64,000 nucleotides of DNA, taken from an uncultured Desulfobacter sp. Lineage in GTDB: Bacteria > Desulfobacterota > Desulfobacteria > Desulfobacterales > Desulfobacteraceae. Made by a program: the position numbers and the translations under genes. The DNA lies in NCBI GenBank assembly GCA_963665095.1, contig OY762069.1, positions 3,232,001 through 3,296,000 of the forward strand, written 5' to 3'. The notes under the pieces were generated by a model, which worked only from the letters and a program-made list of their open reading frames with translations, did not search any database and had not been told where the DNA came from. Below, piece by piece: positions 1 through 64,000 of this stretch. The stretch's first letter is position 1, and the number at the start of each line of letters is the position of its first letter.

Positions 1-3000
1 TTTTTGAACTCAAGGAGGTTGCCCCCTCTGCCGGATGGTTTAACCAGGCCGGCACTTCGTCCAAGGGAGCCGGCGCCTCAGGCGGCAGATCTTTATTCAA
101 ATTAAATAAAGGTGAGGCCTGGTTTAGAAATAAGAATAAAAACATGCTGATCAATATTGAAACGCCCACGGTGACCGCCGGAATCCGGGGAACGGAGATC
201 AATATAACCGTCAGCCCGGATCAGACAGTGTCCATTGCTGTTTTAGAAGGAAGCGTTTCTGCTGAAAATCCCTACGGAAAACTGATCGGAAAAGCCGGAG
301 AACTGATCACCACCCGCCCCGGAGAGCCTCCGGTCAAAACGCTGTTGCTTGAACCCCGGGATGTCGTTCAGTGGACAGTTTCTATCCCATCCGACCTTAG
401 CACCTGTCTTCAGTCAGAGGCCGGTATTGACCCGGCTTTAGCGCAGATGATCCGGTTAAGGCAGATGGTTCAGGCCCAGGAGCTGCTGGAAAACCATCTT
501 AAAACCCATGAAAATGATGCCGCGGCCCTAAGCTGGCTCGCCCTTGTGCTTCTTTATCGCGGAGAGGGGGCAAACGCCGTTGAAGCAGCGGAAAAAGCAG
601 TCAGACTGTCCCCCCAAGGGGCATCTTCCCGGATTGTACTCAGTTACTGCTATCAGGGCATGTTTGATCTGGAACAGGCGGCCGCAGTCCTTGAAGGCGT
701 ATTGGAAAAAAATCCGGACAATGTTCTTGCCATGACAAATCTGGCCCGGATTCTGTTTGGCAGCAATCAAATTGATGCGGCCCGCAGGTTAATTAAACAG
801 GCCTGGAAAAAGGCCCCGGATAATGCAGACGTGTTGACTTTAAAAGGGTTTCTTGCCCTTGCCGACCATGATTACGATGGGGTTGAACCGTCGCTTCTCA
901 GGGCCAAAGCCCTGGCTCCTCAGAATGCAGAGCCATTGATGGGACTTGCGATCTACCACATGAGGCAGGGAAAAAGCGATGTGGCCCTTAAAGAGATAGC
1001 CAGCGCAGTTCTGCTGGAACCCAGGCGCTCGGTATTAGCCAGCTACTGGGGCAAAATGCTCTACCAGATCCAGCGGTTTGACCGGGCACTGGAACTGCTT
1101 GACCTGGCAGAAACGCTGGATCCCAATGATCCCACACCCCATCTCTATAAATCCATTATCCTAAGGGACCTGAACCATTCAGGACAGGCCATATCCGAGC
1201 TGAATCAGGCCGTGGAACTGAACGACAACCGTGCCGTTTACCGGTCCAGGTTTCTTCTTGACCAGGACCTGGCCGTTAAAAACGTGAATCTGAGTATCAT
1301 CCATAACCAGCTTGGCCTTTCGGAGTGGGCCAGGAGCAAAGCCCTTGAATCGGTAAAAGATGATTACCGGAATGCATCTGCGCATACCTATCTTGCCGGG
1401 GCTCTGCTCAACATGGAGGGGCGGCTTCGGGCCGGTTCCGGTGAGAACATTTTAGGACTGCTGCTTCAACCGGCCAATATCAACTCTTTAAATACATTCC
1501 AGGAATATACATCTTTCTTTGAGCAACCCGATGTCACCACCATCATGACCGGAAGTGCCGGGAATTTCGACACCATCTCTTCAAGCCTGCTGTTTCTTGG
1601 CACCATGCCTGAAAACAATCTGGCCTGTAATGTTATGGGGGACATGACTTCCACAGACGGATGGCGGGGAACAAATGATTATGATTACAAAGCCCTGACT
1701 GGATCCTTTAAATGGGATCCGTCTTCAAAAGATAGTCTGCTGCTGGTTGCATCGGCTATTAATTCAGAGCAGCACGACAGATACACAAGGCAGTACGAGT
1801 ATGATGCCGCATCCATGCCAGATGACTGGAATACCAATCAATCCAGGTATATCCGGGCCGGATACCATCGGAAAATTTCCCAGGATACAGATTTCCTTTT
1901 TCTGACAAAATATCTCCATTACAAACCTGAATACAGCACAGAATCCTATTACTGGCTCCAGGATCTTGATGTGATTTGCAATATTTTCTCTGAAGAAAAA
2001 AGCCGGATAGACGATTTTACGGTTCAGGGCCAGGTCCTGCACACAGCCAAACAACATGAATTGATCACGGGTGTATTTTATGAAGAGTTCAAACAGTCAA
2101 GTGACTTAAGTGAGCTATGGGACTATTACTTTTTCATTGAAGATGCCTACTATTATATCTATTCAGATGAATTTCCAACAACAGGAGATAAAACAGACCG
2201 GTTCTACGCCCTCTATGTCCAGGACATCTGGAACCTGTCCTCCTCGGTGACACTTGAATCCGGCCTTTATCTGGACAGGATTGAAACCGGCAGTGTAGAT
2301 GGGTTGTCCGAGATCGACGACACCATGCTTAACCCGAGATTAGGAATAATTTACCGGTTCAGTAAAAATGACCGGATCCGGGTGGCCGGATTCAGATATG
2401 TGGTCCCCCATGCCACTGAAAGGATGGATCCCTTTGATGTCGCAGGTGTTCCGGTTTACCGAAATACCTATGTGGGAGCACAGACCAAAGAGGCAGACCT
2501 GATTTGGGAACATGAATGGAAAAAGGTCTATTCAAGCACGACATTGTATTACTTTGAAAGTGAGCTGGAATCAATACTGTCAACCGGTCTTACTTACACA
2601 GATGACGCTAAAGTCAAAGGGCTGGAGCAGGTGTTTAATGTTCTGGCCGGTGACTTTACCGGTATTTCCGCAAGTTACCGGTTAATGAACATTGAAAACG
2701 AGACTGCCGAACAAAAAAACAGAATTGATCACAGGGCAGTTGTTTCCCTGACCTGTAATCATCCTTCGGGGGTATTCGGGGCTCTAAGCGAAACATTCCG
2801 GCGCCAGGATATGAAAAATCACTCTGTTTATGATGATGAAACCATCTGGATAACAGATGTGAGCGCTGGATATAATCTGCCGAACAAGCGGGGCAGTATC
2901 ACGCTGGCAGTAAACAATTTGTTTGATCAGCACTTCAACTGGATTGTTGATGACTTTATATTTACCGGCAGAGTTCCGGAGCGGGAAATTCTGATGACCC

Positions 3001-3017
3001 TTTCCCTGATATTTTAA
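1..3017 (+). CDS. FecR-domain / TPR / TonB-dependent-receptor-like outer-membrane protein (5' end outside window)
   Basis: Frame is open from position 3 (FELKEV...LFKLNKGEAWFR) into the FecR motif IETPTVTAGIRGTEINITV. Multiple TPR-like repeats follow, then a beta-barrel-like region ending in a C-terminal Phe (TLSLIF). Confidence 0.85.
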   Translation, partial: FELKEVAPSAGWFNQAGTSSKGAGASGGRSLFKLNKGEAWFRNKNKNMLINIETPTVTAGIRGTEINITVSPDQTVSIAVLEGSVSAENPYGKLIGKAGELITTRPGEPPVKTLLLEPRDVVQWTVSIPSDLSTCLQSEAGIDPALAQMIRLRQMVQAQELLENHLKTHENDAAALSWLALVLLYRGEGANAVEAAEKAVRLSPQGASSRIVLSYCYQGMFDLEQAAAVLEGVLEKNPDNVLAMTNLARILFGSNQIDAARRLIKQAWKKAPDNADVLTLKGFLALADHDYDGVEPSLLRAKALAPQNAEPLMGLAIYHMRQGKSDVALKEIASAVLLEPRRSVLASYWGKMLYQIQRFDRALELLDLAETLDPNDPTPHLYKSIILRDLNHSGQAISELNQAVELNDNRAVYRSRFLLDQDLAVKNVNLSIIHNQLGLSEWARSKALESVKDDYRNASAHTYLAGALLNMEGRLRAGSGENILGLLLQPANINSLNTFQEYTSFFEQPDVTTIMTGSAGNFDTISSSLLFLGTMPENNLACNVMGDMTSTDGWRGTNDYDYKALTGSFKWDPSSKDSLLLVASAINSEQHDRYTRQYEYDAASMPDDWNTNQSRYIRAGYHRKISQDTDFLFLTKYLHYKPEYSTESYYWLQDLDVICNIFSEEKSRIDDFTVQGQVLHTAKQHELITGVFYEEFKQSSDLSELWDYYFFIEDAYYYIYSDEFPTTGDKTDRFYALYVQDIWNLSSSVTLESGLYLDRIETGSVDGLSEIDDTMLNPRLGIIYRFSKNDRIRVAGFRYVVPHATERMDPFDVAGVPVYRNTYVGAQTKEADLIWEHEWKKVYSSTTLYYFESELESILSTGLTYTDDAKVKGLEQVFNVLAGDFTGISASYRLMNIENETAEQKNRIDHRAVVSLTCNHPSGVFGALSETFRRQDMKNHSVYDDETIWITDVSAGYNLPNKRGSITLAVNNLFDQHFNWIVDDFIFTGRVPEREILMTLSLIF

Positions 3018-3040
3018 CCGGAACGTTTCAAAAAATATCA

Positions 3041-5050
3041 ATGGCTCAGAATACGGTAAAACATCAGTTCAAAATAAAAACAAAAACCCGGATGATTATT
3101 CTGGCAGTTGTTTTTGCTCTCTCTTTCGGGGCCAGCATTACCGGACCGGGACATGAAGCGTCCATCTATCTTCACGATCTGCTCTTTGTCTTAAGAGGGC
3201 CGGTTCCGGTAAATAAGGATATTGTCATTGTTGCCATTGACGAGCCCAGTTTTGGGGTCATCGGCAGGCAATGGCCATGGCCAAGGGGGCTTCACGCTCA
3301 GCTCACTGATAATTTATACCGCCTGGGGGCGAGGGTGGTGGCCTTTGATGTCATATTTGCAGAGGCTTCTGATCCACAGAACGACCAGGCATTCAGAGAG
3401 GTCTTGTCGCGCCACCCGGGAACCGTTCTTGCCTCTTATTATGACACGGCCCAGAGTGATCTATTTAAGCGGGAGACTTTTGTTGTCCCCCATCCTGATA
3501 TCTTTGCCCCTGGCACCCGGACCGGATTTATCAATATGCCTGTTAACGAAGGCGGCCTGATCCGGAAGGTGAAATGTCATACCCAGGATCAGGTCTGTTT
3601 ATCCGGGGCGGTATATGAAAGCTTTACCCATCAGAAAACAGACAGACGTACTCAGGAACTTTTGATCAACTTCGCAGGTCCCCCGGGGACCTTTGATCTT
3701 ATCTCTTATTACCAGGTACTTGACATTGCCCACCTGCCTGACATGTTTTTTAAAGATAAAGCTGTATTTGTGGGGTTTGTCTCCATAATTGCCGATGTGT
3801 TTTCCAACCGGCCAGATCACTTCCCCGTACCCTGGACCCGGTGGGGAAAGGGGTATATGCCGGGAGTTGAAATCCTGGCGACAGTCCTTGACAACCTTTT
3901 GGAAAACAATGCCATAGTGCCTTTACCGGTCTGGGTTACTTATTTACTCTCCTTTTTGATCTGCACAGGGCTGGTGCTCACCTCCCTGTCCGGCCATCCT
4001 AAGCGTTCCCTTCCGGTCTGGGGCGTAAGCGGGCTTTTACTGACAGCTGTCTGGTATATTCTTTTTTCAAAATTTAACCGGCTGCTATCTCTGCCTGGGA
4101 TTATTTTCCCCTCCACCGCCGGCACCCTGGCCATTTTGACATTATATTTTTTTGAAATTCAAAGGGAAAAATTATTTATCAGAAAGGCCTTTTCAACCTA
4201 TGTTTCCCCTGCAGTGGTTAAAGAGCTGGAAAAGAATCCGGAAAAATTAGAGCTTGGGGGAGAAGAGCGGGAGATCACGGCTTTTTTTTCAGACATCCAG
4301 GGGTTCACCAGCATTTCAGAAAAAATGGGTCCCAGGGAGCTGGTCAACTTTTTAAATGAATTTCTTTCGGAGATGAGCGATATCATTCTTGATGCCCGCG
4401 GGACAGTGGATAAATTTGAAGGGGACGCCATTATTGCATTTTTTGGCGCACCCCAACCCATGGCTGACCACGCCCTTCACGCCTGTGCAGGCACCATTAA
4501 AATGCACCACCGGCTGACAATCTTAAATCAGGGGTGGCGGGCAAAAGGCCTTCCTGAAATCAAAATGCGCACGGGATTATGTTCAGGGAAGGCGATTGTC
4601 GGGAATATGGGCACCCGTGACCGCATGGATTATACCATGATGGGGGATACAGTGAATATTGCAGCCAGACTGGAAGGTGCCAATAAAATTTATGGCATTT
4701 ACTCCCTGATCTCAGAAACAACGAAACGGCAGCTGCCCGACACCATCGTTACAAGACAGATAGATACCATCCGGGTGGTGGGAAGGAAAGAGCCCATGGA
4801 TATCCACCAGCTTTTGGGATATGAAGAAGATATATCAGAACAAACCTTTCAGGTTCTGGAACTTTATGCCAGAGGCCTTGAAAGATACAAATCCATGGAT
4901 TTCAGCAAAGCCATTGATTTTTTCACCGCGGCCCTGAGTATCGATCCTGAAGAACAGCCGTCGCAAACCATGTTGTCCAGATGCCAAAATTTTTTACAGG
5001 CCCCCCCGGGCCAGGGATGGGACGGCGTATTTACCCAGCAGAAAAAATAG
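3041..5050 (+). CDS. CHASE2-domain class III adenylate cyclase
   Basis: CHASE2 motifs (IVIVAIDEPS, WPWPR, VVAFDVIF, MPGVEI), 3 TM helices, cyclase motifs FSDIQGFT, DKFEGDA, DYTMMGDTVNIAARLE. The K and D residues indicate ATP specificity. Confidence 0.92.
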   Translation: MAQNTVKHQFKIKTKTRMIILAVVFALSFGASITGPGHEASIYLHDLLFVLRGPVPVNKDIVIVAIDEPSFGVIGRQWPWPRGLHAQLTDNLYRLGARVVAFDVIFAEASDPQNDQAFREVLSRHPGTVLASYYDTAQSDLFKRETFVVPHPDIFAPGTRTGFINMPVNEGGLIRKVKCHTQDQVCLSGAVYESFTHQKTDRRTQELLINFAGPPGTFDLISYYQVLDIAHLPDMFFKDKAVFVGFVSIIADVFSNRPDHFPVPWTRWGKGYMPGVEILATVLDNLLENNAIVPLPVWVTYLLSFLICTGLVLTSLSGHPKRSLPVWGVSGLLLTAVWYILFSKFNRLLSLPGIIFPSTAGTLAILTLYFFEIQREKLFIRKAFSTYVSPAVVKELEKNPEKLELGGEEREITAFFSDIQGFTSISEKMGPRELVNFLNEFLSEMSDIILDARGTVDKFEGDAIIAFFGAPQPMADHALHACAGTIKMHHRLTILNQGWRAKGLPEIKMRTGLCSGKAIVGNMGTRDRMDYTMMGDTVNIAARLEGANKIYGIYSLISETTKRQLPDTIVTRQIDTIRVVGRKEPMDIHQLLGYEEDISEQTFQVLELYARGLERYKSMDFSKAIDFFTAALSIDPEEQPSQTMLSRCQNFLQAPPGQGWDGVFTQQKK

Positions 5051-5138
5051 TTCGTCCTGTTGTTCACCTGGAGATCTCTTTATGTTAAAAGATCAGGGAT
5101 CTATCGGTGTTTTCTTACCAGGGAGCAACGGTTCTGTG

Positions 5139-6638
5139 TCAGGTGCCGCAAAAGGTCCGGGTCACCCGTTCGTCGCTGGCAGGCGGTTTCGTATAGTCAA
5201 TAAACGCCGGCTGATCTGTAAACGGATTTTTAAGAAGCGTTGTCAGCAGGTGTACCTGGCTGAAATCATCTTTGGTTTCCGCATCCTCAATGGCCTTTTG
5301 AATTCGATGGTTTCTCGGAATGAAAAGGGGATTGAGCCGGTTCATTCTCTGTTTAACAGCTTCCGGTGAGTTTTCCGTGCGCAGCCGCCGTTGCCATTTG
5401 GCAAGCCAGGCTGCAATCGCATCCGGCTCCTTGAAAAGCGTTTCAAATTGCGGCGTCATGCCCGTGACTTCTGAGGTATGGTCTGCCAGACAGCGAAATG
5501 TCAGGGTAAAATCAGCCTTTTGCCGCTGCATGAGATCAAGCAGTTCCACAACAAGGGAAAAATCCTGATCATCAGGGTCTTTTATTCCAATTTTTTTCAG
5601 CATACCCTGTCTCCAGGCATGAACAAACTCCTGTTCAAACATGGAGAGGGTGGCATCAATAACCTCCTTTGCCTCGGCTTCTGTTTTTCCGAGAAGGACG
5701 CGCAAACAAATGCCAAGACAGTGCAGGTTCCACTTCATGATGGCGCCCTGATTGGCATATCGATATCTTCCCGCCATGTCGATGGAACTGAAGACCATGT
5801 TCAGGTCATAATAATCCATAAATGCACAGGGTCCGTAGTCGATTGTCTCCCCTGATACTGACGTGTTATCGGTGTTCATAACACCGTGAATGAATCCCAG
5901 TTGCATCCATTTTGCGACAAGGATGGCCTGTCTTGATGCCACCGCTTTAAAAAACCGCCGATACGAATCTTTTTCCCCCTGGATGTCCGGGTAATGGCGG
6001 GCAATCACGTAGTCGGCCAGCCGGCGTACAGCATCTTCATCCCCCCGGGCGGCAAAATATTCAAAACTGCCCACCCGGACAAAACTTGAGGCAACTCTGG
6101 TCAGAATACCACCCGGATGGATTCCATCCTCACGCAGAATCTTTTCACTGGTGGTGACGATTGCCAGGGCTCTGGTGGTGGGCACCCCCAGGGCGTGCAT
6201 GGCCTCACTGACGATGTATTCCCGGATCACAGGTCCCAGGGGAGACTTGCCATCCCCACCCCGTGAAAACCGTGTTCTGCCGGAACCTTTAAGCTGAATA
6301 TCGTAGTGTTTGCCGTCCGGGGTAACTTTTTCACCGAGCAAAACAGCACGGCCGTCCCCCAACTGCGGGACAAAGCTGCCGAACTGATGTCCGGCATAGG
6401 CCATGGCAATGGGTGTGGAATCAGCAAAAAGAAGATTGCCGGCCAGGCAGTCCGCCAGTTCCGGGGTGTCCGGAGAAAAATCAAAGCCCAGCTCCCTGCC
6501 CAGTTCCCGGTTGTATTTTTGCAGGGCCGCTTTTCCAACGACTTCCGGGGCACACCGCTCATAAAAATCTTGCTGAAGCGTGACATAACTGTTTTCAAAT
6601 CCGGCATTAAGCGTGGATCTCTCTGTGGTTCTTTTCAT
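5139..6638 (-). CDS. selO: Protein adenylyltransferase SelO/YdiU
   Basis: Motifs YAGHQFG, LGDGRA, QLKGSGRTRFSRGGDG, GFIHGVMNTDN, IDYGP and C-terminal TFCGT. Start set at 6638 behind an AAGGAG RBS (track start 6680). Confidence 0.93.
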   Translation of the reverse strand: MKRTTERSTLNAGFENSYVTLQQDFYERCAPEVVGKAALQKYNRELGRELGFDFSPDTPELADCLAGNLLFADSTPIAMAYAGHQFGSFVPQLGDGRAVLLGEKVTPDGKHYDIQLKGSGRTRFSRGGDGKSPLGPVIREYIVSEAMHALGVPTTRALAIVTTSEKILREDGIHPGGILTRVASSFVRVGSFEYFAARGDEDAVRRLADYVIARHYPDIQGEKDSYRRFFKAVASRQAILVAKWMQLGFIHGVMNTDNTSVSGETIDYGPCAFMDYYDLNMVFSSIDMAGRYRYANQGAIMKWNLHCLGICLRVLLGKTEAEAKEVIDATLSMFEQEFVHAWRQGMLKKIGIKDPDDQDFSLVVELLDLMQRQKADFTLTFRCLADHTSEVTGMTPQFETLFKEPDAIAAWLAKWQRRLRTENSPEAVKQRMNRLNPLFIPRNHRIQKAIEDAETKDDFSQVHLLTTLLKNPFTDQPAFIDYTKPPASDERVTRTFCGT

Positions 6639-6802
6639 ATATGCGCTCCTTTCCGCCTTTGCAGACAGCTTTTTTTTCATTCATGCATCATTTGTTTCAA
6701 AAGATAATGCATGAATACAGAGAAGTCATCTATGTGAATACTTTTCTAGGAGCACATTATATTTTTTGTCATTTAATACAGATATATTCAGTTATTTTCT
6801 TC

Positions 6803-8869
6803 TTATTGATGAAAGATGGCAACCGGCGGCACTGCCGCATCAAACCCCATGAATTTCACAAAGCTGGCAGGATTGTTGTATATGGTCCTGTTATAACCGT
6901 GATACGGGGGAAACCAGTGGGTCCGTAAATCAACCACGGCTTCTGTTCCAGCCTCTTCAACAGACAACAGTTCAATGCCAAAGGAGGTATTGATCCCGGG
7001 AATTCCCATTCCCAGCTTAAACTTGACCTTGGTATCATCCTTGACATCGGCACGTCTGACCCGCAGCCGGATACATTGAGGCGTCTGCCTGGCAACGGCT
7101 TTGGCCATTGTTTTAATAAATGTTTTCCGCCCGCCCTTAATCTCAGGAACCCCTTGTTCAAGCATGTTGATCTCTAATGCATCCCCTTCTTTTGCAAAAC
7201 AGGATTCAATGATCAAAGAGGTATTTCCACTGTTGAATGATGTGGCAAAACTGACCAGGGTATTCCGGCAGGAGGCAATAAAGTCGCACAGATCACCCAG
7301 GCTGACATGGAGGACAGCGGCCAGGTTGCTTAAATAGAGTTTGCTGCCCTTATCCGTTTTATTTTTTTCATAATTTTGCAGGTGTTTTACAAGGGTTATG
7401 GGCAGAACAGACTCACCAAAACTGACCCCGCTGCCCATCTGACTGATAATACTGCCCCCTTTATTAAACGGGCTGTTTCGCTGGGGAGGCGCCCAGAAGA
7501 CAACGCCTGACTGGTATGAAAATGAGTTATATAGAAGCTTTTTTTTGGATTTACTTTTTTCACCGCTTTTATACAGCAATTGGCCTTCCACACCAGCCTC
7601 GGCATAGACCTGTATCTGTTTATACCGGATACTGGTATCCTGGGTCATAATTATGACATCACCGTTTTTTTCATTGCGGCCATAATTCTGATAGCGGTAG
7701 CTTGTGGTTTTTATGGCCCCGGTAATCCCCGCCCCTGCTTTACCTGATATTCCCTGTCCCAGAGCTCCGGCACTAAAGGTCACCTGGGTGCTGGCACCGG
7801 CCTCCGGCTGATGGGACACCAGATCCAGAAAGCACAGATTCTGATCCCTTGTGATCAGCTCTTCAGCGTTCAGATCCTGGTATCTTTTTTCCATTTTCCT
7901 TATTCGTGTCTTAGCGAAGTGATTAAAATCGTATTCTTTAAAAGCAAAAATCTGCAGTTTATGGTACGTCAGACGATTGATAAAAACAGGCAGCCGGTAG
8001 TCTTTGATAAAAAGGGGATCTGTCCTGAGCAGCTTTTCCACCTCATTCAGTGCCGCCTCTATTCTCTTAAAGGTGACATTCCCGCCAGTAATGTGTTTCC
8101 AGGCCTGTCGTTTGGGCTTAAATGGGGTAAATTTAGGATGGGTGTCAAAAAATTTTAAAACGTCGCTTTTTACTCTTTCTTTACTGCCCGGGCCTATCAT
8201 GGAAGCAAATGCAGTTTTTAAAAAAGTATCGCCCAGAGACTCAAAATAAGAGGGACTTAAATCCCGCATCTTAAGCCAGACCCCCTTCCATCCGCCCCGA
8301 AGGGCTGCTGTTGCCTTAGCACCTAACTCAAAAGAGAGTAAGTCCGCCGTATCACCGGCCTCGCTTAATGAGGGACTTTGGAATCCGGGATCATTGGAAT
8401 TCATATCCGTGTAGAGGCCGGGTGTCTGGACCCCGGCTTCCAGTGACATTGCCACAGCATGGGTCTTTTTCATGCCCTTCATGCAGCTCAGGACAACCGG
8501 CAGGTTTGTCTCAAACGTCTTCAGACTTTTCGGCATACGGGTGAGAACGATCATCATCTGCTGGGCTCGGGTCCCCTGATATGAGCCACCGATTTCAATG
8601 GTCACAAACGGAGCAACCAGTGATCCCAAATCAACCGCAGCCTCTACTTTTGCGCCATATCCCCTGGATGAATAGCCGGAACAAAGCTGTCCCTTATACT
8701 CGATACGGTCACGCATAAAGACTTGAAAGAGATCGTCGTGGGTAACGACTTTCTGCTGCCATTGAGGCAGACCACTCTCCCGGGATTTTTCTGCTTGTTC
8801 TGCGAGCAGTTCGTAAAGATTGGAGCCAAGATTCATTGTCTTATTACGCCTACCAAATACTTTTCCCAT
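6803..8869 (-). CDS. Hypothetical protein, 688 aa, rich in Gly/Ala amphipathic beta-strands
   Basis: Long ORF with no recognisable family and no signal peptide. Confidence 0.75.
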   Translation of the reverse strand: MGKVFGRRNKTMNLGSNLYELLAEQAEKSRESGLPQWQQKVVTHDDLFQVFMRDRIEYKGQLCSGYSSRGYGAKVEAAVDLGSLVAPFVTIEIGGSYQGTRAQQMMIVLTRMPKSLKTFETNLPVVLSCMKGMKKTHAVAMSLEAGVQTPGLYTDMNSNDPGFQSPSLSEAGDTADLLSFELGAKATAALRGGWKGVWLKMRDLSPSYFESLGDTFLKTAFASMIGPGSKERVKSDVLKFFDTHPKFTPFKPKRQAWKHITGGNVTFKRIEAALNEVEKLLRTDPLFIKDYRLPVFINRLTYHKLQIFAFKEYDFNHFAKTRIRKMEKRYQDLNAEELITRDQNLCFLDLVSHQPEAGASTQVTFSAGALGQGISGKAGAGITGAIKTTSYRYQNYGRNEKNGDVIIMTQDTSIRYKQIQVYAEAGVEGQLLYKSGEKSKSKKKLLYNSFSYQSGVVFWAPPQRNSPFNKGGSIISQMGSGVSFGESVLPITLVKHLQNYEKNKTDKGSKLYLSNLAAVLHVSLGDLCDFIASCRNTLVSFATSFNSGNTSLIIESCFAKEGDALEINMLEQGVPEIKGGRKTFIKTMAKAVARQTPQCIRLRVRRADVKDDTKVKFKLGMGIPGINTSFGIELLSVEEAGTEAVVDLRTHWFPPYHGYNRTIYNNPASFVKFMGFDAAVPPVAIFHQ

Positions 8870-9056
8870 TTTATGATCCTGTTAATTGAAGAAATGATAT
8901 TGGATTTTATCAAATAATAAGAAAAAATCCATTTGGATTTTCCAAACATTTTTTGTAACTATTCAGCTCCCCTGAACAAGATTATACTATCTTGACATTT
9001 TTTCGCCTTTTATACTTCCATGAATCTGCAGTCTACCACAGTTCACTGAACAACCG

Positions 9057-9200
9057 CTATTTTTTTGTTTTCTCAAACCGGGCTTTTGCTTGTTGAATAA
9101 ACGGTTCTGCCAATTTTTCAATTCGGGAATTCCGGGCGATGCCGATAATGTAACTGATGTTATTTTTATCGCACCAGCTCATTATCAAATGCCGGCAAAA
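9057..9200 (-). mobile_element. IS1380-family transposase remnant
   Basis: Minus strand reads FCRHLIMSWCDKNNISYIIGIARNSRIEKLAEPFIQQAKARFEKTKK*, resembling the GFCR...WCE...YxxGxARNxRL segment of IS1380 transposases. No start codon or element ends seen. Confidence 0.65.
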
Positions 9201-9449
9201 CCTGTTTTTCTTTCCCAGCAGAGTTGTCGACCCGCAGAATTTTTAAACCGGCATAAATGGATGCCCTTTATCTTTACATTCGTCTTGATCCTATTTATAG
9301 TCATACAGAACCTCTAACCTTTTAATTAATTAATAAAAAGTGGGGTTGTTTACCCTGTATCGAAACGCATTTTTGTCCGAATCCGGCGTCAAAACGGCTA
9401 TTGTGCCGCCGGCTAAGCTTTGTTGACAATGCCAAGACATATCTCTTCT

Positions 9450-11884
9450 ATGATAGAAATACAGATTGAAAACCAACAGCTCATCTCCCTTGCAGTTAAA
9501 TGCAAACTCATCTCTGCAAACCAGGAACAGGTCGTATTGTCCCGGCTGATTGAACTCTATCAGACAGATCCTGCGTATAGTGTGGTGACGATTTTCAAAG
9601 AAAGGAAAATTCTGACTCAGGAAAAAATCAACGCACTGATGGCCCTACGAAAACACCTGAAAACAAAAATGCTCGATAAGCGGTTCGGCGCAATCGGCAT
9701 CAGCAACCGGTTTATCTCCCCTGAGCATGTGGAAACCGCGCTGAATGACCAGGACGCCTATTTCCGGGAGAACCAGAAAAGCAAAAAAATCGGAGATATT
9801 CTTGTTGAAAAAAATGCGATAAGCAATGCCAATAAAACGGCAATTCTTCTTACCCAGGACAGAATCCAGGATGACTTTCTTGAACAGGCAATTTATGACA
9901 TTGCCACATCTGAGATAGAGCAGGTAACCATCAATAAGCGCTTCGGGGCCATTGCCGTTAAACATAATTTCATATCCATTGAACAACTCAATCAGGCGTT
10001 AAAGTTTCAAAAAAAAGAGGCTGGCGCAAAAAATAAGAAACGATATCTGGGTGGCATATTACAGGAGCTTTTTCAACTGACGGACCAGGAGGTTCTTTCG
10101 ATCTTAAAAATTCAAAAACAGTTTGAAAAGGAACGCTTATCTCTTGAGAAGGCAGTCACCCTTTACAAATCGGAAGTTTCTTCAAGCAAGCGGTTCAATC
10201 AGTTATTTGATTTCACGATTTCCAGAGATAAGATGGAAGCATTTATCCATCGCAAAAGAGAATCATTTGAAAAAATGGAACTGAGTCATTTCCATAACTG
10301 GTTAAAACTGAACGGCATTCGATCCGGATTAATCAGCAACGCACTGATCAATGTTTTTTTGTCTGACTCCGAAGTTGGTGAAAAATTAAAAATTGCCCAG
10401 GGGAAATACCCGACACTTCCCACTGACGAAACTGTTCAGTTTCATTTTGATACCACCTCAGCAACCAATACATCATCCACCGGTCTTAGGGCTGACGATC
10501 AAAACTTAAAGGCCCGGGTTAAAAAAGGAACCATTATAGCAAAACTGACCCCCCATAAGCCAGGAAAGCCAGGCAAGGATGTGATGGGGAACACCATATT
10601 GCCCCCTGAACCCAGGATGCATCTTTTGATGTGCGGTGATGGTGTGGTGAAAAAGGATTTAAATTTTATTGCTGTCCAGGATGGGGCGCCGGTGCTTTTC
10701 AAGCAAAGAACCCTGTTTATCGAACCTTGCGGCAGAGACAAGGAAACCAAAACATTAAAAGGACACGTTGAAACCGACACAAAAACAGCCTATGGTGATG
10801 TTAACTTAAAAGTTGAAGGAAACATCCAGGCCAACGGTGCGCTCATTTGCCACAACCTGTCAATCAAAGGGAATGTACTGGGAAAGGTGAATGCCTCCGG
10901 GGATATCCATATCCAAGGAGATATCGGAGAAAACGAATCCTTTGTCCAAAATTCTGAATATCGGACAATTATCTCGTCCGAGGGGAATCTGAAACTGTCA
11001 AAAATATTGCCCAGGCCAAGGTTGTGGCATCCAAAAATGTTGCCGCCCCGAACGCCAATGTGTTTTCAAGTGAAATCCATGCCATGGAAACCATTCTTCT
11101 AAACAACGTATATTCCAGAAAAGAACACCCCTCCATCCTTGAGATCGGCCACATCCCCAATTTCCGTGTAGAGGCTGTCAACCGTTTGATAGATAAAGAA
11201 ATAGCTGTTTTAAGAACATTTCAAAACCAGGACGAACTGGATCAGTTAGCCCTGAAATTACAACAATTTTCCCAGGCCCAAAACGACTATCTGGAAAAAG
11301 AACGAATTCTTTCATATCTTCTGAAAGTCTGCGATGCAGATGGACAAAAGCATATGGAATCCCTTGCAGATAAAATTCAATTATATGAGCCTGATTCGTC
11401 AGACAGTAGTGATGACCTGTTAAACAGTGAAAATGCTTTGGCCTATATGAACGAAGAAATCAAACAGGTCGAAGGGTTAAACTCCGAGCTGCAGAAGGAC
11501 CGTTTATCCCGGCGGCGGTTTGATATCTCCAAGCTTTACCGGACCGCGACCGAAAGGACAGAGCGGTATATGGCTGAATACCGGGTCCGGAAGAAAAGCA
11601 TTATGAAAAAAGTGGCTGAAAAGCAGCCTGAAATTAATTTTCAAAAACAGAAAATTGAAGAACTGAGGATTCAAAAGGATTTTCTTTTATTTCAAAACCG
11701 ACCTGCGGCACCGTCTTTTCAACCCGCCATCCGTGTTAAAAACATGGTCGAAAAACATACGGTTATCAAGGGACCCCATACTTGTGTAACCATCAAAACA
11801 AACATCTATGGCGTCAAAATCAGAGAGGTAAAAGATGCCGTTTCCGGGAATTACGAGCTCCTCATTGAAGGGTACTACGATTAA
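9450..11884 (+). pseudogene. FapA (DUF342) family protein with N-terminal MshEN-like repeats, split by a frameshift near 11000
   Basis: DUF342 motifs (VKKGTIIAKLTPHKPGKPGKDVMGNTI, GDVNLKVEGNI, ASGDIHIQG). One extra A in the A5 run at 11000-11004 would join ORF 9420-11102 to ORF 11024-11884 (SKNIAQAKVVASKNV). Confidence 0.75.
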
Positions 11885-11929
11885 CTTGTATCCAGGATGC
11901 GAAGGGAACGGGGAAATAGATATTTTTTT

Positions 11930-12943
11930 TCAATTTATGGATTGAAGCCGGTTCTTCAGGTATTGCTTGGGAAGGATGCCAAAACGTTTCCTGAACGCGT
12001 CACTGAAATGGCTGACATTGGTGTATCCCACCGCCCATGCCGTCTGACTGACATTGTTCCGGGTTTCATCCAGAAGTGTTCTTGCCTGTTGCATCCGGAA
12101 TGTACGGAAATAGTCAAACACGCTTTTTCCATATGCCTGCCTGAAACCTGTCTGAAGTTTAGCCGGGGTCAGGCCTGTCAGTTTCGCCAGTTCATCCAGG
12201 CACGGGGGGGACTGCAGATTCGAGATCAACAGATCCCGGGCCTCATGGATCTTTTGTTTCTCATCCAGGTTTAAAAACTGCCCCTTGGATGCCGAGGAAC
12301 TATTTGATGATGGGCAATTGGATGACTGACTGTAATCAAGCCCCAGGGCAGCCAGGTGCAGGCAGAGCAGTTCCAGGCTTTTTCCCTCCAGGTAAAGGGG
12401 CCAGGGAAAGGCATTGCTGGATGTATTTAACAGCTGGTACACAACCGCCTGTATATCCGGGGTCATGGGCCTGGTATTCAGAAATTCAATCTGTGACGCG
12501 CCTTTCAGGACCTCCTGAAGTTCCGGAGGCAAAACGTTGCAACCCTGTTTTATCAGGCTGCGGAAAAACGGCAGGGTCATATGAAGGTGCAGCAGCTGCT
12601 GTTTGGTTTCCGCAGGAATGGTAAACTTTCCGGACTGCCCGGTTTCCAGCCGGACACCGCTGAGCCCGTTTCTGGCCGACATCTCTTTAGGCCCTGAACT
12701 CAACCGGCTGGTCTGTTTTCGGATACTGCCTGAAATGACAAAGCCGAAATCTATGACCGGATATTGTTTTTCATATTCCAGGCAGACCGGCGTATCCGAG
12801 GAAAAGTTGATCATGCTCATCCAGAACCCGGGGCGCATACAGATCTCCTGGTGGCCGTCCGCCTGAAAACCGTTGTCACAATCCGCACCAGCTTTTCGGG
12901 ACGGCTTAAAGCAGAACAATTTTTCCTTACCGATCAAGGGCAT
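11930..12943 (-). CDS. AraC-family transcriptional regulator (PchR/YbtA-like)
   Basis: LYLEGKSLELL, PPCLDELAKLTGL, NVSQTAWAVGYTNVSHFSDAFRKRFGILP. Confidence 0.92.
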   Translation of the reverse strand: MPLIGKEKLFCFKPSRKAGADCDNGFQADGHQEICMRPGFWMSMINFSSDTPVCLEYEKQYPVIDFGFVISGSIRKQTSRLSSGPKEMSARNGLSGVRLETGQSGKFTIPAETKQQLLHLHMTLPFFRSLIKQGCNVLPPELQEVLKGASQIEFLNTRPMTPDIQAVVYQLLNTSSNAFPWPLYLEGKSLELLCLHLAALGLDYSQSSNCPSSNSSSASKGQFLNLDEKQKIHEARDLLISNLQSPPCLDELAKLTGLTPAKLQTGFRQAYGKSVFDYFRTFRMQQARTLLDETRNNVSQTAWAVGYTNVSHFSDAFRKRFGILPKQYLKNRLQSIN

Positions 12944-13076
12944 CCCGCCTCCTTTTCTGTGTTGTATTTTAAAGATATGTAAACAGCCCCATGACCCGGA
13001 TTAAATCAAGCATTCGTTATCCTTTCCTTGAAAATGGACATTGACCACCTTCAATAGATGGAAGATACGGGCCGGG

Positions 13077-13277
13077 CTACACATCCAGGGCAAATCGGCT
13101 TAAGTATGCATCCAGGGCAGCCCTGGATTTTTCTTCAAGAAATGGACAGTCATCTACCCCTTTGGCCCCCTCGGCCAGCCTGAGGGCAAATACCATGCAG
13201 GTGGGCTGGCGGCATTCCCGGCAGTTGGTACACGGCAGATGTTTTAAGATTTCCAGGTTAAAGGTTTTAAGCAGCAT
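13077..13277 (-). pseudogene. (Fe-S)-binding protein, probably internally deleted
   Basis: LPCTNCRECRQPTCMVFA...DDCPFL four-Cys FeS domain preceded by only about 10 residues. Strong GGAGAGGA RBS. Confidence 0.65.
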
Positions 13278-13338
13278 TTTATCCTCTCCAAAAACAATTC
13301 GCGTGTTTTTTTATATGTTAATTCCAGTCAAATCCATT

Positions 13339-13368
13339 TTCTACCCCGATCCGCATCATTTTTACCCG
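13339..13368 (-). promoter_or_regulatory. Tandem AraC-type operator, copy 1
   Basis: CGGGTAAAA and GGGGTAGAA 21 bp apart on the minus strand, with TAACAT 18 nt downstream. Confidence 0.65.
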
Positions 13369-13518
13369 GAAAACGTGGTTTTCGTCTGAGAATCAGCCAG
13401 TTTTTAAATTAATTTTATTTGATCCCACAACTTTATTATTGCAATACAGACTATTAAAGTCTCACAAAAAAATGTTATAAGAACATTTAACGATAACGAA
13501 TTTACCTGGGACATTGCT

Positions 13519-14526
13519 ATGACTTCCCCGCGGAGAAATACAAACGACCGGTTTCAACCGGAATGGCCGGCTGACCAAGCTACCGGACTAAACGGCAACC
13601 CCCTGATGCACAGCATTCCGGACTCAGAAAAATCAGCAGTCCAACGCTGCTGTCAGGAATATCAGATACAGGCGGGGTTCAGCGTCAGCCTGTTTGACGT
13701 CGAACCTGAAGACGATTTATGCCTGTCCTTTGAAAGGGACCAGCCCACGCTTAATTTTGGATTTGTCCTTTCCGGAAACTTCACAAACCGCATCAAAGCG
13801 CCGGGACTGAACCCAAAGGGATTTTCCAATCAGGCCGGTGCCGGTGGTATTACTTTTCTTCCCCGCCAGGAGGGCTGTATTTCCATTCCCGGAAACCAGC
13901 GGGTCACCCTGGTTCACATCCATCTTTCCCCGCAGCTGTTCCATTCTCTTTTTTATCCGGACCGGGATAATCTTCCCAAAGGGCTTCAATTTGTAATGGA
14001 CGGGCGCCAGAATCACTCCTGGTCTTTCAGGTCCGGCATTTCCATGCATGCCAGGGACTGTCTGAACCGATTGATGGCAGGCCCTGCGCCGGGCACACCT
14101 GTCCGCATTTTTTACCAGGCTATCGCCCTGGACCTTCTTGCCGGCCAGATTGCCCGGGCCAATACCGCAGCTATCCCCGTGGCAGGGTTAAGCCGGGATG
14201 AGCGGGACCGCGTGGCCCATGCAAGAGAGCTGCTGGTCCGGGATCTTACCTCTCCTCCCGGCCTTAAACAACTGGCCCGGACAACCGGCCTGAACATGAA
14301 TAAACTCCAGCAGGGATTTCGCTGTCTGTACGGGGTTTCGGTCTTCCAGTATCTCCAGTCGTTCAGGGTAAAGGAGGCCAACCGCCTTTTTCACGAAACC
14401 GATATGAATGTCAGCCAGGCTGCCTTTGCTGTGGGCTACACCAATGTCAGCCACTTCAGCCGGGCCTATAAAAAACATTTCAACACCCTTCCTAAAAAAC
14501 ATCTGACCTGCATTAAAAGTGGATAG
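13519..14526 (+). CDS. AraC-family transcriptional regulator (PchR/YbtA-like)
   Basis: PPGLKQLARTTGLN, MNVSQAAFAVGYTNVSHFSRAYKKHF. Confidence 0.92.
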   Translation: MTSPRRNTNDRFQPEWPADQATGLNGNPLMHSIPDSEKSAVQRCCQEYQIQAGFSVSLFDVEPEDDLCLSFERDQPTLNFGFVLSGNFTNRIKAPGLNPKGFSNQAGAGGITFLPRQEGCISIPGNQRVTLVHIHLSPQLFHSLFYPDRDNLPKGLQFVMDGRQNHSWSFRSGISMHARDCLNRLMAGPAPGTPVRIFYQAIALDLLAGQIARANTAAIPVAGLSRDERDRVAHARELLVRDLTSPPGLKQLARTTGLNMNKLQQGFRCLYGVSVFQYLQSFRVKEANRLFHETDMNVSQAAFAVGYTNVSHFSRAYKKHFNTLPKKHLTCIKSG

Positions 14527-14610
14527 GCATACAGCCAGGCGGAAACCGGGTATAAAACTGGTGAGTTTTAATGGAGACTTTTTTATAAAAATCTAAACTC
14601 TGAGGACACT

Positions 14611-15582
14611 GTGAACATAAGTCTAAGTACGCCCCAAAATAACTGTGCAGGGGATGTCCCCTTTCCCGGGACCATGGGGCATACAACCCGACGTTCAATT
14701 CCGGTGACAGCCAGCCCTAGCTTCATGGAAGAACGGGTACTTGATAAGGGTTTCTCCCTATATCTTACTGAATTACTTCCTTCAACTCCGGTGGTGATGT
14801 CCTCGGATACCTGGCCAACTGGATTTGGCTGGGTTTTTATAATTTCAGGGCGTATATTTTACCATCATGACTCCTTTGGCCGTGAAATCAGGATGGAGGC
14901 CGGCATGAACCGGCTGGCATTCCAGCCCGGGGCATCGGGCTCAGCCCGTCTGTGCCCGGGAGATCCCATCCGAATAGTCACCATTACGCTCTCCCAGGAA
15001 CGGTTCGTCCAGACCATGGCCTCGGATATTGCCCATCTGCCCGAAGGCTTCCGGCGTGCATGCCGGAAACCGGACAGTCCGGGGATTTTTGCGTTAAACC
15101 ACAATACCTGGGACATTCAGGCCGCATTGTCCAGGTTAGTTGCAATCCTTTCCTGTCCCGGAGCATCAGAACTTTTGGTTAAAGGCCTGGCCCTGGAGCT
15201 CATGGGCCTTCAAACCATGCAGTTTTCCAAAGAAGTGTGCCGGACAATCTCTTCTAAAGAGCAGGAAAAGATCATTCAGGCCCAAAGCCTTTTAACCGGG
15301 GCTATGGAGAATCCGCCAAAACTTACGGAACTTGCACGCCGCGTCGGCTTGACCCCCAACCGCCTGAGCCAGGGGTTCAAGGCGGTATACGGGGCCACCC
15401 CCTTTGTCTGTTTAAAACGGGCCAGATTGGAACGGGCCCAAGAACTTCTGGCAACCCGGCAGATGAATGTCACTGAAACAGCCATGGCTGTGGGTTACGA
15501 TTCACTGAGCCACTTCTCCAAAGCTTTCTATAATCATTTCAAACGTAAACCCTGTGAAGTCAAGTCGCGTATTCTGCCTTAA
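14611..15582 (+). CDS. AraC-family transcriptional regulator (PchR/YbtA-like)
   Basis: PPKLTELARRVGL, MNVTETAMAVGYDSLSHFSKAF. Start codon uncertain. Confidence 0.9.
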   Translation: MNISLSTPQNNCAGDVPFPGTMGHTTRRSIPVTASPSFMEERVLDKGFSLYLTELLPSTPVVMSSDTWPTGFGWVFIISGRIFYHHDSFGREIRMEAGMNRLAFQPGASGSARLCPGDPIRIVTITLSQERFVQTMASDIAHLPEGFRRACRKPDSPGIFALNHNTWDIQAALSRLVAILSCPGASELLVKGLALELMGLQTMQFSKEVCRTISSKEQEKIIQAQSLLTGAMENPPKLTELARRVGLTPNRLSQGFKAVYGATPFVCLKRARLERAQELLATRQMNVTETAMAVGYDSLSHFSKAFYNHFKRKPCEVKSRILP

Positions 15583-15678
15583 ATATTAAATCACAAAAAA
15601 TTAATATTGCACCGTTAGCGCCCCTGAGCTGAGTACCGTATAAGCCTGAAAGTTACAAACAGATTTTCAGGAGCGTGT

Positions 15679-16929
15679 ATGGTTCCACAAAAGATTGGCA
15701 AACTGGCATTTTTTTTTATTGCCTACCTGGGACAGCATACCCCGGTGGGGTTTATCTGGCTGGCCCTGCCGGTGATTTTCAGGGACAATGGCGTCAGCCT
15801 GTCAAAAATCGGGTTGGTCGGGCTGCTGTATACACCCTGGGCGTTGAAATTTTTGTATGCCCCGGTGGTGGACCGCGTTGCTCTGCCCTTTCTAAAAGGG
15901 CGGAAAAGAGCCTGGATAATTCTGAGTCGCACACTGGCGCTACTCTGCCTTGTTTTTCTCTCCTTTTTTCCTCCGGACACAGAGGTATTTATGGTGTTCT
16001 GTCTGGTACTGATGATGAATACGGCTTTCGCCCTTGGCGATATAGCCCTGGATGGGGCTGGGGCTGATATGTTTGAGCCCTGGGAGCGAACCTGGGGAGC
16101 CGGAATACAAATGACGGGAAACTTTACGGGGTTCATGGTGGGCGGGGGACTGTTTCTTATTGTATTTCAGTATCTGGGCTGGGCTTTTACCCTCCGGGGC
16201 CTGACGCTTTTTCTTTTAATATTATCCCTTCCCCTTTGGTTCTTAAAGGAAAAACAAAACGCCTTTATGCTCCAAAATCCGCATCCCCGGGTGGATGTCA
16301 AAAAATTTGTCGGCAGCACCCGGACCTGTGGATTTTTTATTTTTCTAATTTGTATGGCCCTGGCGCTGAAATCGGGTTATCAGCTTCGTCTCACCTTGCT
16401 TCACGATATCGGATTTTCCCCCAGGCGTATCGGCAACCTGATGCTGTGGGCAGGCTCTCCGGTAGCCATCGCCGGCACCTTTCTGGGCAGTTTTCTGAGC
16501 CGACATGTCCGGGCTGGCCAGCTGTTTGCCTGGGGATGCACCGGTGCGGCGCTGGTGGCGGCCATGTCTTGGGCGCTTGCAACAGGCATCTCGCACAGTC
16601 TGGTGATGATTGTCCTTACCATGGGGACTGAACAGCTGCTGATGGGCACTTTGATGACCGGCATTTATTCCCTGATTCTTGGTGCCAGTGCCGGTCCCCA
16701 GTCTTCAACCAATTTCGGCATCCTGTGCGGGGTGCAGCACTTGACAACCTTTGCGGCGGTTTTTTTGGGGGGATGGGCCGGGCAGCACCTGGGATACAGG
16801 ACTGTTTTCGCGCTCTTGACGCTGCTGTGCGTCATTTTGATTATACCGGTCCGGGCTTTGTTTTTTACAGCCATGAAGCACCTGGACCGGATCTTATTAT
16901 TACCAAAACAGAAAGGAATAGTTTCATGA
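15679..16929 (+). CDS. MFS transporter, AmpG/RhtX/FptX-like
   Basis: About 12 hydrophobic segments; PWALKFLYAPVVDR, RKRAWI, DIALDG. Confidence 0.85.
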   Translation: MVPQKIGKLAFFFIAYLGQHTPVGFIWLALPVIFRDNGVSLSKIGLVGLLYTPWALKFLYAPVVDRVALPFLKGRKRAWIILSRTLALLCLVFLSFFPPDTEVFMVFCLVLMMNTAFALGDIALDGAGADMFEPWERTWGAGIQMTGNFTGFMVGGGLFLIVFQYLGWAFTLRGLTLFLLILSLPLWFLKEKQNAFMLQNPHPRVDVKKFVGSTRTCGFFIFLICMALALKSGYQLRLTLLHDIGFSPRRIGNLMLWAGSPVAIAGTFLGSFLSRHVRAGQLFAWGCTGAALVAAMSWALATGISHSLVMIVLTMGTEQLLMGTLMTGIYSLILGASAGPQSSTNFGILCGVQHLTTFAAVFLGGWAGQHLGYRTVFALLTLLCVILIIPVRALFFTAMKHLDRILLLPKQKGIVS

Positions 16930-17939
16930 CAGCCCAATCCGGGTTTTCCCGTTTGTTTGAAATGCACCAGGGTATCTTTTATACCCGTTTGCTTCACCAG
17001 GCCATCGACCTGAAGGTGTTTGACCACCTTGTCACAAAGAAGACTGCGCCCTGCCTGGCTGACTGCCTCTGTACCCATTCCGGCGCCACGCTTCATTTTT
17101 TAAGAGGCCTTGCTGCCGCAGGGCTTTTAGAGGTTGACGACGGTTATTTTGTTAATTCAGATCTTTCCCAATCCTTCCTGGTTACAGGAACCCCGGAATA
17201 TCTGGGTGAATACCTGAATAATCACGCCCGGTGGAACCTGCCTCTTTTTTCCCAACTGGACACCATCCTGAAAAACGGACCGTCCACTCCTGAAAAGCAG
17301 GCAGATGACCAGGCAATCTGGGCCGGGGAGGCCCGGGCGCTGGTAAACTTCCAAAGAGTCTGTACAGGTCCAATCCTTGCCCGGAACATCAAAAAGCTTC
17401 CCGGCTCAGAAAAATTTAAGCGGATGCTGGACCTTGGCGGCGGACCAGGACTGAATGCAGTGGCTGTTTTAAAGGAACATCCGGGCATGACCGGAGCTGT
17501 GCTGGACCGCCCTGCCGTAATTCGGGTGGCCAGAGAACAGATCCAACTGGAAAAAATTGACCGGCGTCTTGATGTGATGAGCGGCGATTTCACCCGGGAT
17601 GATCTGGGTTCCGGGTGGGATCTTATCATGGCCACAGCCTGCCTGAATTTTGCCGGAAAAAATCTTGGTTCTCTGGTGGCCAGAATTTTTAACGCCCTTG
17701 CCCCGGGGGGTGTTTTTGTCTCTGTGCATGACGGCATGTCCAGGGACAGGACAAGGCCTCCAGAAATTGCCTTGAGCTGGCTGCCCGTATCCATGATGTG
17801 GCAGGAGTTGTGTCTGGACCAGGGCCAGATTCCAGATGCCATGGAGACAGCTGGATTCAAGACCATTCGGTCCAGGACCATTGCATACGGACTTGGCTCC
17901 ATGGAGCTGGATATTGCGATAAAAGCGTCAGAGAAATAA
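16926..17939 (+). CDS. SAM-dependent O-methyltransferase (dimerisation domain plus class I domain)
   Basis: MLDLGGGPG, AVLDRPAV, SGDFTRDDL. The ATG at 16926 overlaps the MFS stop (ATGA). Confidence 0.88.
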   Translation: MTAQSGFSRLFEMHQGIFYTRLLHQAIDLKVFDHLVTKKTAPCLADCLCTHSGATLHFLRGLAAAGLLEVDDGYFVNSDLSQSFLVTGTPEYLGEYLNNHARWNLPLFSQLDTILKNGPSTPEKQADDQAIWAGEARALVNFQRVCTGPILARNIKKLPGSEKFKRMLDLGGGPGLNAVAVLKEHPGMTGAVLDRPAVIRVAREQIQLEKIDRRLDVMSGDFTRDDLGSGWDLIMATACLNFAGKNLGSLVARIFNALAPGGVFVSVHDGMSRDRTRPPEIALSWLPVSMMWQELCLDQGQIPDAMETAGFKTIRSRTIAYGLGSMELDIAIKASEK

Positions 17940-17970
17940 AATTTTTAATACTTAAAATAAAGGAAGAATA

Positions 17971-20082
17971 ATGAACACCCAAGTAAAATGGTTTCTAACG
18001 GGTATTGCATGTATTATTCTGTGTGCGTCAACGGCTCCGGCACAGGAAACCGCCGATCCGAAAGATGTATTGGACACCCTCACGGTCACAGCCCAGAAAC
18101 GGGAGGAAAACCTTCAGGATGTGCCCATATCCGTTGATCTGTTTACAGATATGACCTTGGGGGATTACGGGCTGAATACCATGTCTGACGTGACCATGCA
18201 GTCCGCCAATGTATTTATGAAAACCAATACCGCCGAAAGCCCCTTGATCATACGAGGGATCTCTTCGTTTAAAAGTGCTATTTTTTCTCCGGCCGGTTTT
18301 TATGTGGATGATGTCTCCATGCCGTTGAGCTATATGACAAATCCCGATCTTCTGGATCTTAAGCGCATTGAAATCCTCAAAGGTCCGCAGGGCACGCTTT
18401 ACGGCAGAAATACCCTGTCCGGCCTGGTTAACCTGGTAACCCGCAAGCCCGATAATGAGACCCGGGGCCAGGTGACACTTGAAACAGGGGTCTATGATTC
18501 AAAGAATGACGGAATGTTTTACCGGGCCGGGGCCATGTTTTCCGGGCCCATAAAAAAAGATCTTTTGTTTCTGGGCGTATCGGTTCAGGGGCTCAATTCG
18601 GACGGCTTCAGGACAGACATCGCAACCGGGGACCCGGAGACCGCTTCCAAGGAGCATTATGATGCCCGGGGGACACTTCGCTACACCCCGTCAGATGCGC
18701 TGGATATCTCGTTTACAGCCAGTGGCTGCAACCACAATGACGGATTTGGGGTGTACCGCCTGGTCACCGGTGCCTCTGCCACACCATCCCACACGGTGAA
18801 CAGCGGGGACCCGGGCCTGGGGTTAAATGAAGACAGCGATTTTCAAAACCTAAAGGTGAATTACCAGGGTCAGGGGTGGCATCTTGTCTCAATCACCAGC
18901 CGCATGGCCTATGATATCGATTATACCTCTGATATGGATTTTGCCGGTGGAGCCATGTACTCCGGTTTTGGCTTTGACGACACCCAATGGTCCCAGGAAA
19001 TTCGAATCGCTTCGGATGGCTCCGGGGTATGGGACTGGCTTGCGGGGGCGTACGGCTTTCATGAGGACACCGGCACTTACCTGGATATCCAAAGTGCTAA
19101 TTTCCACATGTGGCACCCTGAGGCAGACATAGAAACAAACGGGGCGGCCCTGTTTTCCCAGGTGACCTGGCACTGGCATCCCAAATGGGAAATCACAGGC
19201 GGGCTGAGATGGGACCACCAGGAGCTGTCCGGTCAGGTAAACAACGATGTCACCACCATGATGTCTTCACTGCCAGCCTGCCAGAATTTTTCCGAAGACC
19301 TTTCCTATGACGAGCTGTTGCCCAAGATCGCCCTGGGGTATGCCCCCGGTTCCTGGGCAAACATATATGCCAGTGCTGCCAAGGGCTATCAGACGGGCGG
19401 TTACAATTACTCCATGGTGATGTCGGATGAAACCTTCACCTATGATCCGGAATATTCCTGGAACTATGAACTGGGCATGAAAACCGTTTTTTTTAATAAC
19501 CGGCTGCGGGTGAATACCAGTCTGTTTTATGTGGATATCACGGATAAACAGCTATACGTGAACAATCCAAATGTGACCAGCCTTCCCATGGCTCCGGACA
19601 TCACTAATGCAGGCAAAGCACATACCTGCGGTGCTGAACTCGGAATATACGCAGATCCGAAACCCGGCATCAGCCTGTTTGCCACTCTGGGGTTGCTAAA
19701 AACAGAAATTGACCAGTGGACAAACACCTCAAGCAATGGAACAGTTGATTACTCCGGCAACGAGCTTCCCTATTCACCGCATTATTCTGTTTCTGCCGGC
19801 GGCACCTACCGTGTGTCAAACGGTCTTTTTATTGGAGCGGATCTTACCCGCATGGGGTCATACTATGGACAGGCGGCCAACACTCAGAAACAAAGCGCCT
19901 TTGAACTGGTTAATCTGCGAGTGGGTTATGAGGCGGAATCCTTTGACCTGATTTTATGGTGTAAAAATGTTTTTGACCAGGAGTACTTTACTCTGCTTGA
20001 TGAAATGTCCAGCACAGGGGCTCTTAAAGCGGTGGAGGGAGACCCAAGGACGTTCGGGGTGACCTTGACCTACAGATTCTAA
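17971..20082 (+). CDS. TonB-dependent receptor (FyuA-like)
   Basis: Signal peptide, DTLTVTAQKREE TonB box, RIEILKGPQGTLYGRN plug motif, C-terminal PRTFGVTLTYRF. Confidence 0.95.
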   Translation: MNTQVKWFLTGIACIILCASTAPAQETADPKDVLDTLTVTAQKREENLQDVPISVDLFTDMTLGDYGLNTMSDVTMQSANVFMKTNTAESPLIIRGISSFKSAIFSPAGFYVDDVSMPLSYMTNPDLLDLKRIEILKGPQGTLYGRNTLSGLVNLVTRKPDNETRGQVTLETGVYDSKNDGMFYRAGAMFSGPIKKDLLFLGVSVQGLNSDGFRTDIATGDPETASKEHYDARGTLRYTPSDALDISFTASGCNHNDGFGVYRLVTGASATPSHTVNSGDPGLGLNEDSDFQNLKVNYQGQGWHLVSITSRMAYDIDYTSDMDFAGGAMYSGFGFDDTQWSQEIRIASDGSGVWDWLAGAYGFHEDTGTYLDIQSANFHMWHPEADIETNGAALFSQVTWHWHPKWEITGGLRWDHQELSGQVNNDVTTMMSSLPACQNFSEDLSYDELLPKIALGYAPGSWANIYASAAKGYQTGGYNYSMVMSDETFTYDPEYSWNYELGMKTVFFNNRLRVNTSLFYVDITDKQLYVNNPNVTSLPMAPDITNAGKAHTCGAELGIYADPKPGISLFATLGLLKTEIDQWTNTSSNGTVDYSGNELPYSPHYSVSAGGTYRVSNGLFIGADLTRMGSYYGQAANTQKQSAFELVNLRVGYEAESFDLILWCKNVFDQEYFTLLDEMSSTGALKAVEGDPRTFGVTLTYRF

Positions 20083-20114
20083 CAAAATTTCTGCCAGGTA
20101 TTTTCCTATACCTC

Positions 20115-20144
20115 TTTGCCGGCCAGAGTGTCCTGGCCGGCAAA
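20115..20144 (+). terminator. Hairpin after TonB receptor 1
   Basis: tttgccggccag-N6-ctggccggcaaa, 12-bp stem. Confidence 0.6.
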
Positions 20145-20224
20145 ACATCTCAACCCTGCCCCACAATACATACGACCTAAATTACACATGATTATCCGTC
20201 AGCCCGTCGTTATTTGTGTGTTTC

Positions 20225-20254
20225 GGGGCATAAATCGGGTGGACCCGAGTAGAA
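20225..20254 (+). promoter_or_regulatory. Tandem AraC-type operator, copy 2
   Basis: GGGGCATAA and CGAGTAGAA 21 bp apart, with TATATC 18 nt downstream. Confidence 0.6.
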
Positions 20255-20362
20255 ACCGCCGGCCTGTTAATCTATATCTCCTTAAAGTTTTGCTAACCGA
20301 ATCTTTTTAGGAGTTAAAATGAAAATTAACGCTGTTCTTTTTAATCCCCGGGGCAGGTGGGT

Positions 20363-20965
20363 ATGGTAAAAAAAGCCACCTCTTTAACCCTTGCCTTTTC
20401 CGGGCTGGTCATGCTGGTGACCAGTATTGTACTCTATTTTGGTCCGGCCGGTCAGGTGGGCCATTTCTGCCCCTGGTCGTTCTGGCATCTTTCCCGGCAT
20501 CACTGGGGAGCACTCCATCTGAATTCAGGGCTGCTTTTCTGCCTGGCCATGATTGTCCATGTGTGCATCAATTTCAAACTGCTTGTGGCTTATGTAAAAA
20601 GACAGAAAAAAGGGGGACCGGCAGTTGTCATATCTTTGAACCTGACCCTTTATGTCTGCATCGGGGGGTATTACGAAATCCCCCCCATGGGGCAGTTTCT
20701 GGATTTTGCCCGGTCGTTCAGGATGGCGTCCATGCAGAAGTACGGCTCCCCGCCATACGGGACTGCATCCCGATTTCCGGCACTTCATATCGCCCGGTAC
20801 ATGGGCTGGGATCCGGATCAGTCCCGGGAACAATTAAGCCTGCACCACATTATTCTTGACGCCCCGGACCAGCCCCTGGCAGACCTGGCTCAAAAAAACC
20901 ACACCAGTATCGGACGGCTGCTGGACATCATGTGCACCCATTCAGACCTAGGAGGTCCCAGATGA
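20363..20965 (+). CDS. DUF4405-domain membrane protein
   Basis: TSIVLYFGPAG...LSRHHWGALHLNSG...HVCINFK pattern with conserved His residues and 3 TM segments. Confidence 0.75.
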   Translation: MVKKATSLTLAFSGLVMLVTSIVLYFGPAGQVGHFCPWSFWHLSRHHWGALHLNSGLLFCLAMIVHVCINFKLLVAYVKRQKKGGPAVVISLNLTLYVCIGGYYEIPPMGQFLDFARSFRMASMQKYGSPPYGTASRFPALHIARYMGWDPDQSREQLSLHHIILDAPDQPLADLAQKNHTSIGRLLDIMCTHSDLGGPR

Positions 20966-21618
20966 CCACGGTAAAAAACGTATTTAATTCAGGCCATGTC
21001 ACCCAATATGACATCAATGCAAAGAAAGCCCGGTGGCTGGACCCGGCCATTGTTTTCGGCATGGCCTACCAGTTTGTCAAGCCCGGTGATCGTCTACTGG
21101 ATATCGGCATTGGCACAGGCTTGTCTTCCCAGCTGTTTTACAAGGCAGGACTTGAGATCCACGGCATTGACTTCTCCCCCAAAATGATTGCCGCCTGCCG
21201 GGCAAAACAGATGGCCCGGGACTTAAAAGAACACGATCTTTCCAAAACCCCTTATCCTTTTAAGACAGAATCCATGGATCATGCCGTCTGCACAGGAGTA
21301 ACCCATCTGTTCAAAGATCTGACCCCGATCTTTCAGGAACTTGAAAGAATTTTAAAACCTGCGGGTATATTTGCCTTTGTGGTACGGGATTGCCAAAAGG
21401 GAAAATCCCGGGAATTTCAGTTTGATTCCCGCCATGCCTCCGGGGAAAAAGTCACCATTTTTTCGCATTCCATGGAAGATATAAACCGACTGACTAAGTC
21501 CTCGGGCTTTACCCGGATCTTTGATCTTAGCTTTGAGGCCTCGGCCATTGGCCACAGCACGGCCCAATACAAAGCCTATGTGGTTCAAAAAACGGGCGTT
21601 CCTCCCCAAAATACCTAG
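20962..21618 (+). CDS. Class I SAM-dependent methyltransferase
   Basis: LLDIGIGTG, GIDFSPKM, RILKPAGIF. GGAGG RBS and ATGA overlap with the upstream gene. Confidence 0.88.
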   Translation: MTTVKNVFNSGHVTQYDINAKKARWLDPAIVFGMAYQFVKPGDRLLDIGIGTGLSSQLFYKAGLEIHGIDFSPKMIAACRAKQMARDLKEHDLSKTPYPFKTESMDHAVCTGVTHLFKDLTPIFQELERILKPAGIFAFVVRDCQKGKSREFQFDSRHASGEKVTIFSHSMEDINRLTKSSGFTRIFDLSFEASAIGHSTAQYKAYVVQKTGVPPQNT

Positions 21619-21716
21619 GTTTAAATACCTGAAATAGGCCCTGGCAAAAACCCCAGGGCCACGTTTGAATCTGACTTTTTCATTTTAAAAAATTCTTTTC
21701 TAAGAGGAGACAGTTT

Positions 21717-23915
21717 ATGAAAAAACTATGCACTATCGCTGCGTCCCGGGCCAGAAAAGGGATGTGGTTGACAATCATGGCAGCCATTTTTATCTGTTCC
21801 GGACCAGACCTTAAGGCAGGTGAATCCCTGGAAACCAGCCGGTCAGTTGATAAAAAAAGCGGCAACACGCCATATCAGGCAGAAGAGATGATCGTAACCG
21901 CCCAGAAGCGCAAAGAAAACGTACAGGATATACCGGACAGCATCACCGTATTGAATGAAATACAGATTGCGGACGCCGGCATCACTGATATGGTGAGCCT
22001 CTCCACGCAGATCCCCAACCTGGAATTTTATGACTTCGGCAGCCGATGGCATTGCCAGACCTACATCCGCGGCATTAAAAGCCTGAATAACAGTGAGCCG
22101 TCAACCGGCCTCTATGTTGACGGGGTGAATTACTCCAAATCCTACCTGTTTGATTTTCCCCTGTTTGATGTGGAACGCATCGAGGTGCTTCGCGGCCCCC
22201 AGGGGACCTTGTACGGACGCAACACCATGGCAGGGGTTATCAACATACACACCATGACACCGGACAATGAGACCCGGGCCCAAATTTCAGGCACCTATGC
22301 AAGCTATAATGAAAAACAGGTTCAAGGCCATATCCAGACCCCCATTCTCAAGGACAAGCTGTTTTTTGGGATTTCCGGCCTGATCTCGTCCAGTGACGGC
22401 TATATGGAAAATGATGTTGAAGGGGTTGGCGAAGACGGGCGGCACAAAGAGGGACAGGCCGGAAGGCTGAAACTGCGGTATGTGCCGGCCCCGCAATGGG
22501 ATATGACCCTGAGCGTGGACGGCCAGCACCACGAAGACGGAGCGTTCCCCTTCCGCAGAACCCAACGTAATTCCTTTGTCAGCAACGGGATTCTGGAAGC
22601 GGACAGCCCTTATCACTATTCCCATGATTTTAACGGCACGTCTGAAAACGACTTCTGGGGGGCAACACTTAATACCTGCGTGGATACAAAAATAGGCAGG
22701 GTCACATCCATTACAGGGTACCGGGATTATGACAATGAAGACCTTGTTGATTCTGATTTCAGCCCCCTGGATGCGGCGCGCATGAAATATGTTTTGCAGG
22801 AGCGTACCTTTTCCCAGGAAGTACGCATTGTATCGCCGGAAACGCAGACCGGTCCCAAATGGCTTGCCGGGATCTACTATTTTCACATCAACTCGGACAA
22901 GGAGCGGACCAACTATTTCCGGTCTGCCATGGCAAACAGCAGCAGCAACCCCTTTGCCCCGGGAACCGGTGCCAGGATGACACAGACCAATGGCACCAAT
23001 TACGGGCAGGCGCTGTTCGGCCAGATCACCTGGCCGGTTCTGGAGGCCATAGATATCACTACAGGGCTCAGATATGAGGTGGAGGAGGCGCAAATGGATG
23101 CCACGATCTTTGACACACCCCAAGGCGGTACCACAACATCCGCCCCGCAGCCATACCAGGAAAGCCGGTTTACGGCACTGTTGCCGAAATTCAGCGCCGG
23201 GTGGCATTTCATGGACGATCAGATGCTTTACACCACGGTGTCCAAAGCCCATCGCAGCGGCGGGTTCAATGCCCCGAATGTGGGAGGGGCCCCCTATGAT
23301 GAGGAGTACAGCTGGGTATATGAAACCGGTATTAAATCCGGCTTTTTCCAAAACCGGCTGACAGTCAATATCTGCGGTTTTTATACAGATATCCAAGATG
23401 AACAGATCACCCGCTTCAATGAATACAACCAGTCTTATCTGGAAAACGCAGGCGAATCCCACCGCCTTGGCCTGGAAATTGAGGCCGGCTGGTTTATTTT
23501 AAATGATCTGGAGCTGTTCGGAGCATTCACATGGATAGAGGCAGAGTATGATATGTATACCGATCCTGTCACAGGCGAAGATTTCGCAGGCAATACCACA
23601 TTCGGGGTCCCGGAATATACTTTCAACATAGGATGTCAGTACAGGCGCCCTTTGTGGAAAGAGTGGAACGGATTCTGCCGTGCGGAACTGGTGGGGACCG
23701 GCCCCCGGTATTTTGACGATGCCAATACTGTTAAAGAGCCGGGCTACGAACTGGTCAATCTTAAGCTGGGGATAGAAGGAACCCACTGGGACGGCTATGT
23801 ATGGGTAAAAAACCTTTTTGATGAGCAGTACTGCATTTTTGAAAACGTGGACCGCGGAATTACCGAGGATGGAGAGCCCATAACCATTGGTATCACTCTT
23901 TCATACCGGTTTTAA
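21717..23915 (+). CDS. TonB-dependent receptor (FyuA-like)
   Basis: EEMIVTAQKRKE, RIEVLRGPQGTLYGRN, C-terminal ITLSYRF. Confidence 0.95.
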   Translation: MKKLCTIAASRARKGMWLTIMAAIFICSGPDLKAGESLETSRSVDKKSGNTPYQAEEMIVTAQKRKENVQDIPDSITVLNEIQIADAGITDMVSLSTQIPNLEFYDFGSRWHCQTYIRGIKSLNNSEPSTGLYVDGVNYSKSYLFDFPLFDVERIEVLRGPQGTLYGRNTMAGVINIHTMTPDNETRAQISGTYASYNEKQVQGHIQTPILKDKLFFGISGLISSSDGYMENDVEGVGEDGRHKEGQAGRLKLRYVPAPQWDMTLSVDGQHHEDGAFPFRRTQRNSFVSNGILEADSPYHYSHDFNGTSENDFWGATLNTCVDTKIGRVTSITGYRDYDNEDLVDSDFSPLDAARMKYVLQERTFSQEVRIVSPETQTGPKWLAGIYYFHINSDKERTNYFRSAMANSSSNPFAPGTGARMTQTNGTNYGQALFGQITWPVLEAIDITTGLRYEVEEAQMDATIFDTPQGGTTTSAPQPYQESRFTALLPKFSAGWHFMDDQMLYTTVSKAHRSGGFNAPNVGGAPYDEEYSWVYETGIKSGFFQNRLTVNICGFYTDIQDEQITRFNEYNQSYLENAGESHRLGLEIEAGWFILNDLELFGAFTWIEAEYDMYTDPVTGEDFAGNTTFGVPEYTFNIGCQYRRPLWKEWNGFCRAELVGTGPRYFDDANTVKEPGYELVNLKLGIEGTHWDGYVWVKNLFDEQYCIFENVDRGITEDGEPITIGITLSYRF

Positions 23916-24032
23916 ATCCAAAGGCCTTTACCCCGAATATAAAATATGGCCCTATATCTAAGGGTCTGATTTTGGTGCCGGCGGCTTGGCTGCAAGGTAT
24001 GAGATAATAAAGGGCCGTCTATTGATAATCAA

Positions 24033-24356
24033 GTGCCGGGAAATATAAAGGAGACCATGCAAAAGATTGGAAAATATAATTTGTCAAATGTGCAGGCGGT
24101 TCAGGCGGAAAACAATACAACACCCATAGACGAAGAAACGGCTGATGTCGTTTACGCGCTGGACATGTTTCACATGGTGGAACAGCCGGCTCCTTTTTTA
24201 AAGGAGTTGAGCCGTCTGGCCAAAAGGGACGGAACCATAATTATAGAAGACGGGCATCAACCCCGGGCACAGACAATTGAAAAAATAAAAAAAACAGGGC
24301 TGTTGAAAATTGTCCGGGAAACCAGTTCCCATGTTAAATGCATGAAAATAATTTAA
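24033..24356 (+). pseudogene. C-terminal fragment of a class I methyltransferase
   Basis: ADVVYALDMFHMV...FLKELSRLAKRDGTIIIED is present, but SAM-binding motif I is absent from the ORF. Confidence 0.65.
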
Positions 24357-24367
24357 ACAACCCAATG

Positions 24368-24976
24368 TCAGGTCTGTCCGATGGAGAACATAATAAGGTA
24401 GTTGTAGCCAAGGTCTGTGTAACCGGTTTTCAGAAAGCCGCATCCAACTGCCAGGGCTTCAACCTCTTCAGGAGAAAGGCGCATATGCAGGGGCGGACCA
24501 AAGGACATCTCTTCCTTCTTACACTCCATCACGGCCAGACGGCCGTCTGGTTTCAGGACTCTTGCCGCCTCAAGGAACAGACTTCTCCTGTCGGGCTCAG
24601 TCCCGAAAATATGCAATACCGTGAACGCCATGCAAAGGTCCATGGAACTGTCCGGAGCCGGCATAGGAGGCTTTGTCAGGTCTGCTGTGAGACAGCGGAC
24701 CTGGGACAGGCCGGCAGAGTCAGCAACATCCTGAAGTGAGTCCACAGTGGGAGGCCAATGATCCAGCGCGGTGACATGGCCACAGGATCCTGCCAAACGG
24801 GCCGCCTGCAAGGTATAATCCCCGGCACCACACCCCATATCCAGAATATGCTGGCCCCGGCAGATATCCAGGACATCAAATACAAGCCCGGGTTCCTGCA
24901 TCCGGTAGCTGCTGGGTCCATACCCCCTGCCCTTTGAACGCCCCTTGCACTGTTCTGCTTTTTCCATCCCTGTCAT
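24368..24976 (-). CDS. Class I SAM-dependent methyltransferase
   Basis: ILDMGCGAGDY, RVLKPDGRLAV, GPPLHMRLS. Confidence 0.88.
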   Translation of the reverse strand: MTGMEKAEQCKGRSKGRGYGPSSYRMQEPGLVFDVLDICRGQHILDMGCGAGDYTLQAARLAGSCGHVTALDHWPPTVDSLQDVADSAGLSQVRCLTADLTKPPMPAPDSSMDLCMAFTVLHIFGTEPDRRSLFLEAARVLKPDGRLAVMECKKEEMSFGPPLHMRLSPEEVEALAVGCGFLKTGYTDLGYNYLIMFSIGQT

Positions 24977-25080
24977 TTAATCAGTCCTTTCAATATACAC
25001 ACGGTAACAGGAAAAAATTCCAGGTTACCGTTCAAGTAATAGGCAATCGTTGCAGAACTATACTGAATTTTTAATTGCGG

Positions 25081-25110
25081 TTCTGCCCCCGGGACATTTT
25101 ATTTTGCCCC
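25081..25110 (-). promoter_or_regulatory. Tandem AraC-type operator, copy 3
   Basis: GGGGCAAAA and GGGGCAGAA 21 bp apart on the minus strand, with TATAGT 18 nt downstream. Confidence 0.65.
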
Positions 25111-25221
25111 TTCAGCCAGGCCCCTTTCACAGACAAACATCTTATGGCGGTTAAGACCCGCAATCAAAGTAAAACCATCCATATGACCTGCCTTTTGCAA
25201 CACTGTGTTGATTTCGCTTTT

Positions 25222-27315
25222 TCAGGTATCACTGATGCTGACCATATCCCGCCCGCTTACCTTACTTTTGTAAAGGGCCATATCAGCTTTTTTTAAAAGA
25301 TCTTCCTTTGTGATATTTTTTGAAGGGACAACGGAGGCAACCCCCAGGCTTATTGAAACTATCCTTTTCTCTGAGGGGCGATGCACTATGGAAAGCCTTT
25401 CCACGGCCAGGCGCATATTTTCCGCCAGTTCATAGGCGCCATCCTTATCAACACACCCAATCGCCACAAACTCTTCCCCGCCATAGCGAGCGATCACATC
25501 ACTGGTTCGCTTGGCCTGTTTTTTTAATGCAGTCGCAACAGCACACAAGCAGACGTCTCCTGCCTGATGTCCGTAGTGGTCATTATATTTTTTAAAATAG
25601 TCAATATCTACCATAATAACAGAGATCGGGTGGCTTAATCTCAAATATTCCCGCCAGATCTTTTCAAGTTTCATATCAAAGTAGCGTCGATTATGGATCT
25701 TTGTTAACCCGTCAAGCTGGTTTAATTCCTGAAGTTTTTGATTGGCTCTTTCAAGGTGGAGGGTTCGTTCCTTGACTTTATTTTCCAGATCATGCCTGTA
25801 ATCATCCAGCCGATTATAGGCATTGCGAATTTCTTCAATCATTTCATTAAATGATTTTGCCAAATATCCAAGTTCATCCCTGGAAATGACCTCAATTGAA
25901 ACATCGTAATTTTTTTTAACTAATTGTGATACACCATAGGACATCTTGCGAATTTGCTTGGTATGCTGTACGGCATACCACCCTGCGAGAACAACGCTTA
26001 TCAGAGTAAAAAAAACGGAAGAGAGAATCAAAAAAAACAAGGTCTCACTGCAAACGGTATGGATCTTGTTATGAATTTTATGCTGTGCTTCAAACACCTC
26101 TTTTTCAGGAACGATGGCTGCGACGTAAAGAGAGTCTTGAAAAATCCCCTTTTCTTTTGCATTCCACAGGTTGTAAGTCATTAATCTTTTGAATGACAGC
26201 AAAAAATCCTTTGACCTGCTATCCGTAAACCGCAGGATGGTGAAATCGTCTAATCCGCTAAGTTTCCGGCAGGCGTTTGAAAGGGTGTTTATTTCGCTTG
26301 AATGAATGTTGTAGTTGGCAATTTTTACTCCGGACTCACTAACGACGCTTTGGGATAACCCTAATTGTTCCGCCATGGTTTCAGTTAATCCCAAAATGTT
26401 GCCATCACTTCGCAGCAGGAAGGTAAAACCGGTTTTACCTATTTTTTCTTCGGTTACAATCTTAAGGATATTCTCCCAATTGTAGTCAACCGCAGCTGCG
26501 CCGAAATTTTCGGTTCGATTGGCATTCCACAGCGGTGAGAAAAAAGTAACCATCAGCCCTGTTCCGCCGGCATCTTCATAAAGGGGTGTTAATGTGATCT
26601 GTTCAGGGCCCTCCCTTTGTGAAAAGCCAGGAATCCAAAGCCAACTGTTCCAGGTTTCGATCATCCCCGGGAAAAAGAAATCCCACCAGTTTCTCTCATT
26701 ATGACCCGGATATTTCCGGTCAAAAATCTCGGGCATCTGCTCCCAGGGTGTCCCGATCATAACCGGAGTTGCCTTAGGCCCGGTCAGGTAAAGCCAGCCT
26801 TTGTCGGTGCCATGTTCACCGATTATCTGCATAAGCACTTTCATGGGCGTCATCAGGGAAATAAACGCCCTTGTTTCTTTGTTGATTGATCCGTCTTTGT
26901 CATGCAGGTAGCCCCAGACGCTCATGCTTATGTTCATTTCGGTTTTGGCAAGATTCGACCAGTTTTTTTCAGGGTTATAAATGAAATTGTTCCCGATAAA
27001 AGGGTTCGATTGCAATTGGGTCCCCAGTGAATGAAGTGCCTTTTTGTCGATCAATTGCTGGGCGGCCGCTCTAAGGATGTTTAATTCGCCAAGAACCGCG
27101 CCAATCTTTAGGGACACTTTTTCAGCAATATCCCGGCTTTTATCCTCCAGCAGCTGTGTGTAGGCATGGGTGAGAATCTTTTCAGATACCTTGGATGTAT
27201 TGTCACTTAGCTCGGTAATTCTAAAACTGATAAAACATGCTGAAAATATTGCAAACAGGATAATCGGCACAATGGATAAAAGAATAATTTTCGGGGTAAA
27301 TTTAGATCGATACAT
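25222..27315 (-). CDS. Diguanylate cyclase with periplasmic Cache-like sensor and HAMP domain
   Basis: Two TM helices, PLYEDAGG, RDELGYLAKSFNEM, DGLTKIHNRR, DIDYFKKYNDHYGHQAGD, RTSD I-site, RYGGEEF. Confidence 0.93.
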   Translation of the reverse strand: MYRSKFTPKIILLSIVPIILFAIFSACFISFRITELSDNTSKVSEKILTHAYTQLLEDKSRDIAEKVSLKIGAVLGELNILRAAAQQLIDKKALHSLGTQLQSNPFIGNNFIYNPEKNWSNLAKTEMNISMSVWGYLHDKDGSINKETRAFISLMTPMKVLMQIIGEHGTDKGWLYLTGPKATPVMIGTPWEQMPEIFDRKYPGHNERNWWDFFFPGMIETWNSWLWIPGFSQREGPEQITLTPLYEDAGGTGLMVTFFSPLWNANRTENFGAAAVDYNWENILKIVTEEKIGKTGFTFLLRSDGNILGLTETMAEQLGLSQSVVSESGVKIANYNIHSSEINTLSNACRKLSGLDDFTILRFTDSRSKDFLLSFKRLMTYNLWNAKEKGIFQDSLYVAAIVPEKEVFEAQHKIHNKIHTVCSETLFFLILSSVFFTLISVVLAGWYAVQHTKQIRKMSYGVSQLVKKNYDVSIEVISRDELGYLAKSFNEMIEEIRNAYNRLDDYRHDLENKVKERTLHLERANQKLQELNQLDGLTKIHNRRYFDMKLEKIWREYLRLSHPISVIMVDIDYFKKYNDHYGHQAGDVCLCAVATALKKQAKRTSDVIARYGGEEFVAIGCVDKDGAYELAENMRLAVERLSIVHRPSEKRIVSISLGVASVVPSKNITKEDLLKKADMALYKSKVSGRDMVSISDT

Positions 27316-27859
27316 ATCAGCAATTCGTCCTTATAAAAAAATTCATTTTATTCCAAAAAATCTTTTATCTTTTCAGTGCACTGATTCGGAATATTGCGTA
27401 TAAGGATCAGGAATCGTCTGGATTATAGCCGGTACCGGCCGATAACAAAAATTGAAAAGCGATCCTTTTCAAACAGCGTTCATAAAAAACCGTTTGCGGC
27501 CACAAAGCACAGGGGAGTACCAAGAGGGTATTTTTCAAATCAGATGGGAATTATGAAGATGACATCAGGGGGCTGCACATAACTTTTGAATCAACGTCTG
27601 CCCAGCCAATGAAGCTTTGGCCGATTTATAAAATACCATAATAAGAAACAGCCCATCTGACAAGGAAATTATACAAAAAAATTAATTGGTTATACAACTT
27701 GCCCAAACCGGCTCTTTCCGTCATTGCCCGGATGTTCTTAAAGCCTGCCTTTTTCATCTTTGTACACCATCACGGCAAGACACCTGTCGGATTTCAAACC
27801 CCTTGCAATTCAGAGTGTGATTTTCTAAAACCATGGAAACCATACAAGGATAACGACTT

Positions 27860-28762
27860 ATGGAACACCTTCAGCAACGCCTTGAAACCAGGATCAAAGA
27901 TATCTGCAGAATTTACCCCATTGAAAAGGGTTTTTCCCAGGAAAAAAAGTTTCAAATCCAGACAAACTCCAAGGACCTTCTGCTTCGGATCGCGCCTCTG
28001 GACGCGCTGTCAAGAAAGCAGGAAGAATTTGGCATCATGAAACAGCTTTTTGCCGAAGGGGTCCGCTGCAACTGCCCGGTGGAGATGTTTACGGAAGATG
28101 ACGGGGTATACAGCCTGTTCCACTATCTCCCGGGGGACGATGCCGAGACAGCCATAACAGGGATTCCGGATGACGCCGGTTTTAAAGCAGGCGTTCAGGC
28201 CGGCCGGGATCTTAAAAAAATAAACACCCTGGAACGCCCTGCCCGGAACTGGAAAATCCAAAAGCTGAAAAAACATGACCGCTATGTGGCAAAGTACAGG
28301 CAAATGGGCTGTCATTTTCCCAATGATGACAAGGTCCTTGATTTTATCAGGCAGCACTGGGATCAAATCAACCCGGGCAATGACAGATTCCTGCACGATG
28401 ATTTTCATCTTGGCAACATTGTAATGCTTAGAGGGGTCTACTCAGGGATTTTGGACTTCAACCGGTATGACTGGGGCGACCCTTTACATGAGTTTGTCAA
28501 ACTGGAATGGTTTACCTGGCCGGTGTGTGAGGCCTTTGCCAGGGGACAGATCAAGGGGTATTTCGGGGACAGGGGTATCAGTGATGCAGATTGCCTGACC
28601 CTGTCCGTATACATTGCCATGAGCATTTTTTCGACCATTGTCTGGACACAGATTTACCATCCCCATACTATGCCCTCCATCAGAGCCAAGGTAGATGCCA
28701 TCCTGACCCGCTACAGGTACTTTGACCAGATTAGGCCGAAATGGGGCCGGGCCATCGTCTGA
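27860..28762 (+). CDS. APH/choline-kinase-family phosphotransferase
   Basis: FLHDDFHLGNI, ILDFNRYDWGDP. Confidence 0.85.
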   Translation: MEHLQQRLETRIKDICRIYPIEKGFSQEKKFQIQTNSKDLLLRIAPLDALSRKQEEFGIMKQLFAEGVRCNCPVEMFTEDDGVYSLFHYLPGDDAETAITGIPDDAGFKAGVQAGRDLKKINTLERPARNWKIQKLKKHDRYVAKYRQMGCHFPNDDKVLDFIRQHWDQINPGNDRFLHDDFHLGNIVMLRGVYSGILDFNRYDWGDPLHEFVKLEWFTWPVCEAFARGQIKGYFGDRGISDADCLTLSVYIAMSIFSTIVWTQIYHPHTMPSIRAKVDAILTRYRYFDQIRPKWGRAIV

Positions 28763-29003
28763 TGGCCCGGCCTTGAGGGAGAGAGAAGTGTTGTGAAAAA
28801 GAGAAATGGGATCTTCAGTGATGGGTTTTCTCTTTAACAGTGATATGTTTATCATCATAATGTTATCTAAACATGACTTCAAGATTATCAAAATATCATC
28901 TTTTTTGACCTCCCATCCAAATTGACTTTATCATTATCTGTCCATAATGAGCCTGCCGCTACTGATTTTTCATAACCAGTTGAAAGCCGGCATCAAGTCG
29001 CCC

Positions 29004-29033
29004 AGGGTAAAAACAAACCCGCCCGGGGTAGAA
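29004..29033 (+). promoter_or_regulatory. Tandem AraC-type operator, copy 4
   Basis: AGGGTAAAA and GGGGTAGAA 21 bp apart, with TATTTC 19 nt downstream. Confidence 0.65.
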
Positions 29034-29116
29034 TGCAACTCTTAAATCAGGCTATTTCTCTTTTACTGAATTTTGTTTTTCTAACAAAACAATATGGACT
29101 TATAGGAGAAATTTTA

Positions 29117-32100
29117 ATGCCTGCATTTGGAATCGATATTGGGTACTCGGCTGTTAAAACGGCGGTGGTGGATGATAACAACCAGGTGGTCTGGTCCGAT
29201 TATTCCCTGCACCACGGGGATATCCGCCGCGTGGTCAATGATAGGATCATACAGTTGAGGCAGGAAACAGCCTGGGGAGCGTTGGGTATAGGAGCGGTCA
29301 CCGGCAGCGGCCGGGATTTTGTGGCCAACCGGATCGAATCGGTCAATGAAGTGGCGGCCGTTGTTGCGGCAGGCAGGCTGTTTTGTGATCAGGCGGCTTC
29401 CGTGGTGGAGATCGGGGCCCAGACCGCCAAGTATATCACCGGGCTTAGAGAAGAGAACGGGCATGGCATAAAAGTCGCCATGAACGCCAATTGCGCCTCG
29501 GGTACAGGGGCATTCCTGGAAGAACAGGTCTCCCGCCTGGGCCTTGCCATGGAAGACTTCTCCCAATATGTAAAAAGGGCAAAATCCATTCCCAGAATTG
29601 CCGGCCGGTGCGGAGTGTTTGCCAAAACAGATATCACCCACCACCAGCAGGAAGGGACCCCTGTGGCAGATATCCTTTTAGGGCTTGCCTATGCCGTGGT
29701 CCGCAACTTCAGGGTCAGCGTGATGAAAAAACTGGCTCTTGAGACCCCCATCCTTTACACCGGCGGGGTGGCCCATAACCAGGGGATTATCCGGGCCTTC
29801 AGGGATGTGCTTGCACTTGAACAAAAAGATTTCATCATCCCGGACCACTTCAGTGTGGCCGCTGCTGCCGGAGCTGCCATGATTGCTCTGGAACAGGGCC
29901 TTGAAACCACCTTGCTCTGCCCGGAAGAACCAAAACCGGACATTGACACAGACGTTAAACCTGCCACAGGCGCCCCCTTATTCAGCCTGCCGCCCCTGAT
30001 CTCATTTGGCTATAACGACAGCGCCGGCAAGCATGACCTTAAGGTCTCCTTAGACCCTGAAGCCGAATTTTACTTAGGCATTGACGTGGGCTCCACCAGC
30101 ACCAACCTGGTACTCATTGATGCCAAAGGCCAGGTGGCGGATTTCAGGTACCTGCGAACCCGGGGGGAACCCGCCTCGGTTGTCACCCAGGGAATCAATG
30201 ACCTGAAATCAATTCACGGCCAGGACATGAAAATCCTTGGCACAGGTGTTACCGGCTCCGGCCGCTACCTGATCGGCAAAATGGTGGGGGCCCAAACCAT
30301 CAAGGACGAAATCACGGCCCAGGCAAAGGCCGCCGTCACCATTGATCCGGATGTTGACACGGTATTTGAAATCGGGGGCCAGGACTCTAAATTCATATGT
30401 ATCCGGGACGGCCAGGTGGCGGATTTCCAGATGAACAAGGTGTGTGCGGCAGGCACCGGATCATTTATCGAGGAGCAGTCCGTAAAATTTGGTATCCCCA
30501 TTGACGATTTCGGCGACATGGCCCTGACCAGCAACGCTCCCATCGACCTTGGGCAGAGGTGTGCCGTTTTCATGGAGACCACCCTGGCAGGCCACCTGGC
30601 CCGGGGCGCAGAAAAAAAGGACCTGGCTGCAGGTCTTTGCTATTCCATTGTAAAAAATTACCTGAACCGGGTGGTGGGTGCCAAACAAACCGGCAGCCAT
30701 ATCCTGATCCAGGGAGGCTTAGGGCACAACCAGGGCGTGGTGAACGCGTTCAGGGCCGTTTTAGGCAAAAAGATAGAGGTGCCGATATTTTTCAGCGTTA
30801 CCGGAGCCTTAGGCGCAGCACTTTTGGCCAAAGAAGCCGGGGAAAATAAAGAAGAACACCCCACCACCCGGACCCGGGTCAACCTGCCCGGGCACAGTCA
30901 GAACAAAGACACCCAAAACCGTTTCTCAGCCCAGGTCCAGGGTATAGTTTTCGAAGGCTATACAGACACCCTCGCCCCGGACAAAAAAACCGTGGGACTT
31001 CCCCGGGCTCTGTTCACCTTCGGCATGTTCTCCATGTTTCACACCTTCTTCAAAACCCTTGGGTTCAATGTGCTCATGTCCCCGTCCTCCAATGAAGAGA
31101 CCATTGCACTGTCCCAGGCCTGCTCCCTGGATGAGACCTGCTTTCCGGTAAAACTGGTCAACGGCCATATTGCCTGGCTCATCGCCCAAAAAGTGGATTA
31201 TATCTTTTTCCCGGACCTTTATACAGTGCACCATCCCGGCTCCGAATCCCGGCAGAACTTCGGGTGCGCCTATATGCAGCTGGCCTTCAAGCTGATGAAC
31301 CAGGCCATGAACCTTGAAAAGTCCGGCATCACCCTGTTAGCGCCCACCATTGCCTTCAGTTTAGGACCACAGTTTATGAGCGAAAGCTTTACCAGCCTTG
31401 GCAAAACACTTGGCCGGACAAAGGAGCAGACCATGGCGGCTTTAGGGGCATCCATGAAGGCGTTCCAGCAATTTGAAAAAAGGCTGGAACAGCACGGCAA
31501 AGAAGTTCTCAATGCCCTTGCCCCCAAGGAAAAGGCCTTTGTCCTGATCTCCAAAATATACGGGGTGGCAGACCCGGTCTTAAACCTTGGTATCCCGGAC
31601 AGGCTGGCAGACATGGGCTATCAAACCATCAGCTTTTTTGACCTGCCCGAAGGAAATATTTTTAAGGACCATCCCAATATGTACTGGCCCTTTATCCAAC
31701 ATATCCTGGACCCGGCCTACCTGATCAAAGAACATCCCAACCTGTTTGCCATCCTTTTAACCCACCATGGCTGCGGGCCGGATTCGGTCTCATCCCACTT
31801 TTTTGCTGAAATCATGGGGGACAAGCCCTTTCTGGCCATTGAGGTGGATGAACACGCCTCCACTGTGGGGGTGATGACCCGGCTTGAGGCGTTTGTGGAC
31901 CGGATCTCCCACATCCCGGCCCAGCCATCCCATCCCATTGGCGTCTATGAAAAAAAAGTGGCTGTCCCCCCTGTGAACATAACGGCACACCCCAACGATC
32001 TTCCCCCCGGGACCAGGGTTTTCCTCCCCTACCTGCCCGCCTATTCAGGCGTTATCAGGGAAACCCTGGCCCGGCAGGGAATATCGGCTAAAGAGCTTCC

Positions 32101-33076
32101 TGAAACAAGCGAACGCGCCCTGAACCGGGGAAGGGAGCATACCACGGCCAATGAATACTTTTCCCTGACCGCTCTTTTAGGTGATATCCTTGAAACCCTT
32201 GACCATGATTCCAATCCTGAAACCGCGGCTTTTCTCATCCCCCAGACCGAAGGGGCCGAGGTGGACGGTCAGTACAGCCGGTTTATCCGCACCAAGCTGG
32301 ACCAGGAAGGGTTCACAACGGCCCGCATCGTCTCGCCCTTTCTGGAGGACGGCATTTCAGGCGACCCTGCCCTTTTGTACAAGATTTTCATGGGAACCCT
32401 GGCCACAGACCTGATCTGGCTGGCCCCGCCCCGGCACCGCACGGCCCACCAGGCATTTGTGAACAAACTGATAAAAAGAAATGAGCTGAACCCGGACAAC
32501 CTTGCCATTCTGGCAGGCGTCATCCGGAAAAACCTGGCAGGCGCCACCTTTAAAAAACAGATCTTTGCCATTGGCGATCCCCTGGTACTGTTCAACGATT
32601 TTTTAACGGACCGCCATTTTTCCTGGCTTGAAGCCTGCGGCCACCGGGTGGTCTATGCCCCCATGAGCGAATACCTGGCCCTGCTGTGGAAGGACTGGGC
32701 AGAACAGAACGCAAAGGAAAACAAAGAAGAGCTCCTGGACCGGGTGGAAAACCTGTGGGGCATGGTCCGGGATATAGACCGGCACTTAAGCGGTATCAGC
32801 GCATTTTCAAAAAGCCTGGATGATCTTGCAACTCAGGCCCAAAACACCCTGGGCTATTACGCAGGGGCCAACGGCCGGTACAGGCTGGGCAAATGCCTGG
32901 ATATCCGTGGGAAAGTTGACGGCATCATCACGGTATCGCCCATGTACGAAAACACGGGCATTTCCCTGAACGCCCTGGACCGCAAGCTTGAATTTCCTTT
33001 ACTCAACCTCACCCTTGACGGCAACCGTACCCCTTCTGACAGAACCCGGCTGGAGGCGTTTCTTTATTACCTGTGA
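29117..33076 (+). CDS. Acyl-CoA dehydratase activase (two BcrA/BadF ATPase domains plus DUF2229-like domains)
   Basis: GIDIGYSAVK and GIDVGSTSTN, VTGSG twice, EIGAQ/EIGGQDSK, MNANCASGTG/MNKVCAAGTG, ETCFPVK, GCGPDS, EVDEH. AGGAG RBS before ATG 29117. Confidence 0.92.
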   Translation: MPAFGIDIGYSAVKTAVVDDNNQVVWSDYSLHHGDIRRVVNDRIIQLRQETAWGALGIGAVTGSGRDFVANRIESVNEVAAVVAAGRLFCDQAASVVEIGAQTAKYITGLREENGHGIKVAMNANCASGTGAFLEEQVSRLGLAMEDFSQYVKRAKSIPRIAGRCGVFAKTDITHHQQEGTPVADILLGLAYAVVRNFRVSVMKKLALETPILYTGGVAHNQGIIRAFRDVLALEQKDFIIPDHFSVAAAAGAAMIALEQGLETTLLCPEEPKPDIDTDVKPATGAPLFSLPPLISFGYNDSAGKHDLKVSLDPEAEFYLGIDVGSTSTNLVLIDAKGQVADFRYLRTRGEPASVVTQGINDLKSIHGQDMKILGTGVTGSGRYLIGKMVGAQTIKDEITAQAKAAVTIDPDVDTVFEIGGQDSKFICIRDGQVADFQMNKVCAAGTGSFIEEQSVKFGIPIDDFGDMALTSNAPIDLGQRCAVFMETTLAGHLARGAEKKDLAAGLCYSIVKNYLNRVVGAKQTGSHILIQGGLGHNQGVVNAFRAVLGKKIEVPIFFSVTGALGAALLAKEAGENKEEHPTTRTRVNLPGHSQNKDTQNRFSAQVQGIVFEGYTDTLAPDKKTVGLPRALFTFGMFSMFHTFFKTLGFNVLMSPSSNEETIALSQACSLDETCFPVKLVNGHIAWLIAQKVDYIFFPDLYTVHHPGSESRQNFGCAYMQLAFKLMNQAMNLEKSGITLLAPTIAFSLGPQFMSESFTSLGKTLGRTKEQTMAALGASMKAFQQFEKRLEQHGKEVLNALAPKEKAFVLISKIYGVADPVLNLGIPDRLADMGYQTISFFDLPEGNIFKDHPNMYWPFIQHILDPAYLIKEHPNLFAILLTHHGCGPDSVSSHFFAEIMGDKPFLAIEVDEHASTVGVMTRLEAFVDRISHIPAQPSHPIGVYEKKVAVPPVNITAHPNDLPPGTRVFLPYLPAYSGVIRETLARQGISAKELPETSERALNRGREHTTANEYFSLTALLGDILETLDHDSNPETAAFLIPQTEGAEVDGQYSRFIRTKLDQEGFTTARIVSPFLEDGISGDPALLYKIFMGTLATDLIWLAPPRHRTAHQAFVNKLIKRNELNPDNLAILAGVIRKNLAGATFKKQIFAIGDPLVLFNDFLTDRHFSWLEACGHRVVYAPMSEYLALLWKDWAEQNAKENKEELLDRVENLWGMVRDIDRHLSGISAFSKSLDDLATQAQNTLGYYAGANGRYRLGKCLDIRGKVDGIITVSPMYENTGISLNALDRKLEFPLLNLTLDGNRTPSDRTRLEAFLYYL

Positions 33077-33342
33077 CAGGTATTCCTTATTATTTCATCG
33101 TATTCAAGAGGCGTTGCCCCGCCAGAAGGCTCAATCATTGTATTTTTTCCCCACAGCCTTCTGGAAGGCCTCCATAATTTCTGCCACCATATTCTCAAAA
33201 ACGACTTTAAAATGGTGATCACTCAATGCCTGAGCTTCAAGATACATATGGATGTGAAATGTTATTCATCCGTTCCTGTGCAATAAAAACGGCCTGTTTT
33301 CTAGCAGGATAATTGGAAGATCCATGGACATAAAAATATTTT

Positions 33343-35313
33343 CTAATCCTCAGCAATGACCTTGACCACCCCCCCTGTCAAAGGCAGGATGTCGGGTTCA
33401 TTATCAGGATCGGTTACAGCCCTTACGACAATTACATAGTTATTTGCTTCCGGAAAGGTATAGGAGCAGCTATTGGAAGTTGAATAATCCTGCATCACTG
33501 TCCAGTCCGAAGAACCATATGCATCGGTCCCGTAATTGGGGCAATAATAAAATTTGTAGTAAACTGAATCATCAGCGGCTGAAGCCAGAGCATTTGCAAC
33601 AATCTGCACCGGGCTTCCCAGGGCAACATCTCCGCTCGTAGCGAATTCAGAGATGTTTAGATCAGGATTTGTCCCGACGGAAACGACCTGACCGTAAAGA
33701 AGAATATCATCAGGTTCATTATCCGGATCAGAAGTCACACGTACCACTACAATGTAGTTGTTTACTTCGGAAAAAGACCAAATACAGGTATTTGAGGTCG
33801 AATAATTTTTCATCATCACCCATGGCGAAGAATCATAATCATCTGCCCCATAATTGGCCCGATAATAAAAGCAATAATAAAGGTTTCCCCCATCACTTTC
33901 TGGTGCTGCCACTGTAAAAATCACGCTGTCATTCACCTGGACCTCACCTGAAGGCGAGACAATTAATCCGGTATCAGCTTCAGGAACATACTCATCGGAC
34001 CCCATATCCACACACTCCCCGCTTATGCGGTTGTCCCCATCCACGTCCTCATTCACGTCAACATCAGCGTCGCTACCTGCATCAATACAGGGTGAATTCT
34101 TTTCCAGATGCAGATCAAGACTCCCTGCAAATATAGGGTTTGCATCAATATTTGAACCGGAATCAACGCCTGTATCTGTATCCCAGTTGTCGCCGCTTCC
34201 ACCCGAACCTTCGACATCGCAGTAACTAATTGTTACCGTACTGTCTATATTGTAGATTTCGCTTCCGAAACCAGATGACAGGTCCCCCCACAAAATGCAG
34301 TTGGTTAAAGTGACTTCCGAATCAAGATTGTATATTCCGCCACCGTAATCGCCTGTTTCGTTTCCACTGAGGGTGCAATTGGTCAACCCAAGGGTCGAGT
34401 CCGAGGAAAATATCCCACCGCCATAGTATTCTGTGGCCTTGTTTCGGCTAAGGGTGCAGTTGACCAAAGTTAACGATGACCCAACACAATATATGCCTCC
34501 GCCATACATCTCAACTGTATTATTTGTGTATGTGCAATTGGTCAGCGTAAAATCCGATTCAGAACAATACATTCCGCCGCCATATCCCTCAACGGATTCA
34601 TTTCTGATGAATGTGCAGTCGGTCAATGTAATATCGGATTCAGAAGATCCACATATACCGCCGCCATACTTATTCGCCGTGTTTTTGCTGAAACTGCAGC
34701 TGTCCAACATGACCTGCGATCCAGAGCAATACAAGCCGCCACCATAGTTTTCTGTGACGTCATTGCTGTCGAAGGTGGTATCTTTTATTGTAAGCTCACA
34801 GGTAGAACAATATATTCCCCCACCGTTATTTATTGCGGAATTACCGTTGATAAGGCAATTGACTATGGAAGAAGAACCCGTGACATTTTCAGCATATATC
34901 CCTCCGCCTTGATCGGCTGAACCACCCGTGATGGTCAGCCCGTCCAAAACAACGTCGGATACACCTGAAAGCGTAACACAAGATCCGGAAGCACTGCCGT
35001 TAATAATCGTCACATAAATTTCAGGATCCTGCTGGGCAAGATAGTCTTCTGACCCTATAAAACCGCCGAACAAAGAGACACCACCAGCCATCGCAATATT
35101 TTCTTCATAGGTTCCTTTTGCCACCCATATTTCATCTCCTGCCCCGGCCGCAGTCAGGGCGGAAGCAATTGTATTAAAGGCCGTTCCCCAAGTTAAGCCG
35201 TCGCCATCACTGTCAGCATTCCAGTCCACATAAAGAACACCAGCCAAGGCGGCCTCTGAAAATCCGATAAGAATCAGAACCACAATTAATTGTTTCATAA
35301 TAAAAGGTTTCAT
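33343..35313 (-). CDS. Secreted right-handed beta-helix repeat protein with two C-terminal Tyr-rich repeat domains
   Basis: Signal peptide, YVD...GDGLTWGTAFNTI start, about 8 GGG(I/L/M)(Y/C/F) repeats, SPCIDAG...VDMGSDEY motif, duplicated YY.FYY..NYG...YSTSN.C...F.E.NNY domain. Confidence 0.85.
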   Translation of the reverse strand: MKPFIMKQLIVVLILIGFSEAALAGVLYVDWNADSDGDGLTWGTAFNTIASALTAAGAGDEIWVAKGTYEENIAMAGGVSLFGGFIGSEDYLAQQDPEIYVTIINGSASGSCVTLSGVSDVVLDGLTITGGSADQGGGIYAENVTGSSSIVNCLINGNSAINNGGGIYCSTCELTIKDTTFDSNDVTENYGGGLYCSGSQVMLDSCSFSKNTANKYGGGICGSSESDITLTDCTFIRNESVEGYGGGMYCSESDFTLTNCTYTNNTVEMYGGGIYCVGSSLTLVNCTLSRNKATEYYGGGIFSSDSTLGLTNCTLSGNETGDYGGGIYNLDSEVTLTNCILWGDLSSGFGSEIYNIDSTVTISYCDVEGSGGSGDNWDTDTGVDSGSNIDANPIFAGSLDLHLEKNSPCIDAGSDADVDVNEDVDGDNRISGECVDMGSDEYVPEADTGLIVSPSGEVQVNDSVIFTVAAPESDGGNLYYCFYYRANYGADDYDSSPWVMMKNYSTSNTCIWSFSEVNNYIVVVRVTSDPDNEPDDILLYGQVVSVGTNPDLNISEFATSGDVALGSPVQIVANALASAADDSVYYKFYYCPNYGTDAYGSSDWTVMQDYSTSNSCSYTFPEANNYVIVVRAVTDPDNEPDILPLTGGVVKVIAED

Positions 35314-35369
35314 TACTGTCTCCACAAAAAGTCCGCTATTAAACAAAAAGAGTTATGCAACATCAGGAT

Positions 35370-35936
35370 CTAAAATCCTGTCAGATCTACCTGCCCCGAT
35401 ATAAACATCTTTGTTCCATTCAGAGCGTCTGTAATGATAATACCGCATTTATCCAACATGCCCCTGATGATGTCACGGTCCAAGGGATTGTCTTCAACAG
35501 GCATTGTAACGTCTTCAATGCCCCTGTGAAGATCAAAATCAATGGTGCAAAAAATTGTCGAAAATTCGTCAGACAGCTCCCGTGCCCGTTTCTCCAGGTT
35601 TTCCACAAACCCACCTCCCTTTCCTAAAGCCACTACCAGCCACTGTCAATGACACAGGAAAATGTCAGGCTGTGGTCGGGATTCACATCCAAAATGGAGC
35701 GTACATACCAGGGATCCCCGATCTTACCGGCAGTGGTACACCCGGTAACTGGACAATCAAACCGGGACCGAAGTTCTGCTGCCAGGGCGTCCGGATAATA
35801 CTATTGAGCTGCACAAAAAAATCACACCGGCTGTCTCATCCTGCGAAAGCTGCGCGATCAGGGATGCTACGGCCACAACAGGATGCTGGTCATTTACCTC
35901 TGCACGTTTGAGTTTTCCAGAGAGATTACCAGACAT
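35370..35936 (-). pseudogene. Collapsed FIST-domain (NosP-like) gene fused to a receiver-domain fragment
   Basis: Across three frames: AGVIFLCSS, then PDALAAELRSRFDCPVTGCTTAG|KIGDPWYVRSILDVNPDHSLTFSCVIDSG, then LGKGGGFVENLE...TIDFD, then VEDNPLDRDIIRGMLDKCG...DALNG. Confidence 0.7.
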
Positions 35937-36150
35937 CGCGATTTTGCTTATGTCTGAATTTACAATTTTTGCCCACACCTCAAAATGTTTTACGGATCAG
36001 GTAGGATTATCTATTGTAGTACTGTCATCTGTACCATAGAATGAATAAAATTGTCAAAACAGACCGAAAGGGGGCTCAACCTGATCGCGGTAGAGTTGAT
36101 GCAGTCTGCCGCGATATTAAGCGGTAAGAATGCTTCATGCTGGTTAAATT

Positions 36151-37239
36151 TCAGCCTTTTCCCAGTACAGCGATTGCAGCACGACGGGCACTGTCCAGAG
36201 CGCCTTCAAGGTAACCGCCAAACTCGTCTGCGGTTTCAGTTCCGGCCAAGTGAAGTGAATTCTCCCAGACGCTTGTTTTGCCGCCAGGGGGATAAAACTC
36301 AGGGTGGTTATGCCGGGAGCGTAAGTCATATTCCGTGGCCGTGAAAGATTCCTTTGCCCAGTCCCGGTAATATACTGCAACAGGCCGGCAGGCATCCGGG
36401 CCGAACATATGGGTCAGCTGCGCAATAATCGCCCGGGTCATGGTCTGTTCATCTTTTCGCCGCAACGCCGGAATTCCCACAAATCCTGTCAGTCCGTAAG
36501 GTTTGCCGTCGGGGCTGGAGCCGTCATGGATTTCACCCATGGGGCCGCACAGACTGAATCCCTGGCCGGAAAAAGACATTTTGCGCCAGTCTGCCTGGTC
36601 ATACAGGGCAAAAAATTTGGCATGGCCGGCCATCCAGGTGGAGGCCTTCAGCATGGCCTGGGAAAGATCATAGGAAAGTTCCGGGGTAAATAGAATGGCG
36701 CCGGCCGCAAGCCTTGGCGGCAGGGCCAGAATCACATCAGACGCCTCCAGCCGGCACTGGGGTTCCTGGTCAAGATGCCCCACGGTTACCCGGATTCCGT
36801 GGTCCAGGCGCTCAATTTCACACACAGGATGATCAAGACGGATGCACTCCGAGGGCAACCTTGCCACAAGCCCTGCCACCAGGGCCATCATCCCCCCTTC
36901 AACCCGAAACCCCTGGGGTTCCATGGGATACCCCTGAACGGTCTCCACATGACCGTCCTTGGTCTGGAACCGGGCAAATCCGGCATCAAACTGGGGATAG
37001 CGCTTAAGTCCCAGGTCTTCAATCAGGGCACAGACTTCCGGGTTGATCATGGGCCAGAACCAAGACGGGCCAAGATCGGCAGAAAAGCCATTGTATTCCG
37101 GACTCAGGATTCTGCCCCCCACCCGGGATCTTCCCTCCAGCACAACCAGTGATTTTTTTTGTTTGACCAGCCTGACAGCTGCGGCAATCCCGCTTAAGCC
37201 GGCACCAATAATAATGGTATCTACCTGTTCCATATTCAT
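36151..37239 (-). CDS. Flavin monoamine oxidase-family oxidoreductase
   Basis: IIIGAGLSG, LEGRSRVGGR, DLGPSWFWP, AGTETA...GGYLEGALDS. Confidence 0.9.
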   Translation of the reverse strand: MNMEQVDTIIIGAGLSGIAAAVRLVKQKKSLVVLEGRSRVGGRILSPEYNGFSADLGPSWFWPMINPEVCALIEDLGLKRYPQFDAGFARFQTKDGHVETVQGYPMEPQGFRVEGGMMALVAGLVARLPSECIRLDHPVCEIERLDHGIRVTVGHLDQEPQCRLEASDVILALPPRLAAGAILFTPELSYDLSQAMLKASTWMAGHAKFFALYDQADWRKMSFSGQGFSLCGPMGEIHDGSSPDGKPYGLTGFVGIPALRRKDEQTMTRAIIAQLTHMFGPDACRPVAVYYRDWAKESFTATEYDLRSRHNHPEFYPPGGKTSVWENSLHLAGTETADEFGGYLEGALDSARRAAIAVLGKG

Positions 37240-37380
37240 ATCACCCCTTTGACTCTCTTCCCCGGTCCGGGCACATCCAGGGTGTTATGCGCCTTTGGCC
37301 ATCAAAAATCAACGGTTTCATGACAGACAGGTATGCCAATAACCACTTGACATAAAAACCTAGGTGACCTATTTCCATAA

Positions 37381-38215
37381 ATAAGCACTCGATCCAATCC
37401 ACAATCCATTGATAAGGTCTGTCATTATTACAACCGCAAAAAGGTGCTGGATATTGATGACTTTACGATCCCGGCCGGAAGCATCCTGGGCCTGTCCGGT
37501 CCCAACGGCAGCGGAAAAACAACCCTGTTAAAACTTTTAGCCTTTGCCATGGCCCCCAGTCAGGGAGAGATTTTTTTTGACGGCAAAAGGGAATTTCCCA
37601 TGTCTGCCAGGGTGCGCTCCAGAGTGACCCTGATGACCCAGACCCCGTACCTGCTCAAACGATCCGTGATGGATAATCTCGCCTATGGCCTTAAAATCAG
37701 AAAAGATACAAAGGATTTAAAAGAGCGGGCCACCTGGGCGCTAACGGCGGTGGGCCTGGATTTTAATGAATTTCACAGCCGCCTCTGGCACCAGCTGTCC
37801 GGCGGGGAAGCCCAGCGCGTGGCCCTGGCGGCCCGGCTGATTCTTAAACCCCGGGCCCTACCAAACCATAAACACAGAAAAAAGTGTCAGCTGGCGAGTA
37901 CCGCTGTCCGGCAATTTAGAAATCCGCCTTCCTGAAAAAACCGGAGAAACGGCCCTGATCGAAAAAGATAAAATCAAAATTGACGACAAACTTGAACATG
38001 AAGACTCTCATGAAAGCAACCAAGAGAATCGGCTTTCGGCCCAGATCACCCGAATGGCCCTGGAACCCCAAACTGATAGAATCGAAATCACCTTTGCCGT
38101 GGATAATTTCAGAATTCCCTTGTTTCTTCAAAAAGACCAGGCCGCCGGCCTGAACCTGCAGCCGGGAAAAAAAATGACCCTGAGATTCAGGATGGATGAT
38201 ATCTTCTGGCGATAG
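37381..38215 (+). pseudogene. Tungstate/molybdate ABC ATP-binding protein (TupC-like) with internal deletion
   Basis: Walker A GPNGSGKTT and LSGGEAQRVALAARL are present. The sequence breaks at about 37860 before Walker B and resumes in another frame as a TOBE-like tail ending at TAG 38213-38215. Confidence 0.75.
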
Positions 38216-38220
38216 CCTGG

Positions 38221-38586
38221 TTACTGCCCTGCCCCCATCTTCTCTTCATACATCCGGATAAAATCGGTCAACTTGTCTGCCCAGCCCTGCATGAACCTGA
38301 TCCACAGATCAAGCAGTTCGCGCCCCTCATCGGTAATGGTATAGATCCGTTTGGCAGCCCCGGTCTCTCCGGTATCCCACTGGGAGGTGAGCAGATTTTC
38401 CTCCTCCATCTGGCGCAGATGCCGGTAAATCATTCCGGGAGGGGCGGCCCCATCAATAAAACCAAAGGTCTGAATGGTGGAGATCAGTTCATATCCGTAG
38501 GAGGGGGCAGATGCCAGCCCTAAAAGGATGGAGGCTTGCATATAGCGTTCCTGGCGGCCGGAACCGGGCATATTTCTTTGTGTCAT
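38221..38586 (-). CDS. PadR-family transcriptional regulator
   Basis: SYGYELI, GMIYRHLRQMEEE, AKRIYTITDEGR. Confidence 0.9.
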   Translation of the reverse strand: MTQRNMPGSGRQERYMQASILLGLASAPSYGYELISTIQTFGFIDGAAPPGMIYRHLRQMEEENLLTSQWDTGETGAAKRIYTITDEGRELLDLWIRFMQGWADKLTDFIRMYEEKMGAGQ

Positions 38587-38601
38587 ATGTAGCTCCTTGA
38601 C

Positions 38602-38622
38602 ATATATCCTTCAAGGATATAT
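38602..38622. promoter_or_regulatory. Perfect palindrome in the divergent promoter, candidate PadR operator
   Basis: ATATATCCTT-C-AAGGATATAT. Confidence 0.55.
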
Positions 38623-38684
38623 ATTCAGTCTTATAAATATGATCTTGTATATCATATTCTCCCCTTTACGCATAGGAGGACCCA

Positions 38685-38894
38685 ATGGCCAAAATTTTTG
38701 TAAGGGAAAGACGAAAAGTCGAACAGGGCGAGAAAAAAGCCCGGTTCCGTGTGGTGGGTGTCAGCGGCAAAGAGCTCAAACTTTACGCGGATCATATCCG
38801 GAAAAGCGAACTTGAAACAATTGCGAAAGAATCTGGTGCACAAATTATCTATATGACAAAACACGGCTCCGGAAATCGGAACGGAAAGATGTAG
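38685..38894 (+). CDS. Small basic hypothetical protein
   Basis: AGGAGGA RBS, 69 aa, followed by a hairpin. Confidence 0.75.
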   Translation: MAKIFVRERRKVEQGEKKARFRVVGVSGKELKLYADHIRKSELETIAKESGAQIIYMTKHGSGNRNGKM

Positions 38895-38896
38895 CC

Positions 38897-38938
38897 ACAG
38901 GTTCTGCCCGGGCTAAAAGCCTTCGGGCAGAACCTGTG
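38897..38938. terminator. Hairpin between convergent genes
   Basis: cacaggttctgcccg...cgggcagaacctgtg. Confidence 0.65.
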
Positions 38939-38979
38939 ATGTTAGAACCCATCTCAAAATATTTATTTTGAGATGGGTT

Positions 38980-39828
38980 TTACTGGTGGATGATAGTTCC
39001 CACATGCTTGCCCTTAAGCGCATCTCCTATCTTTTCCGGATGCCGCAGGGCATCAATCACCTGCAACTCTTTAAGGCATTTGGCGTTTTTCAGCATATTC
39101 AAAATGGGCCGCTCAATGATCAGATCGTCCAGATCCAGTTCAATCAAATCATCCACTGAAATCTTATCGTAGAATTCCAGCTTTTCCTTTTTCTTGGACT
39201 TTTTGGGATCTTTGGAAAAAAGCCCGGTCTCATCTTTAAGATAAATCAGGGATTTTGCCCCGATATTTTCAGCCAGTAAAAAGGCCCCGCAGTCCGTGCG
39301 GTGGGGAGGAATGGAGCCAAATTCAGCCGGGTGTTCAAAAAATCCATAGGGCGGAATCCCTGTGGTAATGGGCAAATGGCCCTGGCGGCAGAACATGGTC
39401 AACTGCTCAAGATTATCCCCATGGCTGATTCTCACCCCGCCATGCTTGGCTAAAAGGACGGAAAGCATCACAGCATTCTGGGAGGACACCTTATCCCCAA
39501 GCTTTGAAAGCACGCCCGTAGGCATGCCCAGATCAACGCCGATATTATATACATGTCGGGCCCTTGTCCCCCCACCGGTCATCAGCAGCAGCTTGTGCTC
39601 ATCCTTGAGACGGATCAGTTCGTCCACAATGGGAAAAATGGCTTTGGCACCTCGGTCCATGATGCTTTGCCCCCCGATCTTCAACACATTGATATCCGGA
39701 TGCATCCGAAAATATTCCCCGGATTCGGTGGTCTTTAAAAACTCCTTGCTCACCAGGGATTCCCCCAGCATTGGTGTGTCAATATGAAGCCGGCCCTTGT
39801 CTTTCTTCTCTTTAATGAGTTTTCCCAT
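38980..39828 (-). CDS. Amino-acid-kinase-fold protein, molybdenum storage protein subunit-like
   Basis: GESLVS, VLKIGGQSIMDRG, TGGGTRARHVY, IPPHRTDCGAFLLAE, GKHVGTII. Confidence 0.8.
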   Translation of the reverse strand: MGKLIKEKKDKGRLHIDTPMLGESLVSKEFLKTTESGEYFRMHPDINVLKIGGQSIMDRGAKAIFPIVDELIRLKDEHKLLLMTGGGTRARHVYNIGVDLGMPTGVLSKLGDKVSSQNAVMLSVLLAKHGGVRISHGDNLEQLTMFCRQGHLPITTGIPPYGFFEHPAEFGSIPPHRTDCGAFLLAENIGAKSLIYLKDETGLFSKDPKKSKKKEKLEFYDKISVDDLIELDLDDLIIERPILNMLKNAKCLKELQVIDALRHPEKIGDALKGKHVGTIIHQ

Positions 39829-40713
39829 CTTTTCTCCTTGGCCTCCTTGGCATGGTTAGACGTTCTTCATGCTGTTAACGATTTGAATCATCAATTGGCA
39901 GAATACAATTGCCGGCAGCTCCCCCGGCATTGTCTGCAATAGCACTTTTTTTCTAAGCCGTGTTTAACCATAAACAGGAGGTCTTCTTCAGATTCAACGC
40001 AGATAAAAATCCAACATAGAAGCAACGCGAAAACACCATCAATGGATGAGCGCTTAAATAATCGCTGCGTTAAACAGGCTCGTTTCTACACCACCAGCGG
40101 GAGGCAATTAAATTAAGTCAGATATTGGTGATATAATTAAGAATGAATATTAGAGGCTTTAACCGGCATTTTCAACCCGGGATTCGGCCTTGGCACCCAT
40201 CCAAGCTCCCGCGACCTGTCCAGTAATAAATTTTCCGATAAAAAAACAACAATTGTCCTGACCGGGTATCAAGGAGATATAAGGCGCTTTTTTAAGTTGC
40301 CCTCAGATCTTCAATTGTTTCAAAAATTCAAAGATAGGAAATTACGGATAGCAAAAATAGTTTGCTATCCTGAACCTTTCCCAGACCTCATAAAGCATAA
40401 AAGCCAAGCCCGAATGATACGATGAAAGGCCTGGCCCTGCGTGCGATTTCCGCACAAGGCTCAAATATTCCCGCAATAACATACCAAAGGACAACTCGTC
40501 ATAACGCCTGATTAACGGGTACTCAGGATCATATCCACCCCGAAAGCAGTTGAATGGCACCAGACTTGCAATACATGCGGTACCAGGCTTGCAACAGATA
40601 TAGTTCCCTGGAAAGGGTCTGCGGGAAAGGATTCGAGGAAAAAAGCTCCCAGACAGGTTAGCAGTTATTTGCAAGTATCAAACAACAGTGATAGATTGGC
40701 CGGGAAATCTGCC

Positions 40714-42975
40714 ATGACTGGCTTTAAAAAGGGAAATCCGGTGTTTTTCAACAGTATAAGAACCAAACTTATCTGCATTCTGATCGTTCTTGGCGGACTT
40801 CCCCTTATGGTTGTAGGCGCAGTATCCTACCACAGCGCAGCCAATGCCCTGATGGTCCAAACCCGGGAGCAGCTGGACAGTGTTGCGGCAAAAACCGTGG
40901 AGCAGATCGACCATTTCTTTGACGTGCTTGAAAAGGACATCAGCCTTTTATCCCACTCCCCATTTGTCCAGCTGGCCTTTCTGCAGTTTGAGTTCAACCA
41001 GAAGCTGGACACGGCCCGGCGCCTCCTGGACGACTATTCCCGGAACAACACCTATTTCAGCAATATCCATCTGGTGGATATGTCCGGGCACTGCATTGTT
41101 TCCATTGCACAATCTCCAACTGAACCAGCCCCCGATTTTTCAAACCAACACTGGTTTGTTAAAACGCTTGAACAAGGCATATTTTTATCGGATGCCAATT
41201 TTTTCCGGAAAGACACCCCTACCTGTGTGATTTTGGGGAAAACCGTCTATGATTTTGAGGTTCCCGGCAGAAAAATCGGTGTGCTGGCCTTTGAAATTAA
41301 TCAGGAGGCGTTTACCCATTATGTTGCCAGCCTTCGCATCGGGAAAAAAGGCCGGGCGTTTCTCATTCATAACAAGGGGTTGCTCATTTATCATCCTGAT
41401 CACCCATCCGGCTCCATTCTTGAAATTGATCTGGTTATCAAGGGGGACCAGCGGTTTAAAGACCACCTTTGCCAAATGATGGACGGCCAGACCGGAAGCG
41501 GAGATTATGCCTACGAGGATATGGAAAAATTTTTTGTATACCGCCCCTGCGGAAAGATGAACTGGAGCATTGGGCTCACGGTGTTCAAATCCGAACTCAT
41601 GGCAGATATCCACAGGCTCAGGAATCAGGTTTTAACCTTTACCGGTATTGTTTTCGGGCTGTTCCTGCCCGTCTCTTTCCTTTTCGTTAACGGACTTACC
41701 CGACGCATTCACAAACTGGTGAAAGGTGCCAGCCAGATCCGCAAGGGCGACCTGGATCAGAAAATCACCATACGGACAAAGGATGAATTCTATGTCCTGG
41801 CTGAAGAATTCAACCGCATGGCCCAGACCCTTAAAAAAAATATGGAAGAGATCCTGGACCTGAAAAATTTTAAAGAGGATATCTTCCGAAATCTCTCCTC
41901 GGGCATTATTACCCTGGACGGTACCGGAAAAATCTCATCCATCAACAAAAGTGCCAGATCCATGCTGGCAATCTCTCACGATGATCCGGAACAGGATACA
42001 GGACTGGTCCGGCAGATTTCTAATCTTATTAAATCCTCCATGGTATCAGGCAAGGATGTTGTGGGCCAGGAGTTTGAGCGGGTCACCCCCCAGGGCGACA
42101 TGATCCATGTGGAGGTCAACATCTCCAAGCTGACCAATATCTCGGGCGGGCTCATTGGCGCCATTGCAGACATCCGGGACATTACCCGGCGAAAACGCAT
42201 GGAAGAGCAGATGGTCCGGGTGGACAAGCTGGCCTCTTTAGGACAATTGTCCGCAGGCATGGCCCATGAAATACGAAATCCCCTGGCCGGTATGAAAACC
42301 AGTGTCCAGGTCCTGGCCGAAAAGGCCGGATCCGAGGATGAAAAATTTCTCATCCAGGGCGTTCTTTCCGAAATTGACCGGCTCAACAAAATTGTTTCCG
42401 ATCTTCTCTCCTTTTCACGGCCTTCCCAGCCCCACCCCGACGCCATAGATGTGCCGGCGGTCCTGAAGAAAGTCATTGAAATGGTTAAAGAGAAAACCGG
42501 TAAATATCATATTAAAGTCAAATGCCAGTGGCAGGATCACCTGCCCAGGATCCTGGCAGACAAGGAACAGCTCTACCAGATTTTTCTCAATCTTATTCTC
42601 AACGCTATCACCGCCATGGGCAGGGAAGGCTGTCTTACACTGTCCGCAGATATTTTCAATGATAAAGAAGGCCTGTCTAATACAGTCAGTGCAGTGATCA
42701 CTCCCGAAGAGATCCCGGAAGACAAAAAAGATTTTCTGGCAGTGCGGGTCAACGACACCGGCCAGGGGATTTCCAAGGAGAACTTAAGCCGGATTTTCAA
42801 CCCGTTTTTCTCCACCTCCCCCAAGGGCACCGGCCTTGGGTTGCCCATTGTCCACAAACTTCTGGAAAAAAACCAGGGGTATATTTTCATAGACAGTGTG
42901 GTGGGTAAGGGAACCCAGGTACTTCTGCTGCTTCCCATTGCCCCGGACACAAACAACCAACAGATTCAAGGGTGA
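40714..42975 (+). CDS. Sensor histidine kinase (Cache-HAMP-PAS-HisKA-HATPase)
   Basis: Two TM helices, AGMAHEIRNPL, QIFLNLILNA, DTGQGI, GTGLGL. Start uncertain (track start 40669). Confidence 0.93.
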   Translation: MTGFKKGNPVFFNSIRTKLICILIVLGGLPLMVVGAVSYHSAANALMVQTREQLDSVAAKTVEQIDHFFDVLEKDISLLSHSPFVQLAFLQFEFNQKLDTARRLLDDYSRNNTYFSNIHLVDMSGHCIVSIAQSPTEPAPDFSNQHWFVKTLEQGIFLSDANFFRKDTPTCVILGKTVYDFEVPGRKIGVLAFEINQEAFTHYVASLRIGKKGRAFLIHNKGLLIYHPDHPSGSILEIDLVIKGDQRFKDHLCQMMDGQTGSGDYAYEDMEKFFVYRPCGKMNWSIGLTVFKSELMADIHRLRNQVLTFTGIVFGLFLPVSFLFVNGLTRRIHKLVKGASQIRKGDLDQKITIRTKDEFYVLAEEFNRMAQTLKKNMEEILDLKNFKEDIFRNLSSGIITLDGTGKISSINKSARSMLAISHDDPEQDTGLVRQISNLIKSSMVSGKDVVGQEFERVTPQGDMIHVEVNISKLTNISGGLIGAIADIRDITRRKRMEEQMVRVDKLASLGQLSAGMAHEIRNPLAGMKTSVQVLAEKAGSEDEKFLIQGVLSEIDRLNKIVSDLLSFSRPSQPHPDAIDVPAVLKKVIEMVKEKTGKYHIKVKCQWQDHLPRILADKEQLYQIFLNLILNAITAMGREGCLTLSADIFNDKEGLSNTVSAVITPEEIPEDKKDFLAVRVNDTGQGISKENLSRIFNPFFSTSPKGTGLGLPIVHKLLEKNQGYIFIDSVVGKGTQVLLLLPIAPDTNNQQIQG

Positions 42976-44411
42976 AGATGAATAAAGCCAGAATACTGAT
43001 TGTTGATGATGAACTGGTTTTGAGCCGCTCCCTGGCCATGGCCATGGAGTCAAAAGGATATGAGGCGGCCTGTGCCGATTCAGGGGAAAAGGCCTTAGGC
43101 CTGCTGAAAAACTTTCTGCCTGAGCTGGTGCTGCTGGACATCCGGCTTCCCGGGATGAACGGGATTGAAGTGATGACAAAAATCCTTGAGTGGAATGCCG
43201 ACATTCCCATCATTGTCATGACTGCCTACGGAGACACCCAGACCACGGTGGAGGCGGTGAAAAAAGGGGCCGCCAATTTTGTGGACAAGCCCTTTGAACT
43301 GGACGATATCCGGAATATGGTTGAAAAAGCCCTGGATGACCGGCACTTCAGGAAGGACTACGAATACCTGAAATACCAGCAGAGAAAATTTTACCGGTTC
43401 TGTGATCTTGTGGGCGAAAGCCCTGCCATGAAGGAAATTTATCGTAAAATTGACATGCTGGCCGCCACCGAAGACACCACGGTTTTAATCTGCGGACAGA
43501 GCGGCACAGGCAAAGAGCTCGTCGCATCGGCCATTCATTATAAAAGCCAGCGCAATAAAGCCCCGTTCATTGAAATCAACTGTGCCTCCCTTCCGGAAAA
43601 CATCATTGAAAGTGAGCTCTTCGGCCATGAAAAAGGATCGTTCACCGATGCCAAAACCGCCAAAAAAGGGTTGTTTGAATTAGGGGACAAGGGCACGGTG
43701 TTTTTAGACGAAATCGGAGACATGCCCCTGCCGGCCCAGGCCAAACTGCTCCGGGTGCTTGAAAAAAAACAGTTCCGGCGCATCGGGTCGTGCAAGGACA
43801 TCAAGGTGGATGTCAGGGTGCTTGCGGCCACCAACAAGAACTTGGGCGTGGCCATCAAAGAGGGCACTTTTCGCCAGGACCTTTACTACCGGCTCAATGT
43901 CATCACCCTGACCCTGCCCCCGTTGAATCAGAGAAAAGAGGATATCCTGATTCTGGCCGACTATTTTCTGGACAAATTCTGCCAGGAGATGAAGCAGAAG
44001 CCCAAAAAGCTGTCCAGTGCAGTGAAAACAGCGCTCACCGGATATCCCTGGCAGGGAAACGTCCGGGAATTACGAAACCTTATGGAGAGAGCCATCATCT
44101 TTACCAGGGGGGATGAGATCAAACTGGAGGTGATGCCCGGAGAGTTTTTACAGGGCCCCCGCGATACCAATCCCCCCAAAGAGGAGGCAAAAGGAGCTGA
44201 ATCGCACGGTACCGGAGAGGACGGCACAACGGAAAACAGCATCCTTGCCCCGGGAGAAGACCTGAAATCAGTTCTGGACCGGTTTGAAACCCGATTGATT
44301 CTTTCGGCCCTTGATACGGCCAACGGCAATAAGACGGAAGCAGGACGGATCCTGGGCATCAGCCGGTTTGCCCTGAACCGCCGCCTGGACCGGCTGGGGC
44401 TTCAGGGATAA
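42972..44411 (+). CDS. Sigma-54-dependent response regulator (NtrC/AtoC type)
   Basis: Receiver domain (LIVDDE, LLDIRLP), GQSGTGKE, ELFGHEKGSFTDA, FLDEIG, C-terminal Fis-type HTH. Confidence 0.95.
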   Translation: MKMNKARILIVDDELVLSRSLAMAMESKGYEAACADSGEKALGLLKNFLPELVLLDIRLPGMNGIEVMTKILEWNADIPIIVMTAYGDTQTTVEAVKKGAANFVDKPFELDDIRNMVEKALDDRHFRKDYEYLKYQQRKFYRFCDLVGESPAMKEIYRKIDMLAATEDTTVLICGQSGTGKELVASAIHYKSQRNKAPFIEINCASLPENIIESELFGHEKGSFTDAKTAKKGLFELGDKGTVFLDEIGDMPLPAQAKLLRVLEKKQFRRIGSCKDIKVDVRVLAATNKNLGVAIKEGTFRQDLYYRLNVITLTLPPLNQRKEDILILADYFLDKFCQEMKQKPKKLSSAVKTALTGYPWQGNVRELRNLMERAIIFTRGDEIKLEVMPGEFLQGPRDTNPPKEEAKGAESHGTGEDGTTENSILAPGEDLKSVLDRFETRLILSALDTANGNKTEAGRILGISRFALNRRLDRLGLQG

Positions 44412-44477
44412 AACTTCCGGCCGGAAAACTTAAGGGCAGAAAACTTAAGGACAGGGAATTCAGGAAAGAAAAGTATC

Positions 44478-44608
44478 ACCCGGATATTTCATGGCATGTG
44501 AACACTGCCATGGCACATTTCAATTATTCTTCCAACCCCAACGTATTGAGAAGACATCAAGGGTTTCCCCTTCAGACAGACGTACGAAGGCTCATGAAAT
44601 ATCCGGGT
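44478..44608. mobile_element. 131-bp MITE-like or IS remnant bounded by 16-bp perfect inverted repeats
   Basis: acccggatatttcatg (44478-44493) and catgaaatatccgggt (44593-44608). No clear target-site duplication. Confidence 0.55.
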
Positions 44609-44691
44609 TTACTCAGCGTTTGGATGGAACGTCTTTTACCTGCGGGAAAGAAGTTTCATACAGGAGACCTCCCGGTCAAACACCTTTTTGC

Positions 44692-45465
44692 TCAGGCACC
44701 TAAAATCAATCTTTGGGGATCGCACTTCTCCCGCAAAATCATCAGTTCCTGTTCCGTTGGCGGATCAAGTTCCGAGGCCCTTGAGACATCCACCTCAAAT
44801 TCCATGTTGTCCAGAATCATTTGAGGGGTCATCCCCGGATAGTACTTATCCAGAAACATCTTTCCTGAGTCCGGCTCAAATCCCATGAGCGCCATATTGG
44901 TAATGACAGCGGTGGGGCCGCCGCCCGGAAGGTCTGCTTCCTTTCTGGATTCAGGGCCTGACAGCCATCCCGGACTTGTCAGATAGTCCAGTTTTTCAAC
45001 AAATTTACGTTTTTCATGCTGCATGAAAATAAGGCTTTTATCCACAAATGACGCCACATCACACGCCCCGCCGCTGCCGGAAAACCGCACCTTGGGATTA
45101 TGGTAGTCTCCGATCACCGTGGAGTTTAAATTGCCGTAGATATCAATCTGGGCCGCCCCCATGATCCCCACCACCCGGCAGCCGGTTTTCCGGTTCTGCA
45201 TCACGGCAAAGGCATCGGCCAAGGACCCGTTCATGGAGGTGTGGTACATGACCCTGGGATCTGCCACAGCCAGGGGGACCTCTTCAAGACAGGAATCTAT
45301 GGCCCCGGTTTCAAAAAATATCACCGCTCCGGGCGCACTGATATGCTTGGCAGCCATGGCCGCCACCATGGAGATGCCGGTGCCGCAGAACAGGATCTCC
45401 CCGTCTTTAATCTGCCGGGCCGCCACAATGGTCATCAGTTCCCTTAATGTATATTCCATGATCAT
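44692..45465 (-). CDS. gctB: CoA-transferase subunit B (glutaconate CoA-transferase-like)
   Basis: FCGTGI, FFETGAID (catalytic Glu), GAAQIDIYGNLNST, GSGGACD, DYLTSPG. Confidence 0.85.
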   Translation of the reverse strand: MIMEYTLRELMTIVAARQIKDGEILFCGTGISMVAAMAAKHISAPGAVIFFETGAIDSCLEEVPLAVADPRVMYHTSMNGSLADAFAVMQNRKTGCRVVGIMGAAQIDIYGNLNSTVIGDYHNPKVRFSGSGGACDVASFVDKSLIFMQHEKRKFVEKLDYLTSPGWLSGPESRKEADLPGGGPTAVITNMALMGFEPDSGKMFLDKYYPGMTPQMILDNMEFEVDVSRASELDPPTEQELMILREKCDPQRLILGA

Positions 45466-45474
45466 TCCTTTCTG

Positions 45475-46446
45475 TCAGGTCCGCTTAAGATTTCTGGCAT
45501 ATCCGGTTTCAGGATCGGCCTGGATCATCTCCAGGCGGGACGCGCCAACTTTTTCCATGAGCGCTGCGTGGTCAGCCGTACCCATTATAAACTCCTCTAT
45601 ATATTGGGCATGTGTTGCGTCGTCCGTGGCCTTTTCCTTGTACTGGTTCAGATAGACAGGATCATAATCATAATACCTGTAGCAGGCCGTGGGGTAAGCG
45701 CCATAGGGAACATGGGCCACGGCATCCACATAGAAATGAGGGATCTGATTCAGATCAGACTGCTGTTTCATCTCATCGGGTGACACCAGTTCCTCACAGG
45801 TGACGATCAGGGCCTTGGCCGCCTTGGCCTGCTCCACATCGGCAAAGGTCAGCCCGTTGATCTGGCAGGTACCCTGGGTATCGGCCTTCTGGACATGAAT
45901 GAGGGTCACATCCGGATTAATGGCCGGCACCAGCACCAGCTTTTGGGTTCCGGCCCATCCGGGAAAGGGATTATTCATCAGCATCAGTTTCTCATCCGGC
46001 AGCTTGGGGTCATCTGCACGCATCTCCTTTGAAAATCCCCACTTCTCGATCACCTGGGTGCCCATGCCGGATCTCACCGGCATAAAGGGCAGTCCCATGG
46101 CCCCGGCCTGGAACCGCATGGTCATGTGATAGTTGGAATAATCCTCCACCAGCAGCTGTTTATCCCGGACCAGCTTTTTAAACCGGATGCAGGTGGGGGC
46201 AAACCGTCCATTGCCCCCATAGGCGATTTCAAGCTTGCTCAAAAGACCTGCCCCGGCCAGTTCATCCATGCCCTGGCCGTTGGAATGGGCATACATATGC
46301 AGGTCTTTTTTCCCCTGGCGGATAATCTCGTATACTGCTGCCATGGGATTGCGGTTCACCGTGAACCCGCCAATGGATATATGGCAGCCGTTGTGCACAA
46401 ACCTGTCAACGGCAGTGGACAGGTCCATTACTTTCTCGTTTGTCAT
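45475..46446 (-). CDS. gctA: CoA-transferase subunit A (glutaconate CoA-transferase-like)
   Basis: IGGFTVNRNPMAAVYEIIRQ, AGAMGLPFMP, PDVTLIHVQKAD, PYGAYPT. Confidence 0.87.
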   Translation of the reverse strand: MTNEKVMDLSTAVDRFVHNGCHISIGGFTVNRNPMAAVYEIIRQGKKDLHMYAHSNGQGMDELAGAGLLSKLEIAYGGNGRFAPTCIRFKKLVRDKQLLVEDYSNYHMTMRFQAGAMGLPFMPVRSGMGTQVIEKWGFSKEMRADDPKLPDEKLMLMNNPFPGWAGTQKLVLVPAINPDVTLIHVQKADTQGTCQINGLTFADVEQAKAAKALIVTCEELVSPDEMKQQSDLNQIPHFYVDAVAHVPYGAYPTACYRYYDYDPVYLNQYKEKATDDATHAQYIEEFIMGTADHAALMEKVGASRLEMIQADPETGYARNLKRT

Positions 46447-46465
46447 ATTCTATACTCTCCTGTCC

Positions 46466-47779
46466 CTAAACCATCATGCTGGGCAGCCATGTTACCAGCC
46501 CCGGAAAAATCATAATCAATGCAATGGTCAAAACATCTAAGGCGATAAATGGGATGGCCGCCCGGAACAGTGCTCCGAGCTTCATCTCATCGGGCATCAG
46601 CCCTTTGACAATATACAGGTTCAACCCCATGGGCGGCGAAATATTTCCTGCGCACATATTAACAGCCATAAGAATGCCGAACCATAAAATATTGATCTCA
46701 AGGGCATTTAAAATAGGCAAAATAATGGGCGTTGTCATCATAACAATGGCAGCCGGGTCCAGGAACATTCCCATGACCAGAAAACCAAACATCAAAATAA
46801 TCACCACCGCATAGTTGGGAAGCGGCAAAGAGACAACCCAGTCCGTCAGTTCCGCCGCACACCCCGAATAGATGATCACATAGCCGAAGGAGGTGGCGCC
46901 AATGATGATCCAACCGATCATGGCCGTGGTCCTTACCGTATGCAAAAGCGCCTTGCGGGTGGTTTTAAGATCCAGGCTGCGTTTGATCAGTGCAATGGCA
47001 AACACAGCCATGCAGGCAATGGCACTGGCCTCGGTGGGGGTGGCCACCCCTGTATAAATGGTAAACAGCAGGATCAGAATCACCAGCAGCAGCGACCAGA
47101 CCTTCCATAGGGAGCGAAATTTCTCTTTCCAGGTAAACCGGGTGTCATCCCTGGGCGCCACTTCCGGATCCAGCTTCACCCGGATGAAGATATAGGCCAG
47201 GGCAAGGCCGGTCATCAGGATGCCAGGGATGATGCCACCGGCAAACAAGGCGCCGATGGACTCATTGGCCAGGGTGCCGTAAAGAATCAAAATGACACTG
47301 GGCGGGATCAGAATGGAAAGCGCCCCGGAAAAGGCCACAATGGCCCCGGACATACCGGCCTGGTACTGGCGTTTGATCATCTCGGGCAATGAGAGCAGCC
47401 CCACGGTGGCGGTGCCGGCGGTACTGGCCCCGCACACGGCCCCGAAAATGGCCCCGAACACAGCCGATGTCATGCCAAGGCCACCGGGAAGCCGTCGTAA
47501 AAACCGGTCTGCCACCTCATAGGAATCGGTTCCCATGCGGCTGTGCATGACCAGCTGGGCCATGAGAATAAACAGGGGCACACACACAAGGGTATAGTTG
47601 CCCATGTGCCCGTATCCTGCCAGGGCCACCCCGTAAAGCCCGGTGGTGCCGGGCCAGAAGACCAGGGCCGCCAGCACGCTCAAGAACCCCAGGGAAAAGG
47701 CAACGGGAAGCCCCAGGAAGAGAAACAGTGTCAAAGATCCCACAAGAATCAGAAGTACAATATACCATTCCATGATCAT
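46466..47779 (-). CDS. dctM: TRAP transporter large permease
   Basis: GLPVAFSL, LIPPS, GVATPTEAS, ISPPMGLNL. Confidence 0.92.
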   Translation of the reverse strand: MIMEWYIVLLILVGSLTLFLFLGLPVAFSLGFLSVLAALVFWPGTTGLYGVALAGYGHMGNYTLVCVPLFILMAQLVMHSRMGTDSYEVADRFLRRLPGGLGMTSAVFGAIFGAVCGASTAGTATVGLLSLPEMIKRQYQAGMSGAIVAFSGALSILIPPSVILILYGTLANESIGALFAGGIIPGILMTGLALAYIFIRVKLDPEVAPRDDTRFTWKEKFRSLWKVWSLLLVILILLFTIYTGVATPTEASAIACMAVFAIALIKRSLDLKTTRKALLHTVRTTAMIGWIIIGATSFGYVIIYSGCAAELTDWVVSLPLPNYAVVIILMFGFLVMGMFLDPAAIVMMTTPIILPILNALEINILWFGILMAVNMCAGNISPPMGLNLYIVKGLMPDEMKLGALFRAAIPFIALDVLTIALIMIFPGLVTWLPSMMV

Positions 47780-47790
47780 TTTCCTTTCGT

Positions 47791-48330
47791 TTACCCGTTA
47801 TCCGCCTGCATGCCGGGTTTCCAGCCGTTTAAAGCGGCGGTGTTTTTTATAATTTTAATCAGATATTCCAGTAACAGCAGGAGACCGCCGATCACCAGAA
47901 ACGCCCGGATGGGCCACAGCGGCCAGGCCAGATATTCGGTACTTTTGACATTATGTTCAATGGCATCCCAGGTAAAGACAATGGACTCCACCAGGAAGAT
48001 CAGCACATAGATGGATGCCATGACTGAAGTCACAAGATCCAGGATCATCCGTCTTTTCCCTTCCATCTGCTCCACGGCAATATCCACACTGACATGCCCC
48101 CCTGCGGGAAGGGTCCAGGCTCCGCCGATAAACACCACCATGATGAGCATGTACCGGTTGACTTCAAAACTCCAGGTGGTGGGCGCATTGAAAATATACC
48201 GCATGGCCACGTCATAGCTGATGGTCAGCATCATGAGCACCACGACCCATCCGGCAAATTCAGCCAGCTTTTCGTCTATGGCGGATATTTTATCCAGAAA
48301 TTTCATCAGGACACTATTTTCCATGATCAT
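47791..48330 (-). CDS. dctQ: TRAP transporter small permease
   Basis: DVAMRYIFNAPTTWSFE, GHVSVD, 4 TM segments. Confidence 0.92.
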   Translation of the reverse strand: MIMENSVLMKFLDKISAIDEKLAEFAGWVVVLMMLTISYDVAMRYIFNAPTTWSFEVNRYMLIMVVFIGGAWTLPAGGHVSVDIAVEQMEGKRRMILDLVTSVMASIYVLIFLVESIVFTWDAIEHNVKSTEYLAWPLWPIRAFLVIGGLLLLLEYLIKIIKNTAALNGWKPGMQADNG

Positions 48331-48510
48331 TTTCCTTTCACATTGTCAGAAAGTGTTGAAAACAGGCCGGCAGCCCTATCTAATCCGTGGCAGTTGATTA
48401 ATAATTAAAGCTGCCGGCCCATTTATCCTAAGGTAACTGCAATGTTTTTTTAATTGCGCAAACAGGTGCAAAATTGTGCGTCAGGCCCGTCATTTCGGCA
48501 GATGCCGCGA

Positions 48511-49572
48511 CTAATCAACCTTGGCCGCATGCCATTTTTTGCCCTCTTCCCTGGCCAGTTCCACAAGCCGTTTGCAGCCCGGGCTTTCATTGGCGTACCA
48601 CTCCCAGACTTCCTCGAGCATCTCTTTGGATTTTTTGATATTGGCGGCATCCATGGTCACAAATTTAACGTGGCGTTCCTGGCACCATTTTTCGTTCTCC
48701 TCTTCATACTGGGGCCAATAGGTGACGCTGGCCCACCGGCCCCACTGTCTGGCAGCATCAACCAGTTTATCCTGGAGATCTTTGGGAAGGTGGTCAAAGG
48801 CGTCTTTATTGATCCACAGATCATCGGCCCAGGTAAATACCGGCGGTTTTGAAAAGGTCTTGGCCACTTCAAAAAATTTGTAATCCTTAAGCCCGTAAGC
48901 ATAGAAAATCAGCGCATCCACGGTGCCGCGCTGAAGGGCGGGATAGATCTCACCTGTGGCCATGGTGACAGGGCTTGCGCCCCAGGCCTTGGCCACCCGG
49001 GTGCTGACCCCGCCGGCGGCCCGCAGTTTGATATTTTTCAGGGAGTCCACGGTATCGTAAGCCGTGTCCCCGCGGCCGATGATGCCGGAACTGCCGCAGA
49101 TCACATTGGTCAGCAGAACGGCATTGGCCTTTTCAAGATAGCTGTCCCGGATAATTTTATTGAATTCACCATTGGGATCATTCATAAAATCGTAAAAATT
49201 TTCCCGGTTGTTTAAAGAGATGTACGGGAGCCAGTCCACATCGCCCTCGGGCACCATGCCGTGGTAGTAGGCACCACAGGAGGCCAGCATGTCGATGGTG
49301 CCGTTTTTCAGACCGTCCAGGGCCTCGTTTCTCCCGATGAGCTGACTGGCCGGAAAAACCGTAAACTTGATCTGGTTGTCGGTTTTCTCCTTCACGATCC
49401 GGATAAACTCCTGGTAGGCTTTGTACTGCGGGTGCTGGGTGTGCCAGGCCATCTGGAACTTCAGCCGGTAGGATTTGGCCCAAGCCGTCATGGGCACCAG
49501 GGACAGGATAAGGGTCGCTGTCATCATTACCAGACCAAGTCTTGCCATTGTGCTGTTTCTGCTGTCTTTCAT
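48511..49572 (-). CDS. dctP: TRAP transporter substrate-binding protein
   Basis: Signal peptide (AWA), KLRAAG, GEIYPALQRGTVDA. GGAGG RBS before ATG 49572. Confidence 0.92.
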   Translation of the reverse strand: MKDSRNSTMARLGLVMMTATLILSLVPMTAWAKSYRLKFQMAWHTQHPQYKAYQEFIRIVKEKTDNQIKFTVFPASQLIGRNEALDGLKNGTIDMLASCGAYYHGMVPEGDVDWLPYISLNNRENFYDFMNDPNGEFNKIIRDSYLEKANAVLLTNVICGSSGIIGRGDTAYDTVDSLKNIKLRAAGGVSTRVAKAWGASPVTMATGEIYPALQRGTVDALIFYAYGLKDYKFFEVAKTFSKPPVFTWADDLWINKDAFDHLPKDLQDKLVDAARQWGRWASVTYWPQYEEENEKWCQERHVKFVTMDAANIKKSKEMLEEVWEWYANESPGCKRLVELAREEGKKWHAAKVD

Positions 49573-49707
49573 CCTTTTTGCCTCCTCGATAAGATGGGTT
49601 AAACTTGTGAAACAATTCATAGAACAATTAGTTGGAACAACTTATTTGTTAACTGTTTATCAACAATCTGGTTGCCGTCCTTGATCCCTGGCTCTCTTTC
49701 GATACAG

Positions 49708-49724
49708 AGCATCTTTCATGCCGA
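49708..49724 (-). promoter_or_regulatory. Sigma-54 promoter for dctPQM-gctAB
   Basis: TCGGCATGAAAGATGCT fits GG-N10-GC. Confidence 0.7.
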
Positions 49725-49784
49725 AGGCACGTTTTTAAATTAGATCTTGTTTTTCAATGGGTTATTTTTTTGCGGCAAATTCTG

Positions 49785-49825
49785 CGGTCGGTTTTCGCAC
49801 GTTTGAACCGTGCGAAAACCGACCG
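49785..49825. promoter_or_regulatory. Inverted repeat with 17-bp arms, candidate enhancer (UAS)
   Basis: cggtcggttttcgcacg-N7-cgtgcgaaaaccgaccg. Could alternatively be a terminator. Confidence 0.5.
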
Positions 49826-49840
49826 GGCGGGCGGACCTTT

Positions 49841-50660
49841 TTAATTTCCCAGCAGGGTTAAAAAGATACCTGCCGCCACCACCGTGCCGATGACCCCTGC
49901 CACATTGGGACCCATGGCATACATGAGCAGATAGTTCTTTTATCCGCCTCCATGCCCACCTTATGGACCACCCGGGCGGCCATGGGCACGGCAGAGACCC
50001 CTGCGGCTCCCAGCAGGGGATTAATTTTGTTTTTGGAAAACAGATTCATGATCTTGGCCAGGATGATCCCTGTCATGGTACTCACCACAAAGGCGGCCAG
50101 GCCCAGGCAGAAAACAAAGATCACCTGGGGCCGCAGGAAATTGTCCGCATTCATGGTGGCCCCCACGGGCACCCCCAGAAAAATGGTGACAATGTTCATC
50201 AGCTCGTTCTGGGCAGCCTCATGAAGGCGGGCCACCACCCCGGATTCCCGGAACAGGTTGCCCAGCATGAACATGGCGATCAAAGGGGCGGATGCCGGGA
50301 CCAGCAGGACAATGACAAAGGTGGAGACAATGGGGAACAACATCTTTTCAAGCTTTCCCACCTTCCTGCCCTTGGCCATGCGGATCTTTCTTTCTTTGTC
50401 TGATGTTAAAAGCTTCATCACCGGCGGGATAATCTCCCAATGGATTCCGTACTGGTAGAATTTCCACAAAAGCCCCTCTTCCGGTGTCATGAGTCCTGCC
50501 AGGGGCAGGTTGACCAGAATGATGCCGAACCCTATGGGCAAAAGCAGCAACGGCTCATAGGATCTGGCAATGGATAGATAGATCAGGGTCAGCCCGATGA
50601 TCCACATCACCACAATCCCCGGGGTGAGATAAAAAAGGCCTGTGGTCTGGAATAGAAAGG
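49841..50660 (-). pseudogene. gcdB: Na+-translocating decarboxylase beta subunit, internally deleted and frameshifted
   Basis: YEPLLLLPIGFG, then EIIPP joined directly to VMKLLT (the GADGPT core is missing). Frameshift near 49940 before the [11 protein letters not shown] motif. Confidence 0.85.
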
Positions 50661-50679
50661 ATGTTTTCAGACTGGCCGC

Positions 50680-51039
50680 AAGCCAGGCCGGCCATGACCT
50701 TGTTGTCAAAGCCGATGATCACGGCCCATTTCCCGGCGATTTTGCCCAGGCCGTCCACCACATTGGAGGTGCCTTCCACATTATCCGCCGGGTTGAACAG
50801 GGTGTGAAGCGGCGTCCAGGTGCCGGGATCCACAATATAGTCAATGCGCTGCCACCCTTCATCTGGCCGCGCTGGTTAATTTTTTCTTCCGGAAGCCCGG
50901 CATTTTAAACTGCGTCCACAGCAGCCGCAATATCATTTTCAGCCGCGGCCACCTCATCATAATTAGCCTGGGTCCGTTTCAGGGTGCCCTGTTTCAGGGC
51001 TTTGCCAAAGGGCGTCATCTTCTCAAAATAGGATTTCAT
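50680..51039 (-). pseudogene. gcdA: Glutaconyl-CoA decarboxylase alpha (carboxyltransferase) N-terminal remnant
   Basis: MKSYFEKMTPFGK..., in-frame TAA at 50905-50907, frameshift near 50857, then WQRIDYIVDPGTWTPL...GFDNKVMAG, followed by a jump into gcdB. Confidence 0.8.
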
Positions 51040-51147
51040 TTAGAACCTTCCTTGCAAAACGATTTGAACTATCCGGCAATCCGTGTCCGGCGGTTAACAT
51101 TCTTTTTTTTTTGACGTTCTCTGAAAATAGATATTTTGAGAGGGCTT

Positions 51148-51363
51148 CTAATCAATAACAGCTAAAAGATCGTCCTCTTCCACAGACGCGCCTTCCTTAG
51201 CCCCGATTTTAGATATGGTACCGGAACAGGGCGCAAATACCGGGGTCTCCATTTTCATGGCTTCAATCACCATGATTTCGTTGTCTTCTTCCACAGCGGC
51301 ACCTACTTCAAAACCGATGCTGATCACTTTTCCGGACAAAGGCGCTAAAACTTCTTCAGACAT
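51148..51363 (-). CDS. Biotin carboxyl carrier protein
   Basis: APLSGKV, EAMKME biotinylation motif. Confidence 0.92.
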   Translation of the reverse strand: MSEEVLAPLSGKVISIGFEVGAAVEEDNEIMVIEAMKMETPVFAPCSGTISKIGAKEGASVEEDDLLAVID

Positions 51364-51470
51364 GTTGTATCTCCTTGGTTTTCGCTAAAGGGTTCTTTTG
51401 AGATGGTTTTTAGTACATCGTTTGTGTCATCATGCAGTCTCCTTTGCCGGGAACCGCCTGATGACAGCAG

Positions 51471-52634
51471 TTACCGGTTGGCTTTTCTGATGCCCAGCTG
51501 ATCAAGAGCGATGATCCATTTGCAGATATTGGCAGAGCCTTCCACCATGGAATAGGTGGGTGCATCCTTGTAATATCTTGCCACGGGATATTCCGTGGAG
51601 TACCCGTAAGCCCCCAGGATTCTCATGGCATAGTTGGAGCATTTGGTGGCGACCTCTCCGGCCAGGTATTTGGCCATGGCAACATCCAGACCGTTATTAA
51701 GATTTCGCTGGTCCTTGACCCAGGCAGCCTTGTAGACAACCAGGCGGGCCGCTTCGATTTCTGCAGCCATCTGGGCGATCATGTCCTGGTTCATCTGGAA
51801 TTCACCGATTTTCTTGCCGAACTGCTTTCTTTCGTTACAGTATTTGGTGGCTTCATCCAGGCAGGCCTGGGCAAGTCCGACGCCCCCGGCAGCTGCAGAC
51901 AGACGTGTTTGATTTAACGAGGAGAACACAATCTTGGCACCGTCGCCGGGCTTGCCCAGGATGTTTTCCTTGGGAACCTTTACGTTATCCAGGAAAAGCT
52001 CGCCTGTGGGAGAGGAGTGGGAACCCACTTTTTCCAGGGAGGAGGTTTTTATCCCTCCAAAATTTTTAGGCTCAATGACAAATGCAGACAGGCCCTTGGA
52101 ACCGGCAGCCCTGTCCGTGTATGCGTAATAGATCAGAACATCGGCCACACTGGCGTTGGAAATCCAGGTTTTGTTGCCGTTGAGCAGCCAGTGGTCGCCC
52201 TTGTCTTCCGCTGTGGAGCTCATGGCCATGACATCGGAACCCGCATCCGGCTCGGTGATCCCGAATCCACCGATATATTCGGCCGTACACAGCTTTTCTA
52301 CATATTTTTTTCTGACCTCTTCGTTGCCGTACCGGTAAATGGTATATCCGCAGCCCAGCACCTGCATGTTAACCTGGACCCTGAGAGAGGAACAGGCTCT
52401 TGCCAGCTCTTCAGTGACGATCATGGCCGCAAGAAAGCCCATGTCTTCTCCGCCGTACTCCTCCGGGACCACGGTACCGAAATACCCGAGCTCACCCAAG
52501 GGTCTCATGACTTCGTTTATTGGCAGGTAATGATCATGGTCCCACTGTTCCACATAGGGCTCGATCTGTTTTTTCGCAAATTTTCTGACCTCTTTTTGAA
52601 GCATCTGAAGTTCTTTAGACAGCTGAAAATCCAT
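51471..52634 (-). CDS. acd: Glutaryl-CoA dehydrogenase (non-decarboxylating)
   Basis: Closely resembles the Desulfococcus multivorans enzyme as recalled (MDF.LSKELQMLQKEVR, FGITEPDAGSDVMAMSSTAEDKGDHW, MVEGSANICK, DQLG.RKANR). Adjacent to biotin carrier and decarboxylase genes. Confidence 0.9.
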   Translation of the reverse strand: MDFQLSKELQMLQKEVRKFAKKQIEPYVEQWDHDHYLPINEVMRPLGELGYFGTVVPEEYGGEDMGFLAAMIVTEELARACSSLRVQVNMQVLGCGYTIYRYGNEEVRKKYVEKLCTAEYIGGFGITEPDAGSDVMAMSSTAEDKGDHWLLNGNKTWISNASVADVLIYYAYTDRAAGSKGLSAFVIEPKNFGGIKTSSLEKVGSHSSPTGELFLDNVKVPKENILGKPGDGAKIVFSSLNQTRLSAAAGGVGLAQACLDEATKYCNERKQFGKKIGEFQMNQDMIAQMAAEIEAARLVVYKAAWVKDQRNLNNGLDVAMAKYLAGEVATKCSNYAMRILGAYGYSTEYPVARYYKDAPTYSMVEGSANICKWIIALDQLGIRKANR

Positions 52635-52698
52635 AACTCTCTCCTTTGGTATCTGACATTGCTAAAATGAGTGGCTTTTACCTTGCCAACGCCTTAGG

Positions 52699-52715
52699 AG
52701 CATTTTCCATGCCGA
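52699..52715 (-). promoter_or_regulatory. Sigma-54 promoter for acd-gcd
   Basis: TCGGCATGGAAAATGCT fits GG-N10-GC. It is overlapped by the palindrome atgccgaaaaaa-N7-ttttttcggcat (52709-52739). Confidence 0.7.
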
Positions 52716-53030
52716 AAAAATTTAATATTTTTTCGGCATATTTTCAGGCTGTTAAATTAAAAAAAACTTGAAAGAGCGGTTAACGAACCATGAACTTCGT
52801 GCGGAATTCGCTCGATCATAATGGAAGATATCAGGAGTAATACACAGCTGAACAGTGCAGGCAAATTATTTCTGACCGGTTAGACTATAAAAATGAAATT
52901 TAGGCATTGCGCGGGAATAAATAGCGCAATATTGCGCCGAATTTTGCTCCATATACAAGGCGTGTTAAATACAACGAAGTAGATGGAGCAAAAAACAGGC
53001 AAGATGTGCTATTTATTTTTGTGTAAGGCT

Positions 53031-54500
53031 TTAAGGCAGGCGGATTTTTCGTTTGTCGATTTCCCATAGTTCTGTAGGGCCATAGCCTGTTAGAGTTTGT
53101 AATTGTCTAAAATTAAAAGAGGACCAGAATTTACCCTTTTGGTCCTTAGACATAAACGCGGCAGCCATATAACGATATTCACCTTTCAAGACCCACCAGT
53201 CCTTATCGGTAATAGCTATTTTATCCGGATTTACACCCCGATCCTTTAGGAATCCGATCAGCTGACTTTCCAACGCTTTATTAACATATCCGGCAGCTGG
53301 GAATGGCTGGGGGCGGTTAGCCCATTCCTCTTTCTTCTGGTGCCAGATATTGTTTTGTTTTTCAAGATTTGAAAGCTGTTTAGAAAATTTTGCAGCCTGG
53401 TCCGGGATTGTATCAGACATCTTTTTGATCTGCTCTTTTTGGTAGTCTATTTTTTTCTGACTAAGAACAAAAAGATAGGTCCCGGATTCTGGTTTCCAGG
53501 TTTTATTTTTTTCGAATTGTTGGCTCCAGTCATCCAGGGTACGTTTTACAGGACCTGCCATGTTTCCGGATTCTGCATTACGATCCTTTTCATAGACCTC
53601 AATTTTAAATTTCAAGTCACTTGACGCTTGGGACAGCTCATGTGTCAGTGCCTTCCCTGACGTTTGTTTTTCAAAATCGGCCAAAAGCGTTTGGGCGTCT
53701 TTAAAGTATTGGTCCTGTTTTTCAAGGGCATCCTTATTTCGAATCCCTGGGAACTGCAATCGTTTGGCTCCTTTATAATCGATATAGGGTTTAATCCTTG
53801 GAAGCCACGTCTGGTTCATGGTTTCAGCATCAGCCTTGGCAGATGCTGCGGCAGCGGATATTTGATTGCTTTGATTCTCCACTTTCTGTTTAAAAGCAGC
53901 AAATTTGGCCTGCATCTCTTTGAGCTGTGCGAACCCTGCAGCCACATCGGGATTATTGGGGTCTGCCTTATTATTAGTAATGACTCTGTCCAGATAGGAT
54001 TGTGCACCCTGCAATCTTTGCTCAGCATTTGCACTATAGGATTTAACCAGGTTGAACTCATTGGTCTTTAACGCTTTTTCGCCTTGGTCCATTTCGCTTT
54101 GTGCAAACTTCATTTCACCATAGGCTGATTTTAAATTGGATTTAGCCCCGTGACTAAGTGGTTTAGGTCCTGAATTACTTGGTGCTGGTGCGGTTGAAGT
54201 CGTTGTACCAACGGAATTACTACCAAGCTTTTTATCAACCATTTTTTTTGTGCGATCGTATTTACCTTGAATTGATTTCAATGATTTATAACCAGGATCG
54301 GCAGCTTTTATCTCTTCTATAAGCTGTTTTACCTGGTTTAAAAGCTCATCTGCTTCAGTGGTTTTCCGGGAATAGTAATTGCGCTCCGCATCACGGATCA
54401 ATTTATTGGCTTTTTTTGACAGGTCCGCCACCGAATCAGAAGCCCAAACAAAATTAGTTGAACAAAAACACAATAAAAGAATCATGATTAGTTTTTTCAT
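53031..54500 (-). CDS. Hypothetical exported protein (helical, with a small C-terminal alpha/beta domain)
   Basis: Signal peptide MKKLIMILLLCFCSTNFVWA, Lys/Gln/Ala-rich helices, visibly more AT-rich than its neighbours. Confidence 0.8.
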   Translation of the reverse strand: MKKLIMILLLCFCSTNFVWASDSVADLSKKANKLIRDAERNYYSRKTTEADELLNQVKQLIEEIKAADPGYKSLKSIQGKYDRTKKMVDKKLGSNSVGTTTSTAPAPSNSGPKPLSHGAKSNLKSAYGEMKFAQSEMDQGEKALKTNEFNLVKSYSANAEQRLQGAQSYLDRVITNNKADPNNPDVAAGFAQLKEMQAKFAAFKQKVENQSNQISAAAASAKADAETMNQTWLPRIKPYIDYKGAKRLQFPGIRNKDALEKQDQYFKDAQTLLADFEKQTSGKALTHELSQASSDLKFKIEVYEKDRNAESGNMAGPVKRTLDDWSQQFEKNKTWKPESGTYLFVLSQKKIDYQKEQIKKMSDTIPDQAAKFSKQLSNLEKQNNIWHQKKEEWANRPQPFPAAGYVNKALESQLIGFLKDRGVNPDKIAITDKDWWVLKGEYRYMAAAFMSKDQKGKFWSSFNFRQLQTLTGYGPTELWEIDKRKIRLP

Positions 54501-54866
54501 TTTTTTTTCCTTTTCTCGGGTTGATTCCATAGGTTGACTGAACTTACGTGTATTGAACTCTATGCGTAGTGCCCTCCTTTTTATTAAGACAGATTACGTG
54601 TGCAATTTCAGAAGACAAATCGTCTCCCTGGCTAATTTAAAAAAAATCGCAAGATAATCTTACAGCACCCATTATTCTTTTCGTAAAAACAGAATAATGG
54701 ATGCCAATACTAAACCGACGTAAATGATGAAATCATATAGAATAGAAAATGACAGATGTCAACGCCATAACCATTTGACTTTTAAAGGCAGTTATATTGA
54801 GATATTTTTTATATAATAATTAGTGTTCAACCACTATTTATGTAGCGCTCAAGCCCTTTGGATCAT

Positions 54867-55826
54867 CTATCTGACAATTTTATCTGCCATCACAAGTATC
54901 CCTGTGGGAAGGTGCACCCCGATCTTTTTGGCAGTCTTGAGATTCACCGTAATGCTGAAATGCTCTGAAGTGACCGCCGGAACCCTGGAGGGGTGACTGC
55001 CGTTGAGGACGGCATCCGCCTTTTGGGCGGCAAGTCCCCCCAGATGATAATAATCGGGGACCAGACCCATCATGGCCCCTTCGCTGGTCACCATCTCTTC
55101 CAGTGCGGCCAGGGAGGGAAGCGAACCGGCATTGACCTTTTCTACGATGCGTTGTCCCAGGGTTTTAATGGTGGAGTCGGAAGGAAAATAGATGGCATCC
55201 ACCTTTGTTTCAAATTTATCCAGAACAGGGATGACATCCAGGTCCGAAGTAATTCTAAAGTGAACCAGCTTAAATCCTTTAATTCTGGCAAGTTGATTTA
55301 ATTCACTGACCTGAATCACTGAGTTCTGCTCCACGGGATTGTAGATCACCCCCAGGCGGGTGAAAGGCACCACTTTTTTAAGGGCCTTAATCTGGCTTGA
55401 GAGGGGTACCATGCTGGAAACACCGGTGGCATTGTTACCCGGAGCGCGCCAGCTTTCAATGATGCCTGATTCCACAGGTCGTGTCACAATATTAAAAATG
55501 ACAGGGATATCTTTGATTGCCGCCACCACCTGTTTGGTGGCGGTGGTGCCAAATACATAGATTAAATCGGGTCTGGCTTCTTTTATCCGGGGCAGCATCT
55601 GATTAAGAGACTCAAGGTTCTGTCGGCAGTTGAAGATGGTATAGGAGGGTGAGTATCCAAGATTTTCAAGTCCCTGGACAAATCCGGTTTCCGCCCGGGT
55701 TTTTCCCCGCCAGGTGACCATGACGATTTCAGGACGGCTGTCAAATTCTGAAGCTTGGCAGATCGGATGGAAAAACACCCCCCAGACAAGAAGAATTATC
55801 ATCAGAACTCTCAAATCAGCCTCCAC
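54867..55826 (-). CDS. ABC-type substrate-binding protein (ABC_sub_bind family)
   Basis: PDLIYVFGTTA, DIPVIF, GNNATGVS, LGVIYNPVEQNS, VNLKTAKKIG. Confidence 0.88.
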   Translation of the reverse strand: MEADLRVLMIILLVWGVFFHPICQASEFDSRPEIVMVTWRGKTRAETGFVQGLENLGYSPSYTIFNCRQNLESLNQMLPRIKEARPDLIYVFGTTATKQVVAAIKDIPVIFNIVTRPVESGIIESWRAPGNNATGVSSMVPLSSQIKALKKVVPFTRLGVIYNPVEQNSVIQVSELNQLARIKGFKLVHFRITSDLDVIPVLDKFETKVDAIYFPSDSTIKTLGQRIVEKVNAGSLPSLAALEEMVTSEGAMMGLVPDYYHLGGLAAQKADAVLNGSHPSRVPAVTSEHFSITVNLKTAKKIGVHLPTGILVMADKIVR

Positions 55827-56144
55827 CTTTTAATCGGTTGAACTTCTTTTGTCTGCTCTGTACGATCCCTGAAATTAACCTGAAATCACATAATGTATCA
55901 GGCCCAATCGTTTTCGGATTAACACAATTAACCAATTGGAACAAGCACCTTTTTTTTGCTCAAGGTCCCAATTGACACTCTGCAGGCTAAAAATGTTATC
56001 CCCGGCCTTGATCATTTTTTCCTGATCCGGACTCTATTTTTTCAGACTCTTATATGATATGGTTTTTTGCTTTAACACAAATGTGCTGACAGCACAGCAT
56101 TGGTTAAAAAGATTTATTTGGAAGTTTGAGGAGATATTCCCCAT

Positions 56145-58022
56145 ATGGGACGTTTGAATGATTTTGAACTGACTATTAGAAAGGTCAGTGACACTCCTTT
56201 GACCTATGATGCCCTGATCCCTTCGGATTGCACTTTTTTCCAGGATGTCAGGCGCTATCAGAGTTCCGGGCCTCACCTGGAAATACGGATCATTCCGGTA
56301 AACGGACGGTTTGAACTGGACCCGGATATGGAGCCGGTATCCTTTAATAAACTGAGCGTGGCTGAACGTAAAGCCCTGGTGGACTATCTGACCGTACGGG
56401 TGGCCCGGGGAGATAATATCGGGTATGCCTGGGCGTTTTTCAAATCCCCGGATAAAAAACGCAGCATGGTGGCTTTTGGCGGCAATGTGGTACACAGCGA
56501 TACGGCCATGGGCAAGGAGCGGGTGGCACAATTACTCTCCCTTTTGCAGAAGCAAAAAGGGATTTCCAAAATGAAACGGCGGCTGGTGCCCTGGATTTCG
56601 GCCATTCTCATCATCGGGCTGATGGTGGGGGCCGGGTTCAAATACGGCCATCTGATCAAGCAGTTGCCCTTTATCAGCTCCATCGGCCAGCATTCCGGTC
56701 CTGAGATGGATTTCTACAAAATGGTCTTCCCCACCCTGTATGATTGGCTGGATGAGGGCGAACCTGAGCAGAAGGATGTGGCAAAAAAACTTTTAAAACC
56801 CGTCTATGTCGACTGCCTGCTTCACACCATGGAGGAAAGAAGTTACCGCCAGGAGGGTGAGGATCCCATGAACCTGGGCAACCGGCTCATTCTCTTTGTC
56901 TATTTCAACTATAACACTGAGGTGGCCGCTCTCATCAATGAACGCCGGGAAGTGCTGGACGGCACGGAATTCATGCGCCTTTGCAGGATCTACTCCACCC
57001 GGCAGTCCGGCTATGCCTCCAATATTTTCTACTTCAAGGTGGGCGATCTTAATATCAAACATACCGAGATCTCCAATTACATGAAGCAGAACATGATCAC
57101 CTACCGGGACTTCAAAAAGATCCGGGATGAAAATGCCTTTGCCGAACTGATGCAAAGCGATAACGTCAGTTATAAAATGAAAGGGTTTCTGGAAAACGTC
57201 TACACCTTTACCCCCCTTCGCATTGAAACAAAAGACCAGGGGCATGCCTGGCATCTGCTCACCAGAAGAAATGCGTCAGGCAAGATCGATTTTGCCGCCT
57301 TTTTCAATCAGGAAAGTGCAACGCTGGTTCCCAAACGCATCGGCAACCAGGTACTGGATACCAACGGACTTCCCGACGACATGACCTGGTACGGTATAGC
57401 TGACGGCCAGGCCCGTCAGCTCAAACTATCCAGCAATTCCCTGACCTATTTCAGCGCTGAGACCGGCCAGGTGCATCAGCTGGCCATCATCGAAGACAGA
57501 ATCGGCACATTCGGTTTGAAACCCCTTGATGCCAGCCAGATCAAAGCCAGCGTCCACAGGGAACTGCTCATGGGGGATATGAAGGGCAAGTACGGCATCC
57601 AGACCAATGATCCCATCACAAGTCTGGTGCTTTCCAATCTGATCACCAAATCCTCATTTGAACAGGAGGCCAATGTCTCCCTGAAACGGGATCCCATCCA
57701 GTTCAACACCACCCTGGTCCAGTTGTCCAAGGACGACAGCTTCTCGGTGCAGTCCGTCACCATCACGCCGGGAACCACCAACGTCATCCGGCTGTTTGAA
57801 CCCCTGGACAGCTTTATTGCCACTTTCAAGGACGGCACGACCGCCACCTTTGAAAAAGCAAGCGTCAATCTGTTCAACCCCTTTACTTTTATGGTATCCA
57901 GGGATAGCATAACCCTGTGTTTCCGAAATGATATCAATGACATGAAGATTTCGGCCGGTGATACCCAGCTTCAAATCATCAAGGCCAGGGACGGAAACTA
58001 TCAGATTATAAAAACCCTTTAA
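56145..58022 (+). CDS. Hypothetical single-pass membrane protein
   Basis: GAGGAG RBS, one TM segment (LVPWISAILIIGLMVGAGF) after about 145 aa, large C-terminal region. Confidence 0.8.
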   Translation: MGRLNDFELTIRKVSDTPLTYDALIPSDCTFFQDVRRYQSSGPHLEIRIIPVNGRFELDPDMEPVSFNKLSVAERKALVDYLTVRVARGDNIGYAWAFFKSPDKKRSMVAFGGNVVHSDTAMGKERVAQLLSLLQKQKGISKMKRRLVPWISAILIIGLMVGAGFKYGHLIKQLPFISSIGQHSGPEMDFYKMVFPTLYDWLDEGEPEQKDVAKKLLKPVYVDCLLHTMEERSYRQEGEDPMNLGNRLILFVYFNYNTEVAALINERREVLDGTEFMRLCRIYSTRQSGYASNIFYFKVGDLNIKHTEISNYMKQNMITYRDFKKIRDENAFAELMQSDNVSYKMKGFLENVYTFTPLRIETKDQGHAWHLLTRRNASGKIDFAAFFNQESATLVPKRIGNQVLDTNGLPDDMTWYGIADGQARQLKLSSNSLTYFSAETGQVHQLAIIEDRIGTFGLKPLDASQIKASVHRELLMGDMKGKYGIQTNDPITSLVLSNLITKSSFEQEANVSLKRDPIQFNTTLVQLSKDDSFSVQSVTITPGTTNVIRLFEPLDSFIATFKDGTTATFEKASVNLFNPFTFMVSRDSITLCFRNDINDMKISAGDTQLQIIKARDGNYQIIKTL

Positions 58023-58056
58023 TTGAAAAGTGTTTTAAGGAGTTTTAGTACCGCAT

Positions 58057-59562
58057 ATGTTTGACAACGCAGACCGCCTTTCCAGGGTCCAGAAAGAGAT
58101 CCGGGATGTCGTCCACCAGCTTGCCGATCTTCCGGCCCAGCAGGCAGACCGGGTGAACCGCATCATTGACCGGTGCCAGCAGTGCCTGAAGACCGCACCG
58201 GCGCCTGACACCCCTGTATATATTCACATCACCGGCACGGATAAATCGTTTAAGACCAGCTACCTGCTGGACCTGTTTGATAATGACACGCTGCGGGAGC
58301 TGTTTGCCGTCAAGCAGCGTAACACCTCGGAGAACACCGCCGTTCCCTGTCTTGTGGAGCCGGTCTCCTGGGCGGATGAGGTGGTGGTAAGCCAGGTATC
58401 CATCTCCACGGGCAATGTGATCCGGGACAAGCTGACCAAAGAGCAGTTCAACCGGCTCTATGATCTCTCCTCCGGAGCGGAACCCGATGACTATCTCATC
58501 CGGGTGGCTGTGCCCGAAGGCCAGACCCCCATGACCCGGCCCGCCATTGAGTACCCGGGCATCAAAGAGGGGGCGGACGCCATTGAGTTCCAGAAGGAGC
58601 GCCATGAAAAGTTCCAGACCAATATGCTGGACTGCCTGGAGCGCTACCCAGGCATTTTCGTGGCCTGTTTCCAGCATAAAATTGCCATTCCGCCGGGACA
58701 TCCTTTAGACGCCATTCTCAAAAAATACCGCGCCGTGCTTGAGACCACCCACCATTACCAGAAGCTGCCGCTGATTTTATCCTTACAGGGAGACAGTGCC
58801 GTGGCCAGCTACTGCGGCAACACCAATGTGGCGCAGGATCTGGAAAGTGATTTCAAAAGCTATAAGGCCTTTGAGACCGTGGTTCAGCTGGTAAACCCCT
58901 GCAATGGCGAATATCCGGTGACCTTTATCTCGCCGGGTCCCCATGTGGACACCTGGATCAGAAATCTGTCCCGGTACAAAAGTCTGCGGGAAATAAAAGA
59001 CCAGATCAAAGCAGACGGCGGGATTGCCTGGTCAAGACAGATGCTTGAGGAGGTCTGCACCACCTCCAATATCCGGGATGCCCTGGACAATATGTTCATC
59101 CGGCCCTGGCTGGCCCAGGCGGAAAAACTGCACGGCCAGGCTGTGGACCTTTTGTATGAACTTGAAAGCTATGACGAAGTGGCCGAAGTTAAGGAACGGA
59201 TGCGCAAAGCGGTTCTCAACGGCACCTACCAGGGGCTTCGCAAGTACTTTGCCTCTGAGCTTGAATACTTTGAAGACGGGGTGATCCGGGACCACAAGGA
59301 ATTCTGGACCGGCATATTCACCCGTTACCTGGATCAGTTCCTGGCAGACACCCAGAGAAGTGAAGGCTTGTCCCAGGTGCTGTGGGAACGGCTGCATAAG
59401 CGGCTGGATCCTGAAAGCAAAGGGTTCTTAAGTTCAAAGGAAAAGGACCTGCCCCATATTATCATGAACATGGCGGAATTTTACGTGCCCAATACACTGA
59501 TGCGCGGGGATTTCACCCTTCTGGAAAGAGATATTAAGGAGGATGCCTCCCATGCGGTTTAA
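58057..59562 (+). CDS. Divergent dynamin-like / P-loop GTPase-fold protein
   Basis: N-terminal helices, then IHITGTDKSFKTS (G1-like), ENTAVP (G2-like), IEYPG (G3-like), LILSLQGD (G4-like), then a helical tail. Confidence 0.6.
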   Translation: MFDNADRLSRVQKEIRDVVHQLADLPAQQADRVNRIIDRCQQCLKTAPAPDTPVYIHITGTDKSFKTSYLLDLFDNDTLRELFAVKQRNTSENTAVPCLVEPVSWADEVVVSQVSISTGNVIRDKLTKEQFNRLYDLSSGAEPDDYLIRVAVPEGQTPMTRPAIEYPGIKEGADAIEFQKERHEKFQTNMLDCLERYPGIFVACFQHKIAIPPGHPLDAILKKYRAVLETTHHYQKLPLILSLQGDSAVASYCGNTNVAQDLESDFKSYKAFETVVQLVNPCNGEYPVTFISPGPHVDTWIRNLSRYKSLREIKDQIKADGGIAWSRQMLEEVCTTSNIRDALDNMFIRPWLAQAEKLHGQAVDLLYELESYDEVAEVKERMRKAVLNGTYQGLRKYFASELEYFEDGVIRDHKEFWTGIFTRYLDQFLADTQRSEGLSQVLWERLHKRLDPESKGFLSSKEKDLPHIIMNMAEFYVPNTLMRGDFTLLERDIKEDASHAV

Positions 59563-61303
59563 CTTTTTCAAACGCAAAAAAAAGGAAGTGGACCCGTTCC
59601 AGCTGGAGCTGGAGGATGACGGCAAGCTTTATTATGAAACCATTGCCGGCCGCACGCCCCGGGATGTTAACAACCGGGAGGAGTATATCCTGTTTGTGGA
59701 TTTCGGGTCCTACCGGACAAGTGTTCTTTGCTGGCCCTGCAGTTTCGGCAGGGACAAGATCACCGACTCCTGGCAGTATGTGGTCCACGGGGATGCCGAT
59801 GCCCAGGGGGGTTTTCCTTCGGCCTTTATCAACCCGCCCTCAGGGGATGAACGCGACTTTGCCTTTGTCACCCATACCGGCGGGGAGAATGTCAGTGCAA
59901 GCCAGATCGTCAAGAGCGCCAAGTATGTGTTTGCCAGCAAGTTTGCCGCATACAAGGGAGATGTGCCCCAGTTCAAGCTTTACATCAAAAAGATCCTGGA
60001 GCACAGCTTCAAATATATTACGGAACCCAACAAGGAGAGGCCCTGGAACGGCCCGGCCATCCCGGTGATCACCGAGATCCGGGTGACGGTACCGGACCTG
60101 TTCATTGAAAATTTAAGAACCGGGTACAAGGAAAATATCTATTCGGTGTGCATGAACCTGGCCTCGGACCGGAAATGGAAGTGGCTCTTCCCCGAAGATC
60201 TGCGGCACTTGCGCAAAACCTTTGTCAATATTTCAGCCGATGAGTCAGGCGCCTGTGAACTCTATTTCCTCAACCTGCTCAAACAGGTGCCCTTCTGGGA
60301 TTTAGGCGGCCAGAAGGACCGGCTGCCCGATCTCAAAGAGGTGGACTTTATTTTTTCCCAGGCGGCCCAGCGCGACCCCAATGCTGAAAACCTGAACTAT
60401 GTGGTGTGCCATATTGATATCGGCGGCCTGACCACCGATGTCAGTGTGCTTCTGGCCAACACCTACCAGGACCCGGCCCTGGGCATCACCACGGCGCTCA
60501 AACGAAAAGAGTCCTTTTCCGAACGAAAAGCCGGTGAATATTTTGCCGAAACATTCAACCAGACGCGCCTGCCGGATGAAGGCGGCCCCTGGTGGGATTG
60601 TGACAGGTTCATCGACAGTGATTTTTCCAGGTTCCTGGAGCTTTTGTGCGGTAAGCAGGCCGCCCTTCTTGACAAATGGCGGCATGAAAAACAGCTCTCG
60701 GGCATCTATTTTCTGGTCTCAGGCAGACCCACCAAATCGGAAAAAGTCAGAAACGCCATCCGCAGGCATATCTTAAAAGAGTTCAACAAAGATGAACTGC
60801 TGCTGTTGCCCGAACACTGCCTGTTCATGGCCGAGTACCGCCATGTGGGCAAAAACCAGGAAGGGGAGCGCTATGCCAGAAAAATCGAGCATTTTGAAAA
60901 GCTCATCACCCTGCTGGGCAATGTCTACACCCTGTATGACGGGTATGAAATCTGCTTTGAGGACCACAAGTACTACATCTCCCTGGATACCGACACCCGG
61001 ACCACTACCCAGATGGAGGTGGTCCCGGGGCGCCTCTATAATATGGAAGAATTTGAAAACTACAAAAAATCAGCCATTCACAACAACGTCAATCACCTGG
61101 CGTTTACCCGGTTTCCTGCAGGAGAAAACGCCACACGCTTCTTAACCGTAAAAACCATTGCCCGGCAGACCGCCTACCCCATTATCCGGGTGGCCCAGAG
61201 TAATGACGGCCAGGCATGGATCATGCCGTCTTTAGTCATCACCAACCTGGAGCAGCATGACCAGGCCTTTGATCTGTCCTGGGGGGCGCTGATGATGGAA
61301 TAG
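59552..61303 (+). CDS. Hsp70/actin-fold ATPase, distantly SrfB-like
   Basis: FVDFGSYRTSV, VTVPD, ADESGAC, HIDIGGLTTDVSV, AGE, LVSGRPTK. Start overlaps the upstream stop, AGGAGG RBS. Confidence 0.75.
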   Translation: MRFNFFKRKKKEVDPFQLELEDDGKLYYETIAGRTPRDVNNREEYILFVDFGSYRTSVLCWPCSFGRDKITDSWQYVVHGDADAQGGFPSAFINPPSGDERDFAFVTHTGGENVSASQIVKSAKYVFASKFAAYKGDVPQFKLYIKKILEHSFKYITEPNKERPWNGPAIPVITEIRVTVPDLFIENLRTGYKENIYSVCMNLASDRKWKWLFPEDLRHLRKTFVNISADESGACELYFLNLLKQVPFWDLGGQKDRLPDLKEVDFIFSQAAQRDPNAENLNYVVCHIDIGGLTTDVSVLLANTYQDPALGITTALKRKESFSERKAGEYFAETFNQTRLPDEGGPWWDCDRFIDSDFSRFLELLCGKQAALLDKWRHEKQLSGIYFLVSGRPTKSEKVRNAIRRHILKEFNKDELLLLPEHCLFMAEYRHVGKNQEGERYARKIEHFEKLITLLGNVYTLYDGYEICFEDHKYYISLDTDTRTTTQMEVVPGRLYNMEEFENYKKSAIHNNVNHLAFTRFPAGENATRFLTVKTIARQTAYPIIRVAQSNDGQAWIMPSLVITNLEQHDQAFDLSWGALMME

Positions 61304-61352
61304 CAGTACCGGGATTGCTTCTATAAACAAGCCATATCTTGAGGAGGACACA

Positions 61353-61835
61353 ATGGAATTACTCACCGTAACCATCGAAAACCCAGGCGAATACAACTTT
61401 ATCCTGGGCCATTCCCATTTCATCAAAACCCTGGAGGATGTACACGAAGCCGTTGTCAACACCGTGCCCAACGCAAAATTCGGTGTATCCTTCAGCGAGG
61501 CGTCCATCGAACGTCTGGTCCGGTATTCCGGCACAGATGAAGAGATGGTGGAACTTGCCAAAAAAAATGTCTATGCCCTGGCCGCCGGCCACACCTTTAT
61601 GGTGTTCATGAGAGACATGTTCCCCATCAACATCTTAAATACCATCCAGGCCGTGCCCGAGGTGGCCAGGATTCACTGCGCCACAGCAAACCCGACCCAG
61701 GTGATCCTGGCCGAGACGGACCAGGGACGCGCCATCCTGGGTGTGGTGGATGGTTTCTCCCCTGTAGGCATTGAAACCGATGAGAATATCAAAAGACGTA
61801 AAGAATTTCTGAGAATGATCGGGTACAAACAGTAA
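61353..61835 (+). CDS. Adenosine-specific kinase family protein (DUF355)
   Basis: NFILGHSHFIKTLED, FGVSFSEAS, AAGHTF, FPINILN, CATANP, LGVVDG. Confidence 0.9.
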   Translation: MELLTVTIENPGEYNFILGHSHFIKTLEDVHEAVVNTVPNAKFGVSFSEASIERLVRYSGTDEEMVELAKKNVYALAAGHTFMVFMRDMFPINILNTIQAVPEVARIHCATANPTQVILAETDQGRAILGVVDGFSPVGIETDENIKRRKEFLRMIGYKQ

Positions 61836-61971
61836 ATACAAAACCCGGAACATTTATAAAAGCACGTAACTTTTTGCATTTATTATCTTCTATGAAACCC
61901 TTGACCATGGTTTCCAGAATCAATGGGTCCCCAAAAGGGTCATGCTCAACACCCACCGGGTCATTTACATG

Positions 61972-62007
61972 AATCCCGGCAGCAGGATATACCCTGTTGC
62001 CGGGATT
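61972..62007. terminator. Hairpin between convergent genes
   Basis: aatcccggcagcagg-N6-cctgttgccgggatt. Confidence 0.65.
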
Positions 62008-62084
62008 TGACTTTTAACACATCTGGGCTTTATGCATGATGCCGTCTTGTGGCTGATGCCGGATGACACCCGGCATGGCGGCTT

Positions 62085-62315
62085 TTATGAGACATCCGGA
62101 CTGAAGTCTATCTGGCACTGGTCATTGAGCCGGGCGCGAATCAGAACAATGGCCACCGCAACCACGGGCAGGGCCAACACCAGTCCCACCACGGGGAGAA
62201 TGGTAAGCCCCAAAACAACCAGTCCAAGGGCAAATACGCCAAACACGGCGCTTAAAATATATTTTGAAAAATTTTCTGACCTGCAGTCTGTAGTTTTTTC
62301 GTTTGTATTTTTCAT
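62085..62315 (-). CDS. Small membrane protein (2 TM)
   Basis: AAGGAGG RBS, hydrophobic hairpin. Confidence 0.7.
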   Translation of the reverse strand: MKNTNEKTTDCRSENFSKYILSAVFGVFALGLVVLGLTILPVVGLVLALPVVAVAIVLIRARLNDQCQIDFSPDVS

Positions 62316-62346
62316 AGCCGCCTCCTTTTTATCTTTAAATTTAATC

Positions 62347-62368
62347 AATTAGTTAAAACTAACTAATT
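62347..62368. promoter_or_regulatory. Palindrome upstream of the small membrane protein gene
   Basis: AATTAGTT-N6-AACTAATT. Confidence 0.4.
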
Positions 62369-62430
62369 CACTAAACAAAGATAATACACGATAAAAAATG
62401 TGCAAGCCTTTTAAAAAAAATCAGCAATGC

Positions 62431-63426
62431 TTACAGCGCCATCGGTGGTATGGCTGTTGGCGGCTGCATCCCCCTGGAACTGGGAACACGGGGCGTCTTT
62501 TTCGTCTCAATGGAGAGCCAGCTTAACAAAGATCCGCAAATCAGAAAGCCGCATCCCATCCACAGGGTGGAGGTCGGAGGAACAGCCAGATAGACGCAGG
62601 AGACCAGGGTGGAAAAAAGCGGGGTCAGGTAGGAACCGGCTGCCACAAGAATAGTATTGCCACGCCTCATGGCATTGTCCCAAAGACTGTAGGCAAAAAA
62701 TGTGATACCGCCCAGAATTAACACCTCCATAATAACGTGGGGATTCCATACCCGGGGTTCATTCTTGAAAAAACTGATCCCGAACATTACAAGGGCAGTG
62801 GCGGCCAGGAAGAAGGGTACTGCACCCCCGGCCGCTTTACCGTCACCCACCCATCTGCGGGTCAGCGTGGAATAAAGCGCCCAGGCAATGGCAGCAGCGA
62901 ATGCCAGAACATAAGCGATTGGATTGGCCGCCAGGTCTCTGATGATTGCCTGCCAGGTGTGGTCCGCCCCGCCAGCCAGCACAAAAAACACCCCGAACAA
63001 AGCCAGAGCAGTGCCTGGCAGCAGCAGCCATCTTGCCCTTGTTCCAAGGATGGGCACGGAGAGCAGCAGTGTCAGTGCAGGCCAAAGATAGTTGATCAAT
63101 CCGACTTCCACCACCTGGCTGCGGGTCTTGGCCATGCCAATGGCCAGGAACAGGCACAGCATATACCCCACAAAAAGTGCCCCGCACCCCAGAAGGTACC
63201 GGGGCGGCAGTCCGGCAAGCTTTTTGCGTTCCCGGGATGACCGAAATACGCCGATCAAACCTAAAACAGCACTTATGGAATAAACAAAACCGGCACCTGT
63301 CACCGGACCAATCTGTTCTGAAATACTGCGGGTAAAAGCGATACTGGTACTCCACAGAAGAATGGCTGCAAACCCGCCTGCCGTTCCCATGTAAACGCCT
63401 CTGCTGGAACTGACGCCGTCAGTCAT
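62431..63426 (-). CDS. yddG: EamA/DMT transporter, aromatic amino acid exporter YddG-like
   Basis: AILLWST, EVGLINYLWPALT, AYSLWDNAMRRGN, SYLTPLFS, about 10 TM segments. Confidence 0.85.
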   Translation of the reverse strand: MTDGVSSSRGVYMGTAGGFAAILLWSTSIAFTRSISEQIGPVTGAGFVYSISAVLGLIGVFRSSRERKKLAGLPPRYLLGCGALFVGYMLCLFLAIGMAKTRSQVVEVGLINYLWPALTLLLSVPILGTRARWLLLPGTALALFGVFFVLAGGADHTWQAIIRDLAANPIAYVLAFAAAIAWALYSTLTRRWVGDGKAAGGAVPFFLAATALVMFGISFFKNEPRVWNPHVIMEVLILGGITFFAYSLWDNAMRRGNTILVAAGSYLTPLFSTLVSCVYLAVPPTSTLWMGCGFLICGSLLSWLSIETKKTPRVPSSRGMQPPTAIPPMAL

Positions 63427-64000
63427 TTGTTCTTACTCCTTTGACTTATTTTTACACGACATGAAATTGGGCGTTGGACGGTTAAGTTGGAGGGTCTAAA
63501 GATTCAAAGAAGGTTCAAATCCTGCGGCTTTTATCCTGTTTCCTTTTTACTGCGTGTGGCAAAATATGCTTTCTTTAAACATATCATCCGGCAAAAAAGC
63601 CCCTTTAAAATTCAAAGTGCATAAAAAATCAAAACACATCTGACCAGATCTGATCTGATGCGGTCTGGTCTGGCCTTTAAATCAGGCCTGCCATGCCGGA
63701 TAAGCCAGGTAATCTACGCCGAGTTCAGTTCAATGTCAATCCATGGAAACAGAAAAATACACCGCTGATAAAAATGTAGAGAAATATAGGCCCGGGATAC
63801 GGAGGCAGACCTTGCTGATCACCTTTTATCTTGAAACTGTATTGGCACACCCCATACAGCTGGCCCCCGTATCCCTGGACCGGTTTAAGTCTCTCCGGAC
63901 GGAGGCATCGGAGAAACTCAACCGTTAAAATGTATTAAGTGAAAGGGGCGGCCGAAAAAAGAAGACAGTCCCCTTTTAATTTTTATCTGTCCATAAACAA

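What the first reader, a model, noticed from the sequence alone, without database searches (positions are those of the whole stretch)
56145..61303. Uncharacterised three-gene operon: membrane anchor + dynamin-like P-loop protein + Hsp70/actin-fold ATPase
Seen: three co-directional long ORFs with a 34-bp gap and an 11-bp overlap, each with a good RBS. Gene 3 has the ASKHA motifs DFGSYRT, DE(S)GA, DIGGLTTD and SGRP but no DnaK substrate-binding domain. Gene 2 has G1-G4-like motifs in GTPase order between helical regions. Gene 1 has one TM helix and a large C-terminal region. Known: the SrfABC cluster combines a membrane protein, an Hsp70-like SrfB (GRP motif) and a GTPase-like SrfC. Dynamin-like and Hsp70-like pairs also occur in membrane-remodelling and anti-phage loci. 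Here the proteins appear shorter and very divergent, and the order is A-C-B. Inference: a membrane-associated NTPase machine for defence, conflict or envelope repair.
Basis: partly seen in the sequence, partly recalled or inferred. Interest (0 to 1): 0.85.

Follow-up and report, generated by a model that had tools for sequence, protein, structure and literature searches.

The report
Compact SrfABC-like membrane NTPase trio
Many sulfate-reducing bacteria of one family inherit, or lose together, three uncharacterised genes for a membrane anchor, an altered dynamin-like protein and an Hsp70-type ATPase, which look like a stripped-down cousin of the poorly understood SrfABC system and probably work on the cell's own membrane rather than as a toxin.

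Summary
The three ORFs, gaps and motifs are real. Gene 3 folds as an ASKHA/Hsp70-type ATPase. Among the families tested it is closest to SrfB (profile E 3e-5, versus 0.002-0.08 for Hsp70/MreB/EutJ; shared motif spacings), though it stays below the Pfam cut-off. Gene 2 is a short dynamin-like protein with conserved altered G1/G3/G4 motifs and no detectable SrfC similarity. Gene 1 has one TM helix behind an N-domain that weakly resembles kinase folds, as reported for SrfA; its outer part differs. In 151 Desulfobacteraceae genomes the genes are all-or-none (54 of 58 carriers hold all three), single-copy and under purifying selection. They largely follow GyrB and were lost repeatedly; one lineage shows a clean empty site. 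No plasmid or viral match was found, and few neighbours are defence genes. Verdict: a reduced, divergent SrfABC-like machine, probably sensing the envelope and remodelling the inner membrane; not a member of SrfABC, not a mobile defence island. Function and complex formation are untested. The scan noted the same trio earlier on another genome (e1-2461816); the SrfB/SrfA link and the inheritance pattern were worked out here.

The parts
56053..56058 (+). Candidate sigma70-type -10 element (TATGAT) in the intergenic region before gene 1
   Evidence: TATGATA occurs upstream in 11 of 33 gene 1 loci, an extended -10-like pattern in 18 of 33; sigma54 0, CIRCE 0, sigma28 1 of 33. No shuffle control; not listed by the consensus scan. 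Inferred.
56145..58022 (+). Gene 1, 625 aa bitopic membrane protein (SrfA-like architecture)
   Evidence: no Pfam, NCBIfam or PADLOC family
56145..56549 (+). Gene 1 N-terminal domain (aa 1-135), probably cytoplasmic; weak likeness to a small, non-catalytic kinase fold; invariant YL..RGDNxG and G112
56583..56639 (+). Gene 1 single transmembrane helix (about aa 147-165)
   Evidence: one hydrophobic segment in 79 of 80 homologues; K/R 3.6 before versus 2.5 after (53 of 79 more before), a weak N-in signal
56700..58019 (+). Gene 1 outer (probably periplasmic) region: helical domain, alpha/beta domain, very conserved block aa 471-545 and C-terminal beta sandwich
   Evidence: column conservation 0.83 in aa 471-545, where pLDDT is under 50 for 472-534
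58057..59562 (+). Gene 2, 501 aa soluble short dynamin-like P-loop protein with altered motifs
   Evidence: top ESM Atlas clusters 0.92-0.94, mostly Dynamin_N
58234..58260 (+). Gene 2 G1: GTDKSFKTS (Phe/Tyr at the usual Gly before Lys)
   Evidence: F in 63, Y in 2 of 65; register matches GAIKSGKST of dynamin-like proteins in the same genomes
58324..58560 (+). Gene 2 G2 (invariant Thr94 in TSENTAVPC) to G3 (EYPG, Glu for the usual Asp); SLQG stands where G4 is expected
59552..61303 (+). Gene 3, 583 aa ASKHA ATPase, remote SrfB relative lacking SrfB's N-terminal ~250 aa domain
   Evidence: fold; SrfB link
59699..60919 (+). Gene 3 nucleotide-binding motifs: D50-FGSYRT, S122-A-K124, D230-E231, D289-IGGLTTD, G391-RPT, K450..G456
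60947..61282 (+). Gene 3 C-terminal beta domain (aa 466-577), possibly like the Hsp70 substrate-binding beta sandwich; no helical lid
   Evidence: secondary structure; (6asy_A model 41-575 to chain 24-526, rmsd 6.3; 7kru_B 44-559 to 2-483, rmsd 4.0); not folded on its own

Best explanation
A three-part inner-membrane machine, a reduced and divergent cousin of SrfABC, inherited from the ancestor of Desulfobacteraceae and lost as a unit many times. SHOWN (computationally): gene 3 has the Hsp70/actin fold with its nucleotide-binding residues kept; gene 2 has a dynamin-like motif layout with fixed changes; gene 1 has one TM helix; the three co-occur and co-evolve. INFERRED mechanism: gene 1 sits N-in. 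Its large conserved outer part reads or grips something in the envelope. Its small cytoplasmic kinase-like domain is a non-catalytic docking platform, as proposed for SrfA-N. It recruits the gene 3 ATPase, which supplies the ATP cycle and, chaperone-like, loads or takes apart assemblies of the gene 2 protein. Gene 2 has no membrane anchor of its own and probably weak or altered NTP hydrolysis, so it depends on the other two to reach and shape the membrane. The likely outcome is local remodelling or stabilisation of the inner membrane (repair, or upkeep of an envelope contact), useful in some habitats and dispensable in others.
Confidence: 0.45

Rival explanations
1. A domesticated anti-phage system: gene 1 senses adsorption or envelope breach, and genes 2-3 respond by sealing the membrane, delaying lysis or aborting infection.
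For: All-or-none loss; DynA precedent (PMC8844932, abstract); GTPase + HSP70 conflict systems exist (PMC7159879, passages and sections 27-28); a restriction-modification pair sits between genes 2 and 3 in L015/L017 and a JetA-like gene lies downstream in L031.
Against: No PADLOC model for the three proteins. Only 11 of 113 neighbouring proteins hit PADLOC, mostly general enzymes such as RecD, UvrD, exonuclease, QueC and a patatin (no control set). Vertical, slow, single-copy, no variable effector. No plasmid or viral match. The outer domain is conserved, not hypervariable.
Confidence: 0.2
2. A structural or positioning scaffold: gene 3 polymerises like an actin (MreB/FtsA/PilM-type), gene 2 is a dead GTPase adaptor, and gene 1 links them to an envelope structure (pole, vesicle or appendage site).
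For: Structural scores to MreB, FtsA, PilM and ParM tie with Hsp70. Gene 2 motifs deviate at G1, G3 and G4. The conserved low-pLDDT blocks of gene 1 may fold only in oligomers.
Against: Gene 3 carries a C-terminal beta domain and SrfB/Hsp70-type motif order. No strict tie to flagella (FlgI in 50 of 56 carriers, 62 of 95 non-carriers), type VI secretion (24 of 56 versus 25 of 95) or PilM (142 of 151).
Confidence: 0.18
3. Genes 2 and 3 are a dedicated biogenesis crew (chaperone plus NTPase) for the gene 1 product, whose outer domain is the real enzyme, receptor or adhesin.
For: The outer part is two-thirds of gene 1 and holds its most conserved block; gene 3 has an Hsp70-like layout.
Against: No enzyme family or fold match for the outer part. 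Genes 2-3 stay adjacent when gene 1 moves away, and occur in a distant group with no recognisable gene 1.
Confidence: 0.1
4. An exported tripartite toxin or effector, as claimed for Xenorhabdus SrfABC.
For: Remote SrfB homology; SrfABC is reported as cytotoxic and insecticidal (PMC6950479, passages).
Against: Named carriers are free-living sulfate reducers. Slow vertical evolution, no immunity gene and no conserved export cassette among neighbours. The SrfA-C lipocalin motif is missing.
Confidence: 0.05

Closest known systems
SrfABC (SrfA NF040486, SrfB PF07520, SrfC PF10139)
   Same: Three genes: bitopic anchor with a small N-terminal kinase-like domain, ASKHA ATPase with DxGxxR-T / DE / DIGGxTTD / GRP / K-x5-G motifs and long inserts between them, and a P-loop GTPase-type protein. 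SrfB is the best profile match of gene 3.
   Different: Order is anchor-GTPase-ATPase. Gene 3 is 583 versus ~1,000 aa: no N-terminal ~250-aa domain and two much shorter intervals. Gene 2 is 501 versus ~880 aa with altered G1/G3/G4 and no SrfC similarity. The gene 1 outer part is not the SrfA-C lipocalin. No vWA/ABC/protease cassette is conserved. Restricted to one family plus a few distant metagenomic relatives.
Hsp70/DnaK, Hsp110
   Same: ASKHA nucleotide-binding fold; best Foldseek hits (E about 1e-9); C-terminal beta domain in a similar place; acidic, Lys and Thr residues at the usual positions (Hsp70 residue roles recalled).
   Different: 10-16% identity; no PF00012 hit; inserts shared with SrfB instead; no helical lid; no J-protein or GrpE neighbour seen.
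Bacterial dynamin-like proteins (DynA, BDLP, short members of DLP pairs)
   Same: N-terminal helices, G1-G2-G3 order and spacing, helical C-terminal part; ESM feature match to 460-700 aa Dynamin_N clusters.
   Different: Phe/Tyr for Gly in G1, Glu for Asp in G3, no N/TKxD; no TM segment; single copy, not a DLP pair; tied to an ATPase and an anchor.
DO-GTPase conflict systems with HSP70 (Kaur et al. 2020, PMC7159879)
   Same: GTPase near the membrane, sometimes with HSP70; a conserved glutamate in Walker B is named as a mark.
   Different: Those are mobile, often with two GTPases, GAP1 and variable effectors; none of this is seen here, and no such Pfam family hits gene 2.

Membership tests
SrfABC | SrfB family model PF07520 above its curated cut-off | tested here: not met
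   No hit for the window protein; 5 of 40 homologues touched, best E 0.004
SrfABC | ASKHA ATPase with SrfB-type motifs and inserts (remote homology) | tested here: met
   hhalign E 2.9e-5 versus 0.002-0.08 for other ASKHA sets; intervals TxP-DE 48-62 (SrfB 48-67, DnaK 29), DE-DIGG 57-64 (48-59, 23), GRP-K..G 58-60 (48-49, 27)
SrfABC | SrfB N-terminal ~250-aa domain and ~1,000-aa length | tested here: not met
   First motif at aa 27-55 versus 252-365 in SrfB
SrfABC | SrfC (PF10139): ~880 aa, intact GxSQxGKS, G1-G3 spacing ~270 | tested here: not met
   No PF10139 hit in 65 homologues; spacing 105; no motif-level profile match
SrfABC | SrfA-N: small kinase-like fold without catalytic motifs | tested here: inconclusive
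SrfABC | Single TM helix after the N-domain | tested here: met
   79 of 80 homologues
SrfABC | SrfA-C lipocalin-like domain with FLNGxW and four Cys | tested here: not met
   Motif absent from the gene 1 sequence and consensus; mean 2.0 Cys after the TM; definition from the preprint
SrfABC | Gene order A-B-C | tested here: not met
   Anchor-GTPase-ATPase in 33 of 46 genome loci; 6 have genes 2-3 without adjacent gene 1; 7 are cut by contig ends. A-B-C order in the SrfABC loci fetched
SrfABC | Three proteins form one complex | not testable with these tools
Hsp70 | ASKHA nucleotide-binding fold | tested here: met
Hsp70 | PF00012 match | tested here: not met
   0 of 40 homologues; gene 3 not among the 8 matches in its own genome
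Hsp70 | Substrate-binding beta sandwich | tested here: inconclusive
   Alignments extend to model residues 556-579 in several Hsp70/Hsp110 rows, rmsd 3.9-8.0; domain not folded alone
Hsp70 | Helical lid | tested here: not met
   Model ends in beta strands; 133-151 aa after the last motif versus 272-279 in DnaK
Dynamin-like proteins | G1-G2-G3 order and ~95-105 aa spacing between helical regions | tested here: met
Dynamin-like proteins | Canonical GxxxxGK[ST], DxxG and [NT]KxD | tested here: not met
   F/Y for G in 65 of 65, E for D in 65 of 65, S[LM][QH]G where G4 is expected; no PF00350 hit
Dynamin-like proteins | G domain-neck-trunk three-dimensional fold; GTP-driven assembly on membranes | not tested
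DO-GTPase systems | GAP1 partner, paired GTPases, variable effectors, mobility | tested here: not met
   No conserved fourth gene, single copy, no Pfam hit; definition from PMC7159879 section 27
Known anti-phage systems (PADLOC 2.0) | Match to a system model | tested here: not met
   one weak JetA1 touch (E 0.039) on the first 45 residues of gene 2, nothing else

The most novel reading that the evidence does not exclude
The trio is the minimal core of a distinct class of bacterial membrane machines: a transmembrane pseudokinase receptor that passes an envelope signal to an Hsp70-derived ATPase, which drives the assembly cycle of a dynamin that has given up its normal GTPase chemistry. SrfABC would be an elaborated branch of the same class, and its 'toxin' label a side effect of a machine that normally works on the producer's own inner membrane.
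Probability: 0.3. Interest if true: 0.8.

Novelty: new variant of a known kind. Interest (0 to 1): 0.55.

Why it matters
SrfABC is widespread and labelled a virulence factor or toxin, yet its role in its own cell is not known. A half-size relative kept vertically, under strong constraint, in free-living sulfate reducers suggests that the core job is cell biology at the inner membrane. It offers a small (1,700 aa), harmless three-protein system in which to test this. It would also be a natural test case for whether an Hsp70-type ATPase can power a dynamin-like protein with altered GTPase motifs. The value is limited by the narrow range, the absence of any phenotype, and the weak evidence for two of the three SrfABC correspondences.

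Tried and rejected
Family libraries: no significant Pfam, NCBIfam or PADLOC hit for the three window proteins; no significant Pfam hit for their alignments. PDB sequence searches gave nothing useful. Gene 1 model: no Foldseek match at E<=0.001 in PDB or BFVD; no usable ESM Atlas hit (recognition below threshold, so no inference). Gene 1/SrfA and gene 2/SrfC by profile or HMM rank: no signal. Accessory of flagella, type VI secretion or type IV pili: no strict tie; kin are not independent, so the higher FlgI and VipB shares in carriers were not tested. Adenosine-specific kinase gene (61353-61835) as a fourth member: rejected, adjacent in only 4 of 46 loci plus the window. Mobile copies: none on plasmids (genes 2, 3) or viral contigs (gene 3); gene 1 was not searched there. 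Outside the family: gene 3 not found in 388 other genomes of the order. Expression: no RNA holder listed. Complex prediction: tool not available, no verdict. Heat-shock, sigma54 or flagellar promoter motifs: not seen. Slips corrected: one search picked the antisense frame of gene 2 in L001 (fixed; that one row of 114 was dropped); one of three EutJ control sequences was a wrong frame; the motif pattern mis-hit and was redone, where one SrfB row (b89) still failed its first motif. Literature: eight searches listed no paper on this trio; most subscription papers are not in the library, and the preprint's supplements, which may list further SrfA-N relatives, could not be seen.
Full report
OBSERVATION. 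The three ORFs are there: gene 1 at 56145-58022 (625 aa), gene 2 at 58057-59562 (501 aa) and gene 3 at 59552-61303 (583 aa from the ATG with proper RBS spacing). The gap is 34 bp and the overlap 11 bp. G+C is 50.5-54.8% against 48.7% for the genome, with GC3 65-69%; nothing marks foreign DNA. All three are under purifying selection (dN/dS 0.10-0.16, 0.06-0.12 and 0.03-0.04 in 10 pairs among five close loci). None has a significant Pfam, NCBIfam or PADLOC match. The nearest named proteins are Desulfobacter hypothetical proteins.

To place gene 3 I compared its profile with SrfB (5, then 9 natural sequences) and with control ASKHA sets. SrfB scored E 3.7e-5 and 2.9e-5. DnaK gave 0.012, HscC 0.018, MreB 0.019, EutJ 0.023 (one of its three rows was a wrong frame), five single Hsp70-like proteins 0.002-0.28, and a mixed Hsp70 set of equal depth 0.008. 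Thirty block shuffles of the SrfB alignment gave at best 6.4e-4. Independently, Pfam SrfB touches 5 of 40 homologues (best E 0.004, below cut-off), and HSP70, MreB and FtsA touch none. Motif spacing agrees: TxP to DE 48-62 aa (SrfB 48-67, DnaK 29); DE to DIGG 57-64 (48-59, 23); DIGG to AG 38-44 (34-38, 30); GRP to K-x5-G 58-60 (48-49, 27). The GRP and K-x5-G motifs themselves are shared with SrfB, not DnaK. Gene 3 lacks SrfB's first ~250 residues, and two intervals are far shorter (127-141 versus 214-218; 64-66 versus 157-230). Against this, an SrfB-core HMM run on the genome's 16,466 frames ranks gene 3 only 16th (E 9.4). The relationship is remote and visible only family against family.

GENE 2. 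The ESM Atlas feature search returns bacterial Dynamin_N clusters at 0.92-0.94, with all ten best named hits in one clan. The sequence has two N-terminal helices, then GTDKSFKTS, TSENTAVPC, IEYPG and SLQG, then about 170 helical residues. The first motif lines up with GAIKSGKST of dynamin-like proteins from the same genomes but has Phe or Tyr for the Gly in 65 of 65 homologues. G3 has Glu for Asp in 65 of 65, and no [NT]KxD follows. K66, T67, S68 and T94 are invariant, so phosphate/Mg binding is probably kept while hydrolysis or base choice is altered (inference). G1-G3 spacing is 105 aa, as in the dynamin-like controls where G3 was found (95-98, 5 of 10) and unlike SrfC (267-280, 10 of 10); profile comparison with SrfC shows nothing at the motifs. 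No TM segment is predicted in 64 of 65. Gene 2 was not folded.

DISTRIBUTION AND INHERITANCE. In 151 genomes of the family, gene 3 was found in 56, gene 2 in 57 (one a 25-residue remnant in G073) and gene 1 in 55. Of 58 genomes with any match, 54 hold all three; the exceptions are the remnant and three drafts 52-85% complete. Among 91 high-quality genomes each gene is in 35. PilM was found in 142 of the same 151, so incompleteness does not explain the blanks. Of 46 genome loci, 33 show gene 1-2-3 in order, 6 show genes 2-3 with another gene upstream and 7 are cut by contig ends. In 5 of those 6 genomes gene 1 is kept elsewhere. Flanking genes change from genus to genus. The three gene trees share 13-17 of their 14-17 strong splits, with no strong conflict (30 rows). 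Against GyrB in 24 genomes gene 3 has no strong conflict and the same mean distance (0.232 versus 0.233); gene 2 has two conflicts, both about one pair of genomes. Carriers lie across the family tree, and non-carriers form about ten or more separate branches, some weakly supported (56 rows). In G025 and G071 the flanks of the trio join across about 120 bp, a clean loss of the whole 5.2 kb. No gene 3 match was found in 388 other genomes of the order, on plasmids or in viral contigs. A profile search of 1.84 billion representatives found 12 hits, only 6 full-length. A distant group (31-53% identity) exists in metagenomes.

DEFENCE AND OTHER TRAITS. Of 113 non-redundant neighbours within three genes, 11 hit PADLOC at E<=1e-10, mostly general enzymes. 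The clear defence items are a restriction-modification pair inserted between genes 2 and 3 in one lineage and a JetA-like gene downstream in another (no control set). The trio does not track flagella (FlgI in 50 of 56 carriers, 62 of 95 non-carriers) or type VI secretion (24 of 56, 25 of 95) in a strict way. Upstream regions show sigma70-like -10 elements and no sigma54, CIRCE or sigma28 pattern.

MECHANISM. Shown: folds or motif layouts, one TM anchor, co-inheritance as a unit. Inferred: gene 1 spans the inner membrane, engages the envelope outside and offers a non-catalytic docking domain inside; gene 3 docks there and uses ATP to load or dismantle gene 2; gene 2, lacking an anchor and normal GTPase motifs, acts on the membrane only through them. 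The most likely result is local membrane stabilisation or remodelling (45%). DynA is the precedent for a bacterial dynamin in membrane surveillance that also delays phage lysis (PMC8844932, abstract). A chloroplast Hsp70 controlling VIPP1 assemblies is a loose parallel (PMC12798727, search listing only). Rivals are a settled anti-phage role (20%, partly the same mechanism), a cytoskeletal scaffold (18%), a biogenesis crew for gene 1 (10%) and an exported toxin (5%).

COMPARISON AND VERDICT. It works like SrfABC in plan, and one of three parts is detectably related, but it fails the membership tests on family models, SrfC, SrfA-C, domain content and order. It is not a DO-GTPase system (PMC7159879; passages, abstract, sections 27-28). 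Eight literature searches listed no paper on this trio. It is rated a new variant of a known kind, interest 0.55: real, undescribed in the sources searched and testable, with a bearing on what SrfABC does, but narrow in range and without functional evidence.

Noticed in passing
window 61353-61835 (+): Adenosine-specific kinase family gene (PF04008, E 4e-71) 49 bp downstream and co-directional; adjacent to the trio only in the window and four close loci, so probably co-transcribed by chance.
   Followed up: yes
window 53031-54530 (-): 499-aa protein with a signal-peptide-like start, long helical body and no family match in Pfam or NCBIfam.
   Followed up: no
window 49858-50833 (-): A Na+-translocating decarboxylase beta-subunit-like stretch appears broken over several frames (named from recall, not scanned); frameshifts or sequencing errors.
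   Followed up: no
L015 8021-9951; L017 8022-9950: A DpnII-like nuclease and N6/N4 methylase pair is inserted between genes 2 and 3 without disrupting them.
   Followed up: partly
L235 8657-8731 (G073): A 25-codon remnant of gene 2, 84-88% identical to family members, in an intergenic gap: trace of a recent deletion.
   Followed up: yes
P0032, P0034 (distant gene 3 homologues): An extra ~90-aa N-terminal domain with no Pfam match.
   Followed up: partly
window 56988-57047 (gene 1 aa ~282-301): The conserved SGYxSNIFYFK recalls the ESGxG...NNLFGIK motif of FlgJ-type glucosaminidases (recalled), but lacks a conserved Glu and gets no Pfam support.
   Followed up: partly
L080-L092 (SrfABC loci): True SrfABC loci come with glycine-zipper lipoprotein, trypsin-like protease and vWA genes, reminiscent of the envelope-sensing genes beside type VI kinases (recalled); this also points to envelope sensing for SrfABC.
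   Followed up: partly
L032: A genome labelled Cohaesibacter carries a trio nested inside a Desulfobacteraceae clade, with matching neighbours: more likely a label or binning issue than a transfer.
   Followed up: no
L010 ~6060-6374: A ~300-bp element upstream of gene 1 is repeated dozens of times in G037 and in sister genomes; probably a small mobile or REP-like repeat.
   Followed up: no
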